Source: an uncultured Planctomycetaceae bacterium (GTDB lineage Bacteria; Planctomycetota; Planctomycetia; Planctomycetales; Planctomycetaceae). Taken from it: 64,000 nucleotides of DNA. Positions within the stretch are counted from its first letter, which is position 1, and every line of letters begins with the position of its first letter. The DNA is taken from contig CAWFAK010000009.1 of the NCBI GenBank assembly GCA_963813715.1, positions 288,001 through 352,000 of the forward strand, given 5' to 3'. The notes under the pieces were generated by a model. It was not told the origin of the DNA. It was given only the letters and a program-made list of their open reading frames with translations, and made no database searches. Of the stretch, positions 1-64,000 are shown piece by piece. A program made the translations under genes and the position numbers.

Positions 1-253
1 GCGCAAGCAGATCGAACGTCATGGTCAGCCCGGGAAAGCGATTGATGCCCCGCCACTTGGAATACAAATTGACGAACTCGGCCGCCTCGCGGGCGAATTT
101 GGAGATCGGCTGCAGGTCAAAGAAGCGGATGATATTGGGGATGAAGCATTCTTTGTGCTTGACCTCCATCGTGTCGAACGCGCAACCGTCGGAGTCGATG
201 CCGACCAGAAAATCATGCCGCCGCTCGAAATGATCCAACGGGTTACCGGACAC
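1..253 (-). CDS. HAD-family hydrolase, 5' part (runs off window)
   Basis: Hand translation from GTG at 253: MSGNPLDHFERRHDFLVGIDSDGCAFDTMEVKHKECFIPNII...; DxDG HAD motif I; not in ORF track because it is truncated. Confidence 0.8.
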   Translation of the reverse strand, partial: MSGNPLDHFERRHDFLVGIDSDGCAFDTMEVKHKECFIPNIIRFFDLQPISKFAREAAEFVNLYSKWRGINRFPGLTMTFDLLA

Positions 254-269
254 GGGGTGCCTCAAGTCT

Positions 270-381
270 GAATGAACGAAGCACGAATGACGAAGGAATG
301 ACCGAATGACCTAAGCCCGAATGTGCCGAGTCGTCATTCGTGCTTCGTGCTTCTTTCGTCATTCGTGCTTCGTCATTCGGG
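270..381. repeat. Heptamer-based (CGAATGA/CGAAGCA) palindromic dispersed repeat, copy 1
   Basis: Tandem 7-mers in inverted arms; core matches the reverse complement of copies at 35424-35531 and 59576-59628. Confidence 0.85.
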
Positions 382-385
382 TTTC

Positions 386-1676
386 TTACCGGCGGTCCGC
401 CTGCGGGACGTACGTTGGTAGTTTCTGCCCGGCGAAGAGTGGTTGCAATCGTGCCAGGCGCAGGCGGCCGTCGACCAGGGGCAGGCTGGGCCAGTCGTCG
501 CCGATCAGCGGGCGGGCGTAACGCACGAAATCGTCGCTGACGTCGGTGCCGTCGCCGCTGATCCACTCGGGCGGGAACGTCGCGTTCGCTATTGGCCACT
601 TCGGCCAGCGGCACCTTGTCGTAACGGACGTTATAGATCGGCCCCGGCTCGCGCAGGATCGTCGCCATAAAGCCGCCCGTGCCGGCCGCCGCCAGCTCGG
701 CCGCCTTTTGGCCGGCGCGATAGGCCTCGTCGAGATCGACGGTCGAGGCGTAAATCATGTTGTGTCGCTGGTCGGTTCCCGGCACGTTCGCGCGGGCCGA
801 CCCTTTGACCGGCAGGCCCTTCGCGTTAAGCGCGTTGATGAGGGACTGAGCGACGGTCAATTCGCTCGCGCTGAATTGCGTATGGCCGAAGGCGTCCTTG
901 CGAGCCCCCAGATCGCCGATCGACAGACCTTCGCTCACCACCAGAATCGCGCGGCCGGCTCGCCGCAACATCCCGCTCACGTTGTCGGCGATTTGCTCGA
1001 GCGTCGTCGGCCGCTCGGCCAGATAGATCTGCAGCGGCAGCTCGCGTCCCGGATCGGCCAGGCGGGCAGCGGCCGGGATGAAACCGATCTTCCGTCCCAT
1101 CGCCTGCAGCACCAGAACCGGATCGGCGGGGCTGCTGCCGGCGTTCTCTTCGTTGGCGAACTGCACGGCATGCGCCCAGTAGCGGGCCGTGCTGCCGTAG
1201 CCGGGCGTGTGATCGATCAGCTTGAACTGGCTGTCGCCGACGTCGTTGTCGATCGTCTTGGGCACGCCGACGGCGATCAGATCGAGGCCGCGCTGGGCCG
1301 CCAACTGGGCCACCTTGTTGGCGGTGTCCATCGAGTCGTTGCCGCCGATGTAGCAGAAGTAGCCGACGTCGTGCGCGCGAAAGACGTCCAAAATCCGTTC
1401 GAAATCCTCCTGCTGCGCTTCGCGGAGCTTGTAGCGACAGGTGCCGATCGAGCCGGCCGCCGGCGTCACCCGCAACAGGGAAATTTCCTCGGCGGGCTGC
1501 GCGGAGAGGTCGAGCAGTTCCTCCTTGAGCACGCCTTCGATGCCGTGCCAGCCAGCGTAGATCGAGCCGATCTGCGGATAGCCCCGGGCCGCTTCGATCA
1601 GGCCGCGGAGGCTGTTGTTGATGACCGGCGACGGCCCGCCCGATTGGGCGACGACCAGGTTCTTCGCTTTCGCCAC
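386..1676 (-). CDS. pfp: Pyrophosphate-dependent phosphofructokinase (one frameshift near 580)
   Basis: QSGGP, GGNDS, PKTIDND and MGR motifs; Asp in GGNDS and Lys in PKTIDND fit the PPi-dependent type; true C-terminus (FPPEWISGDGTDVSDDFVRYARPLIG...) is in a shifted frame ending TAA at 386. Confidence 0.9.
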
Positions 1677-1868
1677 GCGCGCTTGCTCCTATTGCTCTCG
1701 GTCAAACCGTCGATGATGTTAAAGGGCCGGAACAAATTCCAGTCGCCGATCGGTCCGACGGCTCGCGTGCGAGAGGCGTTGCGTGCGAATTTTCGCCTCC
1801 CTATACTCGACCGAACCCCGCGCAGGTTCACGTTTCCCGCCCCCTCAACCATCGTCGGAGCTCTGTCG

Positions 1869-3239
1869 ATGCGTCGCCTGATCCGCCTTGGTCTTTCTTC
1901 CCTCGCTTTCACGCTGTTGATCGCCGCGCCGCTCATCGCCGCCGACTCTTGGCCGGGGTGGCAGGGCCCGAATCGCGATAACATTTCGCCCGACACGGGA
2001 CTGCTTAACAAATGGCCGACGGACGGACCGCCACTCAAATGGAAGGCGGATGGACTGGGCGGCGGGTACTCGGGCATCGCCGTCGTCGACGGCAAGATTT
2101 ACACCATGGGGCAAGTCGGCGGGAAAACGGGGAGTTACAACGCTCCGGCCGCGCCGGCTCCGGCCGCAAAAAAGGCCGGCAAGGGACGAGCCGCTCGGCC
2201 AGCCCAGAATCGGGGAGGCTCAACAGGCGACTGCCGGGTCGTCTGCCTCGATGAGCAGACCGGCAAGCTGCTCTGGTCGCAACAAGTCGGATCAGGCGAC
2301 CCGAACTGCACGCCGGCAATCGATGGCGACCGGCTCTACGCCCTCGACCGTAACGGCGAGTTCGTCTGCCTCGACACGAACGATGGCCGGGTCGTCTGGC
2401 ATGTCAATTTTCCTCACGATTTCCACGGTCACATGATGTCCGGCTGGGGCTACAGCGAATCGCCCCTGATCGATGGTGAAAAGGTCATCTGCACGCCGGG
2501 AGCCGACGATGCCATGGTCGTCGCCCTCGACAAGAAGACCGGAGCCCCCATCTGGAAGGGCAAGCCGCCCGAGGACCTCGGTTCCAAGGGTCTGCCCGGG
2601 GCCGGCTATTCTTCGGTCGTGATCAGCCACGGAGCCGGCGTGAAGCAATACGTTCAGATCGTGGGCAAAGGCCTGGTTTCGTTTCGCGCGGAGGACGGCA
2701 AGTTTCTTTGGCACTACAACCGCGTCGCCAACAACGTCGCCAACATCCCGACTCCCATCGTCAAGGACGATTACGTCTTTGCATCCACCGGCTACGGAGC
2801 CGGGGCCGCTTTGCTCCAGCTCAAGCCGAAGAATGGCGGTGTCGCCGCTCACGAAGTCTATTTCCTGCCGGGCAACAAGGTGCAAAACCATCACGGCGGG
2901 ATGGTGATGGTGGGCGACTACATCTACATGGGTAACGGCCACAACAACGGCTTTCCCCTCTGCCTCGATTGGAAGACGGGCAAGATCGCCTGGAACGGCG
3001 GCCGGGGCCCCGGACAAGGCTCGGCAGCCGTGCTCGAGGCGGACGGCGAGCTCTATTTCCGCTACCAGGATGGCATGATGGCTCTGATCAACGCGACGCC
3101 GGACAGCTACCACTTGCAGAGCAAGTTCATGCTGCCGACGCACAATGCCGAAAGCTGGCCGCACCCGGTGATCGTGAACCGCCGCCTCTTCCTCCGCGAT
3201 CAGGACAACCTGCTCTGCTACGACATCGCCAAACACTAG
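1869..3239 (+). CDS. PQQ-binding-like beta-propeller repeat protein, secreted
   Basis: Signal peptide, WPGWQGPNRD N-terminal motif, repeated LDxxTGxxxW blades, SWPHPVI...LFLRD end. Confidence 0.9.
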   Translation: MRRLIRLGLSSLAFTLLIAAPLIAADSWPGWQGPNRDNISPDTGLLNKWPTDGPPLKWKADGLGGGYSGIAVVDGKIYTMGQVGGKTGSYNAPAAPAPAAKKAGKGRAARPAQNRGGSTGDCRVVCLDEQTGKLLWSQQVGSGDPNCTPAIDGDRLYALDRNGEFVCLDTNDGRVVWHVNFPHDFHGHMMSGWGYSESPLIDGEKVICTPGADDAMVVALDKKTGAPIWKGKPPEDLGSKGLPGAGYSSVVISHGAGVKQYVQIVGKGLVSFRAEDGKFLWHYNRVANNVANIPTPIVKDDYVFASTGYGAGAALLQLKPKNGGVAAHEVYFLPGNKVQNHHGGMVMVGDYIYMGNGHNNGFPLCLDWKTGKIAWNGGRGPGQGSAAVLEADGELYFRYQDGMMALINATPDSYHLQSKFMLPTHNAESWPHPVIVNRRLFLRDQDNLLCYDIAKH

Positions 3240-3282
3240 CCGAACAAACGCCCGAGGCACACGTGCCGCGCGCTTGACCAAC

Positions 3283-3327
3283 ACGCCGGGCCGGAGCGGA
3301 CACCATCGCTCGGCCCGGCGTTTTTTT
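3283..3327 (+). terminator. Rho-independent terminator
   Basis: ACGCCGGGCCG...CGGCCCGGCGT stem followed by T7. Confidence 0.85.
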
Positions 3328-3490
3328 GTTGGGGCAAGCTCTTCTGATCCACGTGTTGCTGCCCGTGGCTGGGGAATTGGTCTTCGCGCCGAGGCGAAAA
3401 TCGGCGACAGAGCATCTGACGCCGCCGTGGCCCGAGGGGCCTTTACCGGACGGCAAAGGGACGGCGCGCTCCACGTCCGGCAGGTGCATC

Positions 3491-4960
3491 ATGTCCGCAG
3501 TCACGCGACGCGAACTGGAAGCCGACTTAGCGGCGGTCGATACGCGGCTCGTCGACCAACCCAACTCGACCGATCTGCGATCCGAGCGGGCCCGCCTGCT
3601 ATTCGAACTGGGCCGCGTCGACGAAGCCAAGGCTCAGTTTCTTGCCATCCTGCGACACGATGGCCGTCACTTCTCGACGCTCAACAACTTCGGCGTCCTG
3701 CTGCACCGGACCGGGGCGACCGAGGCTGCCAGCCGCGCCTATCGGGCGGCCATCGCGCTCGAGCCGGCCAATCCGATTGGCCACACCAACTTCGCAGACC
3801 TGCTCGTGCAAAGCGGGGACCTGCCGACGGCGCGAACGCACTACGAGCAGGCCCTGCGAAGCGATCCGCAATTTCGCTCGGCCCACCGGGGGCTCGCGGT
3901 CGTTTTCGCCGCCCTTGGCGATAGCGAGCGGGCCCGACACCATCAGGCGCGACAATACGCGGGGCAACCACTTGAAAGTTTTCCCTATTGGGGAACGTCC
4001 GAGCCGATCCCGATTCTCGTGCTCACGTCGGCCGGAATCGGCAACCTGCCCTGGCTCGACCTCGTCGACAACCGCGTTTTCGCGATCACCACCCTGGCGA
4101 CGGAGTTCTTTGACCCGTCGCAACCTTTGCCGCCGCACCGCTTGATCTTCAATGCCATCGGCGACGCGGACGGCTCCTGTGCAGCGCTCCGCGCGGCCAC
4201 AACCCTCCTCGCACAGACAACCGCGCCGGTCATCAATCCACCCACCGCCGTGTTGGCGAGCGGACGCGTCGCCAATGCCGAACGATTCCGCCAGCTTCCG
4301 GACATCGTCGCACCACAAACTATCGCCGTCGCACGTTCGCTGCTAAGCGGGTCCGAGGGAGCCGCCGAGCTTTTACAACGAGGCCTGTCTTTCCCCTTAT
4401 TGCTCCGCAGCGCGGGTTTTCATATGGGTCAGCATTTCGTTCGCGTCGACACGCCCGACGCGCTCGCCACTGCAGCCGTCGCGCTGCCCGGGGACGAGCT
4501 GCTTGCGATCGAAAACCTCGATGCCCGCGGCGCCGACGGCAAAGCGCGAAAATATCGTGTGATGTCGATCGATGGCCAACTCTATCCGCTCCACCTGGCC
4601 ATCTCGGACAACTGGAAAGTGCACTACTTCAGCGCCGAGATGTCGCAAAACCCACAGCACCAGGCCGAGGAAGCCGCCTTCCTTGACGACATGCCCGGTA
4701 TCCTGGGCTCTCAAACTCTGCGAGCCCTGGAACGGATTGCCGGCGCGCTGGGCCTCGATTATGCCGGCATCGATTTCGGAGTCGGGAGCGACCGAGAGAT
4801 TCTGCTGTTCGAGGCCAACGCCACGATGCTCATTCCGACACCCGGACCGGAGCCCGAGTGGGACTATCGCCGAGCCGCCATCGGCCGCGCATTGGCCACC
4901 GCACGGAAGATGGTATGCGACCGAGCGCCCCAATTGAGTAATGCCCGCCGCGCCGCGTAA
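3491..4960 (+). CDS. TPR-repeat protein with C-terminal ATP-grasp (RimK-like) domain
   Basis: N-terminal TPRs (NNFGVLL...A..AYRAAIALEP); C-terminal RKYRV and LGLDYAGIDFG...LLFEANATM ATP-grasp signatures. Confidence 0.75.
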   Translation: MSAVTRRELEADLAAVDTRLVDQPNSTDLRSERARLLFELGRVDEAKAQFLAILRHDGRHFSTLNNFGVLLHRTGATEAASRAYRAAIALEPANPIGHTNFADLLVQSGDLPTARTHYEQALRSDPQFRSAHRGLAVVFAALGDSERARHHQARQYAGQPLESFPYWGTSEPIPILVLTSAGIGNLPWLDLVDNRVFAITTLATEFFDPSQPLPPHRLIFNAIGDADGSCAALRAATTLLAQTTAPVINPPTAVLASGRVANAERFRQLPDIVAPQTIAVARSLLSGSEGAAELLQRGLSFPLLLRSAGFHMGQHFVRVDTPDALATAAVALPGDELLAIENLDARGADGKARKYRVMSIDGQLYPLHLAISDNWKVHYFSAEMSQNPQHQAEEAAFLDDMPGILGSQTLRALERIAGALGLDYAGIDFGVGSDREILLFEANATMLIPTPGPEPEWDYRRAAIGRALATARKMVCDRAPQLSNARRAA

Positions 4961-5285
4961 TTGGGCCTCGTTCCCGCCCCGCCTTTGTCTTCCCGCTGCG
5001 GGATCATGCGCACGGCCTTTCCCCGGAGGGCGCGTGGCTTCCCTCAAGGCGCGGCCTTCGGCCGAATCGGCGACGACAACCCACTTCGGCGGAGGGCTTC
5101 TACAGCCGCCGAAAAACTGGTCTTCGTGGCCAGAATGTGGAGTGCGTGTGGAGAGATGTTGATCGCGAGGGTTAGATCCCAGAATTCGTCGCGGCATCTC
5201 GAGCCCATGGATTTTCGGACATCTGAACGCACATCTCGTTAGGGCGGCTTGAGTTTCGGCATTCGCGCGGAGTTGCCTCGGATCA

Positions 5286-5301
5286 GGGCACACGAAATGC
5301 G
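5286..5301 (+). promoter_or_regulatory. Putative sigma54 (-24/-12) promoter
   Basis: GGGCAC-ACGAA-ATGC, exact GG-N10-GC spacing; a GAFTGA activator is encoded at the end of the same gene run. Confidence 0.5.
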
Positions 5302-5314
5302 AATGCAGCCACAA

Positions 5315-7372
5315 ATGCTTGCGGTGGCCACTGCATCATCAGGCTCGAACGGTGCACCCGCTGCCGACCCAAAGTGTCGCGAGACCGGTGCCGCGACCAT
5401 CTTAGTCGTTGAAGATGATCCAGTCCTTTGTGACGTGCTGTGCCGAATTCTCAGTCGGGATGGCTACGAAGTCAGCCGTGCTCTCAGCACGTCGCAGGCA
5501 CTGGAACTCATCAACGAGCGCTTGCCGCAGCTAGTCATCCTCGACGCTTTTTTGAAAGACGGAACGAGCCTGCAAGTGGCGCAGACGGCGCACCGACAGA
5601 ACGCCACATTGCCTGTGATTTTGCTGACGAACTCGTGGTCTAAGAACAAGGATTTTCCGAACTGGCCGGCCATCCGGCTGCTGAACAAGTCACTGGGCCT
5701 GCCCGATCTACGCTGGGCGGTCGCCGCAACGTTGAACGACGCCAAATCGCCGGCACCCGCCGCGAGGTTTGAACCGGCCGCGACAGAGCGGTCTCCAAAC
5801 CTTCCCACGTCCCTTCCAAAGCCCGGGTCCGCATTACGAACTGCTAAGGAATTCGTCATGGGTCTCTTTGAATCGAAGTCATCAAAAGTCGTCGGCGCCT
5901 TGCTTCTCGGCGTGGTCTTGGTGGTGGGATTCGTCGCTGCGAACGGAGTGATTCGGCCCTCCGCGGCCGCGGAGGAAGAAAAGCCTGCGGCGGCAAAGAA
6001 CGTGGGTGGGGACAAGTCGGCTTCGACCGACTCCATCGAGCTGGTGCCAGACAAACCGCATACGCTCTTTTTGCCGGAAGACGTTCGCACATCGCTCGGC
6101 ATCCGGAAGGACGGGGTCGATTTGATCGCGGTGGCAAAGGTGCCCGAGCGGACGCGGCCGCTGGAAATGCCCGGTTCGACGGCCCTCGATCCGACAAAGA
6201 TTTTTCGGATGCGAGCGCGTTTCGCCCCTTCGCCGTCCTCGGCCGAGTGCGTTGAGATCGGACAAATGCAGGAGGATCCGCGCAAGAGCGGGAAGCCCGG
6301 AACCGTCTTTCGGGAGATCCGTTCGGGGGACAAGGTCATCAAAGGCAACTTGCTGGCGACCTTCTACAGCGTGGACGTCGGGAACAAGAAGAATGATCTG
6401 GTCGATGCCATCTACCAGCTCAAGCTCGACGACCAGATCATGAAACGCTGGGAGGCCAAAGCGGCGATCGTGCCCGACATTATGCTCTGGACCCAGCAGC
6501 GCACCGTCATCGGAGACATCAATGCGATCGAACGGGCCGTGAGCATGCTGAGGGCATGGGGAATTCCGGAAGAAGACATTCAGGCTCTGCGGAAGGAAGC
6601 GGAGGCCGTCAAGCCCGAGGACGCACAAAAGAAGCTGCGGCTGCACGACAGGTCAGAGTTCGAGCGCTGGGCGCGGGTCGAAATCAAGGCTCCGGCCGAC
6701 GGCGTCGTCATCGAGCGGAACCTGACGGTGCAGGAAATCGTCGTGGACAACACCACGAATCTCTTCCAGGTCGCCGACTTGGGCAAGCTGTTTATCACCG
6801 CCAATTGTCCCGAGGATGACTTGCCCCTGCTGGAGGCACTGCAGGAATCGTCGCACGGTCTCATCCCGTGGACGGTAAGGACGGTCGGCAGCCCGCCCAT
6901 GCCGGGGTACATCGATGACATCAGCTACCTGATCGATCCCAACCAACATACGGCCGTCGTGAAGGGCTACATCGAGAACAAGCAGGCCAAGTTGCGGGGC
7001 GGACAGTTCATCAAGGCGACGGTTGAGCTGCCGGCTCCCGAAGACGTCGTCGAGATCCCGATCGACGCCATGATCGAAGATGGCCTGCAGACCGTTGTCT
7101 TCGTGGAAACGGATGCGGCGAAGCAGCAGTACACGATGCGGCGCGTCGCATTGACGCACCGTTTCGAGAACAGGGTCTTCGTCCGCAGCAAGCCGTTCGC
7201 CAAGGGGGAAGCCCTCACGCCCGAGGATGCCGCACTCGGGATGCTCCCCAAGGAGCCCCTGCGGCCCGGCGAACGGATCCTGGGCACGGCCGTCAACGAG
7301 CTCAAGGCCGTTGTGCTCGACCGAGAATCGGAAGCACGGGTCAAGACCGCCCAGGCGGGCAAGAACCGATAA
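5315..7372 (+). CDS. Receiver (REC) domain in frame with RND efflux periplasmic adaptor (CusB/CzcB-like); start uncertain (5297/5315), likely second start at 5858
   Basis: ILVVEDD...LVILD...K receiver motifs, then TM helix, IKAPADGVVIERN and LFQVADL adaptor motifs; AAGGA RBS before internal ATG 5858. Confidence 0.8.
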   Translation: MLAVATASSGSNGAPAADPKCRETGAATILVVEDDPVLCDVLCRILSRDGYEVSRALSTSQALELINERLPQLVILDAFLKDGTSLQVAQTAHRQNATLPVILLTNSWSKNKDFPNWPAIRLLNKSLGLPDLRWAVAATLNDAKSPAPAARFEPAATERSPNLPTSLPKPGSALRTAKEFVMGLFESKSSKVVGALLLGVVLVVGFVAANGVIRPSAAAEEEKPAAAKNVGGDKSASTDSIELVPDKPHTLFLPEDVRTSLGIRKDGVDLIAVAKVPERTRPLEMPGSTALDPTKIFRMRARFAPSPSSAECVEIGQMQEDPRKSGKPGTVFREIRSGDKVIKGNLLATFYSVDVGNKKNDLVDAIYQLKLDDQIMKRWEAKAAIVPDIMLWTQQRTVIGDINAIERAVSMLRAWGIPEEDIQALRKEAEAVKPEDAQKKLRLHDRSEFERWARVEIKAPADGVVIERNLTVQEIVVDNTTNLFQVADLGKLFITANCPEDDLPLLEALQESSHGLIPWTVRTVGSPPMPGYIDDISYLIDPNQHTAVVKGYIENKQAKLRGGQFIKATVELPAPEDVVEIPIDAMIEDGLQTVVFVETDAAKQQYTMRRVALTHRFENRVFVRSKPFAKGEALTPEDAALGMLPKEPLRPGERILGTAVNELKAVVLDRESEARVKTAQAGKNR

Positions 7373-7541
7373 CGGAATCGAGCCCCAGCCGGGGTGCCCC
7401 ACTGTGATTTCTACCCCAAGGCTTCGGCGAGCTCCCTTCGGTGCGACGTCGGCGAGTTCGAGCCTCAGGGTTGTTAGACGGCCGAGCCGAGCATGAAGAG
7501 TCAAGCCGCGGTCGGCTCAGGTCTGCCAGGGAGAATCGATC

Positions 7542-10500
7542 ATGCTTCGTAGGCTCATTGAATGGGCATTGGATAACCCGGTGGTCGTGATCGCACTGGC
7601 GATCACGCTGGCGGGCGTGGGTATCTTCTCGTTCCTGCATGTCAACGTCGAGGCGTATCCCGACCCGGCGCCCGCGATTGTCGAGGTCTTTGCGCAGATG
7701 CCCGGCGCCTCGGCCGAAGAGATCGAGCGGCAAGTCACCGTCCCGCTCGAGGTGACGTTCGCCGGCATGCCCGGCATCAAGGTCATCCACAGCAAGTCGC
7801 TCTTCGGCCTGAGCGACCTGAAGATGAATTGGGAATACGGCGACAAGTGGACGTACGAGGCGGGCCGGCAGGAAGTGATCAACAGGATCTCCACGATCGC
7901 GCAGCCGCTGCCGCCCAACGTGAGTCCGCAGATCTCGCCCGAATCTCCCTGCGGTGAGATCTACCGCTACGTGATCTTCAGCCCCAAGGATGTGCGCGGC
8001 AAGGAATTCTACACGCTCAACGACCTCAAGGCCGAGGAAGACTGGGTGATGGAACGCGAGTTCCGCACCGTGCAGCGGATCGTTGACGTGGGAAGCTTCG
8101 GCGGCACCGTGCGGCGCTATGAAATCCAGCCCGACCCGGACCGGCTGCGGCGCTACGGCGTCACCCTGATGCAGTTGCAAAACGCGATTACGAACAGCAA
8201 CGCGACGGTCGGCGGCGACTACGTCAACGAGGGCGAGGTGGCGATGACAGTCCGCAGCGTCGGACTGTTCGGCGCGGCGCAGACCCGGTGACAAAGGTGC
8301 TGGGAAAGAAGGATCCGGCGCAGGCCGCGAAGATCCTCCGCGCGGAGGAGCGTCGCCGCATTCGCGACATCCGAGCGCTGGTGATCACTTCGGTCAACAA
8401 CCAGCCGGTCCGCGTGGAAGACGTGGTTGAAGGTGGGCGAATTTCCGACGAGGGAGAGCTGGGGAAGCAAGGGGTCGTCGTCAGCCACCGCACGCGTCTC
8501 GGAGCGGTTGCCTACTGGAGGCCGGATCAACCTCGCCCCCCCCGCTCGACCCACTCGATTGCCGAGCCGGCGTATGGCCACAGTGAGCGCGACGTCGTGG
8601 AATGCATCGTCCTTCTGCGCAAGAACGAAGACACTTTGCCGGCGGTGAAGGACGTCAAAGCCAAGGTTGCGGAGCTCAACGACCCCGACCGGGGCCGGAT
8701 GCTCCCCGGCACAACGGCCGATTGCTATTACGACCGCAGCGAGCTGCTGCAGGTCACGACCGACACGGTGACCGAAAACCTGATGATGGGGATCGGCCTC
8801 GTCGTCGCCATCCTGTTCATGTTCGTCAATAACATCCGCACAGCCATCATCGTCGCCATCAACATTCCGCTGGCCCTCTTGTTTGCCTTCACGGTCCTCT
8901 ACGTGCGGGGCAAGTCGGCGAACCTGCTGTCGATCGGAGCGGTGGACTTCGGCATCATCGTCGACTCCTCCGTGATCATGGTCGAAAACATCTACCGCAA
9001 CCTGGCCGCAGGCAACTATCCCGAGCTGCCCATGAAAGAGCGGATCCTGCGTTTCGTGCGGGAGATCGACGGCGCGCTCCTGTTCTCCACGCTGATCATG
9101 GTCTGCGCATTCATCCCCTTGTTCACGATGCAGGGGGCGGAGGGAGAGCTTTTCCGGCCGATGGCCCAAACGTATGCCTTCGCGTTGGGCGGCGCGCTCA
9201 TCCTGGCCCTCACGCTGACTCCCGTGCTGTGCATGTTCATGTTCAAGCACTTCAAGCCGACGCACGAAAACATCCTCGTTCGCTTTCTGAAGCGACGCTA
9301 CATCTGGCAGCTCAACGTCTGTTTGGATCACCCCTATCTGACCGTATTGCTGATGACCGGTTTGATCGGATACACGGCCTCGTTGATCCCCGGTCTGGGG
9401 CGCGAGTTCATGCCGGCCCTCGAGGAGGGGAACCTGTGGATTCGCGGCACCGCGCCCTTGAACACCTCGCTGGAGCGCCACAAAAAGCTTTCGGAACAGG
9501 CCGAGGCCATCATGGCCACCTACCCCGAGGTCGAATCGATCGTCAACCAACTCGGCCGGCCCGACGATGCCACCGACACGGCTGGCTATGAGAACAGCGA
9601 ATATTTCATCCCGCTGCGGCCTGAAAAAGACTGGCCGAAAACGGTCAAGCAGACCGGCTGGCGGCGCTGGTTGTTCGGCCCGATGCGGGCCCGCACCAAA
9701 GAGGAGCTCGTCGCGGACATGGATGCCGAGCTGATGCGGAAGCTCCCGGGCATTGTCTGGAACTTCTCGCAGAACATCCGCGACAACGTGATGGAGGCGC
9801 TCTCCGGGATCAAGGGCGACAACTCGATGAAGATCTTCGGACCGGACCTGGACAAGTTAGAGTCCCTGGCCGAGCAATCCAAGGAAATCTTGGAGCAGGT
9901 GCCCGGGCTGGTGGACGTCGGCATCTTCCATATCCGAGGCCAGTCGCACCTGCAGTTCCGCGTTGACCCGATCAAGTGCCAGCGCCTGGGGAGTGAGCAC
10001 GGCCGACGTCAACAACGTGGTGAATAGCGCCCTGGGGGCCGCGGCTCTGTCGCAAATGGTCGAAGGAGAGAAGCTGTTCGACATCTCGGTGCGGTGGCCC
10101 AAGCGGCTGCGAAGCAGCGAGACCGACATCCTGGATATCCCGGTCGACATCATCAACAACACGGTGGTGTTGAACCAAGGTCCAAACGTCGTCCCGACCG
10201 CCCAGGGGACGGGTCTGGCGCCGGCCTCGACAGTCGGAACCCAAGCCAACACCACCAACCCAATCAGCGCGCAGGCACCGCGGTTGCGGATCCGCGACGT
10301 GGTGTCGCCGGTCGGCGAGGACGGCGACCCCGACGAGTCGGGCCAATTCGAACACCATGGCGCGTCGACCATCTATCGCGAGCAAAACAAGCGGATGATC
10401 GCCATCAAGTTCGGCGTCCGCGACCGCGACCTCGGGAGCGCCGTCGATGAAGCCGAGCAACGCACCAAGCACCTCTTCGAGGCCCCTTACTATACGGTCT

Positions 10501-11051
10501 GGAGCGGCGAGTTCGAGCAGATGCAGGACGCCATGGGGCGGCTGCTGTTTATCGTCCCAATTTCGCTCACGCTGATCGTCATTCTGCTCTACGCCTGCTT
10601 CAAGTCGTTTATGGACGCGGTTGTCGTGCTCACCAATGTCTTCGACGTGGCGGTCGGCGGCATCTGGGCCCTGTACCTCACCGGCACAAATTTCAGCGTT
10701 TCGGCCGCCGTCGGCTTCGTCTCGCTCTTCGGCATCGCCGTGATGGAGGGGCTGCTCATGATCTCGTACTTCAATGCGCTTTGCGCCGAGGGATTGCCCC
10801 TGAGAGAGGCGATCGTACAGGGGGCCGCCAAGCGGGTGAGACCCGTGATGATCACGGCCATGACGGCCATCTTGGGACTCTTGCCCGCGGCCCTGTCGAC
10901 AAAGATCGGCTCGCAGACGCAAAAGCCGCTGGCCATCGTCGTGGTGGGCGGCATGACGTTGACGCTGTTCGTCGACCGCTACTTGATGCCCGTGCTCTAC
11001 AGCTTTTACGGAAGCCGCCAGCCGCCCGGCGGGGGGGGCATGGCGCACTAG
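7542..11051 (+). CDS. czcA: CusA/CzcA heavy-metal RND permease (frameshifts near 8280 and 9990)
   Basis: [42 protein letters not shown] and [11 protein letters not shown] motifs across three consecutive ORFs. Confidence 0.9.
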
Positions 11052-11190
11052 AACGCTCTCTCAGAGTCACGCTCCCACGCCGCGAATGCCCCTCTCCGTC
11101 GCGGAAAGGATCGTCGCCTTCTGCCGAAGGAGCCCCGCTTCGCGTGATCGGAGTGATCGCGGGAGTCGAGCCTTTGGGGGATGCACCGAG

Positions 11191-12718
11191 ATGAAGTCGC
11201 CAAGTTTGCTGAGAGAGAGCCTCACTACCACGATTCCGGCCGCCCTCATGGACCGACAAGCGATCGCCCGACTGCTGGTCGTCGACGACGAGCCGAACGT
11301 GCAGTACTCCCTGAAGAAGAGCCTCCAGTCGGACTGGCTGCAAGTCGTTACCGCGTCTACCGGCGGAGAGGGGATCGATCTGGTGCGTAACCAGCACCCA
11401 GACGCTGTGATCCTTGACGTTCGCCTGCCCGACATGTCGGGCCTCGACGCTTTCGACGAAATTCGACGGATCGATTCGCGGCTGCCGGTCATCATTCTCA
11501 CCGCCTACGGCACCACCGAGACGGCCATCGAGGCCATGAAGCGGGGCGCCTTCGAGTATCTGCTCAAGCCGGCCGATTTTCGCCAGCTACGCTCGCTGGT
11601 GGGCAAGGCGGTCGAGATCAGCCATTTGCGGCGCGTGCCGGCCGTGATTGCCGAAGACGATCCGGCCAACGACGACAGCGTCGACCGCATCATCGGCGAG
11701 ACGCCGGCGATGCGCGAGGTCTATAAGGCCATCGGCCGGGTCGCTCCCCTCGACGTGCCGGTGTTGATCCAAGGCGAGAGCGGCACGGGCAAGGAGCTGG
11801 TGGCCCGCGCGATCTACCAGCACAGTCGGCGCGGAGAAGCCGTTTCTGGCGATCAATTGTGCCGCAATTCCGGAAGGCATCCTCGAAAGCGAGTTATTCG
11901 GCCACGAGAAGGGCGCTTTCACCGGAGCCGACCGTCGCCGCGTTGGCAAGTTCGAGCAGGCTGACCAGGGGACGCTCTTCCTCGACGAAATCGGCGACAT
12001 GGCGCTGGGCACGCAGCCCAAGCTGCTGCGGCTGCTGCAAGAGCAGAAATTCGAGCGCCTGGGCGGTGACGAGACGGTCCGCACCGACGTGCGCGTGCTC
12101 GCGGCGACCAACCAGAATCTCGAGGACAAGGCCATCGCCGGACGCTTTCGCGAGGATTTGCTCTACCGTCTGAAGGTCTTCACGATTCGGGTTCCACCGC
12201 TCCGCGAGCGCCGTGAAGACCTTCCTCGGTTCGTCGCGCACTTCTTGAAGGTGCTGTGCCGCCGTTTGGGGAAGCGCGTCACCTCAATCGCCCCTGATGC
12301 ACTACGGCGGTTAGAAGAGTACGCTTGGCCCGGGAATGTCCGCGAACTTCAGAGCGCCATTCGCCACGCCTACGTTCAGTCGGCCGGGGAAGTGATTACC
12401 GCGGATTGCCTGCCGGAACATCTGCGGGGCGATGCCCCGGCCCGCTCGCCCAAACCCGAGTCGGATCCGCAACTGGTCGAGCTGACCGAACTGGTCTCGG
12501 CCTTGCTGCGCGGGGGCGAGCCGGACATTTACGATAAAGTCGCCGCCGTGGTCGACCGCGTGGTTCTGGAAGCGGTCCTGCGTCACGTCAAAGGAAGCCA
12601 GGCGCAGGCGAGCAAGCTCTTAGGCATCTCCCGGACGACTCTTCGCTCAAAGTTGCTCGACCTTGGACTGATGATCGAAAAGAAAATCCTTTCCGATATC
12701 AGTCGGCCAGATGAATAG
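11191..12718 (+). CDS. Sigma54-dependent response regulator, NtrC family (REC-AAA+-HTH; frameshift near 11835); start 11191 or 11248
   Basis: [31 protein letters not shown] (shifted frame), [17 protein letters not shown]. Confidence 0.92.
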
Positions 12719-12822
12719 GAACGAGGCGGCGCCACACGACCAATGCAACGCGGTTGAGGGTGGCTCGGATCTTCTCCTTTGCGTGGATGCGTGTGGCTCG
12801 GCTCCGCGTGGGATGAAAAAAA

Positions 12823-12896
<74 letters not shown>

Positions 12897-13106
12897 GACG
12901 GCTATCTTAGCGAGCAGTCTCCCCTTTTCACGCACCTTCACTGCCAACGCCGGCGATTCCGTGTTTCGTCGGCTGTTGCTGGCGTGCCGCGTCCGGCTTT
13001 CGTAGGCTGGAGACGTCCTGATTTCGTCTCCAAGCCGTCGCCGCTGCGGCCGACGCAGTCCCCGTCCCGGGCTCGCTCAGATCCCTTCCAGGAGTTGGCA
13101 CCTACC

Positions 13107-14426
13107 GTGATTCATTCGAGACGTGGCCTCGTATTCGGGTTCGCCCTGGCACTGACTTTTGCCGCCAGCTCCCTTCCGGCCACCCGGGCAGACATTCTGG
13201 TCGGGGCAGCCAAGCGGGTGATTACGCCCAATCCCCTGCTCCCGGTGTCGGGGGGGATCGGCCGGCCGCATCCGGTGCATGACAAGCGGGGCGACCTGAT
13301 GACGCGGGCCGTCGTCCTGCGGAAAGGCGACGTCACCGTCGGCATTGTCAGTGTCGACAATATTGGCTTTCCCAGCGTGCTGGGGGACCGGATCCGCGAA
13401 CGCGTGACCCGCATCCCGGCGAAGAACATTCTCATCGGCTCGACGCACACGCACAGTGCGCCCGATTGCTACGGTTTCCCCGACGGTAATGGAGGCCACA
13501 CCGGCGACCTGCACTACATGGAGTTCGTTTGCGACAAGGCGACCGAGGCCCTCAACGAAGCCCTCGATCACCTCATTCCGTGCCACCTCAAGATCGCCAC
13601 GGGCGAAGCCAAGGGAAAGATCGCCTACAACTACTACGCCCCGCAGCTTTACGACAAACGCATGAGCGTGATCCAGGCCCAGTCGGCCGCCGACGGCAAG
13701 AACCTCGTCACGCTGGTCAACTATGCGATCCACCCAGAGGTGCTGGGCAACGAGGTCGGCTTCTGTAGTCCCGACCTGGTCGGCCCGTTGTGCGACAAGC
13801 TCGAAGCCGACGCGGGCGGCATGGCCATCTTCATGAACGGGGCGCAGGGGGGCATGATCACGGCCGACAATCGGCTGCTCGACAAGCCGCGGAGCCTGAT
13901 CGAGGGAGTTTGGAACGACGCCCGCACTTGGGACGAATGCCTGCGGATCGGTCACTTGATGGCCGACGAGGCCCAGCGGATCGTCAAGAACGCGACCGTG
14001 CAGGATAATCCTCAACTGGTGTGCGACTCGCTCAACGTCGAGTTTCCCATCGACAACCCACTGATGTGGGCGATCACGGTCGGCTCGCCGCTCAAGTATC
14101 CGCACAACGACGCCAACCACAGCGTCACCTGCCGTCTCAACCTGATCAATCTGGGGAACGCGCAGATCGCCACGATTCCCGGCGAGGCGCTGCCGAACAT
14201 CGGCTTCTATCTCAAGCGAAAAATGAAGGGGGAGAACAACCTGCTGTTTGGGCTCACCAACGACGCCTTCGGGTACATCCTGACCCGGGTCGATTTTCAC
14301 AGCTTCCCGCGGTACGACTATGTGTCGCGGACGTCGCTGGGTGAGAACACGGGCGAGATCCTGATCGACAACATTCTGAAACTCGTCGCCAAGAACGCCC
14401 CGCCCGAACACCTGGCAACCAAGTAG
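13107..14426 (+). CDS. Secreted neutral/alkaline ceramidase-like protein
   Basis: Signal peptide, STHTHSAP motif, NYAIHPE, NGAQGG, TIPGE. Confidence 0.75.
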   Translation: MIHSRRGLVFGFALALTFAASSLPATRADILVGAAKRVITPNPLLPVSGGIGRPHPVHDKRGDLMTRAVVLRKGDVTVGIVSVDNIGFPSVLGDRIRERVTRIPAKNILIGSTHTHSAPDCYGFPDGNGGHTGDLHYMEFVCDKATEALNEALDHLIPCHLKIATGEAKGKIAYNYYAPQLYDKRMSVIQAQSAADGKNLVTLVNYAIHPEVLGNEVGFCSPDLVGPLCDKLEADAGGMAIFMNGAQGGMITADNRLLDKPRSLIEGVWNDARTWDECLRIGHLMADEAQRIVKNATVQDNPQLVCDSLNVEFPIDNPLMWAITVGSPLKYPHNDANHSVTCRLNLINLGNAQIATIPGEALPNIGFYLKRKMKGENNLLFGLTNDAFGYILTRVDFHSFPRYDYVSRTSLGENTGEILIDNILKLVAKNAPPEHLATK

Positions 14427-14475
14427 TCCGATCAATCGCGCACTTCCCGACCAACCCATCAACGAAAGATCTCCC

Positions 14476-15363
14476 ATGCCCCTCGAAAATGGCAAACAGC
14501 GAAAGACGGGGCTGATTACCGGCTCCGCCAGCGGTTTGGGACGCGCGATCGCGCTGCGGCTGGCACGCGACGGTTGGAACCTGTGCCTGGCCGACGTCAA
14601 CGATACGGCCAACGAAGAGACGCTGCGGCTCGTCCGCCAGGCGGGGGGCGACGGTTTCGTCGAGCATCTCGACGTCCGCAGCATCGAAGAATGGCGGGCC
14701 CTGCACGAGCGACTGCAGGCTCGCTGGCCGCAGCTCGACCTGCTGGTCAATAACGCCGGGGTCGCCGGGTCGGGCCGGGTCGGCGACTACTCGATCGAAA
14801 ATTGGCATTGGATCGTCGACATCAACCTGTGGAACGGCATCAACGGTTGCCACACCTTCGTCGAATGGCTTAAGGCCAATCCTCGCGGGGCGCATATCAT
14901 CAATACGTGCTCGTTGGCGGCGATCGCATCGGCCCCGACCATGGGGGCCTACAATGTCACCAAGGCGGGCATGCTGGCCCTGTCCGAGACCTTGTATGGC
15001 GAGCTGTTGCCGCACAATGTGGGCGTGACCGCCGTTTGCCCATCGGTCTTTCGCACGAACTTGCTGGACAAATCCCGCTGGTGCCAGCCGGAAGAGCGAA
15101 AACTCTTTCAGAAGGGGTTTGCCACTGCCAAGATGACGGCGGACTACGTGGCCGACGCGGCGATCCGAGCGATGGAGCGCAAACAGCTCTACGTCATGGT
15201 CCCGTTCGAGGCCCGTTTCAACTGGTATCTCAAACGGCTGAATCCGCAGTGGTTCCTGCGAAAAGTCGCCCGGATGTTCGAGGGCCAGCTCAAGGCGGCG
15301 GGAGGATTTGAACCCGCGGCTACAGAGCGTGTGCCCGAGTCGGTGGGAGCCGGCGACAAGTAG
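14476..15363 (+). CDS. SDR family oxidoreductase
   Basis: TGSASGLG, NNAG, YNVTK catalytic motif. Confidence 0.92.
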   Translation: MPLENGKQRKTGLITGSASGLGRAIALRLARDGWNLCLADVNDTANEETLRLVRQAGGDGFVEHLDVRSIEEWRALHERLQARWPQLDLLVNNAGVAGSGRVGDYSIENWHWIVDINLWNGINGCHTFVEWLKANPRGAHIINTCSLAAIASAPTMGAYNVTKAGMLALSETLYGELLPHNVGVTAVCPSVFRTNLLDKSRWCQPEERKLFQKGFATAKMTADYVADAAIRAMERKQLYVMVPFEARFNWYLKRLNPQWFLRKVARMFEGQLKAAGGFEPAATERVPESVGAGDK

Positions 15364-15498
15364 GCCAAATCGCCTCAGCTTGAAAGCAGCGGTGGCGCCT
15401 GTTATTTTCCGGCTAGTGCTGTTCGGTCGCGGCGAGTCTCGACGCTTTCTCCGAGACGCTTTGCCGCGAGTTCGCTTATCGATCGTGATCAACGCTCT

Positions 15499-17555
15499 AT
15501 GAACGCCGATCCGTTGCGTGCCGGCTCTGGCGGCGAAGACGACTCCTGGGAAACCCTGGCCGAAGATTTGTTCGGCATCGATCTGGGAAAGTCGGCAGCC
15601 GACGCCCAGATTTCCTCCGAAGACCTGCTGCTGGACGAACCGTCGCCGACGCCGGCGGCGGAACCCAAACCGGCAACCCCGGCAGCCGAATCGTCCCGCC
15701 CGGTCAGTGCGGGCGGAGAACGCCAGGGCGGCGAGCCGCGTCGAGAGTCGGGACGCCCGGAGCGCGGTCGATCCGAATCACCGCGCGGGGAGCGCGGTCC
15801 ATCCCGTCCGCCACACAAAAAGCGCACTCCGCCTCCGGCTGCCGACGACTTTGGAGCCGACCTCGATCTGGAAGCCCCGTTCGGCGCCCCACGCGATCCC
15901 GAACCGGTCGGTGAAGCCGCGTCCGACGAGTTCGACCATGACGAGCCCGAAGAGACGCCGCACCGTCGCGAAGAACATGGGCGTGAAGCACAGGGCCATG
16001 AGGAACGGGGCCGCGAGAAACCCGAGCGCGGGGAACGCGGCCACCAAGAGACGTCGGGCGGCGAGTCGGACGAGTCCTCCGGCGAGGCGCCGGCCTCTGA
16101 CGAGGAGGACGCGTATTGGGATCCCCTGAAGAACTGGCAATGGAGTGAAGAGCACCCGGAATCGTCGCACGATCGCGGTGAGCGCCGCGATCAGGGTGGC
16201 CGTCGCGGTGGCGGCGGACGCAGCGGGGGCGGTCGCGGCGGCAGCGGTGGACGCAGCGGCGCCGGTCGAGGGGGCGGGGGCGGGCGTGGTGAACGCGGAC
16301 CTGGTCGACGCGACTCGGGCGGTCGTCGCCACGAACGGGGCGAACGCTCTCGCGGCGGTGAATCTCGCTCGGAAGGCTCGCGACAGGAGCGGCCCGCCGA
16401 CGAAGGAGCCCGTGAGGAACGGCCGCCACGCCCGGCGCACGGACAACGCCCCGAAGGGGGCGGTCGATCCGAAGGGGGCCCTCGCACGGAGGGCGGGCAT
16501 CGCTCCGAAGGACGTCGCGGCGAACGGCCGCGATCGGAAGGCTCGCGCGGCGAAGGCCGCCCGGCCGAGCGCGGACCACAAAGGTCGGGCCGCGCCGAGT
16601 CACCGCGGTCGGCTCCGCCGGCCTCGGATACGGGTGATGACTTTGGTGCCGGTCTGCTCGAGGCCGACAGCGGTGCCGAACGACCCGGACACGAGCGATC
16701 GGGTGGAGAACGATCGGGCGGCACGCGCTCCGACGCGGGACGCGCCTCGCGCGACTTTGCCGAGGATCGCGGCGAACAGCGGCGAGAGTCGGCGGGCGAA
16801 CGTCCACAGGACGAGTGGGGCGAATCAGACGCGGCCGAACGCGACGAAGTCGAGGAGATCGACGAGGGCGGAGAGGCCGCGGGCGATGCCGAGCAACCCA
16901 GGGAAGGCGGCGCCCGGCCGCCCCGGCGCAGGCGCCGGCGGCGACGTTCGCGCTCGCGACGTGAAAAACCCGCAGGACCGATGGATCGGGAGAGGCTTGT
17001 GAGCGACGAAGGACCGCGCGAAGAATCGGAGCCCGAGCTGTTCGAAGAGGAGGACACGGAAGTCGTGTCCGAAGACCTCTCCGAATTTGGCGACGAGTCC
17101 GCACTCGATGAACCCGCACTCGACGAGGGGGCAATTGAAGAGCGGGACGAAGCCGGCGCCGAAGGTGAATCCGAAGACGCAGAGGGCGCCCGCGCCGTCG
17201 CCGACGACGTCGACGCCGCGGCCGTCGTGGATCGGGCGACCGCAGTGGCCCGCGCGAAGAGCGAGCGCCCGGTCGACCGAGCGTCGCCGGCGCCCCCGAG
17301 CCGCCCGACCTCTCCGACGAGCCAGATGACGACGACGAGGACGATGAAGACCTGGATGAAGACTCGGGCGACCTGACCGGCGAATCCGAGCTGACCGCCG
17401 AAGACGAAGAGGGGGACGAAAACGCCCCGCGGGTCTATCGCAACGTGCCGACGTGGGAAGAGGCCATCTCATTCCTCGTTCATAAGCGCCCCGAGGGCCG
17501 CCGTGACGAGGGCGGCCCCCGCGAACCACGCCGCGATGGCGGCCGGCCGCGGTAG
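15499..17555 (+). CDS. Large intrinsically disordered Arg/Gly- and Asp/Glu-rich protein (frameshift near 17180)
   Basis: Low-complexity ORF; shifted frame gives acidic tail ending VYRNVPTWEEAISFL...GRPR-TAG at 17555. Confidence 0.75.
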
Positions 17556-17615
17556 TTGCGCGTTCGGACTCCAATCACCCGGCGATTCCAATCATTTGAT
17601 AGGGCCTGAGCTCCC

Positions 17616-18906
17616 ATGGAATCGCCGACGCTGCTCCGCACGTGCCGCCTGGTGACCTTGGGCTGCAAGGTCAACCAGTACGAGACACAGCTCGTGAAGG
17701 AGGCCCTCACGCGCCACGGCTACCGCGAGGCCCAAGAGGACGAAACGGCCGACTTGTGCGTCGTCAACACGTGCACGGTCACCGGCACTGGGGACTCCAA
17801 GTCGCGGCAGGTCGTACGGCAACTGGCCCGGCACAATCCCGGCACGCGGACCATCGTGATGGGTTGCTATGCCACCCGCGATCCGCAGGCAGTCGCAAAC
17901 TTGCCCGGCGTCTTCGAGGTGGTCCGCGACAAGCGCGAGCTGCCCGACGTGCTCGGCCGACTGGGTATCGTCGACATGCCCCGCGGCATCAGCCAGTTCG
18001 AGGGCCGCAAACGCGCCTACGTCAAAGTCCAGGATGGCTGCATCCTCAAGTGCACCTACTGCATCATTCCGCACGTCCGGCCGGGGCTTGCCAGCCGCTC
18101 GCCCGACGACATCGAGGACGAGGTCCGGCGGCTCGTCGGCAACGGCTACCGCGAAATCGTGATCTGCGGCATCCATGTCGGCCACTACGGCGTCGACTCG
18201 ACGCGCGGCCGCTCGGGCCGGGCTCCGTTTCGTCTCTGGCACTTGTTTCGCCGCCTCGATCGCATCCCCGGCAATTGGCGGATGCGGCTGTCGAGCGTGG
18301 AAGCGGCCGAAATTAATGACGACTTCATCTCCGCCGCGGCCGACTGCGAGCACCTCTGCCCCCAGTTTCACCCGGCCCTGCAGAGCGGCTCGGATAGCGT
18401 GCTGCGGCGAATGCGGCGGCGGTACTCAATCGCCCGCTTCCTGGAAAAGATCGCTCGCATGAAGGAGCGTCTCGATCGGCCGGCCTTCACCACCGACATG
18501 ATCGTCGGCTTTCCGGGCGAGACGGAGGCCGACTTCGAGCTTTCGGCCGAGGCCTGCCGCCACGTCGGCTTCGTCAAAGTACACGTCTTTCCGTTTAGCG
18601 CCCGTGCCGGCACCAAAGCCGCCGCGTTTGCCGACGCGCTCCCTCCGGCCGTGATTCGCGAGCGGGTGTCGCGTCTGAGCGAACTCGAGCGCGAGCTGGC
18701 CGAGGAGTACTACCGAACGCTTCGAAAACGAGCGGGTGGAAGTGCTGGTCGAACAAGGCGTGCCGGCACGCCCCGGTTATGTCCGGGGGACGGATCGCCG
18801 CTACGTCCCCGTTGAGCTGCCGGGCGACGCGAACGATCTGGGGCGATTCGTGACCGCCGTCGGACAGAGCGCGTCGCGAGATTGTTTGTTTGCCATCCGG
18901 GCCTGA
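17616..18906 (+). CDS. mtaB: tRNA t6A37 methylthiotransferase MtaB (frameshift near 18725)
   Basis: TLGCKVNQYET, NTCTVT, CxxxCxxC (CILKCTYC), LQSGSD, IVGFPGETE, HVFPFSAR. Confidence 0.92.
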
Positions 18907-18972
18907 ACGGCGCCGGGCTTTCTTTTTCATTCGAACCTTGTCTTCGGGCCTCAACATTCAGGCTGTAATCGC

Positions 18973-19647
18973 GTGGGTTATCTCGTCGCCATCGAAGGAA
19001 TCGACGGATCCGGCAAAGGGACACAAGCCCAGCGACTGCTGACTCATCTGCAGGCCGCTGGACGCCGGGGGACCCTGCTCTCGTTCCCCCGTTATGACGC
19101 CACGTTCTTCGGCCGGGCGGTCGGCGAATACTTGAACGGGGCCTTCGGGTCGCTCGGACAAGTGCATCCGTTCTTTGCGTCGCTCTTGTTCGCCGGCGAC
19201 CGATTCGAGTCGCGGAACATGTTGTGCGCGGCTGTCGCTGAGCAGGATGTCGTCGTGCTCGATCGGTACGTGGCCTCGAACATCGCCCACCAGGCCGCTC
19301 GGCTCGACGGAGACGCGCGCCAGCGGCTGATCGAGGCGATCGAGTACCTGGAGTTCGAGGTCTACCGGCTGCCGCGGCCCGACCTGGTTGTGTTGCTCGA
19401 CTTGAGCGTGCCCGCTGCGCAGCGGCTGATCGCCACGAAGCCGCGCCGCACGTACACCGAGCGCTCGGCCGACATCCAAGAGGCCGACGGCAATTACCTG
19501 GCGGGCGTTCGCGAGTTGTACCTGGAGCTGGCCGGCCGCGACCCGGAGTGGTCAGTGATTGCGTGCGAACGCCAAGGTGCGGTGCGGTCCGTCGAAGACA
19601 TCGCGCACGAAATCGCCCAACGTGTGGAACGGCAACTCACCACGTAG
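18973..19647 (+). CDS. tmk: Thymidylate kinase
   Basis: EGIDGSGKGTQ P-loop, DRY motif, PDLVVLLD. Confidence 0.93.
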   Translation: MGYLVAIEGIDGSGKGTQAQRLLTHLQAAGRRGTLLSFPRYDATFFGRAVGEYLNGAFGSLGQVHPFFASLLFAGDRFESRNMLCAAVAEQDVVVLDRYVASNIAHQAARLDGDARQRLIEAIEYLEFEVYRLPRPDLVVLLDLSVPAAQRLIATKPRRTYTERSADIQEADGNYLAGVRELYLELAGRDPEWSVIACERQGAVRSVEDIAHEIAQRVERQLTT

Positions 19648-19662
19648 GAAAAGGCCGCGGGC

Positions 19663-21042
19663 CTACGAGACTGGCCGTACCGCGCCGGTCGTGGCCGGGG
19701 TGGTCGTGTTTGTCGCGACACTGCTCCCAGTCACGTTGCTGCCTGCCAGGCTGTTCGCGGCCGTCGTCCCCAAGTTTTCCACCCGCAGCTTGAGGATGCG
19801 GCGTTTGTCGGCTTCGAGCACGGTCACGCGGAGTTGCTTCCAGGCCACCGTTTCGCGGCGCTTGGGAATGCGGCCGAGCTGGGCGTAGACGAAGCCGCCG
19901 ACCGTGTCGTAGTCCTCGTCGTCGGGCAAGTCGAACTGAAATTGCTCGTCGAGGTCGTCGATCCGCACCCACGGTTCCACGTCGACGGCGTTCGGTCCAA
20001 TCTGGCGGATGCCCGTGTCGTCGGCCGTGTCGTATTCGTCGACGATCTCGCCCACGATTTCCTCGAGCACGTCTTCCATCGTCACCAGGCCGGCCACGCC
20101 GCTGTATTCGTCGATCACGATGGCGATGTGCACGCCGCGGCGTTTCATGCTCTCGAGCAGCTTGTCGATGCCGATCGTTTCGGGAACGTAGAACGGCTCG
20201 CGGACGACGTCCTTGAGCGAGAGGCTCTGATCGCCGTTCTCGGCCGACATGTGCCGCAGCAGCTCCTTCGCGTAGAGGATGCCGACAATGTCGTCTGGCG
20301 ACGCGCCGATGACGGGCATCCGAGAGTGGCCGCCGGCGACCATCAACAGCCGGGCTTCCTCGAGCGTGGCGGTCGCCGGGACGCACTCCATTTCAGTCCG
20401 CGTCGTCATCACGGCGGCGACGTCTTCCTGTTGCGCGGCGATCACGCGTTCGATCATCCGCCGCGCCTGCGGAGCCAGAATTCCCTCGCGCTGCCCCAGG
20501 TCGACGACGCTTTCGACCTCGCGCAACAGCGATTCGTTGGTGTGACCGGACGGCTCCTTGAGGCCCCACAGACGGTGCATGAAGGAGTCGATTCGTCGCA
20601 CGGCAGCCACGACCAGCCGCATGCCGTTGAGCACCAGCTCCAGCATCGGCCAGCAGTCGGCCAGAAACCGCTCCCCCGTGACGCGGGCCAGGCTCCAGGG
20701 GAGCACGAAGAGCCCGAACACGAAGACGGCCGCCAAGAGAATCGGCTCCATGACGACGGCGAGCCAGTCGCGAAACGTATTGAGGTGCGTGAGATCAGCG
20801 GCGAACCGATCACCGGCGAGAGCGGCCAAGGCGGCAACGGCCAGCAGCGTCAGGATCCGCCAGGCGATCAGTCCGTCGGTCGATCGCCGCAGAATGATGC
20901 CGAATCGGTCGGGGTCTCCCAGTCGGCGGCACGCGTCGTCAAGCCGGCTGCGAGAAAAGCTGCGAAGCGCCTCGCAGGCGAACGAGCCGATCAGGGCGAT
21001 GATCACCAGCACGACAACGGCCGCAGCCTGCACCCAGGTCAC
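19663..21042 (-). CDS. CNNM/DUF21-CBS-CorC_HlyC (hemolysin family) protein
   Basis: N-terminal TMs, HSRMPV, IVIDEYSGVAGLVTMEDVLEEIVGEI, YDTVGG. Confidence 0.92.
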   Translation of the reverse strand: MTWVQAAAVVVLVIIALIGSFACEALRSFSRSRLDDACRRLGDPDRFGIILRRSTDGLIAWRILTLLAVAALAALAGDRFAADLTHLNTFRDWLAVVMEPILLAAVFVFGLFVLPWSLARVTGERFLADCWPMLELVLNGMRLVVAAVRRIDSFMHRLWGLKEPSGHTNESLLREVESVVDLGQREGILAPQARRMIERVIAAQQEDVAAVMTTRTEMECVPATATLEEARLLMVAGGHSRMPVIGASPDDIVGILYAKELLRHMSAENGDQSLSLKDVVREPFYVPETIGIDKLLESMKRRGVHIAIVIDEYSGVAGLVTMEDVLEEIVGEIVDEYDTADDTGIRQIGPNAVDVEPWVRIDDLDEQFQFDLPDDEDYDTVGGFVYAQLGRIPKRRETVAWKQLRVTVLEADKRRILKLRVENLGTTAANSLAGSNVTGSSVATNTTTPATTGAVRPVS

Positions 21043-21779
21043 GACGGGCTCCCGTTTTTGGCGGACCGAGCACGGCCCTTCACGGCCGTTGCCGGTCGCT
21101 GGCCTCGGCCCGAGCGTGGCCGCGCGACGATTTTCAGCTGGGCCAAGATCGCGCGTTCACGCTGCCTCATCAGGCGACGCTCCGTCGGCGATAGGTCGTC
21201 ATAACCGCAGAGGTGGAGCAAACCGTGCACCAAGTAAAGCGTCAGTTCCTCGCGGGCACTCCAACCGAAACGAGCGGCCATTTGGACCGCCATCTCCGCG
21301 CTCACGAGCACTTCGCCGTCGATGCAGCGGCCCGCGCCGCGAGGCTCGCCAACTTCGCTCGCGTCCCGCTTCTTCGGCTGCCGGCTCGGCGTCACGGGCG
21401 AGGATTCGAACAGGAAGCTGAGAACATCCGTGTCGTAGTCGTGCCCCAAGAAATCCCGATTGACGCGGCGGACCGTGGCGTCGTCGGCTAGCGCCACGCT
21501 GATTTGCGCGGCTGCGATACGCTCGGCGGCCAGCACCGTCCGCGTCACCTTGCGGACATAGGCTGTGTCGACGCGCACATGGGCCTGCCGGGCGCTGATG
21601 TCCAACGTGTAGGCCGCGCTCCTGCGTCGGGGCCGCGCTTCGCGACCGAGTCCGTGATCCGGTTCCGGGCCGGCTTCGGCCGGAGGCGGCGGCGCGGCGC
21701 CGGGGCGACGGCGGGTCCGCGCTCGGCGGCGTCCGGGCGCTCGCTTGGCGGTCCGCGGGAACGGCAGCCTGCGCGTCAT
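21039..21779 (-). CDS. ybeY: rRNA maturation RNase YbeY with N-terminal Arg/Pro-rich extension
   Basis: TDVLSF and HGLLHLCGYDD motifs; ATGA overlap with upstream gene. Confidence 0.92.
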   Translation of the reverse strand: MTRRLPFPRTAKRAPGRRRARTRRRPGAAPPPPAEAGPEPDHGLGREARPRRRSAAYTLDISARQAHVRVDTAYVRKVTRTVLAAERIAAAQISVALADDATVRRVNRDFLGHDYDTDVLSFLFESSPVTPSRQPKKRDASEVGEPRGAGRCIDGEVLVSAEMAVQMAARFGWSAREELTLYLVHGLLHLCGYDDLSPTERRLMRQRERAILAQLKIVARPRSGRGQRPATAVKGRARSAKNGSPS

Positions 21780-24112
21780 GCCGTTCTTTGCTCCGGATAC
21801 TTGATCCGCGAGTGATAAATGCCGATCAGCGATTTGACGAGCGATTCCTCGATAGCGTGAATTTCCGACAATGTCAGCGCGCACTCGTCGAACTGGCCGT
21901 CAAGGAGCCGGCTCATCGCAATGTCGTGCACCAGGTTCTCGATCCGCTTGGGCGTCGGATCACTGAGCGTGCGGCTCGCGCTCTCGACGGCGTCGGCCAG
22001 CATCAGCACCCCGGCCTCCCGCGATTGCGGCTTTGGTCCCGGATAGCGGAAGGCCGACTCTTCGACGCCCGGGCGATAGTCGGGCTGGCGATCGGCCTGC
22101 CGCTCGGCCTCGCGATAGAAATACTCGACGAGTGTCGTGCCGTGATGCTGCTCGATGAAGTCGATCAGCGGCCGCGGCAGGTTGTATTGCCCGGCCAGGT
22201 CGACGCCGTCTTTGACGTGGCCGATGATGATCAGAGTGCTCATTGCCGGCGCCAGGTGCTGATGCCGACTGGGGCTGCCTTCGGTACTGTTTTCGACGAA
22301 GTAGTGCGGCTTGAGCATCTTACCGATGTCGTGATAATACGCGCCGACGCGAACCAAAAGGCCGTTGGCCCCGATCCGTTCCGCGGCCGTTTCGCCGATC
22401 GTCGCCACGGCAATCGAGTGGTTGTAGGTGCCGGGAGCCAGCCGCACGAGCTCGCGCAACAGCGGGTGCGAGATGTCGCTCATCTCGAGCAGGCTGATAT
22501 TCGTGACCACGCCAAAGGCCTGCTCGATGAACGGCAAACTTCCGGCAACCAGGTACCCGGCCACCAGACACCAGCCGGCCGTCCGCGCGCCGCGGATGAA
22601 GACGCTCTGGTCGAACCACGGTCCAGTGACCGGTTCGCCGGCCAGCAGCTCAAAGCCCGCCGAAATCAAGAAGCAGGCAGCCGCCGTCTGAAAGCCGACC
22701 TTCACCAATCGCGAGCGGGAAGCGATCCGCCCCAGCGGGGCGACGGCAATCACCGCGACAGCGATCAGCAACACCAACTCACCCACGCTCCCCGTCGTTG
22801 ACGGCGTGAGCACCAGCGCCAGTGACACGGCCGTGAGAATCGCCAGCTCGTTGCCGTACACAATGGCCAACACCATCACGACGACGATGATGGGCACGAT
22901 CTCCGCCCGCCACGGGTCGAACGAGAGCACGTCCCCCAGCACAACGCCCGAGACGCACATCGTCAAATAAACGAACAGTCGCCCCGGGCTGGCGATCATT
23001 CGCGGCTCGTTGTGCCGCAGGTAGAGGCCGATGATCGCGGCGAGGATCAACAGCATGCCGCTCACGGTGGCGATGCGGAGGAACTTGCGGGCCGGCGTCA
23101 GGCGGGAGCCCAGTGATTCATGCTCGGTTCGCAGCACGGCCAACCGCTCGTCGTCGATGAAGGTCCGCGCGGGAACGAGGATCGTGTTCCGCGGGTATTC
23201 GAGCATCACGGGCAGCGTGCGCTCTCGCGCTTCATGCCGCGCCTGTAGCGTGGCCGCACCGTCGTAACTCAGGGTCACCGGCGCTTGCTTCACCAGCCAG
23301 CGCTCGAAAAGTCGGCGGCAGGCGTTGAGCCGCGGATATTTGGACCAGGCCTGGCCGAGCAGCCCGCTTTCTTTGAGCAACTCCGCCAACTGCACGTCCG
23401 CCGGGAAGACGATCTCCTGAGGCGTGACGCCGACGGGGATCTCGGATTTTGCCGGCACGATCGCCAGGCTTTGGTCGCCGCCGATCTTGTTGGCCGCGAA
23501 TTGATCGACGTCGGCCAGGCCCCGCGTGCGAAGGATGGCGGTGAAGTCCTGAAATTCCTTGATCACGGATTCAATCTGATTGCCGGCCGCACCCGGTCGC
23601 GGCGTGACGACCCGCCGCAGGATCGAAAATTCCTCCTCGGGCGGCAGGGCGCGAGGATTGGCCGGACCGCCCCGCCCGTCGGCTGTCAGTCCGAATGCGT
23701 CCTGAGTCTTGGGCGAGACGTCCTTCAGCGATTTCGCGTCCGCAATCTCCCGCAAATTGGCCCGTAGCTTGGCCGGCAACAGTACCAGCGGCTCGGGATC
23801 GTTGCGGAAGATGTGGGGCGTTTGCGCCTCGGCGTCGGCCCGGGCCCGGTCGGTGTTGAAGCGGTCGACGCGCTTGAAATCGACGCGGGCGATAATTCCG
23901 TGGTCGATGAAGTCGCCGATGCGATACGGAAACGGAGACTGCCAGGCTCGCAGGCAAATCACCAGGGCAGCCAGGGCGAGCCCGCACATGCCCAGTCGCA
24001 GCCAGACCGCGCGGTTGGCCACCGGCTGGCGGATGGCGTCTAAAAACGAGCCGGCCGGCTTAAGGGGTAAGGCTCGGGAGAAGCGTCTCTTCCGAAAGCC
24101 GAACACAGCCAT
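21776..24112 (-). CDS. 7TM-HD (HDIG) phosphohydrolase, PgpH-like
   Basis: Extracytoplasmic domain, 7 TMs, APGTYNHS, YYHDIGK, HHGT, FRYPGPKP, LADAVESASR. Confidence 0.92.
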   Translation of the reverse strand: MAVFGFRKRRFSRALPLKPAGSFLDAIRQPVANRAVWLRLGMCGLALAALVICLRAWQSPFPYRIGDFIDHGIIARVDFKRVDRFNTDRARADAEAQTPHIFRNDPEPLVLLPAKLRANLREIADAKSLKDVSPKTQDAFGLTADGRGGPANPRALPPEEEFSILRRVVTPRPGAAGNQIESVIKEFQDFTAILRTRGLADVDQFAANKIGGDQSLAIVPAKSEIPVGVTPQEIVFPADVQLAELLKESGLLGQAWSKYPRLNACRRLFERWLVKQAPVTLSYDGAATLQARHEARERTLPVMLEYPRNTILVPARTFIDDERLAVLRTEHESLGSRLTPARKFLRIATVSGMLLILAAIIGLYLRHNEPRMIASPGRLFVYLTMCVSGVVLGDVLSFDPWRAEIVPIIVVVMVLAIVYGNELAILTAVSLALVLTPSTTGSVGELVLLIAVAVIAVAPLGRIASRSRLVKVGFQTAAACFLISAGFELLAGEPVTGPWFDQSVFIRGARTAGWCLVAGYLVAGSLPFIEQAFGVVTNISLLEMSDISHPLLRELVRLAPGTYNHSIAVATIGETAAERIGANGLLVRVGAYYHDIGKMLKPHYFVENSTEGSPSRHQHLAPAMSTLIIIGHVKDGVDLAGQYNLPRPLIDFIEQHHGTTLVEYFYREAERQADRQPDYRPGVEESAFRYPGPKPQSREAGVLMLADAVESASRTLSDPTPKRIENLVHDIAMSRLLDGQFDECALTLSEIHAIEESLVKSLIGIYHSRIKYPEQRTA

Positions 24113-24255
24113 CTTGGCGACCTGGAGGGACCGACTGCGACTTTCCCGCGATCGCGCGGAGCCGTGGGTCGGACGGGCGACCGGTGCCAATTCTAGAACA
24201 GACCCGCCCCGAGTGCGACAGCGCCCCGGATGGGCCTCGGGCGAGGTCCATCGCC

Positions 24256-24370
24256 GTAGGGTGTGACAAGGCCGCCGGGCAGGCGGCCGCTGGCACACCA
24301 TTCGAAGGCTCGTCAGCCCCGGAAATGGTGTGCCCGTGCGCCGCTTCGCGGGCTGGTTACACACCCCTAC
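24256..24370. repeat. GTAG-type REP doublet / REPIN-like hairpin
   Basis: GTAGGGTGTGAC...GTTACACACCCCTAC outer arms and GGCACACCATT/AATGGTGTGCC inner arms. Confidence 0.65.
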
Positions 24371-24401
24371 TTCACTGATAACGACCGCCGGGTCGGCGCC
24401 T

Positions 24402-25358
24402 TTAGTGCTTCCGGGGGCGGCCGCCGCGGTCGTCTTTTTCGTAAGCGCGGACAATTTCTTTCACGAGGCGGTGGCGGACGATGTCGCGACCCGTCATTTC
24501 GACGATGCCGACCCGTTCGATCCCGTCGAGCCGACCCATGGCGTCGGTCAAGCCACAGGCCATGTGGGGAGGCAGATCGACCTGCGTAATGTCGCCAGTG
24601 ACCACCACTTTCGACCCATTGCCCATCCGCGTCAGAAACATCTTCATCTGGGTGACGGTCGTATTTTGACCTTCGTCCAAGATGATGAAGGTGTTGTTCA
24701 GCGTACGGCCCCGCATGAAGGCCAGCGGAGCGATCTCGACTACGTCCCTCTCCATGTAGCGCTTGACGGTTTCGTAGTCTAGGATGTCGTGCAATGCGTC
24801 GAGCACGGGCCGCAGATACGGATTGACCTTGGCGAAGATGTCGCCGGGCAGAAAGCCCAGCTTTTCACCCGCCTCAACTGCGGGGCGAACCAGCACGATC
24901 TTGCGGGCCTGCTCGGTCCGCAGGGCGTTCACCGCCTTGGCGACGGCCAGGTATGTTTTGCCGCAGCCGGCCGGCCCGATGCAGAAGATGAGGTCGTTCT
25001 GGTCGATGGCCCGGACGTATTCGGCCTGTCCCTCGCTACGTGGGTGAACCTTGCGACTGGCCGCGAAGACGTCGATCCCCTCCGCCGGAGTGACGCCGTT
25101 GCCCCCGTAAGCCTGCAGGATCTGGCCGACGTCCGCGTCAGTGATCTGGCCGCTTTCCTCAAAGATGCGGCGGAGCTTTTGAAAGACTTCGAGGCCGCGG
25201 CGGACGTGCTCGTCGTCCCCCTTGAGGCGGAGTTCGTCCCCCCGCAAGACCACATCGATACCCAAAACCTCCCGGACTTTGCGGAGGTATTCGTCGCGGG
25301 CTCCGAACAGAGTTCGGACTTCATTTTGATCGGGGAACGCGAGAGTCGCTTCTGACAT
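24402..25358 (-). CDS. phoH: PhoH family ATPase (YbeZ-type)
   Basis: GPAGCGKT, RPAVEAGEKLGFLPGD, FMRGRTL, LDEGQN, GDITQVDL. Confidence 0.95.
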   Translation of the reverse strand: MSEATLAFPDQNEVRTLFGARDEYLRKVREVLGIDVVLRGDELRLKGDDEHVRRGLEVFQKLRRIFEESGQITDADVGQILQAYGGNGVTPAEGIDVFAASRKVHPRSEGQAEYVRAIDQNDLIFCIGPAGCGKTYLAVAKAVNALRTEQARKIVLVRPAVEAGEKLGFLPGDIFAKVNPYLRPVLDALHDILDYETVKRYMERDVVEIAPLAFMRGRTLNNTFIILDEGQNTTVTQMKMFLTRMGNGSKVVVTGDITQVDLPPHMACGLTDAMGRLDGIERVGIVEMTGRDIVRHRLVKEIVRAYEKDDRGGRPRKH

Positions 25359-25669
25359 GGTCACCTGATTAGACCGATGGTGTGGGGCCCAAAACGCGAG
25401 GCCAGTCATCAATTCTACTCCCGCGGCGGTCGGTTGTCGCGGGGAGCAAATGCCTTCATGACTTGTCCGGAACTAACGGTTTGTCCACGCTTCCCCCGCC
25501 GTTCGACCAGCCAACTGTTTAAACCCTTGTCCGCATTGCGATTGTGAGGAAACCCAGAGACACGTGGGATGCTCTAAAGGTTCGGCAGATAGCCGTTCGA
25601 TGAAATGGTCTGAATCGACAACCGCGCACGCGCTGCGCCGCGGTCTGCGCAATTTAGGAGCGACAATTG

Positions 25670-27656
25670 ATGTCCGAGTCGTTCTTCGGTTTGCGGAAAC
25701 GGCCGTTTGCCGCGCTGCCCAATGTTGACTGCTTTGTGCCGCTGAACGGAATTTGCCAGGCGTACGACGGCCTGCTCCAGACCACCCTCGAAGGACGCGG
25801 GATCGGCATGCTGACCGCGCCTGCCGGCCTCGGCAAAACGCTGGTCTGCCAACGCCTCGCGCGCGAACTTTCCAACCGCTTTTCCGTCGTCTTTCTGCCC
25901 AGCGGCAATTTCCTCACCCGCCGCTCTCTGCTCCAGGCGATCTTATTCGAGCTGGGCCATTCGTTCGTGCGGATGGGCGATCAGGAACTGCGCCTGGCTC
26001 TTTCGGCCATGTTGCAGGCCATTCGCCCCACGCGGCAGGGACTCGTGCTGATCGTCGACGAAGCTCATCTCATGGCCACCCGCATGCTGGAAGAGCTGCG
26101 GGCCCTCCTCAACCTGGGCGAAGGGGACGAGCCGCTTGTCCGCTTGATCGTCAGCGGGCAGCTGGGTCTCGAAGAGACGTTGTCGCGGCCGCAATGCGAC
26201 GCTTTCAATCAACGGATTGCCTGCCAGGTGATGCTGCCCGTCCCTCACACGCGACGAATCGACGAGCTACATCACACGGCGGCTGGCGTGGGCCGGGGCA
26301 AACGTTTCCGATGTTTTCGCCCGCGACGCGCTGGCCGCCATCTGCGAAGCGTCCGACGGCGTGCCCCGTTGCCTGCACCAACTGGCCGACCACTGTCTGA
26401 CGCTGGCCACCAATCGCACCGAAAAGCCGATCAACCTCCGCACCGTGCGCGAGGCCCTCGACCACCTGAAGCAGCTGCCGCTGACTTGGGCCGAGCCGAC
26501 CGTCGGCCGCGGCACGACCAATCCGCTGGAGATGGCCCGCGCTCAAGCGGCCGCCATGTCCAATGCGTCGAGCGATCTGGACGGCCCGATGTGCCGTCCG
26601 ATGACCGACGCCGCCAAAGCGAATCGCCTGGACGAAATGCTGCCCGACACATATCCGCTGCAGGCCGATCGCTCCGTGATTGAGACCGAGTACGACGTTC
26701 CCACGGTGCACAATTCGTGGGAACTCGATTCCGAATCCGAGCTCGTGTCGCCCTCGCTGGACCACGATTCGATTCGCCGCGTCGATTCGGTAATCAACCG
26801 CGATCCCTACACTGGGGTTGCCGACAACGATGGCGAACTGATCGACACCATCGTCCCGGCCGTGGTCGGCAGCGAGTTCGACCTGGGCGGGACAGACGAC
26901 TTCGACGTGACCAATCTGGGCGGAACAATCGAGTTCGGTGACTCAATCGAGGTCGAATCAAACGAGGCTGAATTGAACGAGATCGAGTCGAACGAGCCTG
27001 TATCGAACGAGATTGCGTCGAACGAGCTCGTGTCAAAGAAGGCTGTGTCGAACAGCATGTCGCCAGTGGGCAATCTGCCCACTCAGACACGAACCGTCCA
27101 CGCGGAGGTCTTGCCCGAGATCGAAACGACAATCGAGACGAAGCCGCTGGGCGGCCGCAACGTCACTCGATCGAATTACGTCACGGCGTCGGAAGTTGCG
27201 GACGGAATCATCGCTGACAAAACGGTCACTGAGAAAGTGGTCGCTGCAGAGGCAGTCGACGAAGAAGTCGTGATCGACCGCTATGCCGCCCTCGATTCGG
27301 CCATCAATCGCCTGACCCGCACCATGCTCACGGTGCGAGCCAACGCCCGGACGAGGGCTGGGGAACCGATCGTTCTGCCCGAGCCCCCGGCGAGCAAAGC
27401 GATCTCGCTCGCGGCCCTCGATGCCGTGCATCAACGGTTCGACGTCGTGCTGCCCGAGGATGATCCGATCGAGGTGAAGGCGCCGGTGCTGGAGTCGTCT
27501 CGACAGACCGTCACGGCCGTCAGCTCCACAGTGGCGACGGCCGTCGCCACGCCTGCTCCCGCCGTTCGCGACACGTCGACGCGCAGCGCGGCCGACGAGC
27601 GTCGGCCTTACCAGCTGCTCTTCAGCGAGCTGCGTCGCAAGCGTCGCCGGGTCTAA
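25670..27656 (+). CDS. ExeA/GspA-like AAA ATPase with long acidic C-terminal tail (frameshift near 26240)
   Basis: FFGLRKRPF start, APAGLGKT Walker A, LIVDEAH Walker B, GVPRCLHQLAD. Confidence 0.8.
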
Positions 27657-27675
27657 GACTCGGCAGCCTAACCCG

Positions 27676-28695
27676 TCAACGCGCGGCTTCCTCTTCGCGA
27701 TTTTTGAGAGGCTGCCGGTCGTAGGCGAGCGCCCACGCGCGGAACTCGGTGTCGAGCGATGACAGATCGTTGACTGCGAACAGGCCGCGGAGCGTGCGCA
27801 AACCGGTGGGGTCGCTGCCGGCCGCCTGGCGGAACTTGCGGTAAAACGCCTCGAGCAGCCCGCGCTGTTGCAGGTACAGGCAGAAGTAGCGGGCGTGGGC
27901 ATAATCGATCGCCTGCCGATCGTTGCGGACGCGGGCCTCGCCGATCAAGGATTCGAGCGGCCGTAGCGTTCCATCGCGAAGCGCCGGCAAGAGGTCGCGG
28001 CTCCGCCAGTTGCCCCGGCCCGTGATGTGCAGCCGGTCCTGGGAGAAGCGGGCCTCTTCGAAGAGCGATGCCAGCCCCTCGTCGAACCATTCGGGCATGT
28101 CGGGAAAGTCGAAGTGGGCGAGCGCGTGCGTAAGCTCGTGCGCGAGGGTCCCCTCCCCCGTGTCGAGATTGACGATGAGCCGCCGATCCTTGCGCTCGTA
28201 GTAGCCGGCGTAGGCGGCGCGGCCGCGTCCCTCGAGGGCATAGGAGCAGCGCTCGTAGGCGTCGTCGCCCGAGAGCAACACGATGGTCACCGGCTGATCG
28301 GGCGAGCGGTCGAAGAAGGCGATCGACAGGGCGCGCTGCGCCGGCAGGATGGTTTCGCGATAAACGCGCTCGAGCCGCGCTGCGTCAAAATCGCCAAAGA
28401 TCACGAACGGCGTATGCACGATCGAGACATACTCGTGACCCAGCCTCCGCGACATTTGTTCGCGAACCCGCTGGCAGCCAGCGACGAGCGATTTTTGCAG
28501 CGGATCGGCAGTCTCTGGATGGGCCGACTCCGGTCGGGCCGGCTCCGGACGGGAGGCGTGCGCGGCGCGCGGGGTTTCGGCCGGTTCGATGGTGCTGGCG
28601 GCCGGCGCAGTCTGTTGGATGTCCGGCCGTGTCGCCAAGAATGCCGCCGCCAGAATGGCGATCGGTCCCAGGATGAGAGTGAGCAAACGGCCCAT
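27676..28695 (-). CDS. DUF1570/peptidase MA-like zincin
   Basis: N-terminal signal/anchor, TLAHELTHAL HExxH, PEWFDEGLASLFE. Confidence 0.75.
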   Translation of the reverse strand: MGRLLTLILGPIAILAAAFLATRPDIQQTAPAASTIEPAETPRAAHASRPEPARPESAHPETADPLQKSLVAGCQRVREQMSRRLGHEYVSIVHTPFVIFGDFDAARLERVYRETILPAQRALSIAFFDRSPDQPVTIVLLSGDDAYERCSYALEGRGRAAYAGYYERKDRRLIVNLDTGEGTLAHELTHALAHFDFPDMPEWFDEGLASLFEEARFSQDRLHITGRGNWRSRDLLPALRDGTLRPLESLIGEARVRNDRQAIDYAHARYFCLYLQQRGLLEAFYRKFRQAAGSDPTGLRTLRGLFAVNDLSSLDTEFRAWALAYDRQPLKNREEEAAR

Positions 28696-29025
28696 GGTCT
28701 TCTTCGCGAGACTTCGCGATTGCGCAGGAGGCACGCCACCGAAGCGAAGCTCGCTTCATCCTACCCGGATCGAATTGTCGCCGGCACGGCGGCGCGGCCT
28801 CCGGCGGCGGTTTTCGTCGATTGTCCCCTCTTGACCCGGTTGCTACGATTCAACCGCAAAGATTCGCGTATCCGATACGTCCGATCCTTGCCCTAGCGCC
28901 GGCGAGTGATTCAAGGCCATCGGCCCTCGGGCCGATGACATGGATGTCCAAACCTCGGACCGGCGCTCCCGGTCCGTCTCTATGGCCGCCGGCTCAGCCG
29001 GCTCTCCAACGGACTGGGTCACCGA

Positions 29026-30979
29026 ATGCACACCGGCCCCTCGGCGCTGACGACTGGACGTTCGAGTGTTCCGTACGCAACCACTACAGACGGGCGACGC
29101 GTAACCCGGCGGCGAATCGACCGCTCGGAGATGCAGGGAGAAACGTGCTGCTCGATGTATCGGACGCTCGGTGCACATCCCGATGTGGTTGACGGCGCCG
29201 CCGGTACCCGTTTTGCCGTCTGGGCTCCCAATGCGGCCGACGTCTCGGTCGTCTGTAACGCCAACGGCTGGAAGCCCGGTCAAAACCGGCTCTGGGGCAG
29301 CGACTCGGGCATCTGGTCCGGCTTTGTCCCCGGGATGAAGCACGGCGACGTTTACAAGTACATCATTCGCACGCGTGACAACCGTTCTCTCGAAAAATCC
29401 GATCCGGTCGCTTTTTACGCCGAGGTGCCGCCTCGGACCGCGTCCATCGTCTACCAGCTGCCCAACTTTCCCTGGCAGGACGGCAACTGGATGCAGAAGC
29501 GGGCGCACACCAATTGGTTCGAGCGGCCGATCTCCATCTACGAAGTGCACCTGGGCTCGTGGCGGCGGCCAAAAGATGGACGCCGTTACTTAAGCTACCG
29601 GGAGCTGGCTCAGCAGCTCGTCGACTACACGCACGAGATGGGCTACACGCACCTGCAGCTCATGCCCTTGTGCGAGTTCCCCTACGACGGCTCGTGGGGC
29701 TACCAGACCACCGGCTATTTCGCGCCACCAGCCGCTTCGGCACGCCCGAAGACTTCATGCACTTCGTCGACTACTGTCACCAGGCCGACGTCGGCGTGAT
29801 CATCGACTGGGTGCCGGCCCACTTCCCCTGCGACGGCCACGCGCTGGGCCACTTTGACGGCACGGCCGTTTACGAGCACTCCGACCCGCGCAGGGAATGC
29901 ACCCCGACTGGGGCACGTACATCTTCAACTACGGTCGCTCCGAGGTCCGCGACTTCCTGCTGTCGAGCGCGCGGTTCTGGCTCGAGACCTATCACGTCGA
30001 CGGCCTGCGGGTCGACGCCGTCGCCTCCATGCTTTACCTCGACTACTCGAGGAAGGCCGGCGAGTGGATCCCCAACCGTTACGGCGGACGCGAAAATCTC
30101 GAGGCGATCCAGTTCCTCAAGGATCTCAACGTCCACCTGCACGGCGCCTTCCCCGGCGTTCTGACCATTGCAGAAGAATCGACCGCTTGGGGCGGCGTCT
30201 CGGCCCCCGTCTATAACGGCGGCCTGGGCTTCAGCATGAAGTGGGACATGGGCTGGATGAACGACACGCTCCGCTACCTGCGGCACGAGCCCGTGCATCG
30301 CAAGTTCCACCAGAACGAGCTTTCGTTCCGCATGGTCTACGCCTTCACCGAAAACTTCATCCTGCCCCTCTCGCACGACGAGGTCGTGCACGGCAAGCGG
30401 TCCCTCATCTCGCAGATGCCCGGCGACTACTGGCAGCAGTTCGCCAGCCTGCGGCTGCTCTACGGCTACCAGTACACCATGCCCGGCAAGAAGCTGCTCT
30501 TCATGGGGGGCGAGTTCGGGCAGTGGACCGAATGGAACTACGACTCGGAACTCGACTGGGCCCTCTTCGGCCACAAGTACCACGACTCGCTGCGGCGGTA
30601 CGTCGGCGACCTCAACCGCGTCTACCGCTCCGAGCCGGCGCTCTACGAAATCGACTTCCGCTCCGAAGGCTTTCGCTGGATTCAGGCCGACGATTACCAG
30701 AACAGCGTCTACGCCTATTACCGGATCGCCAAAGACCCCAACGACATTGTGGTGGTGCTCGAAAATTTCACGCCGGTTCCCCGCCAGGCCTACCGCGTGG
30801 GCGTGCCGCGGGCCGGCTGCTACCGCGAGATCATTAACAGCGACGCGGCGATCTACGGCGGCAGCAACCTCGGCAACGCGGGAGCCGTCTACACGGAGCC
30901 AATCCCCGCCCACGGCCACGCACAGAGCCTGTCGCTGACTCTGCCGCCGTTGGCCATGCTCATGCTGAAGCCCGTTTAG
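29026..30979 (+). CDS. glgB: 1,4-alpha-glucan branching enzyme (frameshifts near 29725 and 29893)
   Basis: [56 protein letters not shown]. Confidence 0.95.
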
Positions 30980-31278
30980 AGATTTCGGGGCACGACCGAT
31001 TACGGCTTACGGCCCGCGACGGATTTCAGCCATAACGGGGGGAACGCGCCTCCGCCTCCCCGCGTCAAAACTTTGGTGAAGTGGGCGGCGACGCGTTCCA
31101 CTGGGCTCCCAACGCGTAAATTCTCCGGTTTCATCGCTGGAAGCCGCCCGACGTCTTTGGTTCCTCGGGCTGGCGGCGGTACAATAGACGCGCGGCCGGT
31201 GTTTAATTCTGTGGCTGGCGACCCGTCTCCCCTCCCCGGGTTCCCTTTCACCGTCCGTCCGGCACGCGGAGAACGATC

Positions 31279-32597
31279 ATGAGCCTTCGCGGTGATTGTC
31301 GATGGGTGGCGGTCTTGGCGGCCGTCTCTCTCCTCCAAGCGGCCAAACCAGCGACCGCCGATAGCGTCAAGTTGCAAAACGGCGGCGTGGTCGCGGGCTC
31401 CGTCACGACGGGGACCAAACAAGTCAGCGTGCGGACGGCGACCGGCGCTCTGATCGTCTTCGAGCGTGCAGCGGTCAAACAGGTTGTCCGCGGTCATGCC
31501 TCGCCGAAGTCGAGCCCAACCGTGACGAAGACCTCGTCTCGTTCCTCGTCGAAGCTCGCTCTGACGGCCGCCGAAGACAACTGGGTGCCGCGGGTCCGCG
31601 GGCTCGTCTCGCGATTGTTCGGGGGCGACCGCGAGAAATCGCGACAGGCCCGCCGTGCGCTTAGTCAAATCGACGACGTCGACGCCATCCCTGCGCTCAG
31701 CGTGTCGCTGGGCAGCAGTCGTAACGTCGAGGCGCGGCACCTTTACGTGGTGATCCTTCACAATCTGACGGGGCCCAAACCGGTTTATTACCTCGTGGCG
31801 CTTTCGCTCTTCGATCCCTCGCCTGAGATTCGCGCCGACGCCCGCCAGGCGCTGCGTGCCGAACAGTTCGAATCGGCGCGGCTGTTTTACATCGCTGCCC
31901 TGCGTTCGGGCACGCCGGCCCTCGCGCGACGGGCCGCGATTGCGCTGGGCGAGATCGGCGATCCGCGGGGCGATTCGGTCCCCTACTTAATCGACGCGCT
32001 CGTCAGTTACGGCACCATCGCGTCGTTGCGGGCAACGGCGCAGTACAACGTCCTCTATATGAACACGATCGATGCCACACCCGGCCTCAGGATCAGCGAC
32101 TCGAACCTCCACTCCGCGCACGCCACGGGAACCGCACCGCCGCGCCCGCGCGCGATTCGTCCGGCACGCTGCCAAATCCCGTCGACTTGGTCACTCGCTC
32201 CGACGACAATGTCGGCCAGTCTTCACCGGCGAGCTCCGCGATTTCGAACGGGCCGGCCACTCCGCAGGCCGCGGATGCCCAGCCCAGCTTCGCCACTCCC
32301 GTGGTCGCGCCGACAACCATGACCGGCAGCGCCAGTCCGACGAATCCGATCATCGCCGACGAATCCTACGATCCGCCAAAGAAGAAGTGCGGCTCGCACG
32401 ACCGGCCGCTCACCGGCTACGTCGACCATCCCGAAGTGCTCGATGCGCTCGTCAAAATCACCGACCAGCAATCGCCGGGTTACGGGTTCAACCAGGACCG
32501 CTGGCGGAGCTGGTGGATGAACGAAAAGACCAACCGCGATTTGCAAAAACCGAACACAAACGACGGAATCGTAGCGGCCAACAAGGCCGCCAAATAA
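31279..32597 (+). CDS. Secreted HEAT-repeat protein, paralog 1 (frameshift(s) near 32140-32190)
   Basis: Signal peptide, DSVKLQNGG, RRAAIALGEIGD, C-terminal HPEVLDALVKIT...GFNQDRWRSWW. Confidence 0.75.
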
Positions 32598-32632
32598 TGT
32601 TCCGTTCGACTTGCGTGTGTGGAGGGCAGGCC

Positions 32633-33972
32633 ATGCACTTGCGAAAATGCTCTCGATCCGGCGTCGTTCTGGCCGTCGGTGCGTCACTCGCGATCGGCGC
32701 GGGCGCTCCGAGCCGACAACGTCAAGCTGGACGGCGGCGGCTCGCTCAGCGGCTCCGTGATGACGGGCTCGAAGGTCGTCACCGTGCGAACGGCCACCAG
32801 CGGCCTGATCGTGTTCGATCGGGCCGACGTCAAACAGGTCACCCACGGCCACACCGCGGCCGCCAAGACCGCCTCGAACGCGGCCGGCGCCAAAACCCCG
32901 CCGAAGAAGCGTAAGCTGACGGCCGAGGAAGAAGCCTGGATGCCCAAAGTCCGCACGTTGGTCTCGCGGCTCTTCGGCAGCGATCGCGAGCGATCGCGGC
33001 AGGCCCACAACGCGCTCCTCAACATCGACGACGTCGACGCCATTCCCGCGATCAGCACCTATCTCGCCGGCCGCCGCAACGAAGAAGCACGCCACCTTTA
33101 TCTCGTGATTCTCCATAACCTGAAAGGGCCGAAGCCCGTTTACTATCTGGTCGCGCTGTCGCTCTTCGACGAATCGCCGCAGATTCGCTCCGAGGCGCGG
33201 AAAGCGATACGCGAAGATCAGCTCGACGCGGCGCGGGTGTTGTACATCGCCGCACTGCGCTCCGGCCCCCCCAAGCTTGCGCGGATCGCGGCCATCGGCC
33301 TGGGCGAGATCGGCGATCCTCGCGGCAACTCCGTGCCGTTCTTGATCAACGCACTCGTGAGCTATGGGACCGTCGCCACGATCACGGAGCCGGCGCAGTT
33401 CGGTCTGCTCTACAGCATCACTGTCAGCGCCACGCCCGGACTCAACTTCTCCAACAATATCTTCGACAACCCGAATATTGGAGCGATTTACACCGGGCAG
33501 GGGACGTCGCCGATCACTCTGACTCAGTCCGGCATGGCCCAGGCGGAGGCGGCCCTCAAGAATGCAACCGCTCCGGGTCAATCCTTGGGAATCGGCGGCA
33601 CGATGTACGTCCGCGACGGCTTTCACGGAGGACAAAACGCCGACTTTACGCCCAATTCCAAAGGGGTACCGAACATCCAACTGCAGGAAACGCACGCCCC
33701 TTCCGGCCGCCCCACAGCGTCTTCAACCGTCGACAACTACACAATTCCGGTCTACGGGCAAACGGCGCCGCGCGCACGATCTGCGAATCCGCGGGAAGGC
33801 CGACCACCCCGAGGTGCTCGACGCCCTCCTCAAAATCACCGATCAGAAATACCCCGGTCATGGCTTCAACCAGGACCATTGGCGGAGCTGGTGGGCTAAC
33901 GAAAAGATCAATCGCGGCCTCCAGGAACGCACTCCCGACCGGCCCATTTCCGCCAACGGCACATCCCACTAA
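32633..33972 (+). CDS. Secreted HEAT-repeat protein, paralog 2 (frameshifts near 32710 and 33770)
   Basis: Near-collinear with paralog 1 at N- and C-termini (GPKPVYYLVALSLFD; HPEVLDALLKIT...WRSWW). Confidence 0.75.
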
Positions 33973-34129
33973 CGGCCGACGTCCGATCAGGCGGCCCTGC
34001 CCAGAACGCGGAGCCAAAAAGGACGGGATTTCTGCGAGGATGGGCTGGAAAGGTGTCGGAGGGTCGCCTTATACTCGGGAGCACAGCATGACCGCACCCG
34101 CCCTTGAATTTCGAGAGATTCGTTCCTCG

Positions 34130-34318
34130 ATGACGTCCCTGCCAAAACGCGTTTTGTATGCCTCGATGGGGTTGGCAGGGATCGTCGCGGTCGCGTGCGT
34201 TCTCGATTTTGTCGGCGGCTGGACCTTCGCCGGCCATTACGGCATGGACATCATCCTGCTGATCACCGCCGGCATCGTGATCTACCTCGGGATCGACGCC
34301 CTCGCCGAGCAGAAGTAG
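34130..34318 (+). CDS. Small two-TM membrane protein (start 34088 or 34130)
   Basis: Two hydrophobic helices, GC-skewed third-position codons. Confidence 0.6.
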   Translation: MTSLPKRVLYASMGLAGIVAVACVLDFVGGWTFAGHYGMDIILLITAGIVIYLGIDALAEQK

Positions 34319-34370
34319 CCCGGGCTCAGCGCCGCACTCCTGCATGGTCGGATTTCCGCGACCCGTCGCC

Positions 34371-34455
34371 GAGCGGGGGGGTCAACCCCCCGAGAGAATC
34401 CGAAACCTCGACGCGCCTCTCCGTCAAAGACTCGGGGGGCTGACGCCCCCCGCTC
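34371..34455. repeat. REP-like inverted doublet (GAGCGG...TCA...CCG family), between convergent genes
   Basis: GAGCGGGGGGGTCAACCCCCCGAG and CTCGGGGGGCTGACGCCCCCCGCTC; same architecture as 43556-43654 and 49923-50044. Confidence 0.75.
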
Positions 34456-34510
34456 AGATCTCATTGCAACCGGGCGCACGGCAGCGAATCTCAGAGCGAC
34501 GAATCGGATC

Positions 34511-35332
34511 CTACAGGAAAAAGTCCTGCATCAAATCGGCGCCGGGCGATACGGCGTACTGGCCGAAGTCTTGCACGCCTTCCGAGCGGAGCAGGTCTTC
34601 GTCGACGAAGAAGTTACCCGTGCATTCACCGCTCGGCCGCACGAGGATCGCGTGAGCCGCGTCGGCGACAATCTCCGGCTTGCGGCAATGCTTCACCGCC
34701 TCGACCCCGCCCAGCAGGTTCTGTACGGCGGCCGTGTCGATGCCCGTCCTCGGCCAAAGCGCGTTGACGGCCACCTTGCGCGAGCGAAACTCTTCGGCCA
34801 TCCCCAGCACGCACATGCTCATGCCGTACTTGGCCATCGTGTAAGCCACGTTGCCGGCAAACCACTTGGCCTGCATGTTGAGCGGCGGCGAAATGTTGAG
34901 GATGTGCGGGTTGGACGCCTTCAACAGGTACGGCAAGCAAACGCGCGACGTCAAATAGGTGCCCCGCACATTCACGCCGAACATCAGGTCGAACCGCTTG
35001 ATCTCGGTCTCGAGCGTGCCGGTGAGCTGGATGGCGCTGGCGTTATTGATGCAGATGTCGATCCCGCCGAAGGTCTCGGCCGTCTTGGCGGCGGCGGCCT
35101 GCACCTGGTCCTCGAAGCGGATGTCGGCAGCGCACGCCAGGCCGCGCCCGCCGGCCTTTTCGATCTCGCTCACGGCCGTGTGAATGGTGCCGGGGAGCCG
35201 CGGATGAGGGTCGACGGTCTTGGCGACGACAGCCACGTTGGCCCCGTCCTGCGCCGCCCGCAAAGCGATTGCCAGGCCGATTCCACGGCTCGCGCCGGTG
35301 ATAAAGAGAGTCTTGCCTTTGAGCGTGGACAT
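34511..35332 (-). CDS. HSDL2-like SDR oxidoreductase
   Basis: TGASRGIG, PHPRLPGTIH, NNASAI, YTMAKYGMS, NALWPRT. Confidence 0.92.
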   Translation of the reverse strand: MSTLKGKTLFITGASRGIGLAIALRAAQDGANVAVVAKTVDPHPRLPGTIHTAVSEIEKAGGRGLACAADIRFEDQVQAAAAKTAETFGGIDICINNASAIQLTGTLETEIKRFDLMFGVNVRGTYLTSRVCLPYLLKASNPHILNISPPLNMQAKWFAGNVAYTMAKYGMSMCVLGMAEEFRSRKVAVNALWPRTGIDTAAVQNLLGGVEAVKHCRKPEIVADAAHAILVRPSGECTGNFFVDEDLLRSEGVQDFGQYAVSPGADLMQDFFL

Positions 35333-35423
35333 GAGGGGAACCTTCCGGAAGTGGTTGCGAAGTGAGCGCGGAACCGAGCATACCGGGGGGGCGGATTGTC
35401 TGCCAGCAACCACGGCGCGCGAT

Positions 35424-35531
35424 AATGACGAAGCACGAAGGACGAAAGAAGCACGAAGCACCAAAGCACCAATGAAAGATTTCGGGCTTAGGTCATTCGG
35501 GCATTCTTTCGTCATTCGTGCTTCGTGCTTG
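35424..35531. repeat. Heptamer-based dispersed repeat, copy 2
   Basis: TTCGGGCTTAGGTCATTCGGGCATTCTTTCGTCATTCGTGCTTCGTG core. Confidence 0.85.
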
Positions 35532-35933
35532 TCGGCTATCGCGAGAAGCGCTTGTCGCGCGTTGAATGATCTCAATGCGGTTCCCGAAGGGGTCGCGAAA
35601 CTCGAAACGCTCGCAGCCGGGGATCGGCACGCCGGCTTCGAGCGCGAAGCCGCGTTCGGATAGATGCGCTTGCCAGACGGCGAGGTCGTCGACGGCGAAG
35701 GCGACGTGCGCCTTGGTCGCCCGGCGATTCACGCCGTCTTCCGTGCCCACGTGCAGCTCGCGATCGCCGACCGCCAGCCAGAACCCGCCGCGCGGCTTGA
35801 GCGCGTCGGGCTTTTCGATTTCGCTCAGCCCGAGCACGCCGCAGTAAAACTCGCGCGCGGCCGCTTCTTCTCCGCGAGGCACGGTGATCTGCACGTGATC
35901 GATGCCGCGGATCGTCTGATTCTGGCCGCTCAC
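35493..35933 (-). CDS. VOC/glyoxalase family protein
   Basis: IDHVQI, FYCGVLGL, HVAFAV, DPFGNRIE. Confidence 0.9.
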   Translation of the reverse strand: MSGQNQTIRGIDHVQITVPRGEEAAAREFYCGVLGLSEIEKPDALKPRGGFWLAVGDRELHVGTEDGVNRRATKAHVAFAVDDLAVWQAHLSERGFALEAGVPIPGCERFEFRDPFGNRIEIIQRATSASRDSRQARSTNDERMPE

Positions 35934-36044
35934 GTACGCCCCTAGTCCATGCCCCTCGTCCACATCCCTCGCCACAGGTTCGAACGTCCTCTATGGTATC
36001 ATCAACGGAATAAGCCGCCCCGAGGGCAGATTGCGAGGTCGCCC

Positions 36045-37262
36045 GTGTATCGATTGCCCGTGTGCCAATTAACAGTTCGCCGATTGCCTATTCTGATCGT
36101 AGCTCTGGCCGGAATGCTGCTGGCCGGCTCTCGAGCCCACGCCCAGCTCTACGAGGTCAAGCCGAGCCGCAACGATCCGAATTATCGTCGCCGGCCAGCC
36201 ACCGATCCCAACGCCCCGCCCCCCGGCGGTGTCGAGACGCGGATCAACGTCGAGATCTTCGCCGGTGCCGAGAACGCGGGGTTTGAGGCGCAGCGCTGGG
36301 AGTCGACCTTCGAGCGGGCCGGCGTCTACCTGCGGATTCGCTCCGAAATGCCCGGCGACAAGCTGTCGACCCACGAAAAGCAGCTCGGCAAGCTTCGCGA
36401 AGTCACGCTCGTCGGCCAGCTCGAACGAGACGGCTCGCTCACATTCGAGACGCGCAAGTTCAAAGCCGGCGAATCATCGGCCGTGCTCGAGTGGCTCAAT
36501 GAAATCAAGACGTACGGCGCCCAGGGAAGCCCGCGCGGCAAGGCCCTCTGGGGACTGAACAGCGACCAATTCGACGCTCTGTTTCGCGCCCTCGCCGGCC
36601 CCGTCGACCAGGAAGTCGCCGAGCTGCCGCTCGACGAGGCCATTCGCGGATTGGGCCTCCCCGAGGCTTATCCGTTCCGCATGTCGTACGGGGCGAAGCA
36701 AGTCGTCGCCAACTCGCGCGCTCGGTCGCGGCTGCAGTTGCGGGGCTTCGCCCACGGCACCGCCCTCGCCCTCTTGCTCTCGCAATATGGTCTGGGCTTT
36801 CGTCCCGAGCGAACTCCGGCGGGGAAAATCGAGCTCGTGGCGATTCCCGCCGACGATGCGACGTCGGTTTGGCCGACGGGTTGGGAAAAGCTCGAAGGCG
36901 CGTCGCCCGTCACAATCGCCCCGAAGTTGTTCCAGCAAACCCAGGTCGAACTCAAGGATCAGAAGCTGGGCGAAGTGCTCGACGCGATCGCCCAGAAGAC
37001 AAGCACGCCCGTCGTGTTGGACTACGCCAAGATCGCCGCTCGCGGGCTCGACGTGAATAGCGTCTCGGTGACCGTCGAGCGACACCGCTATGCCTGGTTC
37101 ACCCTGTTGACACGGATCACCAGCCCCTCGTTCCTATCGATCAAGGTCTGCTGCGACGAAGCCCGCAAACCGTTCGTGTGGGTCACGCCGCTGAAGAACG
37201 CCGGCGCTGTCCCCCGCCGCCGACCGGCCAGACCGGCCGCCAATGTCGATCCCCTGAACTGA
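36045..37262 (+). CDS. Secreted hypothetical protein with STN/secretin-N-like repeats; start uncertain
   Basis: Signal peptide (AHA); two segments of type VELKDQKLGEVLDAIAQKTSTPVVLD. Confidence 0.6.
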   Translation: MYRLPVCQLTVRRLPILIVALAGMLLAGSRAHAQLYEVKPSRNDPNYRRRPATDPNAPPPGGVETRINVEIFAGAENAGFEAQRWESTFERAGVYLRIRSEMPGDKLSTHEKQLGKLREVTLVGQLERDGSLTFETRKFKAGESSAVLEWLNEIKTYGAQGSPRGKALWGLNSDQFDALFRALAGPVDQEVAELPLDEAIRGLGLPEAYPFRMSYGAKQVVANSRARSRLQLRGFAHGTALALLLSQYGLGFRPERTPAGKIELVAIPADDATSVWPTGWEKLEGASPVTIAPKLFQQTQVELKDQKLGEVLDAIAQKTSTPVVLDYAKIAARGLDVNSVSVTVERHRYAWFTLLTRITSPSFLSIKVCCDEARKPFVWVTPLKNAGAVPRRRPARPAANVDPLN

Positions 37263-37341
37263 AGTCGGGTGCTGCACGACGCGTCGAGGTCGGAGGGAAC
37301 GGCCGAGCCAGGGCCGGCAAACCAGATTGGATGCAGACGCC

Positions 37342-37830
37342 ATGTTCACCGGGTCGGAGATCGTCGAAGTCTATCGCGAAATGGATGTCACCCACGTCGT
37401 GGCGCTGCCGGACAGCACAATCGGCCCGTGGGAAACGGCCATCCGTGAAGCCGGCACTCCCAAGCTGATCCAGGTCTGCCGCGAGGGCGAAGCCTGGGCG
37501 ATTGCGGCCGGACTGTATCTCGGCGGGGCCCGGCCGGTGGTGATGATTCAGTGCACGGGGCTCTTTGAGTCGGGCGACGCGCTGCGGAATGTCCTCTTCG
37601 ATTACAAGATCCCGCTCTTTTCGCTGATCGGCTATCGCAGCTACTTGAGCCAGACGGCGATCCCCAATGACTCGGCCCGCACGTTCACCGAGCCAATCCT
37701 CAAAGCGTGGGGCATCGACTACCGGTTGATCGACGTGCCGAGCAAGCGCGGCGAAATCGTCTCGCATTACCGGCACTGCCAGTCGGCCGGCAAACCGGGG
37801 TGCGCGCTGATTGCCGAAGGGAAGGGCTGA
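37342..37830 (+). CDS. TPP-dependent sulfopyruvate/phosphonopyruvate decarboxylase alpha-subunit-like (ComD-like)
   Basis: LPDS, REGEAWAIAAGLYLGG, MIQCTGL. Confidence 0.8.
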   Translation: MFTGSEIVEVYREMDVTHVVALPDSTIGPWETAIREAGTPKLIQVCREGEAWAIAAGLYLGGARPVVMIQCTGLFESGDALRNVLFDYKIPLFSLIGYRSYLSQTAIPNDSARTFTEPILKAWGIDYRLIDVPSKRGEIVSHYRHCQSAGKPGCALIAEGKG

Positions 37831-37831
37831 G

Positions 37832-38451
37832 ATGTCGCACACGGCGGCTTCCGTCAAACGAATGACGCTAACCCAAGCGGTCGAGGTGCTGCACGCGGCC
37901 CGCACAGGCGAAGTCGTCGTGACGACGATGGGCAGCGCCCGCGAGTGGCAGAAGCTCGGCACAAACCGGCTCGACTTGATCTACGTGCCCTCGAGCATGG
38001 GCCAAGGGACGTCGATTGGCCTCGGCATCGCGCTCGCTCAGCCCCGGCGGCAGGTCGTCGTCTGCAGCGGCGACGGGTCGATGCTGATGAACCTGGGGTC
38101 GCTTGTCACGATCAGCGCGCAGGCGCCGGCCAATCTCATCGTCATCGTCTTCGACAACGGCGTTTATGAAGTGACCGGCGCGCAGCCGACCGCGGCCGCC
38201 CCCTTGCTTCGATCCGATTCCTCGCGCGTCGATTTCATTGCCCTGGCCCGAGCGTCTGGATTCACGCGGGTCTTCGCTTTCGACGCGGCGAACGCTTGGA
38301 AGACAGCCGTGGTCGAAGTCCTGCGCGGTGCAGGGCCGACGTTCGTGTCGCTGCACGTCGAGCCGGTGGTCGACGGCGGACTGCCGGCCTTCGCCGGTCC
38401 TGCCCCCGATCGGCGCGGGCCCTGCAAGTCGCACTGACGCGCGGCGAGTAA
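37832..38451 (+). CDS. TPP-dependent decarboxylase beta-subunit-like (ComE-like); probable frameshift near 38412
   Basis: SMGQG...GLGIAL, GDGSMLMNLGSL TPP motif, DNGVYEVTGAQ. Confidence 0.8.
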
Positions 38452-38463
38452 TCTGCTCCGCCA

Positions 38464-39144
38464 TTACGCGCGGGGGACGACGTACAGAATCACCGCGCAG
38501 TAGTGGCAGACGCTCGCGCTCATCACCAGCACGTGCCACACGGCGTGGAAGTACGGATACTTCTCATCCAGCATCAGGAACAGCGTGCCCAGCATGTAGA
38601 GCATGCCGCCCAGGAAGATGAGGAGCAGCGCCGGGGCCGGCATCACGTGCACGATCTCGTGCAGCGCGACGATCGGGATCCAGGCCAACAGCAGGTAGGC
38701 GCCCACCGACACGTTCCGCGAGCGGCGGAAGCAGACCTTGAAGAAGATGCCCAGGCACGTGAGGCCCCACATCACCAGCGTCAGTCCCCACAGCCAGCCG
38801 TGCCGAAAGTAGGAGAGGGCGAACGCGGTGAAGGTCCCGGTGATCAACAGAAAAATGCACACCTGGTCGAGCATGCGGAAGAAGGTCCGCATGGGCGGCG
38901 TGCGGAACGTGTGCGAGAGGGTCGAGGCGGCATAAAGCGCGACGAGCGACCCGGCATAGATACAACAGCCGACGAACTGCAGCGGGTCGCTGTGCTGGCG
39001 GGCCGAGTTCAACAGGATGGCGGCCCCCACGATGCTGAGGAGGAGCCCTGCTCCGTGGGTCAACTGGTTGGCCGTCTCCTCGGTAAGATCCAGCGTTTGT
39101 GCGCCCGCCTCGGTCAGGCTCCGCGGTTCGACCATGCCCGTCAT
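38464..39144 (-). CDS. Hemolysin III / PAQR family membrane protein
   Basis: EETANQLTHG, STLSH, LDQVCIFLLITGT, HAVWHVLV. Confidence 0.92.
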   Translation of the reverse strand: MTGMVEPRSLTEAGAQTLDLTEETANQLTHGAGLLLSIVGAAILLNSARQHSDPLQFVGCCIYAGSLVALYAASTLSHTFRTPPMRTFFRMLDQVCIFLLITGTFTAFALSYFRHGWLWGLTLVMWGLTCLGIFFKVCFRRSRNVSVGAYLLLAWIPIVALHEIVHVMPAPALLLIFLGGMLYMLGTLFLMLDEKYPYFHAVWHVLVMSASVCHYCAVILYVVPRA

Positions 39145-39430
39145 CGAGGTTGTTCCTTTGGATAAGTTTACGCCGAGCGGCGGACGGAGGGGGGCCGCAT
39201 TTTATTGATATCGGCACTCGAAACCAGGGGAATTGAATGTGAGAGCGGCAACTCCTGACGCCGTCAGGTTTTCAGCACGGCAAATTCTCGCGGATGAGAA
39301 CTGGCCTTTCCGCGAAAGGCGTTTTTGGTTGTAATCCCCGCCCGCTGGCGGTCATGCGGACCTCATTTCGATTGCGTCCGCGAGACGGAGCCGACCGCCA
39401 CCACCCGTCCATTACCCCAGGGGATCTCCC

Positions 39431-42031
39431 ATGCGGATTTTTCTGACGCTGGCCACTCTGTTGGCCTTGCACGCGACCCTCGATTCCGGCGGACTTTATG
39501 CCGGCGACGAACTGCCCGGGCTCACTGAAGGTGCTCTCGTTCCGGCCGTGACAACCCAAGCCGGGTGCGACACTTCGGTCTACCATCTCGAACATGCCCA
39601 CGCGGCCCAGTTGATTGGCCGCGTGAAGAGTTTGATCACCCAGATCTCGGCCTACGCGGCAGATGAAGACGTCGCGTCGCTGCCGAAGTCGCTGGTCCTC
39701 TTGTCGACGACCACCGACGACACGATCATCGCGATCTGCCCCAAGGCCCACGCGGCCCTGGTGAAGCACGCCATCAAGTCGTGCGACACGCTCAAGCAGT
39801 ACGCCGTCAAAGTGCAGCTGTTCGAAGTCGCCGACAACGGCAAGACGATTCCGGTCGGCGGTCCCCACCTGCTCATCGGTCGCTCGGGCAACCTGCAGTG
39901 CGCGGCTGACGGCGAAGCGGTGAGCGTCGATTTCAAAGTCGATTTAGTCACGCCTGCAACGTCCGCGGCGTCAACCGATCCCGCTGAGGGCGAGTCCGCC
40001 GAGGCCGCCGGCAGCGAAGCGTGCGCCGCCTGCGGAACGGCCGGACGCTGCCACCTCGATTGCCCGCCGCCGATCGGCGAAATGGCGGTCGAATCGGGCT
40101 GCGGCGCTTGTACGGAAACGAGCGGCCCCGAAACCACCGCGGCCGAGTCCGCCAGTTCGGCCTGCTGCAGCGAGAATGGCACGTGTACAGCCATGAGCGG
40201 CACCTGCGCGGCCTGCAAGTCGGGCACGTGCGCGGCGTGCAAGACCGGCACGTGCGCAGCCTGCAAGACAGGCACGTGCACCGGCGAGTGCTGCGCTGCG
40301 GGCTGTTGTCATGGCCAGGCGGCTGCCGGTTCGTGCACCGCCAGCGGCTGCAAGTGCGACGGCTCCTGCTGCCACTCCAGCGACGACGGCGAGAGCGCTT
40401 CCTCCACGACCAGCTACGAAGAAACCTCGACCGAATGTCCGGCTTGTCACGCGGGCAAGCAATTCAGCGTCGGCCTGGGCTTCGGCACGGGCCCCGGCCT
40501 GCACCTCGTCGGACCGATCGTCTGGTTCAACAAAGGCACCGAGTCGCGTTGTGCCGCGTGCGAAGCGACCAATCAAATTGCCGATTCGGATGACGGTCAC
40601 GATTTCGAGTCGAGCAACATGGTTCCGCCGGCTCCGGCCGCTCCCGCTGAGGGACAGTCGTTCGTCGTCACGACGGACGGCGCCGGACACATCCTCGTGA
40701 ACGCAACGCCGGGGCTGGTCGACGGCAACATGATCTTCGTCAGCGGGCCGCCGCAGATCTCCTGCTCGCAAGCCGGCTGCGGAATCAACTTCGTCCCGGC
40801 GAAGACGATTTTCGGGGCCCAGGTGCTGAGCGCCGGCGATGACTCTGCCGAAAACACTCCCCCGGGCGACCATTCGGGCTCGAGCTGCACCCACGGTTGT
40901 CCCGCGATTAGCTACGATCACCTTGAATTAGGCCCTAACGACCTGTGCGATCCCGCCAAGCTCCTCAAGAGCAAGGGCAAACTGACCGGGGCCAAGGTGT
41001 TCAGCTTCTATGTGGACGCGGAAAACACGCCGCCGGGCGACCACTCGGGCTCGAGCTGCACGGACGGCTGTCCGTTGGCGGTCACGGGTCTCGACGAGGT
41101 GCCGGCCACGCCGAATGCTCCCTGCAGCTGTGAAGAGCCTGCCGAGGGAACGCAGGCTCCGGGCGCCGAGCCGCCTGCCTTGTTAACCCTGTCGCAGCAC
41201 AAGGACCCGGCGTCGGGCTTGCCGTCCGCGCCAGCCTGGCAGGAAGAATTGCTCAAGGCCTTCCGCGGTCGCCGTCTCAGCGAACTGTTTGAGCCGCAAG
41301 CCGGCCAGGCTACAGGCGCACACGATCTCGGCCGCCTGCTGGCCGAATTTCCCAAGCACCCCGGCATCGTCGCGGGCCATAGCGGCCACAGCTTGACGAT
41401 CGTCGACATGCCGGACCGCGTGCGAATCTTCGAGTGCGACCCCAGCCATCCGGCGACCGAGAAAGTCTCCGAATGTGCCAACACGAGCGTTCTCAACACG
41501 TGTTCCAACTGCCGTGAAGAGTTCCGGGTCTTCCTGGAAGAAATGTTCCGCGGCACGCAAGCCACCGACGAAATCGCCCAGGCCGCGCATCACGAAGGGG
41601 ACGTCAAGGCGACGGAAGCCGCCCGCGACCTGCCCAACGTGACGCACTCGAAGATCGCGGCCGTCACCATCGCCTATCCGCTGCGTGATCTGGTGCTGTG
41701 CGACGACGCCGGCCGGCCGGTCTTCGACACCTGCACGATCATCGATCACCTGCAGTCTGCCGTGGCTCCGGAGAGCTGGTCGCACCCCAGCGTCTCGATT
41801 CAGCTCGATCAGCAATCGGTGAGCCTGGTCGTCAAGCAGACGGCCGAGGTGCATCAGAAAATTGCCGATCATCTGCGCTACCTGCGCCGGCTGCAGGTCA
41901 AGCAGATTTGCGGCCTGATCGAAAAGATGTCGGGCGACGTGGACGACAACAGCGAGCCGACGCCTGCGACTGAAGCGGTCACGCCGACTGCCGACGTCGA
42001 ACTGGGCCCGGCCCTCCCCGTCGGCAAGTAG
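39431..42031 (+). CDS. Secreted protein with secretin-N-like domains and Cys-rich core
   Basis: Signal peptide; N-terminal VYHLEHAHAAQL; (GTCAACK[S/T])x3; C-terminal YPLRDLV...VAPESWS...SLVVKQTAEVHQKIADHLRYLR. Confidence 0.75.
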   Translation: MRIFLTLATLLALHATLDSGGLYAGDELPGLTEGALVPAVTTQAGCDTSVYHLEHAHAAQLIGRVKSLITQISAYAADEDVASLPKSLVLLSTTTDDTIIAICPKAHAALVKHAIKSCDTLKQYAVKVQLFEVADNGKTIPVGGPHLLIGRSGNLQCAADGEAVSVDFKVDLVTPATSAASTDPAEGESAEAAGSEACAACGTAGRCHLDCPPPIGEMAVESGCGACTETSGPETTAAESASSACCSENGTCTAMSGTCAACKSGTCAACKTGTCAACKTGTCTGECCAAGCCHGQAAAGSCTASGCKCDGSCCHSSDDGESASSTTSYEETSTECPACHAGKQFSVGLGFGTGPGLHLVGPIVWFNKGTESRCAACEATNQIADSDDGHDFESSNMVPPAPAAPAEGQSFVVTTDGAGHILVNATPGLVDGNMIFVSGPPQISCSQAGCGINFVPAKTIFGAQVLSAGDDSAENTPPGDHSGSSCTHGCPAISYDHLELGPNDLCDPAKLLKSKGKLTGAKVFSFYVDAENTPPGDHSGSSCTDGCPLAVTGLDEVPATPNAPCSCEEPAEGTQAPGAEPPALLTLSQHKDPASGLPSAPAWQEELLKAFRGRRLSELFEPQAGQATGAHDLGRLLAEFPKHPGIVAGHSGHSLTIVDMPDRVRIFECDPSHPATEKVSECANTSVLNTCSNCREEFRVFLEEMFRGTQATDEIAQAAHHEGDVKATEAARDLPNVTHSKIAAVTIAYPLRDLVLCDDAGRPVFDTCTIIDHLQSAVAPESWSHPSVSIQLDQQSVSLVVKQTAEVHQKIADHLRYLRRLQVKQICGLIEKMSGDVDDNSEPTPATEAVTPTADVELGPALPVGK

Positions 42032-42067
42032 TCGCCGACAGTGACAGTTTTCGACTGACAAAACGCG

Positions 42068-42102
42068 AAGCCCGCAGGAAGACGTTCCCTGCGGGCTTTG
42101 TT
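42068..42102. terminator. Terminator between convergent genes
   Basis: AAGCCCGCAGG/CCTGCGGGCTT stem plus T-rich tail. Confidence 0.7.
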
Positions 42103-42137
42103 CATGGAGGGGCCGACACTCGGCGGCCGGCGCTCCG

Positions 42138-43544
42138 TCAGATGTCGTCGATCTCTTCCGCGATTTCCTCGGCCGGCTCGGGCGCCTCTTCCAGGCTGGG
42201 GGCCGTTTCGTCCGGCTTGTCGCGCTGGCGGAAATAGAGCCGGATCGGCACTTCGCAAAACGGCAGCGATTCGTGCAGCACGGTCAGCAAGTACCGCTTC
42301 CACGCCTCGTCGAACACGGCTGGGTCGTTGCACTTGAGCACAATGGTCGGCGGCTCCGTGCTCACCTGCGTCACGTAATACACCTTCGCCCGGCGATTCT
42401 TCCGCAGCGGCGGCTGATTCTCGAGCAGAGCCTGCCGCACCAGCCGGTTGAGTTTGCCAGTCGAGACGCGGATCCGCGTCTGCTTGAACAGGTTCTGCGC
42501 GAGGTTGACCAGCTTGCGGACGTTGCGCCCATCCTTGGCCGTTAGGAAGGCGACCGGCACGTACCGCATGGTGCCGAAGCTTTTGAGCAAGTACTCCGAC
42601 CAGGCCTCCGTCGTCATCTCGGGAACGCTGTCCCACTTGTTGACGACGAAGATGCACGGCTTATTGTGCGTGGCGATCTCGTCGACCAGTTGCACGTCGA
42701 CCCGTGAAATCGTCTCCTTGGCGTCGAAGAACATCAGCACGACGTCGGCCCGGCGGATGCTGCGCTTGGCCCGCACCAGCCCATAAAACTCGACGTCGCT
42801 GGCGAGGCTCTTCCGCTTGCGGACGCCCGGCGTGTCGATCGCCAACAGCCGCTTGCCGTCGACCTCGAAGCGGATATCGACGCTGTCGCGCGTCGTCCCC
42901 GGCACTTCGCTCACGATCACCCGCTCGCTCTCGGCCAGCGCGTTGATGAACGTGCTCTTGCCTACGTTGCGGCGGCCGACGATCGCCAGCTTCAGCTCCG
43001 GCTCGGCCGCCAGCACCGCCCCCTGCGTCGACTCGACGTCCGACGCGGGCGGCAAGTTTTCGACAATGGCCGTCAGCAACTCGTCGCGGTTGCGGTTCGC
43101 CTTCACGCTGGTGACGATGAGCGGCCCCTCGCAGAGCCGACGGAACTCGTGGACCTCGGCATCGGTCCGGGTCGAATCGCACTTGTTGACGACGAGCAGC
43201 TTCGGCTTGTCGATTCGCCGCAGCCGCTCCGCCACTTCGACGTCGAGGGTCATCGGACCGCTCGATCCGTCGACGACGAACAGCAGCAGGTCGGCCTGCT
43301 CGATCGCGATCCGGATCTGGTCTTCGATCTGCTCGGTCAGGTCATCGATGTCCTCGATGCCGATGCCGCCGGTGTCGATCAGCTCGAAGTAGCGGTCCCC
43401 CTCCTGGACCAGGTGCTCGACCCGGTCGCGGGTGACGCCGGCCGTCGGATCGACGACGGAAATAAACCGACCGGCCAGCCAGTTGAAGAGCGAACTCTTC
43501 CCGACATTCGGCCGACCGAGAATGGCAACCTTGGGAACAGACAT
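42138..43544 (-). CDS. der: Ribosome biogenesis GTPase Der (EngA)
   Basis: Tandem G domains GRPNVGKS and GRRNVGKS, DTGG/DTPG, NKxD. Confidence 0.97.
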   Translation of the reverse strand: MSVPKVAILGRPNVGKSSLFNWLAGRFISVVDPTAGVTRDRVEHLVQEGDRYFELIDTGGIGIEDIDDLTEQIEDQIRIAIEQADLLLFVVDGSSGPMTLDVEVAERLRRIDKPKLLVVNKCDSTRTDAEVHEFRRLCEGPLIVTSVKANRNRDELLTAIVENLPPASDVESTQGAVLAAEPELKLAIVGRRNVGKSTFINALAESERVIVSEVPGTTRDSVDIRFEVDGKRLLAIDTPGVRKRKSLASDVEFYGLVRAKRSIRRADVVLMFFDAKETISRVDVQLVDEIATHNKPCIFVVNKWDSVPEMTTEAWSEYLLKSFGTMRYVPVAFLTAKDGRNVRKLVNLAQNLFKQTRIRVSTGKLNRLVRQALLENQPPLRKNRRAKVYYVTQVSTEPPTIVLKCNDPAVFDEAWKRYLLTVLHESLPFCEVPIRLYFRQRDKPDETAPSLEEAPEPAEEIAEEIDDI

Positions 43545-43555
43545 GGGATCACAAA

Positions 43556-43654
43556 GGCGAGCGGCCGGTGTCAGCCGGCCGGTTCTTTTTTTTCAAAATC
43601 AAAAGACGAAGAACCGGAGGACAAGAACCGGCGGGCTGACACCCGCCGCTCGCC
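43556..43654. repeat. REP-like inverted doublet
   Basis: GGCGAGCGGCCGGTGTCAGCCGGCCGGTTCT and AGAACCGGCGGGCTGACACCCGCCGCTCGCC. Confidence 0.85.
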
Positions 43655-43662
43655 CGGGCCGG

Positions 43663-46600
43663 TTACTTCGACTCGGAGATGCCCAGCTTCATCTCGTCCG
43701 AGTTGGCTTTAAGTTCCGGAGCGTACATTCCGGAGCCCGTTGCCGGCAACGCGCTGAACCGGCCGGGGATTTCCGCCCGCATGCGGTAGCGGAGGCTGTG
43801 CCGGCCGCGGGGCAGCTCGCGGAGGAAAAGATTGATCTTTTCATCGCGCAGCTCGACGAAAGCCGGCAGCCCCTGGGCATTGTAGCCGCTTTGCACGTCG
43901 AATGGCTCGACTCCGGCCGCTTTGGGGTCGGCCAGCACGATATGCTCGTAATCGTTCTTGCTGTCGACGATCAGCTCGATCTCGAGCAGGTCGCCGCTTT
44001 TGACCTCGCTGCCGGTGTTCAAAAGCTCGCGGCGATACTTCTCCCGCCGCTCGGAAACGACCTGCCCCCGCGACCCGGCGGCGTTCGCCTCCTCGTCAGC
44101 CCGCGTCAGCTTGTAATATGCCCGGTCGACCTTGATCTCGAGCCCGGCGCGGTTGATGAACTCCTCAAGCGTGAAGGTCGTGAGGTAGGCGTTGAAGTAG
44201 AGCGGGCCCGTGCCGCGCTTCTTCAGCTCGATCTTGTGCGATCCCGTGCCCAGCGCGTCCCCTGCGACGGCCACCCGATCGTCGTAAGTGAAGAGATCGG
44301 CCGCCGTGATCGAAACCTCTTTGACTTTGCGGCCGTCGACCAGCACGTCCACCGTCAGGTCGGGCCGGTCCTCGCCGCTGGCTTTCCAGTAGTCGGCCAG
44401 CGCCTCGATGGCGATGGCCGTGTCGCGGGTGCTGTTCCAGTACGTGGCGTGCTTGCGGTTGTTGAGCAGGTACTTGGCCAACCGCGACGCCTTTTCCCCC
44501 TTGGGGTCGGTCCGGGCGAGCAGCTTGAGGTAATAGGCGTTGGCCTCGGTGTCGCTGTCGTACCAGAACCACCAGAACGAGCCCTCGGGCATCTTGAGAT
44601 ACGCCGTCTGGTTCTCGTCGTCCTGCACGAGATACTGGTCGATGTTGCGAACGATCATCGCCAACCGCTCGTTGGCCTTCACCTTCTCCAGGGCCAATCC
44701 GAAGATTCCCTTTGCGTAGACGCTGAGCTTCGTCCGGTCACGATACAAAAAGTCCTGCATCTCGCTGCTGTTGACGTCGGCATCGACGAGCACCAGGTAC
44801 ACGAGTGCGTCGATGTTGTCCGCGTACTGCTTCGTCCGCTCGAGCGACGGTTTTGACTTGTCATAGCGCTTGAGCCGGACCAGTTGATCCTCCTGGTAGG
44901 CCTTCAACCAGGCGACCCCTTTTGTGAGCATCTCAGGCACGAGGGCCACGCCGTTTTGCTGCGCGAGCTGCAGACCGTGAACGATCAGGGCCGTTTGATG
45001 CGGCTCGGAATGCTCGCCCCAGCCGGAGAACCAGCCCCAGCCGCCGTCGGCAAGCTGCATTTCGGTGAGCGTCTGCACGCCCGCCTTCACCATGCGGGTG
45101 ACCTCGGCATTGTCGAAGACCGGGTTTTCCTCGAACCGCTTCCAACCGGCGGCTCGCACGGCCGCGTCGCCCAGCTCCTGGGCGTTGAGATCGGCCCGTT
45201 TCTTCTTAATCTGCGCCAGGTCAAGGTTCATCCGCTTGAGAATGCCCTGCACGATGACCGTCGGCAGGAAGCGATTGAGCGTGCAATCGGTCGTGTTGTG
45301 CGGATAGCGGACGAGATACGGCAGCGCATCGACGAGCGCAGCCGCCAGGCTGGGCGAATAGCGGATTTCCAGGAGCGTATCGTTCACCCGCCGCCGCTCG
45401 GGGACCACGATCTGGAACGTGGCCGAATTCTTGTCGGGGCGGATCGAGCCGGAATAGGCCTCGGTTTTCAGCATGCCGTGGACGCGGACGGGGAAATGCA
45501 TCTCAACGGCGTCGGACTCTTCGTCGGTGAGCGCCTTCATGCGGACGACGGCCTCGCCCTCGGCAGTCGCCTTCACCCGCCAATCGACCCGCGTTTCGCC
45601 GCCGGCGGCCACTTCAACCGTCTTTTCGCTCGGATCGAGCGGCGTGAGCGACTTGCCGTCGAACTCGATCACCGTCCGCACACTTTTCGACGATTTGAGG
45701 CGGTTATGCACGATGGCCGAGAGGACGACTTCGTCCGTCTCGACAAAGAACCGCGGAGCCTCCATCCGCACGAGCAAGTTCTTGGTCGTGACGATTTCGG
45801 CCGCGCCCTCGCCCACCCGTGTGCCGGGTGCCAACGTCCACGCGCGAATCTTCCACGTCGTCAAATTCTCCGGCAGCGGAAAAGCCACCGTGGCGTAGCC
45901 GTCGGCATCCGCCTCGAGCCGGGCGTTCCAATAGGCTGTGTCCGCAAACTGCGAGCGGACCGTCGGCTGGACTTCTTCGGGAGCCTTTTTTAGTCCTCCC
46001 ATTCCCCCACCACCCATGCCGGCCGCCTCTCTTGCGTTGAAGAGGGGCGCGCCGGCGACGGCGGCCGGCGCAGCGGCCTTTCCGTCGCTGTCGGCCAATC
46101 CAACGTAGTCATAGGAAATCGTCTTCCGGCCCCACCGTCGACCCGACCCCTGTAAAAACGTAGCGTCGCGCTCATCTGCTGGATTGCCTTCGACAGCCTC
46201 GCCGAATACGCCAACGGCGCTCATTGGCGTCTCCCTCGGTTTGACGAGGTCAAAACCAGTTCGGTCCAGGCTCGACTCGGTTATCGGACTATGCGTGCGA
46301 CGAAAATCCCAGAAGAACTTTCGGATGTCCGCCATGTTTGATCCGCCCGAGATGTACTCGACGCTCTTGTCGTAAACCGAAACCACGATCGAGCCGCGGA
46401 CCGGCTTTCCGTCCCGGTCGGTCAGCTTGATTCGCGTCTGGCTTTGGGCGCCCGGCTTGTAGTCGTGAGCGGACGGCTCGACCGACACGTCAACGACGCG
46501 TTTCTCCGGCGGCACGATGATCTCGCGAGATTCGGAATAGAGGCGACCGTCCGAAATCGTGAAAGCCTCGACGAAGAAGTTTGGCATGTCGCCCTGGCGG

Positions 46601-49600
46601 ACGTCGATCTCCGTGACGACGCTCTTCCCGGAAAGGTGCACGATCTGCGGCTTGGAATAGGCTTCATTGGTGGGCCGCACGAAAAGAAAGACCGTGCTGT
46701 CGGGGCGATTCGTGTTGATCAACAGCCGCACGCGTTCGCCCGGCTTGTATTCGCGGCGGTCGGCGATCAGCTCGAGGTCGTTGAAGCGGAACTTCGCGCT
46801 GTCGAACCCTTGGCCCAAAATGGTGAAGACGACGGCCCCTTCAATCGTCCGCTGCTTGGCGTCGGTCACCTTGTAGGCCAGGCGATACTGCCCCGGTTCG
46901 GACGCTTTGATCTGCAAGTGGGCCTGCCCCTGTGCGTCGGGATCGACGTTCCAGGTCTGAGCGGCCGTTTCGACCGGTTTCTTGTCGGCACCGTAAGTCA
47001 CACGGTAGAGGCTGACGACGCCTTTTCCCGCGACCGGCTTGCGATCGAGGGTTTGCGCCGTGAACTGGGCCTCGATGGCGTCGCCGGCGCGGTAATAGCC
47101 GCGATCGGTCCAAGCGAATACGTCGAACGGCTTGCGGGCGACGAGGACTTCCCCGGAGCCGACGATCGTCCGCCGCGATTGGTCCACGACCTCCGCGCGA
47201 ATCTCGTAGCGGTGATTCGTGTCGCCGTGCAGCTCCTTGGCCAGTGCCGTATCGATGGGCACGGTGACGGTGCCGTCCGGGCCGATGGGCACCGTCTGAT
47301 CGGCGACGACTTCCGGCGGGGTGAAACTGAAGCGAGGCCCCCACGAAGTTTGCGGCCGCGGCAGATCCCCAATCCCGCCAACCGGGATACCACGTGTAGT
47401 CGGGCCAGAACCACCAGTAGCCGGGCCCGAAACACCAGTCCCAGAACGCGACGGGGTACCAGCGCTCCGCGTAGCTGGTCCGGGTGATCGTGTAGTGCAC
47501 ATTGGCCTGAGTGACCGGGCCGCCGAAGTAATAAGACGCCTTGATGGTCGCCGTGAATTTGTCGCCCAGCGCCACCGGCTCGGTCGGCGCGGAAACGGTC
47601 ACTTCGAATTCCGGCTTCTTGTACTCCTCGACGCGAAACGAAACGCCGCCGGCAACATCCGGGTGATCTTCGATCGTGAGCGAATAGCCGCCGAGCGCCG
47701 CATCATCGGGGAGACGAAAGTCGCCGTCGAAACCGCCGAAGCTGTCGGCTGTGTATGTTTTCTCAAGAAGCAATTCGCCACGCGAGTTGTTGAGGCGAAT
47801 CTTGAACGTCTGCCCCGCATATTTGGACGCCAGCGGCGCGTCGTACTTCGATTGGGCGACCCAGATCTTCCAGTGCAGTGTCTGCCCCGGACGGTAGACG
47901 GGCCGATCGGTCAGGCCGAAAACCTTTCCCACCTCGGAGACATCGTTTTCCGCATCCGAACCGCTGTACCAGATCCAATCGAAGCCCAGGAACGCCAGCC
48001 GTTGCCCCTGCCGGGCCACCGCGACCCACTGGTACTCCTTGAGCAGTTGTTGGCCGTCGACGGCAGCCTGCCCGTCGGCGCCGGTCGATTCGGCGAAGTT
48101 GGCTGTGAGGATCTCCGGCGGCTGGCGGTCGCGGTTTTGTTGTTTGAAGCCGAAGAATTCGATGTTCGCTCCCCCGATCGGCCGGCCGTCGATCGCATCG
48201 GCCACGACGTAGAGCGCGCCGGAATGCATGGGCTTGCGGACGAGGACCGTGTCGGCAATCCAGACGACAATGCGGCTCACGTTGCCGCCATCAAGCCGGC
48301 CCGTCACCAGATAGGCGCCCGCTCGCTGCAGCGGCAACGCGACTTCGATCTGCCGGTCGAGATGCTCGGGACGCGGATCGAGGCCGAGCGACCATTGGGC
48401 GACGCGTTCGCTGAGATACTGCGTCTGGTTCTCGACAACCAGGCGATAGCCGATCTGCCCCAGGTCGATCTTCGACATATCGAGGGAGCGTGGCCGCGAT
48501 TTGATATAGGCCTTCACGTCGGCAAAGAGCTTTTCGATGTTGATCGCGTGCGCTTCCAGCTCGAGCCGCTTGCCGTTGCGGAAGCGGAACGGCACCGTGC
48601 GCCCGGCGGTGGCGGGCTGCGTCGGCGTCGGCTCGAAGCGGCCCCAATTGCCCACGATCTGATCGAGCCGCTTCTGCCACGAATCCTGCGGCCCGCGACC
48701 GAAGCGACGAATCAGCTCGCTCCAAACGTCGGCCGCCCGCGGATATTGGCGGCGGTTCTCGTAGATCGAAGCCAGCGCCATCAGGGCTCGCGTCGCCTCG
48801 GCCCTCTGACCGTCATGGGCGACTTGTCGATAAATCCGCAGGTAATTGAACTCGTCTGGTAGCTTGAAACGCTTGACGCCCGTCGCCAGGCGGGCGAGCG
48901 TCTCGTCGTCGGTGAGTGTGCGAACCTGCAGCGGCGCTGCCAGACTCTCGTCGCTCCCGAACGCGCGTCCGTACTCCACCAGGGTTTGCACACCGAACTG
49001 CGCGTGCAGAAAGTCGGCCAGTTGCAGCGCGGCCTGGTCTTTCTTCGCCGGCGAGGTGGCGCCCGCTTGCGAGAGAGCCCAACGCCAGCGCTCGCCATCC
49101 GATTTGGCCGCGGCCCAGCTCGCGGGCACGTGATGAAAGACCGGATTGCCGGCGGCATCGACCGGCGCGCCCTGCGATTCTCCGCGGCCGACACGCCAGC
49201 GGAGCGAAACCGCCTTGGCTTCGTAATCCGGCAGCTTCGCGAGATCGGTGAGAGCCTGCAGCTGCCAGGCCGCGAGGCCGTTTTGAATTTCCCGCGCCAG
49301 GTCGAGGTAAAAGCCGGCGACGGCATTGCGATCCGGCTCACTGGCGAGCAGGGGCAGCGCTTGCTGCAAGAGTTGCAGCGTGCGGACACGGTCACGCGCG
49401 ATCGAACCGGCGTAATTGCCGCCGCCACGTTGGAAGCCGCGGTGAAACTCGTTGCCGATCATCTGCCCGAAATGCTGGTCGCGTGCCAGGCTGTCGGCCG
49501 CCGCCTGCAGCAACCGCCAGTTCTGGGCGTGCGCGGCGATCACCGCTTCGCGAAACGCGTCGATTTCGTTTTCACGCGCCAGACGTTGGAGAGTCTGCAC

Positions 49601-49834
49601 GCCGCGTTCGAGGTCGTGGCTGACGAGCCTGGGATCGTCGTCGCGATCGAGGGCTAGCTTGCGATAAAGCTCCCACGCGTCGCGATAGTTGCCGGCTTTG
49701 AAGGCGGCGCCGGCCTGTTTCCGCGCGTCGGCCGGCGACGGATCGGCGGCGAAGAAGCGAGCGACGGCGGCCAGACACAGAACCGCGGCGAAAAGAATCA
49801 CGCCGCCGCGTGACTTGAAAGCGCGCAAAGTCAT
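43663..49834 (-). CDS. Alpha-2-macroglobulin family (MG2) protein, about 2050 aa (frameshift near 47350)
   Basis: TDRPVYRPG, FRVEEYKKPEFEV, TAYWN...LPENLTTW, DGGWGW, WNSTRDTA, MYAPE. Confidence 0.93.
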
Positions 49835-49922
49835 TGGGGGTCTCTCCAGGCCAACCGCCTATCGTTAGACGACCGCGCACCGCTCACAGTTCCCGGTCAT
49901 CGCACGGCGTGGAGAGTATCCT

Positions 49923-50044
49923 GGCGAGCGGCGGGTGTCAGCCCGCCGGTTCTGGTTTCCCTGATCCGCTGTGCTTCCTTTGACTTCAACCTCAAGTTGA
50001 CCATGAAGAAGCAAGAACCGGCGGGCTCACACCCGCCGCTCGCC
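49923..50044. repeat. REP-like inverted doublet
   Basis: GGCGAGCGGCGGGTGTCAGCCCGCCGGTTCT and AGAACCGGCGGGCTCACACCCGCCGCTCGCC. Confidence 0.85.
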
Positions 50045-50060
50045 TGCTTGGCTCGAGCGC

Positions 50061-50103
50061 AAAAAAAACCGAGCGGGGACGCCGTCTTGGTCGTCCCCGC
50101 TCG
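50061..50103 (-). terminator. Rho-independent terminator of the Cys-rich gene
   Basis: CGAGCGGGGACG/CGTCCCCGCTCG stem with A8 on plus strand (U8 on minus). Confidence 0.85.
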
Positions 50104-50160
50104 TAACAGAGAGCGAGCTGGCCCAGGTTGGTTATCCCGACTGGGCCATCGGGGTTGAGC

Positions 50161-51624
50161 TTACATCTTGTTCGAGCAACCCGGGGCCGGAGCCGGTTGG
50201 CACGTCTGGCAGCCCGGTCCGCAGGGAACCTGACGGCAGACGGTCCGGGGGACACAACGAGTCACCGTGTACTGCACTTGCCGCGGCACGCAGCGGCTGC
50301 AGGTCTTGTAGTGCGTCTCACAGACCTGGTGGCAGGTCGTGTAAGGAACCTTCTTCGTGCAGGTCTCCTGCGTGTAGGTGCAGGTGTGGTAGGGGACCAT
50401 CTTCGTGCAGGTCTCCTGGACCATGTGGCACGTCACGTAGGGGATCGTCTTCTGGCAGACTTCCTTGTGCCACGTGCAGCTCACGTAAGGAATCTGCTTC
50501 TGGACCGTGTAGTGCTGCCACGTGCAGCTCGTGTAGGGGACGGTCTTGTGGCAGACTTCCTGCGTGTACGTGCAGGTCGTGTAAGGAACGCGCTTCGTGC
50601 AGGTCTGCTGAGTGTAGGTGCAGACGGTGTAAGGCACCTTCTGGACCGACTGAACCGGAACTTGGCGGCAGACCGTGTACGGGCACTGCGAGTGCTTCAC
50701 TTCCATCTCGTAACGCGTGCAAGTCTGCTCTTGCTTCACGATCTTCGGCACCCAGACGCGGCGGCAGCACTGCGTGCCGGGGCACTGGACCTGGACCATG
50801 TGGCAAGCACCGGGCTGGTAACGGCAGCAGCAAGTGTTCGGATCGTAGCACCACGTGCCCGGATCACACTGGCACTGATTCATCACCGGGCCGGGAATGT
50901 TCTCGACCTGGTTCTGCCATTCGCCACAGTCGACGTCGACCATGTTCTTCTCGACGACCGGCTTGCACTCCGTGTAGGTCACGTCGCGGTAGCAGGTCTG
51001 TTGTTCGGTCTTCCACGTCGTCGTGCAGACGTCTTTGGTGCACGTCTCGTAGTGGGGCGTGCAGACGTTGTAGCAGACGTCGCGGTAGCAGGTCTGGTAG
51101 CAGGGCTTGCAGACCGTGTAGCAGACGTCCTTGTAACAGGTCTGGAAGCACGGCTTGCAGACCGGGACGCAGCACGTCTTGTAGCAGGTCTGGAAGCACG
51201 GCTTGCAGACGGTGAAGCAGCAGGTCTTGTAGCACGTCTGGAAGCAGGGCTTGCAGTACGTGTGGCAGACCGGCTTGTAGCACGTCTGGTGGTGGGGGAC
51301 ACAGACCGTGGAGCAGACGTCCTTCCAGCAGGTCTCCTGAACGTTGCGGGTGCAGGTGTACGGGATCTGCTCGCAAACGCGGTCATAGACCGTCTTGCAG
51401 CAGGTCTCGTTGTGCTGTTCCCAAACCGTCTCCTGCACCGTCTTCATGCAGACAGGGTCTGGGCAGCAGCAGCTCTTGGCGGCAGTGAAGTCGCCGGCCG
51501 GCGCACAACACGTCGGCGGGCAACAGCTATAGCTCTGCGTACCGCAGAGCCCCGCGTCGACGCTGTTGGCAAAGAGCGCTAGCGCCAGCGCGGCAAGCAT
51601 TGTTTCCAGGTGTGCGGTCTTCAT
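50161..51624 (-). CDS. Secreted Cys-rich 16-residue-repeat protein (YTV-like planctomycete envelope protein)
   Basis: Signal peptide ending VDA; about 76 Cys (hand count); repeats CKPCFQTCYKTCCFTV and CTYTQQTCTKRVPYTT; own terminator. Confidence 0.85.
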   Translation of the reverse strand: MKTAHLETMLAALALALFANSVDAGLCGTQSYSCCPPTCCAPAGDFTAAKSCCCPDPVCMKTVQETVWEQHNETCCKTVYDRVCEQIPYTCTRNVQETCWKDVCSTVCVPHHQTCYKPVCHTYCKPCFQTCYKTCCFTVCKPCFQTCYKTCCVPVCKPCFQTCYKDVCYTVCKPCYQTCYRDVCYNVCTPHYETCTKDVCTTTWKTEQQTCYRDVTYTECKPVVEKNMVDVDCGEWQNQVENIPGPVMNQCQCDPGTWCYDPNTCCCRYQPGACHMVQVQCPGTQCCRRVWVPKIVKQEQTCTRYEMEVKHSQCPYTVCRQVPVQSVQKVPYTVCTYTQQTCTKRVPYTTCTYTQEVCHKTVPYTSCTWQHYTVQKQIPYVSCTWHKEVCQKTIPYVTCHMVQETCTKMVPYHTCTYTQETCTKKVPYTTCHQVCETHYKTCSRCVPRQVQYTVTRCVPRTVCRQVPCGPGCQTCQPAPAPGCSNKM

Positions 51625-51973
51625 CGAACTTGCCCTCGTAAAAGCGATCCATGCGAACAGGGTCGGCGGGTTCACATACCGCCCGTCCCTCTTTACGTCG
51701 TCAACGCAGACCGGAGCCTTGAGTCACTCCACGCACTTCGCCGGGTCTGCCTGACCCTGTTCTTTTGTCTGGGGGACATAACCCCCAAGGGCGTTACAAC
51801 CGACATCCTCGACCGCGCGCGAACCACATGCGCCGTGTGCGACGGCCGGCCCTCGCGCCGTTCGACCGCGACCGCCGGGACGCTTACAATCGCCCGAGCG
51901 CCGCCGAACGGGCGCGCCACGCGTGCCGTCCGCACCGATTGCAACGAGCGATTCGCCCCCCGGGAGCCGACCG

Positions 51974-52799
51974 ATGAAGTTCGCCATCTGCCAGGAGTTG
52001 TTCGAGGACTGGGACTGGGATCGCCAGTGCCGCTTCATCGCGGAAGTCGGCTACACGGGGATCGAGGTCGCCCCCTTCACGTTCGCTCGACGGATCGAAG
52101 AGGTGACCCCCCAACGACGGCGCGAGCTGCGGCAACAGGCTGAGGCTCACGGCCTGTCGATCATCGGACTGCACTGGCTCCTCGCCAAAACTGAAGGGCT
52201 GCACCTGACTTCCGCCGACCCCGCGGTGCGGCGGGCGACGGCCGCCTATCTCGTCGAGCTGACGCACGCCTGCGCGGACCTGGGAGGCGAGCTCTTGGTC
52301 TTCGGCTCCCCCAAGCAACGGGACCTGGCTCCCGGGATGACATACGAGGAAGGCCTCGACCATGCCGCGGAGGTCTTCCGCGCCGCCCTTCCCGCACTCG
52401 CCGAACGTCGTGTGCGACTCTGCCTGGAGCCGCTGACCCCGAAGGAAACCAACTTCCTCAACACGTGCGCCCAAGCGCAGGCGCTGATCGACCGCATCGA
52501 CCACCCCAATCTGGTCCTGCACCAGGATGTGAAGGCGATGCGGCTGGCCGAATCGCAGCCGGTGCCCGCGTTGATCGCCGAGTACGCCGGCCGCGTCGGC
52601 CATTTTCACGCGAACGACACGAACCTGTTGGGTCCAGGAATGGGTGAAACGGACTTCGTGCCGATCTTCGCCGCGCTCTTGCGCGGCGTATTCGGGTTGG
52701 GTTTCGGTCGAGGTGTTCGACTACAGTCCGGGGTGCGAACGCATCGCGCGCGAAAGTTTTCGCGCGATGCAGGACGCGCTCACGCGCGCTTCGGCATGA
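51974..52799 (+). CDS. Sugar phosphate isomerase/epimerase (xylose-isomerase-like TIM barrel; frameshift near 52685)
   Basis: GYTGIEVAPF, FGSPKQR, LEPL...ETNF, HFHAND, shifted-frame WVSVEVFDY. Confidence 0.9.
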
Positions 52800-52817
52800 A
52801 GAAACGCCGCGCAGACG

Positions 52818-52861
52818 ATCGCGTCGAAAAAAAATCCGAAAATTTTTTCGATGCGATTTTT
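52818..52861 (+). terminator. Terminator-like hairpin
   Basis: ATCGCGTCGAAAAAA/TTTTTTCGATGCGAT 15-bp stem followed by T-run. Confidence 0.65.
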
Positions 52862-53125
52862 CGTCGCTGAGCGGCGCGATTCGCACATCGCGACGAGTGC
52901 GCAGCGCACGTGTAAAAAGCGCACAATCAACGAGCGCCAGCGACGCGCGCTACAAAAAAGCCTATTTTTCTCGATGAAAATGCGCGCTGCGCAACCTGCG
53001 CGCGCGGCGCAATGCGCTCACGGGCGATGACTTGCGTCGCGCGCGCTGCGCACGGCGCAAGCGGAGACCGCGCCACCGTCGTGACTTGTGACGATTCCTG
53101 CGCGCTCAAAGACGACGTAAATGGC

Positions 53126-53153
53126 TTGCAAGAATTTTTGAAATCCGTAGGAT
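53126..53153 (+). promoter_or_regulatory. Putative sigma70 promoter
   Basis: TTGCAA-N16(AT-rich)-TAGGAT in otherwise GC-rich DNA. Confidence 0.65.
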
Positions 53154-53159
53154 GACCGC

Positions 53160-53380
53160 ATTAGTTGCAGGTCCTAAGTGACCGGCGCGAATCGCGGAGA
53201 AGAAAAGTTGATGCAATCAACCGGACACTCAACGAGACGAGCCTTGGTCAACAGGAGTTGCAAACCGGCTTGTCACGGTTGACACGCCGGTGAGGAGTTC
53301 AGTTTCGTGACCACTTAACGCCGAATACTAGCCCGGTGTGCCAGCGGCGAGATTTGGTCACAGGTTTGGCTCTGTAAGGA
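53160..53380 (+). ncRNA. Candidate structured leader or small RNA
   Basis: Non-coding about 220 nt after promoter; hairpin 53264-53291; alternative GTGACC/GGTCAC and TAAGTG/CACTTA pairings. Confidence 0.35.
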
Positions 53381-53388
53381 GAATTACG

Positions 53389-53460
53389 GTGGCCAAGAAG
53401 AAAGCTGCGAAGAAGGGTGCAAAGAAGGCGAAGAAGGCAAAGAAGAAAGCCAAGAAGTAG
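53389..53460 (+). CDS. 23-aa Lys/Ala-rich microprotein MAKKKAAKKGAKKAKKAKKKAKK (histone H1-tail-like)
   Basis: AAGGAG RBS 7 nt before GTG, TAG stop, upstream promoter, downstream terminator. Confidence 0.8.
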   Translation: MAKKKAAKKGAKKAKKAKKKAKK

Positions 53461-53501
53461 CGCACGCTACTTGCCTGCCTGATTTTGCACGAATCGTGCA
53501 C

Positions 53502-53538
53502 GAAGCGGTCGAGTGAATTTCTCGGCCGCTTCTGCTTT
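53502..53538 (+). terminator. Terminator after microprotein
   Basis: GAAGCGGTCGAG/CTCGGCCGCTTC stem plus TGCTTT. Confidence 0.6.
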
Positions 53539-53648
53539 CGAACGACTCTCGCTTCAAGCGTTCGCGGATTCGTGTGCCGCATTTTCTCGACGGCAGCTCC
53601 CAGCGCAGTGCGCAAACCCACTCCCAAGCCAAACGGGAAGACGAAAGA

Positions 53649-54377
53649 TCAGTCGGCGCGGTGGGGGACTGGCTTGCCTTCGATCTCGCACAGAGCGTTG
53701 AGCGCGGCGCGTTGCTCCGCTTCTTTCTTGCTCGCGCCCCACGCGGCCGGATAGGTCTGAGGGCCGATGGCCGCGGAGATCTTGAAGCACTTGGAGTGGT
53801 CGGGCCCCTTTTCGTCGAGCACTTGATACAGCGGCGTCGCGCCGAATTGCTTCTGCGACATCTGCTGCAGCATGCTCTTATAGTTGCGGCTCAAGCGCGG
53901 CTCGATTTCCAGATCGAGCTCGGGAGCCATCGCCCGCTCGACGAACGCGCGGACCGCTTCGTGTCCGCCATCGAGATAAACGGCCGCCACGATCGACTCG
54001 AACACGCCCGCCAGAATCGACGACGGAATCTGGTGATGCGTGAGCAGCCCCTTGCCCAGGATCAGGTAATCCTGGAGGCCGATCTGCTCGGCGACGCGCG
54101 CGCACGTATTGCGGCTGACCAGCGACGACTTGATCCGCGTCAGCTCTCCCTCGGGATATTCGGGAAAGCGGAGGTAGAGGGCCTCGCAAATGATGCCGCC
54201 CAGAATGGCGTCACCCAAGAACTCGAGCCGTTCGTTCGACTCGATGCGGGTTCGCGCCACGGACGCATGCGTCAGCGCCAGCTCCAACATCGCCCGGTCG
54301 CGAAACTTATACTGAAGAGCCTCTTCGCAGAGTGTGAATTTCGACTCGGCGGTCAGCTCTTCAATCGGTCGCGACAT
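53649..54377 (-). CDS. rnc: Ribonuclease III
   Basis: ALTHAS, NERLEFLGDA signature, C-terminal dsRBD (NYKSMLQ...SKKEAEQRAA). Confidence 0.97.
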   Translation of the reverse strand: MSRPIEELTAESKFTLCEEALQYKFRDRAMLELALTHASVARTRIESNERLEFLGDAILGGIICEALYLRFPEYPEGELTRIKSSLVSRNTCARVAEQIGLQDYLILGKGLLTHHQIPSSILAGVFESIVAAVYLDGGHEAVRAFVERAMAPELDLEIEPRLSRNYKSMLQQMSQKQFGATPLYQVLDEKGPDHSKCFKISAAIGPQTYPAAWGASKKEAEQRAALNALCEIEGKPVPHRAD

Positions 54378-54678
54378 ACCGGCTCCTGCGTTTAAGTTAG
54401 GCCGCAAATCGGGCCGTGTCAATCGGCGGCCAATTCTCCTGGGACACGCAACTCCTTAATTCCTCTTAAGTTCCGGAAACAGGCCTAAAACATTTCTAGC
54501 ATCTCTTTCCAACATCTTGGCGGCGGCAACTCGTATAACAATTGAACGAAGCGACTGCATACAATTCGCCCACCAACGCGGTCGCAGCGAGTTTTTCGGT
54601 TTTACAGGCAGAGGTGCCTCCCCCAACCAAAAATGGGCCTGGGGTGCCTTCGACAATCAGCAAGCAGGAGGAACGTTC

Positions 54679-56190
54679 ATGAGATTGGTCCAGCGAAACG
54701 CAAAGTGGCTAGCCGTTTTAGCGTGCGGCGTGATGCTCGGCGGCGCCGCCATGGTTGTGGGAGAAGTCGGACACGGCAAACAGCACGCCGAAGCGACCGA
54801 CGTCCGCCAACTCTCCAAGGTCTTTCGCGAGGTCTCCAAGAAGGCCCGCCCGGCAATCGTCGAAATCCGCACCACGGGGAAGGCTCAGACCGTCGGGAAC
54901 CCGATGGGTGAGGGCGGCGAAGACAACCCCATGGGCGAACTCTTCAAGAATCAGCCGGAGTTGCGGCAGTTCTTCCGTCAGCGGCAGATGCAGCCCGTCG
55001 TGCCTCACGGCATGGGCTCGGGCTTCGTGATTGATCCGCGCGGAATCATCATGACCAATCGGCACGTCGTGAACGGCGCTTCCGAGGTCAAAGTCCGCTT
55101 TGCGGACGGCCGCGAGTATGACGCCACCGGGATCAAAACCGATCCCAAGACCGACATCGCCATCTTGCGGGTCACCCCCGCTGCGGGCGAGCACTTCGAG
55201 GCACTGCCGCTGGGTAACAGCGATCAGTCCGAAGTGGGCGACTGGGTGCTGGCGATCGGCAGCCCGTTTGGTCTCGACATGTCGGTGACCGCCGGGATTG
55301 TCAGCGCGAAGGGGCGCCACATCGATAAGACCGACCGCGAAGACTTCATCCAGACCGACGCGGCCATCAATCCGGGGAACAGCGGCGGACCGCTGTTGAA
55401 CCTGGACGGCGAAGTGATCGGCATCAACACAGCCATCTCCACCCGCAGCGGCGGGTACGACGGCGTCGGCTTCGCCGTGCCGATCAATATGGCCCACTGG
55501 GTGTCGGATCAGTTGATCACCAAGGGCGCGGTTCGTCGTGCCTACCTGGGCGTCGGCATTCAGCAGGTGAACCCGACGATTGCCGCGGTGCTCCACGTGA
55601 ACGTCGGTGAAGGCGCGATCGTGGGCGAGATCAAAAAGGGTTCGCCCGCCGAGAAGGCCGGACTGAAGACGCAGGACGTGGTTCTCGACTTCAACGGACA
55701 GAAGGTTGACGGCCCGAGCGATCTGGCCGGCGTGGTCGAGCGTCTGGACGTCGGCAAGACTTACCCGATGACCATCATCCGCGACGGCAAGCGGATGTCG
55801 ATCCCCGTGACCGTGCAGGAAATGCCGTCTCACTACTCGGTCTTCGAGAAAGAAGACGCCGAGCAGGGGAACACGGAGAACAACGCCAATCCCGAGACGA
55901 TGTCGTTCGACGACATGGGCCTCGAAGTCCGCGAGCTGACGCCGCAACTGGCGACCCAACTCGGACTGAAGGACGTCAAGGGCGTTGTGGTCGGCACGGT
56001 GAAGCCGGGCAGCCCGGCGGCCGAAGCCGGCCTGAGCGAGGGCATGGTGATCGAGACCGTCAACAAGAAGCCGGTGACCAGCCCGGAACAGTTCAAGGAA
56101 GCCTTGCAGCACACGTCGCTGAAGAACGGACTGATCTTCCAGGTCCGGACGTCTCGCGGCACGACCCTGCTGGGCATCCGCAAAGGCTAA
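54679..56190 (+). CDS. degP: Do/DegP family serine endopeptidase with two PDZ domains
   Basis: AGGAGG RBS; GSGFVI, TNRHVV, TDIAIL, QTDAAINPGNSGG; two PDZ domains. Confidence 0.95.
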   Translation: MRLVQRNAKWLAVLACGVMLGGAAMVVGEVGHGKQHAEATDVRQLSKVFREVSKKARPAIVEIRTTGKAQTVGNPMGEGGEDNPMGELFKNQPELRQFFRQRQMQPVVPHGMGSGFVIDPRGIIMTNRHVVNGASEVKVRFADGREYDATGIKTDPKTDIAILRVTPAAGEHFEALPLGNSDQSEVGDWVLAIGSPFGLDMSVTAGIVSAKGRHIDKTDREDFIQTDAAINPGNSGGPLLNLDGEVIGINTAISTRSGGYDGVGFAVPINMAHWVSDQLITKGAVRRAYLGVGIQQVNPTIAAVLHVNVGEGAIVGEIKKGSPAEKAGLKTQDVVLDFNGQKVDGPSDLAGVVERLDVGKTYPMTIIRDGKRMSIPVTVQEMPSHYSVFEKEDAEQGNTENNANPETMSFDDMGLEVRELTPQLATQLGLKDVKGVVVGTVKPGSPAAEAGLSEGMVIETVNKKPVTSPEQFKEALQHTSLKNGLIFQVRTSRGTTLLGIRKG

Positions 56191-56230
56191 GCCCCTTTGC
56201 TGTGAGCGAGTTTGCTTGTTGATTTGACGA

Positions 56231-56268
56231 AGGCCGGGACCATCGCTTGCGGTGGTCCTGGCTTTTTT
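56231..56268 (+). terminator. Rho-independent terminator
   Basis: AGGCCGGGACCATCGC/GCGGTGGTCCTGGCTT stem plus T-run. Confidence 0.8.
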
Positions 56269-56280
56269 GTTGCTGCGGGG

Positions 56281-56377
56281 TGGCACTGGCGGCTTGTCCG
56301 CCAGTGATATTTTCCCGTGAGTCGCAAGTGGACGCCGGAGTCGTGAGAGGACACTGGCGGACAAGCCGCCAGTGCCA
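56281..56377. repeat. REP-like inverted doublet (second family)
   Basis: TGGCACTGGCGGCTTGTCCGCCAGTG and its exact reverse complement CACTGGCGGACAAGCCGCCAGTGCCA. Confidence 0.85.
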
Positions 56378-56404
56378 GCCAATCACGAACCTGTTGTCGC
56401 TGGA

Positions 56405-57352
56405 CTAGCTTGGCACCAGCGCTTCGATATGCGCCTGCACCGACTCGGGGAGCACGTCGAGGTTGTAGCCTCCCTCGAGCAGGCTCACGATCTTGCCGCC
56501 GCAGTATTGGTCGGCGCAGGCGGCGACCATCTCCGTGAGCGCGACAAAGTCCTCGTTTTCCAATCCCAGCGAGCCGACCGGATCAGCCCGATGCGCGTCG
56601 AATCCGGCGCTGATCAGAATCAATTCGGGCTGCGCGCGCTGGGCGGCGCGCTCGAGCGCCGTCGCGAAGCGTTCGAGAAACTCGCGCCGCGGAATGCCAA
56701 ACCGCAGCGGCAGGTTGGAGATGGCCCCCAACCCGGGACCGGTTCCTGTTTCGTTCGCGTCCCCCGTGCCGGGATAAAACGGAAAGCGGTGCGACGAGAA
56801 GAAGTGGACGCGACCATCGGAGTAAAAGGCGTCCTGCGTGCCGTTGCCGTGATGCACGTCCCAATCGACGATCAACACGCGGGACAGGCCCAGCTTGTCC
56901 ACGGCGTGCCGCGCGGCCACGGCCACATTGTTGAAAAGACAAAAGCCCATCGGCGCGTCGTAAAGCGACATGGTGACCCGGCGGACGAACCAGGCACAAG
57001 GCTCGGCGAGCACGCCGCGCGATGACTTCCTCCGTCGCAGCGACCGCGGCCCCGGCGGCCCGCACGGCGGCATCGTACGAATCGGTGCTCATCACCGTGT
57101 CGGCTTCGACCTGTCCTCCCCCGCGCGGGCCCACACTTCGACCTGGCGGATGTAGCCGGCCTCATGGGCCCGGCCCAATTCCTCGAGCGTCGCCGGACGG
57201 ACGGTCCCGAAGTCGAACCGCTCGTCGAGGTGCGTCGTCGCCAGATGTGCATAAAGTCGCCGCAGCCGCTCAGGGCACTCGGGGTGCCGACCGGTCTCGT
57301 GGCGGAGGAACCAGGGGTCACTATAAAGGAGGGCCGAAACGGGACCGGGCAT
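56405..57352 (-). CDS. Histone deacetylase family (Zn-dependent amidohydrolase; several frameshifts 56965-57125)
   Basis: [44 protein letters not shown]. Confidence 0.93.
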
Positions 57353-57593
57353 GATCAGTCAGACTCCCGTCTCCAAACTCGCGCGGTTGCAATTGGGTAT
57401 CTGGGAAAATCGGCCGTCGCGGAACCAATCCGCGGCGCCATGAGTCTCTATTGTGGAGAAAACCCGGGACGAGGCCTACGGTCTGGGCCCGTCGGAGTCG
57501 ATTCCCCGGCCGGTCTGAGTAGTTTCCCGGAGGCGCGACCGTCAACCGTGCCCCTCCTGACGTAGAAACGGTCGGGCCTGTCGTTAAACGTCC

Positions 57594-57621
57594 TTGACAG
57601 TCGCGAAAACGGGGTGATAAC
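57594..57621 (+). promoter_or_regulatory. Putative sigma70 promoter
   Basis: TTGACA-N16-GATAAC upstream of the 57910-64000 gene run. Confidence 0.45.
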
Positions 57622-57909
57622 GTAAAGAAGGGAAGGCCGAATTCTCGGCGATGGTGCACATTTGATTCGTGGTTGCTACGGGCCAACGACCACTAGGATG
57701 TTCCTCCAAAATGCTCGACTTCCCCGGCGGGCGCAGCTCTCACCGACTCGTATCCATAATCATCGCATCATCTTGAGTGGCTCAGCATCTTGAGTGGCTC
57801 TTCATCACCCTGAGCGGCCGCGGCGCCTCGCGAACCCTGGGTCCACGACCCCGAGGCGGCCCGATCTCTCTTTGCCCGCGAGTGGAACGCAGAGTGAAGG
57901 ATTCTCTCG

Positions 57910-59535
57910 GTGCACCGATCGACAGCCTGCCGGCTTGAATCGACAACGAGATCATTGACCGGAGCGTCCGCCGCCTGCCGGCGCACGCCCGCTCGGCCCG
58001 CTTTCCGCGAGATGCTGTTCGGCGCCACCTTGTGGTCGCCCGCATCCTTGGTCCTGGCCGCGGCCCTCGTGCTCTTCAGCTTCGGCCCGTCGGCCCGCTC
58101 GCAGGACGCTCCCCCCAAGGAAACGGACAAAAAAGCGGATCCCGGGAAAGGCGACTTCGCCCCCCCCGATGACGATTCCAAGAACGACGCCAAGTCCGAC
58201 GACAAATCAGGCGACGACAAGGCAAAGTCGAAGGATAAGGACGACGACGAATCCAAGTCGACGAGCGACGATCGCTCGGCCTTGCCCCGCGGCATGTCGG
58301 TTCCTCCGCCGCGCCCGCCGGAGTTCACGCTCAACGACCCCAAGAACGACCGACGAAGAATGGAAGAGCTGGAGCAAAGGGAAGGCCCGCGGCGATTTCA
58401 CCAGTCGCGTTCAAGCCGGAGGCCGCGATGGCGCCTCGGACAAGGTCGTGCAGGACGGCATCCGGCAGCAACTCGCCGCGATGACGCTGCCCGCCATGCG
58501 GGATCCCAAGGCTGACCGTTTCCAAATCTCCGACATCGTGCAGGGACTGCTCCGCTCTGTCCACACGGCCGCCAACAAGCTGCCGGCCGGCGACCAGCGG
58601 CAATACCGCACCTTCATGATGCAGGAGATCATTAAGGACTGTCGCGAGCTGCAACTGGGCAGCAATCAGTACTATGTGCGTCTCAACGCGGCCGTGTTGC
58701 TCTCCAACCTCTTCATCGAGGAGTTCAACAGGTCCGCGAAGACGGACCCGGAGTTTTACACGCCGGCGTTCGACGCTCTGATGGAAATCCTCGACAAAGA
58801 GGGGCAGAGCGAAGCGGTGAAGCTGACCGCCATCGCCGGACTGCGGAACTGTTGCCTCTACGGCAGTCCGCCGCTCGCCATCGCTGATAACGTCAAGCTG
58901 GCCCGCAAGCTGATCTCCGAGCTCGACAAGCCCAGCTCGAACGAGTGGTACCAGGAGCGGCTGTGCGACGCCCTCTCCTGTGTCGACCAGGTGCACGACC
59001 TCAACGGCCAGCCGTTCATCGTGCAAGCACTGAGCAAGGCGCTGTTCGATCCGGCCCGTCCCCTGTGTGCCCGGGCGGCGGCCGCCCGCGCTCTGGGCCG
59101 CGCGCCCTCGATCCGTCGATCGATCTCAACGTGATCGCTTACGGCATTGCCGACCTCAGCCGGCAGATGGTCGAAGCCCGCAACGACGGGAAGAAGCACG
59201 TCCGCCGCTGGTGTGTCGCCTATATCTTCCTGGCCTTCCAGCCGAAGGACTCGGGCGAGAAGTCGCGGCGGGCCGGCCTGCTCGACCGCGTCGACGAGCC
59301 GAGCTTCTCACGTTATAAAAAGTCGGTGGTCGGAGCCTGGAACATCATCAAGCCGATGATCGTGGAAGAGCTCAAGCACCGCGCCGAGCCCGACATCGAG
59401 TTCCCCCAGGAAGTGCTGACACCGATCGTCGAATGGCTGAAGACCAACACGCCGGCCGTTCTGCAAATCTCGCCCAACATGCCGCCGGTGACCACCACCC
59501 AGGTCACTAAAGTCGACTCGACAGGCAGCAAGTAA
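57910..59535 (+). CDS. Secreted alpha-helical (HEAT-like) hypothetical protein (frameshifts near 58360 and 59108); start uncertain
   Basis: Signal peptide (ARS-QD), D/K-rich linker, YYVRLNAAVLL, ARAAAARALGR. Confidence 0.65.
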
Positions 59536-59575
59536 CGCCTGCCGGCGAAGCGCCCGAACAGGGCACAAGCGTCCC

Positions 59576-59628
59576 TTCGGGCTTAGGTCATTCGGACATT
59601 CTTTCGTCATTCGTGCTTCGTGCTTTTC
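59576..59628. repeat. Heptamer-based dispersed repeat, copy 3 (half element)
   Basis: TTCGGGCTTAGGTCATTCGGACATTCTTTCGTCATTCGTGCTTCGTGC. Confidence 0.85.
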
Positions 59629-59829
59629 GGTTGAGTGACCCGGCTCTTGCGCTCGGAAGTGCGGTCCGGATTGCTCTTTGCCCAGATCACGCGGATTGTT
59701 AGGATTCGCGTCCTCTCGCGCTATCCTCTCCGTCTTTCCAGACTTTCTCGTCAGTCTGCCTCGCGACCTCGCCTCGCCATTCGTCCGTTCTTCCTGTTCC
59801 CAATTCGACATCCCAAATTCGACTCCGTC

Positions 59830-62800
59830 ATGCCTTCCCTCCGCCACGCGGCCGGGCTGTTGCTTGCCTGCGCTGGGTTGCTGGGTTCGTTCGTCGGTTG
59901 CACCGCGCTGCGATTGACGAGCACGCCCAATAACCTGACGCTCGTCGCGACAGCGCCGCCTGCCAAAAGCTCCGGACTGCTCGAGGCAATTCACGCTTCG
60001 CTTACGTCCGAGTCGTGGCGCTTCAATCGCAACTGGACGCCCGCCGCCGAATGGGAGAACCGCAAGCGGCCCTTCCCCGCTCCCAACACGCTGCGCTGGT
60101 CGTTTGGCAAAAGCACGGAGCCAGTCGCCGAGAAGGACACTCGCGAAAACCTCCGCACCAACAAATCGGCTGACGCCAAGAAGAGCGCGAAGAACGCCAA
60201 GAACATTCCTCCTAAGAACTCGGAGCCGGCCGCCAAGAACCGACTCGGCCGGCAACTGGGATCCTTCGAAAGAGGAGGGCGGCACGACGAGCGACGTGAA
60301 AGCCGCCGACAAGAACAGGCAGCGACGATTCGATCGCCTGGGACGGTTTCTGGCCGTTGACCGTGTCGGATCTCGTGCATCGCAACGAGCGCGGCGAAGG
60401 TCGCTCCACCGAAGCAGCAGCCGCCACCGTCGACGACGGCATGCGCTGCCTGCATCAGTTGGCCCGCGTCGACAATCTGTCCGGGTGGAACGCGGCCATC
60501 CTGTGGGCTCAGCACGATCCGCAGTCGGCCGTCGAAATCGCCGACGTGCTCGAGCGGCTGATCGTTAACCCGCCCGCCTACGTGCTGGAGACGGGCGAAC
60601 GCGACTCGGGCGAGGCCACACCGCCCACAACGGACAAACAGGCTGCCGACGCGAATCACAAGCCCGGGCCGATCCAGCCGCCTCCCGTGGCCAAAAAACC
60701 CGCGCGAAAAATCGCGCCCGCCACGCAGGCCGCCGCGGCCGAGGCATGGTGCCTGGTGTTGGCCGCCAGCGCCGCCGAGCCGGTCGACGGGCTCGCGCCG
60801 GCCGGCCGCCTGCTCGAACGGGCCAACTTGCTCAACGCGGTGCGCGAAGAGCTGTTTTGCGGCGTGGCCGCCTGGGTGCCGCCCGCCCGCATCCCGCGTC
60901 TGGAAAATGCGCTCCGCCAGGGAGAGAAAAAGTCCCGCGCACCGATTGAGATCCGCCAGGCGGCCATCGATGCCTGCCTGATCTATGCAATCAACCAGAA
61001 GCAACCGCACGCCCGTGTTCCGGCCGTCGCCGCGAAGGCCGCCAAGCCGTCGTCCGATTGGCCGGCGACGGTGATGAGCTGCCGCATCGATCCCGATTTC
61101 CAAGTCCGCCGCGCGTTCATCGAATGGCTCGGCCGGGCCGCCCCCGAAGGGGCCTTTGAACTGTTGAAGAGGCAGGCCGAATCGGCCGAAGCGGGATTGC
61201 GACAAGCCGCGCTCGAATCGCTCGGCCGGCTGCACACCGACGCGGCTCACGCCGAGATCAAGGCCCAAGCCGATCGCACCCGCGACGGATTGCGGCCGCC
61301 TCGGTCCGAGCGCTCGCCGGGTGGGGAATCGAAGAGATCTCCGGTTACGCCCACGACCGCTCGCAAATCGTGCGGGTGACCGTCGCTCACGAGCTGGCCC
61401 GAGCGCAGACGATCGATTCGGCCGTGCTGCTCATGTCCCTCGTCGTCGACACCAGCGTGGAAGTGCAGGTCGCATCGGTGGACGCCGTCAAAGGCTGGCC
61501 GAACGATCTCGCCTTTCCGCTCCTCTTGCACGCCATGCGCGACAGCTCGGCCAAGACGCGGTTGGCGGCCTTCACACAGCTTTCGCAGCGGCGCAAGCTC
61601 GACGTCGATTATCGCTTCGACGGCCCGCCCGACCAGCGGCAAGCAGCCGTCAACGCGGTCGCCGCCGCCGTCGGCTCGTCGCTCAGCTATCTCGATCAAA
61701 TGCTGCGACGCGAGCCGCACGCCGTCTCGCAAGCCAGCGCACTGCGGGCGGCTGAAATTCGCGAGCACCTGGCCTCGCTCATCGAGAAACAGCTCCGAGT
61801 CGCCGGCGGCCAACGCGGCCCGCGAGTGGCTGGCCGGCATCGGCCCGAAGGATCTGCAGCGTCGTCGAAGCCTTCCTCAAGGATCCGACGAAAGCCTCGC
61901 CTGAGCCGATTTATCGCGACGTCCTGCCACGCATCAGCCCGATCTACGCGGCCCTCGTCGATCTGGAGAGCAGCGACCTCGACATCCGCCGCCGAGGCGC
62001 CCGCACGCTCGTCCGATCGTGGCCAGGCCGCCTCGCTCAGCCACCCGGTGCTCGCGCGGCTGCAGGAGCGGCTCTATCGCGAATCGGACGACCTCATCTG
62101 GCGGTGGGCGATGCTGGCCATCGCCTCCGACTCGACCGACGAATGCGCGCAGATCGCCAACCTGGCCCTGCATCATCAATCGGCCGAGGTGCGGCAGCTG
62201 GGCTGCGAATACCTGGGCCGCCACGGGCAGCCGGCCTACGCGGTCTGGCTGCTCGACTCTTGGACGATCGCGATCGTAGCGTGAAGCTGGCCGCCATCCG
62301 GGCGCTGGGCAACTGCGGCAACCTGGTCGCAGTCCGCGGCATTACGCCCGACAAGGCGCACCAATCGTCCCCCAATCTGCGGTCGCTGCTTAGCCAGCTC
62401 CGATGCGGGCGTGCGGTTTGCGGCCGCGGTCAGCCTGTGCCGACTGGGAACGCCCGGAGGGCATGCAGGAGCTGACCCGCCTGAGTTATCATCCCAATCC
62501 CGACACGCGGGAGCAGGCGGTGAAGGAGATGGGGCTGCTCGGGCCAGACGCGATTTGTCTCGCACCTGGTGACCCTGGGCTGGACCGAGCGGAACGCGCA
62601 GGTCCGCCAGGCCATCCTCGACAGCCTCGATCGACTCGTGCCGGAAGAGAATCGACCCGCGGGCACTTGGCGAGACACCGGCTCCGGATGCTAAGATCAA
62701 ATGCTGGGTGGAGTGGTTGCAGCAGCGAACGGCGAAGCGGCCACGCCGGCGATGCCGGAACGGCCGATCCCAAAGCGGCTCCGCTGGCAAAAGGCCCCGC

Positions 62801-62836
62801 CCGGGCGGTCCGGTCGTTTCGCGACCGGATGGCTAG
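59830..62836 (+). CDS. Large HEAT-repeat putative lipoprotein (many frameshifts)
   Basis: Lipobox-like FVG-C; HEAT units (LRQAALESLG, VKLAAIRALG, TREQAVKEMG) in successive frames. Confidence 0.7.
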
Positions 62837-62950
62837 GCGGACGAGATTGAACCGAACGAGGTTGATTCGTCGCGGCAGCGCATCAGTCTTACGGGCGGAC
62901 TCGCGGTCGTCGTCACGTTTTGTATTCGGATCGTCAATCGAAAGGTCTCC

Positions 62951-63317
62951 ATGTCCAAAGCCAAGGACGATTTCAAGCTCGAGTGGCACGGGAACGCGGT
63001 GGTGATCACTCCGGCCGCCAACGTCGAATCGATGCGCTGGGACCTGATCGAGCAGGCGGCCGACATCGTGATGTCCCCGATGCGCAACCAGGACATCCCG
63101 ATGGTGGTCTTCGACTTGAGCGACGTGGCCTATTTCGGCTCGGTCTTTCTGGCGCTGCTGCTGCGGTGCCACAAGTTCGTCAAGAGCCGCGGCGGGGAGC
63201 TGGTGCTGTGCGGAGCCAGCGAACTCGCGCAAGGAACTGCTGCGCGTGACGTCGCTCGACACGCTCTGGGCGATTTACGACACGCGCGAGGAGGCGCTCG
63301 ACGCGGTCGCCACGTAG
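62951..63317 (+). CDS. STAS-domain anti-sigma factor antagonist (frameshift near 63230)
   Basis: [20 protein letters not shown], shifted-frame [21 protein letters not shown]. Confidence 0.88.
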
Positions 63318-63393
63318 CCGGTAGCGGTCCGCCCCAGGCGAGTGCCGGCTCCGATGGTCATTTCCGCAGTGAGGAAGGGAAGCCTCGGACCCC

Positions 63394-64000
63394 ATGATTG
63401 ACAAATCGCCTCTCGATGCCGCTTCGGTCCCCGCCTCCGCCGGCGATGGACCGGCCACGCCGCCGTCCGTTCCGGGCACGCCCTCCCCGGTCCGCGAGCC
63501 GCACTCGACCCTGGTCGACGAGATCAAGGCGACGGCCGACAAGCTGGCGGCCGACGGCGCGACGCGCGGCGACCTCAAGATCCTCTCCCGCGTCCTCCGC
63601 GAGCTGCGCTACGCGTTCAAGGTCTTCACGCCCTACCGGCGGCAATTCAAGGTGACCGTCTTCGGCTCGGCCCGCACGGCCCGCGAAAATCCGGCCTACC
63701 TGCAGTCGGTCGAGTTCGGCCGGCGGATGGCGGACGCCAGCTGGATGGTCGTCACCGGGGCCGGCGGCGGCATCATGGAGGGAGCCCACGTCGGCGCCGG
63801 CAAAGAAATGTCGATGGGCGTCAACATCATGCTCCCCTTCGAGCAGGAATCGAACGCCGTCATCTCGCAGGACCAGAAGCTCGTCCACCTCAAATACTTC
63901 TTCACGCGGAAGCTGCTGTTCGTCAAAGAGGTGCACGCCGTCGCCCTGTTTCCCGGCGGCTTCGGCACGCAGGACGAAGGCTTCGAGACGCTGACGCTCG
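63394..64000 (+). CDS. LOG family (TIGR00730-type) nucleotide-processing protein, 5' part
   Basis: Hand translation: [37 protein letters not shown]. Confidence 0.9.

Follow-up and report, generated by a model that had tools for sequence, protein, structure and literature searches.

The gene at 50161..51624 on the minus strand of the 64,000-nucleotide window (the whole stretch of DNA analysed) encodes a cysteine-rich YTV protein that we consider, with rather better than even confidence, to be a Sec-exported structural envelope protein folded into a single giant hairpin ribbon and cross-linked with other such ribbons into the wall. Family membership, architecture, strand register, co-variation of the two arms and avoidance of facing cysteines are supported by computation. 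In the proposed mechanism, the 463-residue mature chain would form one continuous two-stranded antiparallel β-ribbon, where the partner of N-arm residue cs-k is C-arm residue ce+k+3, or i+j=561 in ORF numbering. With ~185 residues per strand, this ribbon would be about 60 nm (61-63 nm) long and end in a conserved tip that kinks at its PG motifs and has its apex at D278-P-N-T, while the N- and C-termini would lie together at the open end. Matched counts of 16-residue YTV units in both arms would set the ribbon length. Since the arm cysteines are out of mutual register, they would not staple the hairpin; most likely they are displayed on both faces for disulfides between molecules, which would weld ribbons into an SDS-resistant protein wall. 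A free ribbon of such length is without precedent and may exist only inside an assembly.

Gene, export signal and family

The gene specifies a 487-residue precursor from an ATG at 51624, with the stop codon at 50161-50163. A longer ORF form (50161..51675, minus strand, 504 residues) begins at an in-frame GTG at 51675 and adds 17 residues, making the ATG codon 18; residue numbering throughout follows this 504-residue ORF. The start at 51624 is favoured because of signal-peptide logic and a GAGGG located 8 nt 5′ of the ATG. On the 3′ side, a consensus scan placed a GC-rich, terminator-like stem-loop with a T-rich tail at 50009..50038 (minus strand), ~120 nt from the stop, and the gene looks monocistronic. 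Among 106 ORFs flanking homologues in 56 genera, we found neither a shared operon partner, the neighbours being family-specific only, nor a thiol-disulfide oxidoreductase.

The precursor opens with a predicted 24-residue signal peptide, MKTAHLETMLAALALALFANSVDA (residues 18-41; 51553..51624, minus strand), called from the translation by eye and with a hydrophobicity window. Cleavage is presumed to follow VDA, leaving GLCG at the mature N-terminus. An A-x-A site followed by [LYF]CG is common to the homologues and marks the subfamily, and the succession of MKTAHLETMLAALALALFANSVDA and GLCG conforms to it. The signal peptide contains no lipobox, as the cysteine is preceded by L, Y or F in homologues, and export by the Sec pathway is the likely route. 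A cysteine-rich N-terminal cap follows (residues 42-75 with 10 Cys; 51451..51552, minus strand), for which pLDDT values of 44-63 afford no confident structure. At the other end of the chain lies a short Cys/Pro/Gly-rich tail, GPGCQTCQPAPAPGCSNKM (residues 486-504, pLDDT <50; 50164..50220, minus strand). In the hairpin model the cap would adjoin this tail at the open end, with C69 opposite C492 at the sum of 561. Some homologues carry a long helical C-terminal extension, which the present protein lacks.

As described at the outset, the mature chain (after residue 41) is extremely rich in cysteine, with 76 Cys in 463 residues alongside 68 Thr, 54 Val, 41 Gln, 38 Pro and 32 Tyr, and only a single Leu. 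The anticipated match to the Pfam YTV family (PF07639) was confirmed with an E-value of 3.3e-21 and 75.5 bits against a cut-off of 21, over six stretches. YTV was the sole Pfam return of hmmscan at E ≤1, with no match to a pore-former family, and NCBIfam held no model matching the protein. Searched with a profile of the centre domain, 235 of the 301 genomes from the window's class had a match, nearly always a single one, and none was present in the 115 genomes that represent other families in the 121-genome phylum sample (E ≤1e-3); both counts refer to genome samples rather than to the full class or phylum. This class restriction agrees with the confinement of YTV proteins to the class Planctomycetia given in the consulted parts of PMC10632474 and PMC12673574. 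Overall, the data support assignment of the gene as this genome's copy of a YTV subfamily that has one strong copy per genome across the planctomycete class.

Repeat arms and conserved tip

Two arms with a 16-residue period had been proposed from the sequence, and this period is indeed dominant: direct self-comparison gave 161 identities at an offset of 16 versus ~50 at unrelated offsets, and the DNA contains 48-nt tandem arrays at 51025-51289 and 50323-50634. The N-arm (residues 76-246, 171 residues; 50938..51450, minus strand) was delimited from the period of 16, the 48-nt array, AlphaFold strands and covariation. It begins with a conserved head (KTVQETVWE...TVYDRVCE) and continues in 16-residue YTV units such as CKPCFQTCYKTCCFTV and CKPCYQTCYRDVCYNV. 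The C-arm (residues 312-485, 174 residues; 50221..50742, minus strand), delimited by the 48-nt arrays, AlphaFold strands and covariation, consists of 16-residue units, VPYTTCTYTQETCTKK, followed by the arm's own tail, RCVPRQVQYTVTRCVPRTVCRQVPC. Arm lengths of 171 and 174 residues agree with the register N(-k):C(+k+3).

The preliminary description had called the protein mirror-organised, which holds for its landmarks but not for its residues. DPNT at 278-281, the PG motifs at 261, 272, 288 and 299, and the pairs W253/W308, C270/C291 and C76/C485 all occupy the positions originally given and mirror about a sum of 561, the register that AlphaFold and covariation also give. In contrast, residue identity across the mirror at this sum (21 of 224) did not rise above shuffled sequences (mean maximum 31); both arms belong to one repeat family in direct orientation, not in mirrored sequence. 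We dropped mirror identity as evidence, because a hairpin needs no mirroring of sequence. A comparison of proline spacing for mirror versus direct order of unit lengths was uninformative (n=32: 25 equal, 2 mirror, 5 direct).

Between the arms lies a conserved, kinked tip module of 65 residues (residues 247-311; 50743..50937, minus strand), defined by a centre HMM, by the 12-sequence centre alignment (A2) and by short AlphaFold strands. Residues 247-311 score 102 bits against the centre HMM, which matches 124 of 243 retrieved proteins, with two matched stretches in only one of them; there is one strong match per genome. The protein thus has the arrangement that defines the subfamily, a single 65-residue tip module between two YTV repeat arrays. 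Invariant positions in the tip are G251, W253, P261, G262, G273, D278, Y286, P288, G289, Q297, C298, P299, W308 and P310, and four invariant pairs in alignment A2 mirror at 561 (G251/P310, W253/W308, G262/P299 and G273/P288). The predicted short strands 264-270/291-297 and 274-278/283-287 likewise each sum to 561. The apex turn DPNT (residues 278-281; 50833..50844, minus strand) was located from the alignments and from AlphaFold, which leaves 279-282 unpaired; D278 never varies in A2 and is conserved to at least 90% in alignment A1. The central turn at DPNT suggested originally is therefore retained, although as part of a conserved 65-residue module and not as an isolated turn.

Predicted strand pairing and cysteine placement

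Covariation was computed as mutual information with APC, using columns anchored on the centre. With 152 sequences (Neff 114), the three strongest diagonals were d=3 (0.141), d=1 (0.119) and d=5 (0.091), with 0.038 for the best of the rest, and 23 of the 25 top covarying pairs lay at odd d from 1 to 9. With 128 sequences, these three diagonals beat every other scorable diagonal in six of six bins, out to k=141. They were also the top three in all seven subsets (f1, f3, f5, other families, metagenome only, low-Cys, and all but f1). The long anti-diagonal expected in a contact map was thus found in the covariation map, where it spans at least 141 residues per arm at the register of 561.

AlphaFold modelled the protein with a mean pLDDT of 66.6 and values of 80-90 around the centre as well as at the ends of the arms. 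N-arm strands at 76-122, 145-174 and 180-260 are matched by C-arm strands at 301-381, 403-432 and 439-485; the partners 76-122/439-485 and 180-260/301-381 are of equal length and sum to 561; we assigned partners by these equal lengths and by the sums of their boundaries rather than from contacts. Residues 121-181 and 381-441 have pLDDT <55 and a register shifted by one repeat (16) to a sum of 577, a shift that is absent from the family-wide covariation. The nearly Cys-free homologue P0160 yielded a mean pLDDT of 73.8, with 127 residues at or above 90, and two strands of 109 residues each (28-136 and 199-307), whose sum of 335 equals cs+ce+3, the same relative register. The pTM was low for both models (0.24 and 0.28), and AlphaFold is not fully independent of covariation, because it draws on alignment signal of a similar kind. 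No pdb entry matched in Foldseek at E ≤1e-3 (best E 1.3e-3, TM ≤0.18), and the best Z in a wide VIA search with the P0160 model was 3.2; neither search turned up a solved structure like the giant hairpin model.

Repeat proteins are prone to over-regular structure predictions, and the AlphaFold hairpin might accordingly be a repeat artefact, with arms that are in reality unpaired and form local hairpins, a solenoid, or a disordered chain until cross-linked. Low pTM, a pLDDT that falls below 50 in the mid-arms of the query and the unequal arms of some homologues would fit such a protein. We nevertheless regard unpaired arms as highly improbable, given an anti-diagonal that keeps a constant register to k=141, also within single families, and has no comparable covariation on other diagonals, arm lengths that are matched over 13 length classes, and a pLDDT above 90 across most of P0160.

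The homologues also gain and lose repeats in both arms together, as the hairpin had been expected to require. Arm extents were taken from the first and last HMM match and from distances measured to the signal peptide and to the end of the protein. Over the 101 usable of 107 genome loci, N- and C-arm lengths correlate with a Pearson coefficient of 0.72 and a Spearman coefficient of 0.79, the length anchors being crude and related genomes not independent. The correlation persists over 69 genus medians (Pearson 0.77, Spearman 0.80), and over 12 family medians r is 0.53 (p 0.07). The relation C=N+5 (±3) holds for 40 of 70 loci, which belong to 8 families and cover 13 distinct lengths between 121 and 308; 10,000 permutations gave 9.3 on average and 20 at most. 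The remaining 30 miss the exact diagonal, several of them by ~16 or 32 residues, the size of one or two anchor units. Among the 44 members of a metagenome set, 25 come within 6 residues of C=N+5 (permutation mean 5.7, maximum 15). The dominant repeat period is equal between arms at 78 of 101 loci, including 30/30 in 8. Whereas the query has the matched arms of the register N(-k):C(+k+3), at 171 versus 174 residues, there are exceptions among homologues: P0013 has ~12 N units versus 5 C units, P0040 ~56 versus at least 127 residues, L070 191/124 and L059 355/263, and in P0014 and P0017 C equals N plus 2 units. Two further measures were discarded, iterated head/tail HMM anchors that drift into generic repeat models and a Pro-walk of the C-arm that fails on Pro-less units.

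Covariation fits N-arm:C-arm pairing within and between chains alike. The same register could be realized between molecules, as swapped dimers or as open-ended head-to-tail polymers forming a filament or sheet; covariation and arm-length matching suit this arrangement equally well, a lone ~60 nm ribbon is hard to picture as stable, and the overhangs of unequal-arm proteins (P0013, P0040) could pair with a neighbour. We nonetheless judge it unlikely. The tip shows covariation, and the models continue the ladder tightly into it, with its short strands at 561, which places the arms of one chain side by side. Moreover, arms of equal length are just what intrachain closure requires, whereas a polymer could tolerate unequal ones, and both AlphaFold runs were of a single chain. 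From these features we infer that the ribbon is intramolecular. The single antiparallel hairpin of the preliminary description thus survives in its turn near residue 280 and its arm ends at 76 and 485, backed by AlphaFold, covariation and matched arms, with ~185 rather than about 200 residues per arm and shorn of its disulfide stitching.

That stitching fails on the placement of the cysteines. At the sum of 561 only three Cys pairs are directly opposed (69/492, 76/485 and 270/291), and the residue opposite an arm Cys is mostly Tyr, Gln or Thr. Across 132 family members, directly opposed Cys-Cys pairs at d=3 numbered 4 versus 151 expected, and such pairs are likewise underrepresented at d=1 (0.40) and d=5 (0.52). 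Intrachain cross-strand disulfides might still staple the hairpin if the true register were 560 or 564 instead of 561, as these sums each give 13 Cys-Cys coincidences in the query versus 3 at 561. Such coincidences are unspecific, because the repeat patterns alone predict them at 2 of 16 registers, and no Cys register recurs across 22 Cys-rich homologues. Covariation and AlphaFold point to d=3, a register in which the two side chains at d=2 and d=6 would be too distant or would sit on opposite faces, and the depletion at d=3, 1 and 5 is family-wide. Homologues with <3% Cys also retain the architecture, covariation pattern and predicted fold, and overall a stapled hairpin appears very unlikely. 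A search for the register from Cys pairs by themselves was uninformative, as many registers tie owing to the repeat period and none was consistent across the 22 homologues. The near absence of opposed cysteines instead suggests that the arm Cys probably serve intermolecular links.

Known systems and the planctomycete wall

Descriptions going back to the 1980s portray planctomycete walls as mostly protein and cystine-rich, and YTV proteins are their signature component. In the parts of PMC8567305 and PMC12673574 consulted, Cys-rich YTV proteins are the top proteins of wall preparations from Rhodopirellula, Gemmata and Tuwongella, and the consulted part of PMC8567305 describes the recovery of other YTV proteins from a detergent-insoluble, disulfide-dependent wall fraction. 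The YTV gene Plim_0937 is essential in Planctopirus limnophila, according to the sections of text and supplement used from PMC10632474. The query shares the Pfam family PF07639 with these wall proteins (from Rhodopirellula baltica, Gemmata obscuriglobus and Tuwongella immobilis, and Plim_0937), and all are Cys/Thr/Tyr/Val-rich, secreted (by prediction for the query) and, in the genomes sampled, confined to the class. By analogy with these papers on other YTV proteins, it would have a wall role, with cross-linking between molecules. The published accounts, in the portions consulted, deal with motif content and localisation, and a fold, a tip domain and matched arms are absent from them. The literature searched offered no structural model of YTV proteins; Mahajan et al. 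2020 may describe some architecture.

The sole solved chains returned by the structure searches were hairpin stems of pore-formers (anthrax protective antigen, aerolysin, lysenin and perforin/MAC) and the phi29 tail knob, all of which contain long two-stranded antiparallel hairpins, as the query model does. These matches are weak (Foldseek E ≥1.3e-3, TM ≤0.18; VIA Z ≤3.2) and imply no homology. In those proteins each hairpin strand has roughly 30-50 residues, and the hairpins, which are amphipathic, occur solely within oligomeric barrels. In contrast, the modelled hairpin has ~185 residues per strand, is polar on both faces and makes up the whole protein. In Chlamydiae, a related bacterial group with reduced peptidoglycan, the OmcA/OmcB outer membrane complex consists of Cys-rich envelope proteins joined by intermolecular disulfides. 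The YTV protein would work similarly, in an envelope stiffened by intermolecular disulfides, but it has no sequence relation to OmcA/OmcB (YTV alone in hmmscan at E ≤1) and differs in fold and repeat architecture. The E-G5 repeats of staphylococcal SasG/Aap are single-layer β rods, built as strings of small three-stranded domains that run in one direction. Like the query model, they are long, thin, repeat-built β rods of the envelope that have no hydrophobic core. In the query model, however, one chain would run out and back, so that the termini come together and repeats are added in pairs.

A more specific reading joins these elements: the protein as a wall strut and candidate Plim_0937 orthologue, the longest known hairpin ribbon, with rows of unpaired cysteines that weld ribbons together. 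We put this combination forward tentatively, as possible though on balance doubtful. If true, ribbon length would range from ~40 to 100 nm across families, changed by adding or losing YTV units in both arms together, and ordered rows of unpaired Cys would line both faces. Such a strut would be a protein counterpart of the glycan strand of peptidoglycan, and its length would set an envelope dimension, such as mesh size or layer spacing.

More generally, the proposed giant-hairpin fold provides a concrete and testable structural model for the protein wall of planctomycetes: a hairpin ribbon whose matched arms pair in a defined register, with a conserved tip and cysteines that face outward. From this model follow predictions of the rod length for a given sequence, of the repeat deletions that would be tolerated, and of which cysteines would be found in intermolecular cross-links. 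A conserved hairpin with ~185 residues per strand would far exceed the range of solved β-hairpins.

The YTV gene and its family

The longest frame of the YTV gene occupies positions 50161-51675 of the minus strand (504 codons, GTG start). We adopted the shorter gene 50161-51624, minus strand, beginning at the ATG at codon 18, because this start provides a signal-peptide-like sequence and homologues share the same type of N-terminal start. The ATG at 51624 opens MKTAHLETMLAALALALFANSVDA|GLCG, in which we recognized, by eye and with a hydrophobicity window, a short charged N-terminal segment, then a hydrophobic core and then an A-x-A site; 463 mature residues remain. Residue numbers follow the 504-aa frame, in which the mature protein begins after residue 41.

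The query matches Pfam YTV in six stretches (E 3.3e-21), with no match to any other Pfam family at E up to 1 and none in NCBIfam. Of the 116 relatives found by a word-indexed search, nearly all carry PF07639 and, where named, belong to Planctomycetota. HMMER, run exhaustively with a cut-off of E 1e-3, yielded 515 cluster representatives. The common architecture comprises a signal peptide, Cys-rich cap, conserved head with an array of YTV units, 65-aa centre, second YTV array, conserved tail (RCVPR.VC.QVPV) and variable C-terminus. In some homologues the variable C-terminus includes a helical extension of ~100-170 aa. A conserved extension of ~100-200 aa (...YFQALA.YQ.G...WG..MERVQG..R.WLE.AR), absent from the query, follows the hairpin in homologues P0023, P0024, P0026, P0031, P0033, P0034, P0054, P0055, P0064 and P0125. 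TPR-type Pfam families are recorded for P0061, P0101 and P0106, none of them among these extension carriers. A profile of the centre matches 124 of the 243 proteins fetched, and only one of these contains two matched stretches. It is present in 235 of 301 sampled genomes of the window's class (227 of 287 of good quality), almost always as a single match, and absent from all 115 genomes of other families within a 121-genome phylum sample. Passages of PMC8567305 and PMC12673574 likewise describe YTV proteins as confined to Planctomycetia/Planctomycetales. Judged by these searches, the query gene belongs, as an ordinary member, to an already known family.

Downstream of the YTV gene lie an alpha-2-macroglobulin gene and then der, with a terminator-like hairpin 3' of the YTV stop codon. 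Two near-identical GC-rich stem-loops, at 49929-49948 (plus strand) and 50019-50038 (minus strand), face each other between the YTV and macroglobulin genes; their sequence, CGGCGGGTGT[C/G]AGCCCGCCG followed by a T-rich tail, may represent a pair of terminators acting in both directions or else a small repeat element. The bacterial macroglobulin gene (43663-49834, minus strand) is apparently split into two overlapping minus-strand frames, 46841-49834 (MG2 domain, with a tail resembling nonsense) and 43663-47502 (A2M, bait-region, TED and bMG10 domains), which may reflect a frameshift or sequencing error near 46.8-47.5 kb. Upstream, on the opposite strand, are a xylose-isomerase-like TIM-barrel gene (51923-52870) and an HtrA-type protease gene. 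Scanning 106 flanking ORFs from 56 genera (loci L040-L119), we found orthologue neighbours conserved within families only: the divergent TIM-barrel gene in 10 of 17 genera of the query's family (f1), a Rex-like redox repressor gene in 4 of 6 f11 and 2 of 7 f3 genera, and a menaquinone (futalosine-type) gene in 5 of 17 f5 genera. The Rex-like and menaquinone neighbours are both redox-related. No redox-folding partner was found among the 106 ORFs.

The query's genome encodes two further YTV proteins. One, on contig 8 (locus L001, 1231-2553, plus strand), has a 440-aa frame and the query's architecture, with a shortened centre of ~51 aa (weak match, E 1.9e-5) and a last ~70 residues that appear out of frame. 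The other, on contig 7 (locus L002, 506-2586, minus strand), has a 28-aa repeat apparent by eye in both arms. Its coding sequence breaks into two overlapping frames at a Gly/Ala/Cys-rich centre after ...VDQGHWEDR, owing either to a frameshift or to faulty assembly of a GC-rich, low-complexity stretch.

Symmetry, predicted structure and covariation

The mature query contains 76 Cys, 68 Thr, 54 Val, 41 Gln, 38 Pro, 32 Tyr and 1 Leu. When the sequence was compared with itself, identities numbered 161 at an offset of 16 residues, then 135 at 32, 112 at 48 and 81 at 64, against ~50 at unrelated offsets, and 48-nt tandem arrays are present in the DNA of both arms (aa 76-246 and 312-485, flanking the centre at aa 247-311). 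The preliminary description regarded the protein as mirror-organised, and the observation is real: its paired landmarks were all found where it placed them, each pair summing to 561. In a 12-sequence alignment the conserved positions of the centre also form a symmetric set, with invariant pairs G251/P310, W253/W308, G262/P299 and G273/P288 at this sum. The symmetry does not extend to plain sequence, however, as only 21 of 224 residues are identical at i+j=561, below shuffle level. The two arms are instead one repeat in direct orientation, as is obvious in distant homologues with N-arm units YTVCKPVWETKTKE and C-arm units YKVCKMVPEQRTKT.

For the mature query, AlphaFold2 supplied with an alignment of 106 sequences gave a model with mean pLDDT 66.6 and pTM 0.24, confidence reaching 80-90 in the central region and close to the ends of the arms. 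DSSP assigned nearly the whole chain to very long strands, at 76-122, 145-174 and 180-260 on the N side, 264-270, 274-278, 283-287 and 291-297 at the tip, and 301-381, 403-432 and 439-485 on the C side. These fall into equal-length pairs, pairing being deduced from strand boundaries, whose boundary sums are 561 except for 145-174/403-432; this pair, at 577, is shifted by one repeat and lies in a stretch with pLDDT <55. The predicted apex is P279-C282, PG motifs coincide with symmetric strand breaks, and the outermost strand ends match exactly the arm ends previously proposed, 76 and 485. The model of P0160, a 385-aa homologue with few cysteines (72 sequences, mean pLDDT 73.8, 127 residues at or above 90), contains two 109-residue strands, 28-136 and 199-307, with both sums 335. 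This value is centre start plus centre end plus 3, the same offset as in the query (247+311+3). Foldseek and VIA fold searches returned no significant relative (TM ≤0.18, Z ≤3.2); their weak matches include proteins with long hairpin stems (anthrax PA, lysenin, aerolysin and phi29 knob), as well as perforin/MAC in Foldseek only. No description of the fold of YTV proteins was found in the full-text literature searched, coverage of which was partial.

The arms align gap-free beside the centre, and we therefore anchored N-arm columns on the centre start (distance k) and C-arm columns on the centre end (distance m), scoring covariation as mutual information with APC correction along diagonals d=m-k. 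For 64 residues per side (152 sequences, Neff 114), the mean signals for d=3, 1 and 5 were 0.141, 0.119 and 0.091, respectively, versus at most 0.038 on all other diagonals from -30 to +30, and 23 of the 25 strongest pairs lay at odd d from 1 to 9. Such a pattern is the signature of an antiparallel ladder, with direct partners and same-face diagonal neighbours, and its best diagonal, d=3, is the AlphaFold register. Extended to 144 residues per side (128 sequences), d=3, 1 and 5 topped all other scorable diagonals in every one of six distance bins reaching to k=141, with values of 0.10-0.18; the background, computable in four bins, averaged 0.00-0.02 (sd 0.02). The long anti-diagonal anticipated for a giant hairpin is thus recovered, in constant register to k=141. 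The same diagonals ranked as the top three in 7 of 7 subsets (f1, f3 and f5 alone; other families; metagenome proteins; low-Cys proteins; all except the query's family), so the signal does not arise from between-family differences in repeat period. Covariation is blind to whether pairing is intrachain or interchain.

Matched arm lengths

The covariation register predicts the offset between N- and C-arm lengths seen below (C=N+5, ±3); the query arms are 171 and 174 residues. In the protein and metagenome set, N/C array extents fall on a line, examples being 170/174 (query), 154/159, 186/190, 122/127, 138/143, 106/109, 208/215 and 56/55. After removal of 11 of 55 rows as truncated or frameshifted, 25 of 44 retained proteins lay within 6 aa of C=N+5 (permutation mean 5.7, maximum 15). 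From 110 loci cut from class genomes, 107 had a centre ORF and 101 were usable; across these, the signal peptide-to-centre and centre-to-protein-end distances were correlated (Pearson 0.72, Spearman 0.79), as they were over 69 genus medians (0.77 and 0.80), with r only 0.53 (p 0.07) over 12 family medians. Eighty of the 101 loci lay within 24 aa of the median arm difference. By HMM extents, 40 of 70 loci fell on C=N+5 (±3), against a permutation mean of 9.3 and maximum of 20; these loci represent 8 families and 13 different lengths between 121 and 308.

In 78 of 101 loci the two arms share their dominant repeat period (16/16 in 37, 32/32 in 33, 30/30 in 8). In f5 loci such as L083, L097, L111 and L118, both arms are a 32-aa super-repeat of two unlike 16-aa halves; with arms of ~300 and 275 aa, the predicted ribbon would be ~100 nm long. 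The arms appear to gain and lose repeats together, with real exceptions: P0013 has ~12 versus 5 units and P0040 ~56 versus at least 127 aa. P0014 and P0017 have C-arms longer by 2 units, and loci L070 (191/124) and L059 (355/263) are also unequal. Many further outliers are only apparent and trace to gene truncation, frameshifts or misplaced anchors. Overall, the two structure predictions, the covariation anti-diagonal and arm-length co-variation support a single giant antiparallel hairpin with matched arms.

Cysteines and the planctomycete wall

The preliminary description further supposed that disulfides stitch the hairpin together, which the placement of cysteines contradicts. Directly opposed Cys pairs number only three in the query at sum 561, two of them at the open end (69/492 and 76/485) and one in the tip (270/291), and the residues facing arm cysteines are mostly Tyr (14), Gln (11) and Thr (7). 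Across 132 sequences, Cys-Cys pairs at d=3 number 4 versus 151 expected; depletion also holds at d=1 and d=5, whereas d=-1, 6 and 10 show enrichment. The cysteines are thus kept out of register and do not staple the ribbon internally along its arms. Sums 560 and 564 would yield 13 Cys pairs each in the query. We rejected stapling at these sums, as 2 in every 16 registers should yield coincidences of this kind and the side chains would lie on opposite faces of the supported ladder or too far apart. Relatives with <3% Cys retain the same architecture, indicating that cysteines are dispensable for the fold. Because the repeat period is even, cysteines would form regular rows on each face separately (in the query, Cys at 16 odd and 18 even positions of the N-arm and at 10 odd and 13 even positions of the C-arm), and we infer that they serve intermolecular bonds.

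Planctomycete walls have long been described as protein rich in cystine and proline. Sections of PMC8567305 and PMC12673574 place Cys-rich YTV proteins in wall preparations of Rhodopirellula baltica, Gemmata and Tuwongella, and part of PMC10632474 lists a YTV protein (Plim_0937 in its supplement) among the Planctopirus limnophila essential genes near-restricted to Planctomycetes. A plausible role for these hairpins would be that of wall struts, cross-linked between molecules.

Follow-up and report, generated by a model that had tools for sequence, protein, structure and literature searches.

A conserved structured leader RNA and the short lysine/alanine-rich open reading frame behind it in Planctomycetaceae

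Within a 64,000-nt stretch of DNA from an uncultured Planctomycetaceae bacterium (the whole of which is referred to here as the window), a compact unit at 53126–53540 on the forward strand combines a structured 5' leader, conserved across the family and supported by covariation, with a GTG-initiated open reading frame (ORF) for a 23-residue peptide made up largely of lysine and alanine. The locus is in all likelihood a real expressed gene, and its ORF is most probably translated into a peptide. Our analysis puts at about an even chance the full reading that this is a monocistronic gene for a polycation, most likely DNA-binding, with a leader that gates its translation. The novelty lies in a leader that recurs across the family, is backed by covariation and goes with a single target gene, together with a series of peptide lengths reaching down to 21 aa. 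The factors that compact the DNA of planctomycetes are still being sought, and this family-wide, single-copy gene encoding a peptide that is 60% lysine provides a candidate; a 2011 review describes the isolation of factors condensing the DNA of PVC bacteria as "an important step forward" (PMC3177640), and the nucleoid of Gemmata is described as highly condensed (PMC3440768). The leader is useful independently of that question, as a well-supported, putatively new structured RNA whose taxonomic range is defined and whose target gene does not vary, and as a tractable system for finding out how a potentially toxic polycation is controlled. Were the peptide to bind the ribosome or polyphosphate instead, this too would be a new function for a small protein.

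Layout, conservation and coding character of the unit

The features of the unit and of its downstream neighbor are as follows, with the grounds for each in brackets.

53126–53153, + strand: promoter-like boxes, −35 TTGCAA at 53126–53131 and −10 TAGGAT at 53148–53153, separated by a 16-nt spacer (sequence reading and conservation)
Near 53158–53162, + strand: predicted transcription start (from the boxes)
Between the promoter-like boxes and GTG 53389, + strand: untranslated leader, ~229 nt (sequence reading)
53160–53254, + strand: leader 5' domain, a long hairpin closed by GTTGCAG 53164–53170 and TTGCAA 53259–53264 (genus consensus fold)
53255–53400, + strand: family-conserved structured leader R1, ~145 nt, helices P1–P4 (covariance model, covariation)
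53266–53291, + strand: P1 hairpin, apex GUCA-YGGU-UGAC (double changes in 7/9 pairs)
53308–53313 with 53357–53362, + strand: P2 (double changes in 4/6 pairs)
53321–53324 with 53346–53349, + strand: P3, GCCG/CGGC (double changes in 4/4 pairs)
53367–53396, + strand: P4, the ribosome-binding-site (RBS) hairpin, arms TTGGCTCTGTAA and TTACGGTGGCCAA (folds; double changes in 6/12 pairs)
53377–53382, + strand: Shine-Dalgarno (SD) sequence AAGGAG, 7 nt 5' of the GTG (sequence reading)
53389–53460, + strand: ORF MAKKKAAKKGAKKAKKAKKKAKK, 23 aa, GTG start at 53389, TAG stop at 53458–53460 (translation)
53455–53472, + strand: 3'-UTR hairpin AAGTAGCGCACGCTACTT, overlapping the stop codon (sequence reading and fold)
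53486–53500, + strand: 3'-UTR hairpin TGCACGAATCGTGCA (sequence reading and fold)
53502–53532, + strand: terminator-like hairpin with a 12-bp GC-rich stem, arms GAAGCGGTCGAG and CTCGGCCGCTTC (reading, fold, conservation)
Up to 53540, + strand: T-poor terminator tail TGCTTTCG (sequence reading)
53649–54422, − strand: rnc, converging on the Lys/Ala gene

A previous, sequence-only reading of this DNA had described a promoter (TTGCAA-N16-TAGGAT), a long leader, an AAGGAG ribosome-binding site, a GTG-initiated ORF and a terminal hairpin as a dedicated expression unit. Every one of these elements is in place and the boxes and hairpin are conserved in the genus, while translation of MAKKKAAKKGAKKAKKAKKKAKK returns the composition that had been reported (14 Lys, 7 Ala and no acidic residue; also 1 Gly and 0 Arg, with Asp and Glu both at 0). 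The promoter hexamers match the sigma-70 consensus at 8 of 12 positions and so fall below the 9/12 rule of the scan; the terminator hairpin, with its strong stem and T-poor tail, is not listed by the consensus scan either. Since the scan flags neither, both assignments rest on conservation instead. Among the 60 relatives searched at the DNA level were 11 other members of the genus; 10 of these genomes contain the whole unit, at 73–99% identity and over at least query positions 1–434, while the eleventh, 87% complete, gave no match to it. The promoter hexamers are invariant in all 11 aligned genus sequences except for TTGCAA/TTGCAC, as are the 40 nt surrounding the SD and start in the genus alignment, and in 6 of 7 sequences from other genera TTGCA-type and TAnnAT boxes align with them. 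All 12 pairs of the terminator stem are retained in 10/10 genus sequences, one pair having switched from A-U to G-C, a double change, in five of the ten. A second clade of the genus has different sequences at the sites of the 3'-UTR hairpins, which by eye (uncounted) are also able to form hairpins. The RNA spanning 53150–53545 is predicted to fold at −154 kcal/mol, against a shuffle mean of −126 (z = −5.5).

The ORF varies between genus orthologs in the manner of a translated frame. Indels within it occur only in multiples of three, and its stop is TAG, TAA or TGA but always in the same column; in a codon alignment of 11 genus sequences the variable columns fall 3/4/11 at codon positions 1/2/3, and of 25 codon columns 8 vary synonymously only and 4 with a change of residue. 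By these measures the frame at 53389–53460 evolves as coding sequence. The lysine-rich ORF is also rarer than chance expectation, as only 8 open stretches with at least 8 Lys per 15 residues, MAKKKAAKKGAKKAKKAKKKAKK included, turned up when all six frames of the 7.49-Mb genome were scanned. A 40-aa in-frame extension from GTG 53338 was considered as coding and ruled out, because the leader has 1- and 2-nt indels between orthologs in that region.

Sequence of the unit is present among assembled contigs from four environmental RNA-library runs (X1–X4, from four studies), which carry no information on strand, ends or level and may include DNA carry-over. Contigs that match the window without a single difference span 53178–53395 and 53366–53489 in X2; 53214–53395 and 53366–53509 in X3; and 53183–53290, 53261–53344 and 53366–53498 in X4; where contigs end or begin at 53395 and 53366, the assembly has broken at the repeat. 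Contigs of a close strain in X1 cover the unit and run into both flanks. Cover in X3 and X4 is confined to approximately 53183–53509 and that of X2 outside the unit is low and comes from a relative, absence of cover not being evidence in these data. The contigs are consistent with transcription of the unit, and with nothing beyond that. The same libraries hold Lys/Ala ORFs of other organisms.

The leader RNA and its distribution

The leader has two parts. Sequence conservation of the 5' domain (53160–53254) is limited to the genus, and beyond the genus BLAST matches span the 3' part of the leader and the ORF. An initial alignment of 14 sequences from 8 genera contained blocks with compensatory changes and was turned into a covariance model of 144 positions, R1, which matches the window with 142 bits. 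Among 50 distinct sequences, which are kin rather than independent and whose alignments had been fitted to the R1 structure, 88.3% of cells are paired, both sides have changed in 21 of the 31 pairs, and the covariation score reaches 0.301 where slid partners give no more than 0.124; 0 of 500 shuffles attain the observed values. Because of the kinship among the sequences the shuffle controls overstate significance, and the slid controls are the fairer ones. Comparative alignment demonstrates that P1–P3, within the last ~145 nt of the putative 5' UTR, form covarying helices. P3 closes a loop that holds a near-invariant GCCCGGU (53332–53338) and GCCAG (53341–53345).

P4 lies over the translation start itself, its loop GGAGAA carrying the SD and its 3' arm containing the GTG, such that this arm is additionally constrained by codons 1–3. 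All 12 of its pairs are retained in 10/10 genus sequences; family-wide, 80% of cells pair and 20% do not (50 sequences), the lower stem having been lost in several genera, and the support for P4 across the family consists mainly of sequence conservation. The predicted probability that the start codon is unpaired has a median of 0.37 over 42 orthologs, a value that stands without a shuffled control. Two switch pairings, of GCCAG (53341–53345) with the UUGGC of P4 and of AGCC (53331–53334) with GGCU, are possible but show 0 double-change pairs and do no better than controls, and both were set aside. The GGA motif is present in the P4 loop and, in an alignment inspected by eye, is frequent without being universal in the P1–P2 linker; five GGA were counted by eye in the ~229-nt leader, which is near chance on a rough estimate, and the genome has 11 CsrA matches above cut-off. 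Overall, the leader is probably regulatory.

A scan of 52700–53800 against Rfam returned nothing in 53150–53445 at E ≤ 10, the only nearby match being to L20_leader over the end of the ORF and the terminator (23 bits, gathering score 58.7), and the five orthologous loci scanned (E ≤ 0.05) yielded solely a sub-threshold CsrC match on a repeat ORF. An earlier survey includes a motif named "Rhodopirellula-1", to which it assigns no Rfam number (Weinberg 2010, PMC2864571); R1 is a putatively new motif. No description of this RNA motif, or of an H1-like or poly-lysine small protein from planctomycetes, was found in the open-access full-text literature.

R1 was found in 112 of 151 sampled genomes of the family, which record titles identify as Planctomycetaceae, a lower bound as diverged leaders escape the model, representing 72 of 92 genera; for family genomes at least 90% complete the figure is 93 of 119. 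There is one full-length match in each of 111 genomes and two in one genome. In a sample of the class, R1 occurs in 33 of 35 Planctomycetaceae genomes and is missing from all 115 genomes that represent 16 other families. Five R1-negative family genomes were inspected, of which two have a diverged leader and a Lys/Ala ORF at the syntenic place and three have no Lys/Ala ORF there, indicating that the gene may be dispensable. Records matched by DNA pattern include some titled Planctomycetaceae, Gimesia, Schlesneria and Fuerstiella. A looser pattern (GCGG...SD...GTGGCNAARAARAA) proved uninformative on distribution, the matches listed spanning all phyla and 8 of 80 fetched loci being true R1. Small Lys/Ala ORFs preceded by a strong SD, though not by the R1 leader, also exist in other families of the class, and an identical 24-aa Lys/Ala peptide occurs in two genera of one such family. 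The long leader noticed at the outset is present, and goes beyond what had been noticed in being the most conserved and most informative part of the unit and a covarying RNA specific to one family.

The surroundings of the gene are also partly conserved. Synteny near rnc (RNase III), which had been proposed as a check, is seen as convergent rnc downstream in 28 of 47 unique loci, each reaching only ~1.5 kb either way; a PF01261 TIM-barrel gene upstream is more constant, being present in 43 of the 47. An HtrA-like protease is a further neighbor. The genome holds neither a second copy nor an antisense partner of the unit, the best other match having E = 0.13 over 21 nt.

The encoded peptides and their candidate targets

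In two sets of complete R1 matches (34 and 18, which overlap, certain loci having been drawn twice from one genome) an ORF starts 12 nt before the end of R1 in every case, with GTG in 32 and ATG in 2 of the first set and GTG in 17 and ATG in 1 of the second. The peptides range from 21 to 107 aa and all begin AKK(K/A); their residues are Lys with Ala, Thr, Val, Pro, Gly or Ser, and the 34 complete ORFs contain 0 Asp/Glu. Short forms of 21–30 aa recur in several genera, and eight sequences with one shared leader, one of them titled Gimesia, carry AAPKKK-type repeats in peptides of 62–88 aa that differ between species. Set beside these, the 23-aa peptide stands at the short end of a series graded by repeat length. 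The sequence-only reading had sized the product correctly for this genome, but 23 aa is not a fixed size among the orthologs; the conserved ribosome-binding site and Lys/Ala ORF that it had looked to relatives for are kept in 10 of 11 genus genomes and, across the family, the ORF lies behind every complete leader copy examined.

Family searches place the peptides in no established group. The 23-aa peptide matched 0 Pfam or NCBIfam families at E ≤ 10, and neither it nor six orthologs matched any above cut-off; the only ortholog of the six with a match, of 105 aa, reached 27.7 bits with PF07382 (cut-off 40) and 22.8 with NF038052 (cut-off 135), matches to Hc2 that are sub-threshold and composition-driven. 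A linker-histone domain was not matched, the peptide and five of the six orthologs having no Pfam match at all, and 23 aa are too few for a winged-helix globular domain. HMMER found no homolog of a 60-aa ortholog at E ≤ 0.001 among 5505 candidates. With neither a homolog nor a family above cut-off, "H1-like" is a statement of composition and not of homology. By composition the peptides fall in with bacterial H1-like Lys/Ala-repeat proteins, among them Hc2, the tail of Hc1 and AlgP. In an exact look-up in a collection of 15 billion proteins, which is only suggestive as it was run without a positive control, 0 of 30 sequences were present (20 peptides, 5 with longer starts and 5 antisense). The gene is apparently unannotated, and may be invisible to routine pipelines since gene callers usually pass over ORFs of this length and its low complexity blinds homology search.

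The proposed mechanism is that the peptide would act by charge, binding and neutralizing a polyanion, most likely chromosomal DNA, and so might, in line with the nucleoid condensation suggested by the sequence-only reading, help to compact or coat the nucleoid in the manner of the H1 C-terminal tail, chlamydial Hc2 or a protamine, while the structured leader would gate its synthesis at translation initiation through some protein, ligand or condition. Gating is proposed because an excess of polycation would be harmful. As the main target, DNA or the nucleoid is a plausible choice from composition, held a little short of even confidence. From composition alone, DNA cannot be told apart from rRNA, polyphosphate or any further polyanion. 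Two HU genes are present in the genome, so that a further nucleoid protein is not required, and no match to the histone fold (PF00808) turned up in it, although at 82.6% completeness this does not establish absence. A more elaborate scheme, which we consider rather unlikely, would make the leader a sensor (riboswitch-like or protein-binding) of a growth, cell-cycle or stress signal that frees the GTG for a burst of "tail-only" protamine and nucleoid compaction, for example in swarmer or bud cells or in starvation; with the Lys/Ala micro-genes found in other families of the class, such genes would then be widespread, unannotated minimal chromatin proteins under lineage-specific RNA gates.

Other polyanions would change the role of the peptide without changing its chemistry. 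Tiny basic ribosomal proteins include eukaryotic eL41 (25 aa), mycobacterial bS22 and bL37, and Thermus bTHX, and a ribosome- or RNA-associated polycation, an option that the sequence-only reading had also raised, with the leader as an autoregulatory mimic of its RNA site, would fit the size and charge of the peptide, the recovery of the unit in RNA-library assemblies, and the position of a conserved structured leader directly before the start, which is the usual layout of ribosomal-protein autoregulation. Ribosomal proteins, however, hold both length and sequence constant, whereas the orthologs run from 21 to 107 aa through gain and loss of repeats and from 62 to 88 aa inside one genus-level group; moreover, no ribosomal-protein family or leader was matched (L20_leader at 23 bits vs 58.7) and the locus lies outside any ribosomal operon. 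Owing to this variability of length and the non-ribosomal context, a ribosomal role is unlikely. An organizer of some other polyanion or condensate, whether of polyphosphate granules, as a charge buffer or as a driver of phase separation, is decidedly doubtful: the AAPKKK-type repeats of the eight orthologs under one leader, including that titled Gimesia, and the composition class at large recall AlgP, an H1-like protein linked to the spacing of polyphosphate granules (PMC9239181), but no polyphosphate genes adjoin the unit, the neighbors being the TIM-barrel gene, rnc and the HtrA-like protease.

The remaining alternatives dispense with the peptide as the functional product. Were the RNA itself the product and the ORF incidental or regulatory, as in a leader peptide sensing lysyl-tRNA or a dual-function sRNA, the stricter conservation of the leader than of the peptide would be explained, and a Lys-rich ORF followed by three hairpins does resemble an attenuator. 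A leader-peptide attenuator is nonetheless excluded, because rnc lies on the opposite strand and converges, an arrangement shared by 28 of 47 loci, and no co-directional gene follows; against an RNA product in general stand the coding pattern, the retention of a Lys/Ala, acid-free composition over 21–107 aa in dozens of genera, and the lack in the genome of a second copy or long complementary target (best E = 0.13, 21 nt), leaving this explanation improbable. It is very improbable that the ORF is a chance product of low complexity, or that the true gene lies antisense to it as an 89-aa Phe/Ala-rich ORF (53358–53627, − strand). Lys/Ala repeats do leave several frames open on both strands, and the protein collection held no product of the locus in the look-up run without a positive control; yet the SD and GTG lie at a fixed distance from an RNA structure that is strand-specific and rich in G-U pairs, the turnover of stop codons and the variation at third positions fit the + frame, and just 8 stretches this rich in Lys exist in the whole genome.

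Comparison with known systems

The putative DNA-binding polycation that we favor has a close counterpart within the PVC superphylum in chlamydial Hc2 (HctB; PF07382, NF038052). Both consist of short repeats of almost pure Lys/Ala(/Thr/Val/Pro) with no globular domain, and the best matches of the 105-aa ortholog, albeit sub-threshold, are to the Hc2 models; the length of Hc2 likewise varies by repeat number between strains and species (PMC2848022). They differ in size, Chlamydia Hc2 having 165–237 aa against 21–107 aa here, in that the orthologs score under both curated cut-offs, and in the conserved structured 5' leader that the Lys/Ala gene has of its own. Hc2 binds and condenses DNA and is expressed late in a developmental cycle; for the Lys/Ala peptides, DNA binding is putative. 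Hc1 (HctA) has a conserved, non-repetitive N-terminal part that the 23-aa peptide lacks. It resembles this peptide in being small and highly basic, and in the post-transcriptional control that is proposed here and described for HctA, which is a DNA condenser whose translation is reported to be repressed by the sRNA IhtA (PMC3469542, PMC4355289, PMC8343073). Whereas that control operates in trans by base-pairing, the Lys/Ala start region is itself embedded in a conserved RNA structure that would act in cis, with no complementary partner in the genome.

Charge density, the absence of acidic residues and low complexity are shared with the H1 C-terminal tail, in which (A/S/T/P)KK-type repeats are typical, and with protamines. 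The peptide has no winged-helix domain and gives no sign of common descent with H1, and with 0 Arg and 14 Lys it departs from the Arg-rich protamines. AlgP of Pseudomonas aeruginosa is much longer than the Lys/Ala peptides, although its H1-like KPAA repeats are resembled by the AAPKKK-repeat orthologs when compared by composition. It is a case of a non-DNA target, namely polyphosphate granules (PMC9239181); the Lys/Ala locus has no polyphosphate context. The R1 leader differs from known cis-regulatory mRNA leaders in matching no Rfam family and in preceding a low-complexity polycation, yet it has their general architecture, a conserved and covarying structure that immediately precedes the ribosome-binding site of one gene and extends into it.

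Lys/Ala ORFs in other families, other organisms and the same genome

Small Lys/Ala ORFs of their own kind are present in other families of the same class (loci L219, L220, L221, L222, and L224), where they are preceded by strong GGAGG sites and where R1, the covariance model of the structured leader found directly 5' of the window's 23-codon Lys/Ala ORF, finds no leader. Two of these loci and a second Lys/Ala-rich gene of the window's own genome (G000) are as follows.

G046:C9:127600-128900, Lys/Ala ORF locus L221, other family of the same class
G051:C85:6400-7180, Lys/Ala ORF locus L222, other family of the same class
C8:19989-20471, (-) strand, second Lys/Ala-rich gene of G000, about 160 aa, outside the window

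A 24-aa peptide, MAAKKKAAKKAVKKATKKAAKKKK, is identical in two genera of one family, and one genome of another family carries two Lys/Ala ORF copies, each roughly 75-80 aa long. The RNA libraries from soil, rhizosphere, and leaf litter whose contigs cover the window's unit also yielded contigs from several other organisms in which a Shine-Dalgarno (SD) site and ATG precede a Lys/Ala ORF; since these contigs join the window solely across the AAGAAG repeat, with loose ends at 53395-53438, such genes from several organisms are represented in these libraries. The product of the second gene in G000 has an N-terminal region (MATKKKAKTTKASKKKGK...), a Pro/Ala/Lys-rich middle part, and an acidic end of seven Asp followed by FGSTERW. 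This gene lacks the R1 leader, the model having a single match in the whole genome.

A full R1 match (69.8 bits), accompanied by a 23-aa Lys/Ala ORF, occurs in L112, a MAG record titled 'Candidatus Kuenenia stuttgartiensis', on a contig labeled as an anammox bacterium of a different order. Either the label or binning of this MAG is wrong, or the R1 element is present outside Planctomycetaceae.

Neighboring sequences of the locus

The intergenic stretch 5' of the promoter (window 52870-53110) is GC-rich and contains long imperfect palindromes (GCGCGCTGCGCAACCTGCGCGCGCGGCGC...). RNA-family models gave microRNA-model matches alone, on both strands, which were judged meaningless, and in the genus alignment sequence conservation was poor even inside the genus. 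Further upstream lies a repeat-rich ORF.

50161-51675, (-) strand, Cys-rich repeat ORF, 504 aa

Its content of Cys, Thr, Tyr, Lys, and Gln is extreme. Short CxxVCKPCFQTCYK-type repeats recur dozens of times and the N-terminus has a hydrophobic stretch, so that the predicted product looks like a secreted cysteine-rich protein built of repeats. In the 99%-identical sister genome (G002:C4, ~2154-2923), the match to rnc, the RNase III gene, is split: one segment covers residues 1-108 and the adjoining one residues 109-257, the two overlapping by 1 nt, which points to a frameshift or assembly error in that genome.

CsrA paralogs

A genome-wide profile search of G000 returned 12 CsrA (PF02599) matches, 11 of them above the curated cut-off, including the following.

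C9:282240-282389, CsrA match, a short way upstream of the window
C9:409150-409305, CsrA match
C5:1103197-1103352, CsrA match

An HU gene (C5:1102159-1102452) lies about 750 nt from one CsrA copy. CsrA, a regulator of translation, recognizes GGA where it lies in the loop of a hairpin, and the number of paralogs in this genome is unusually large for such a regulator.
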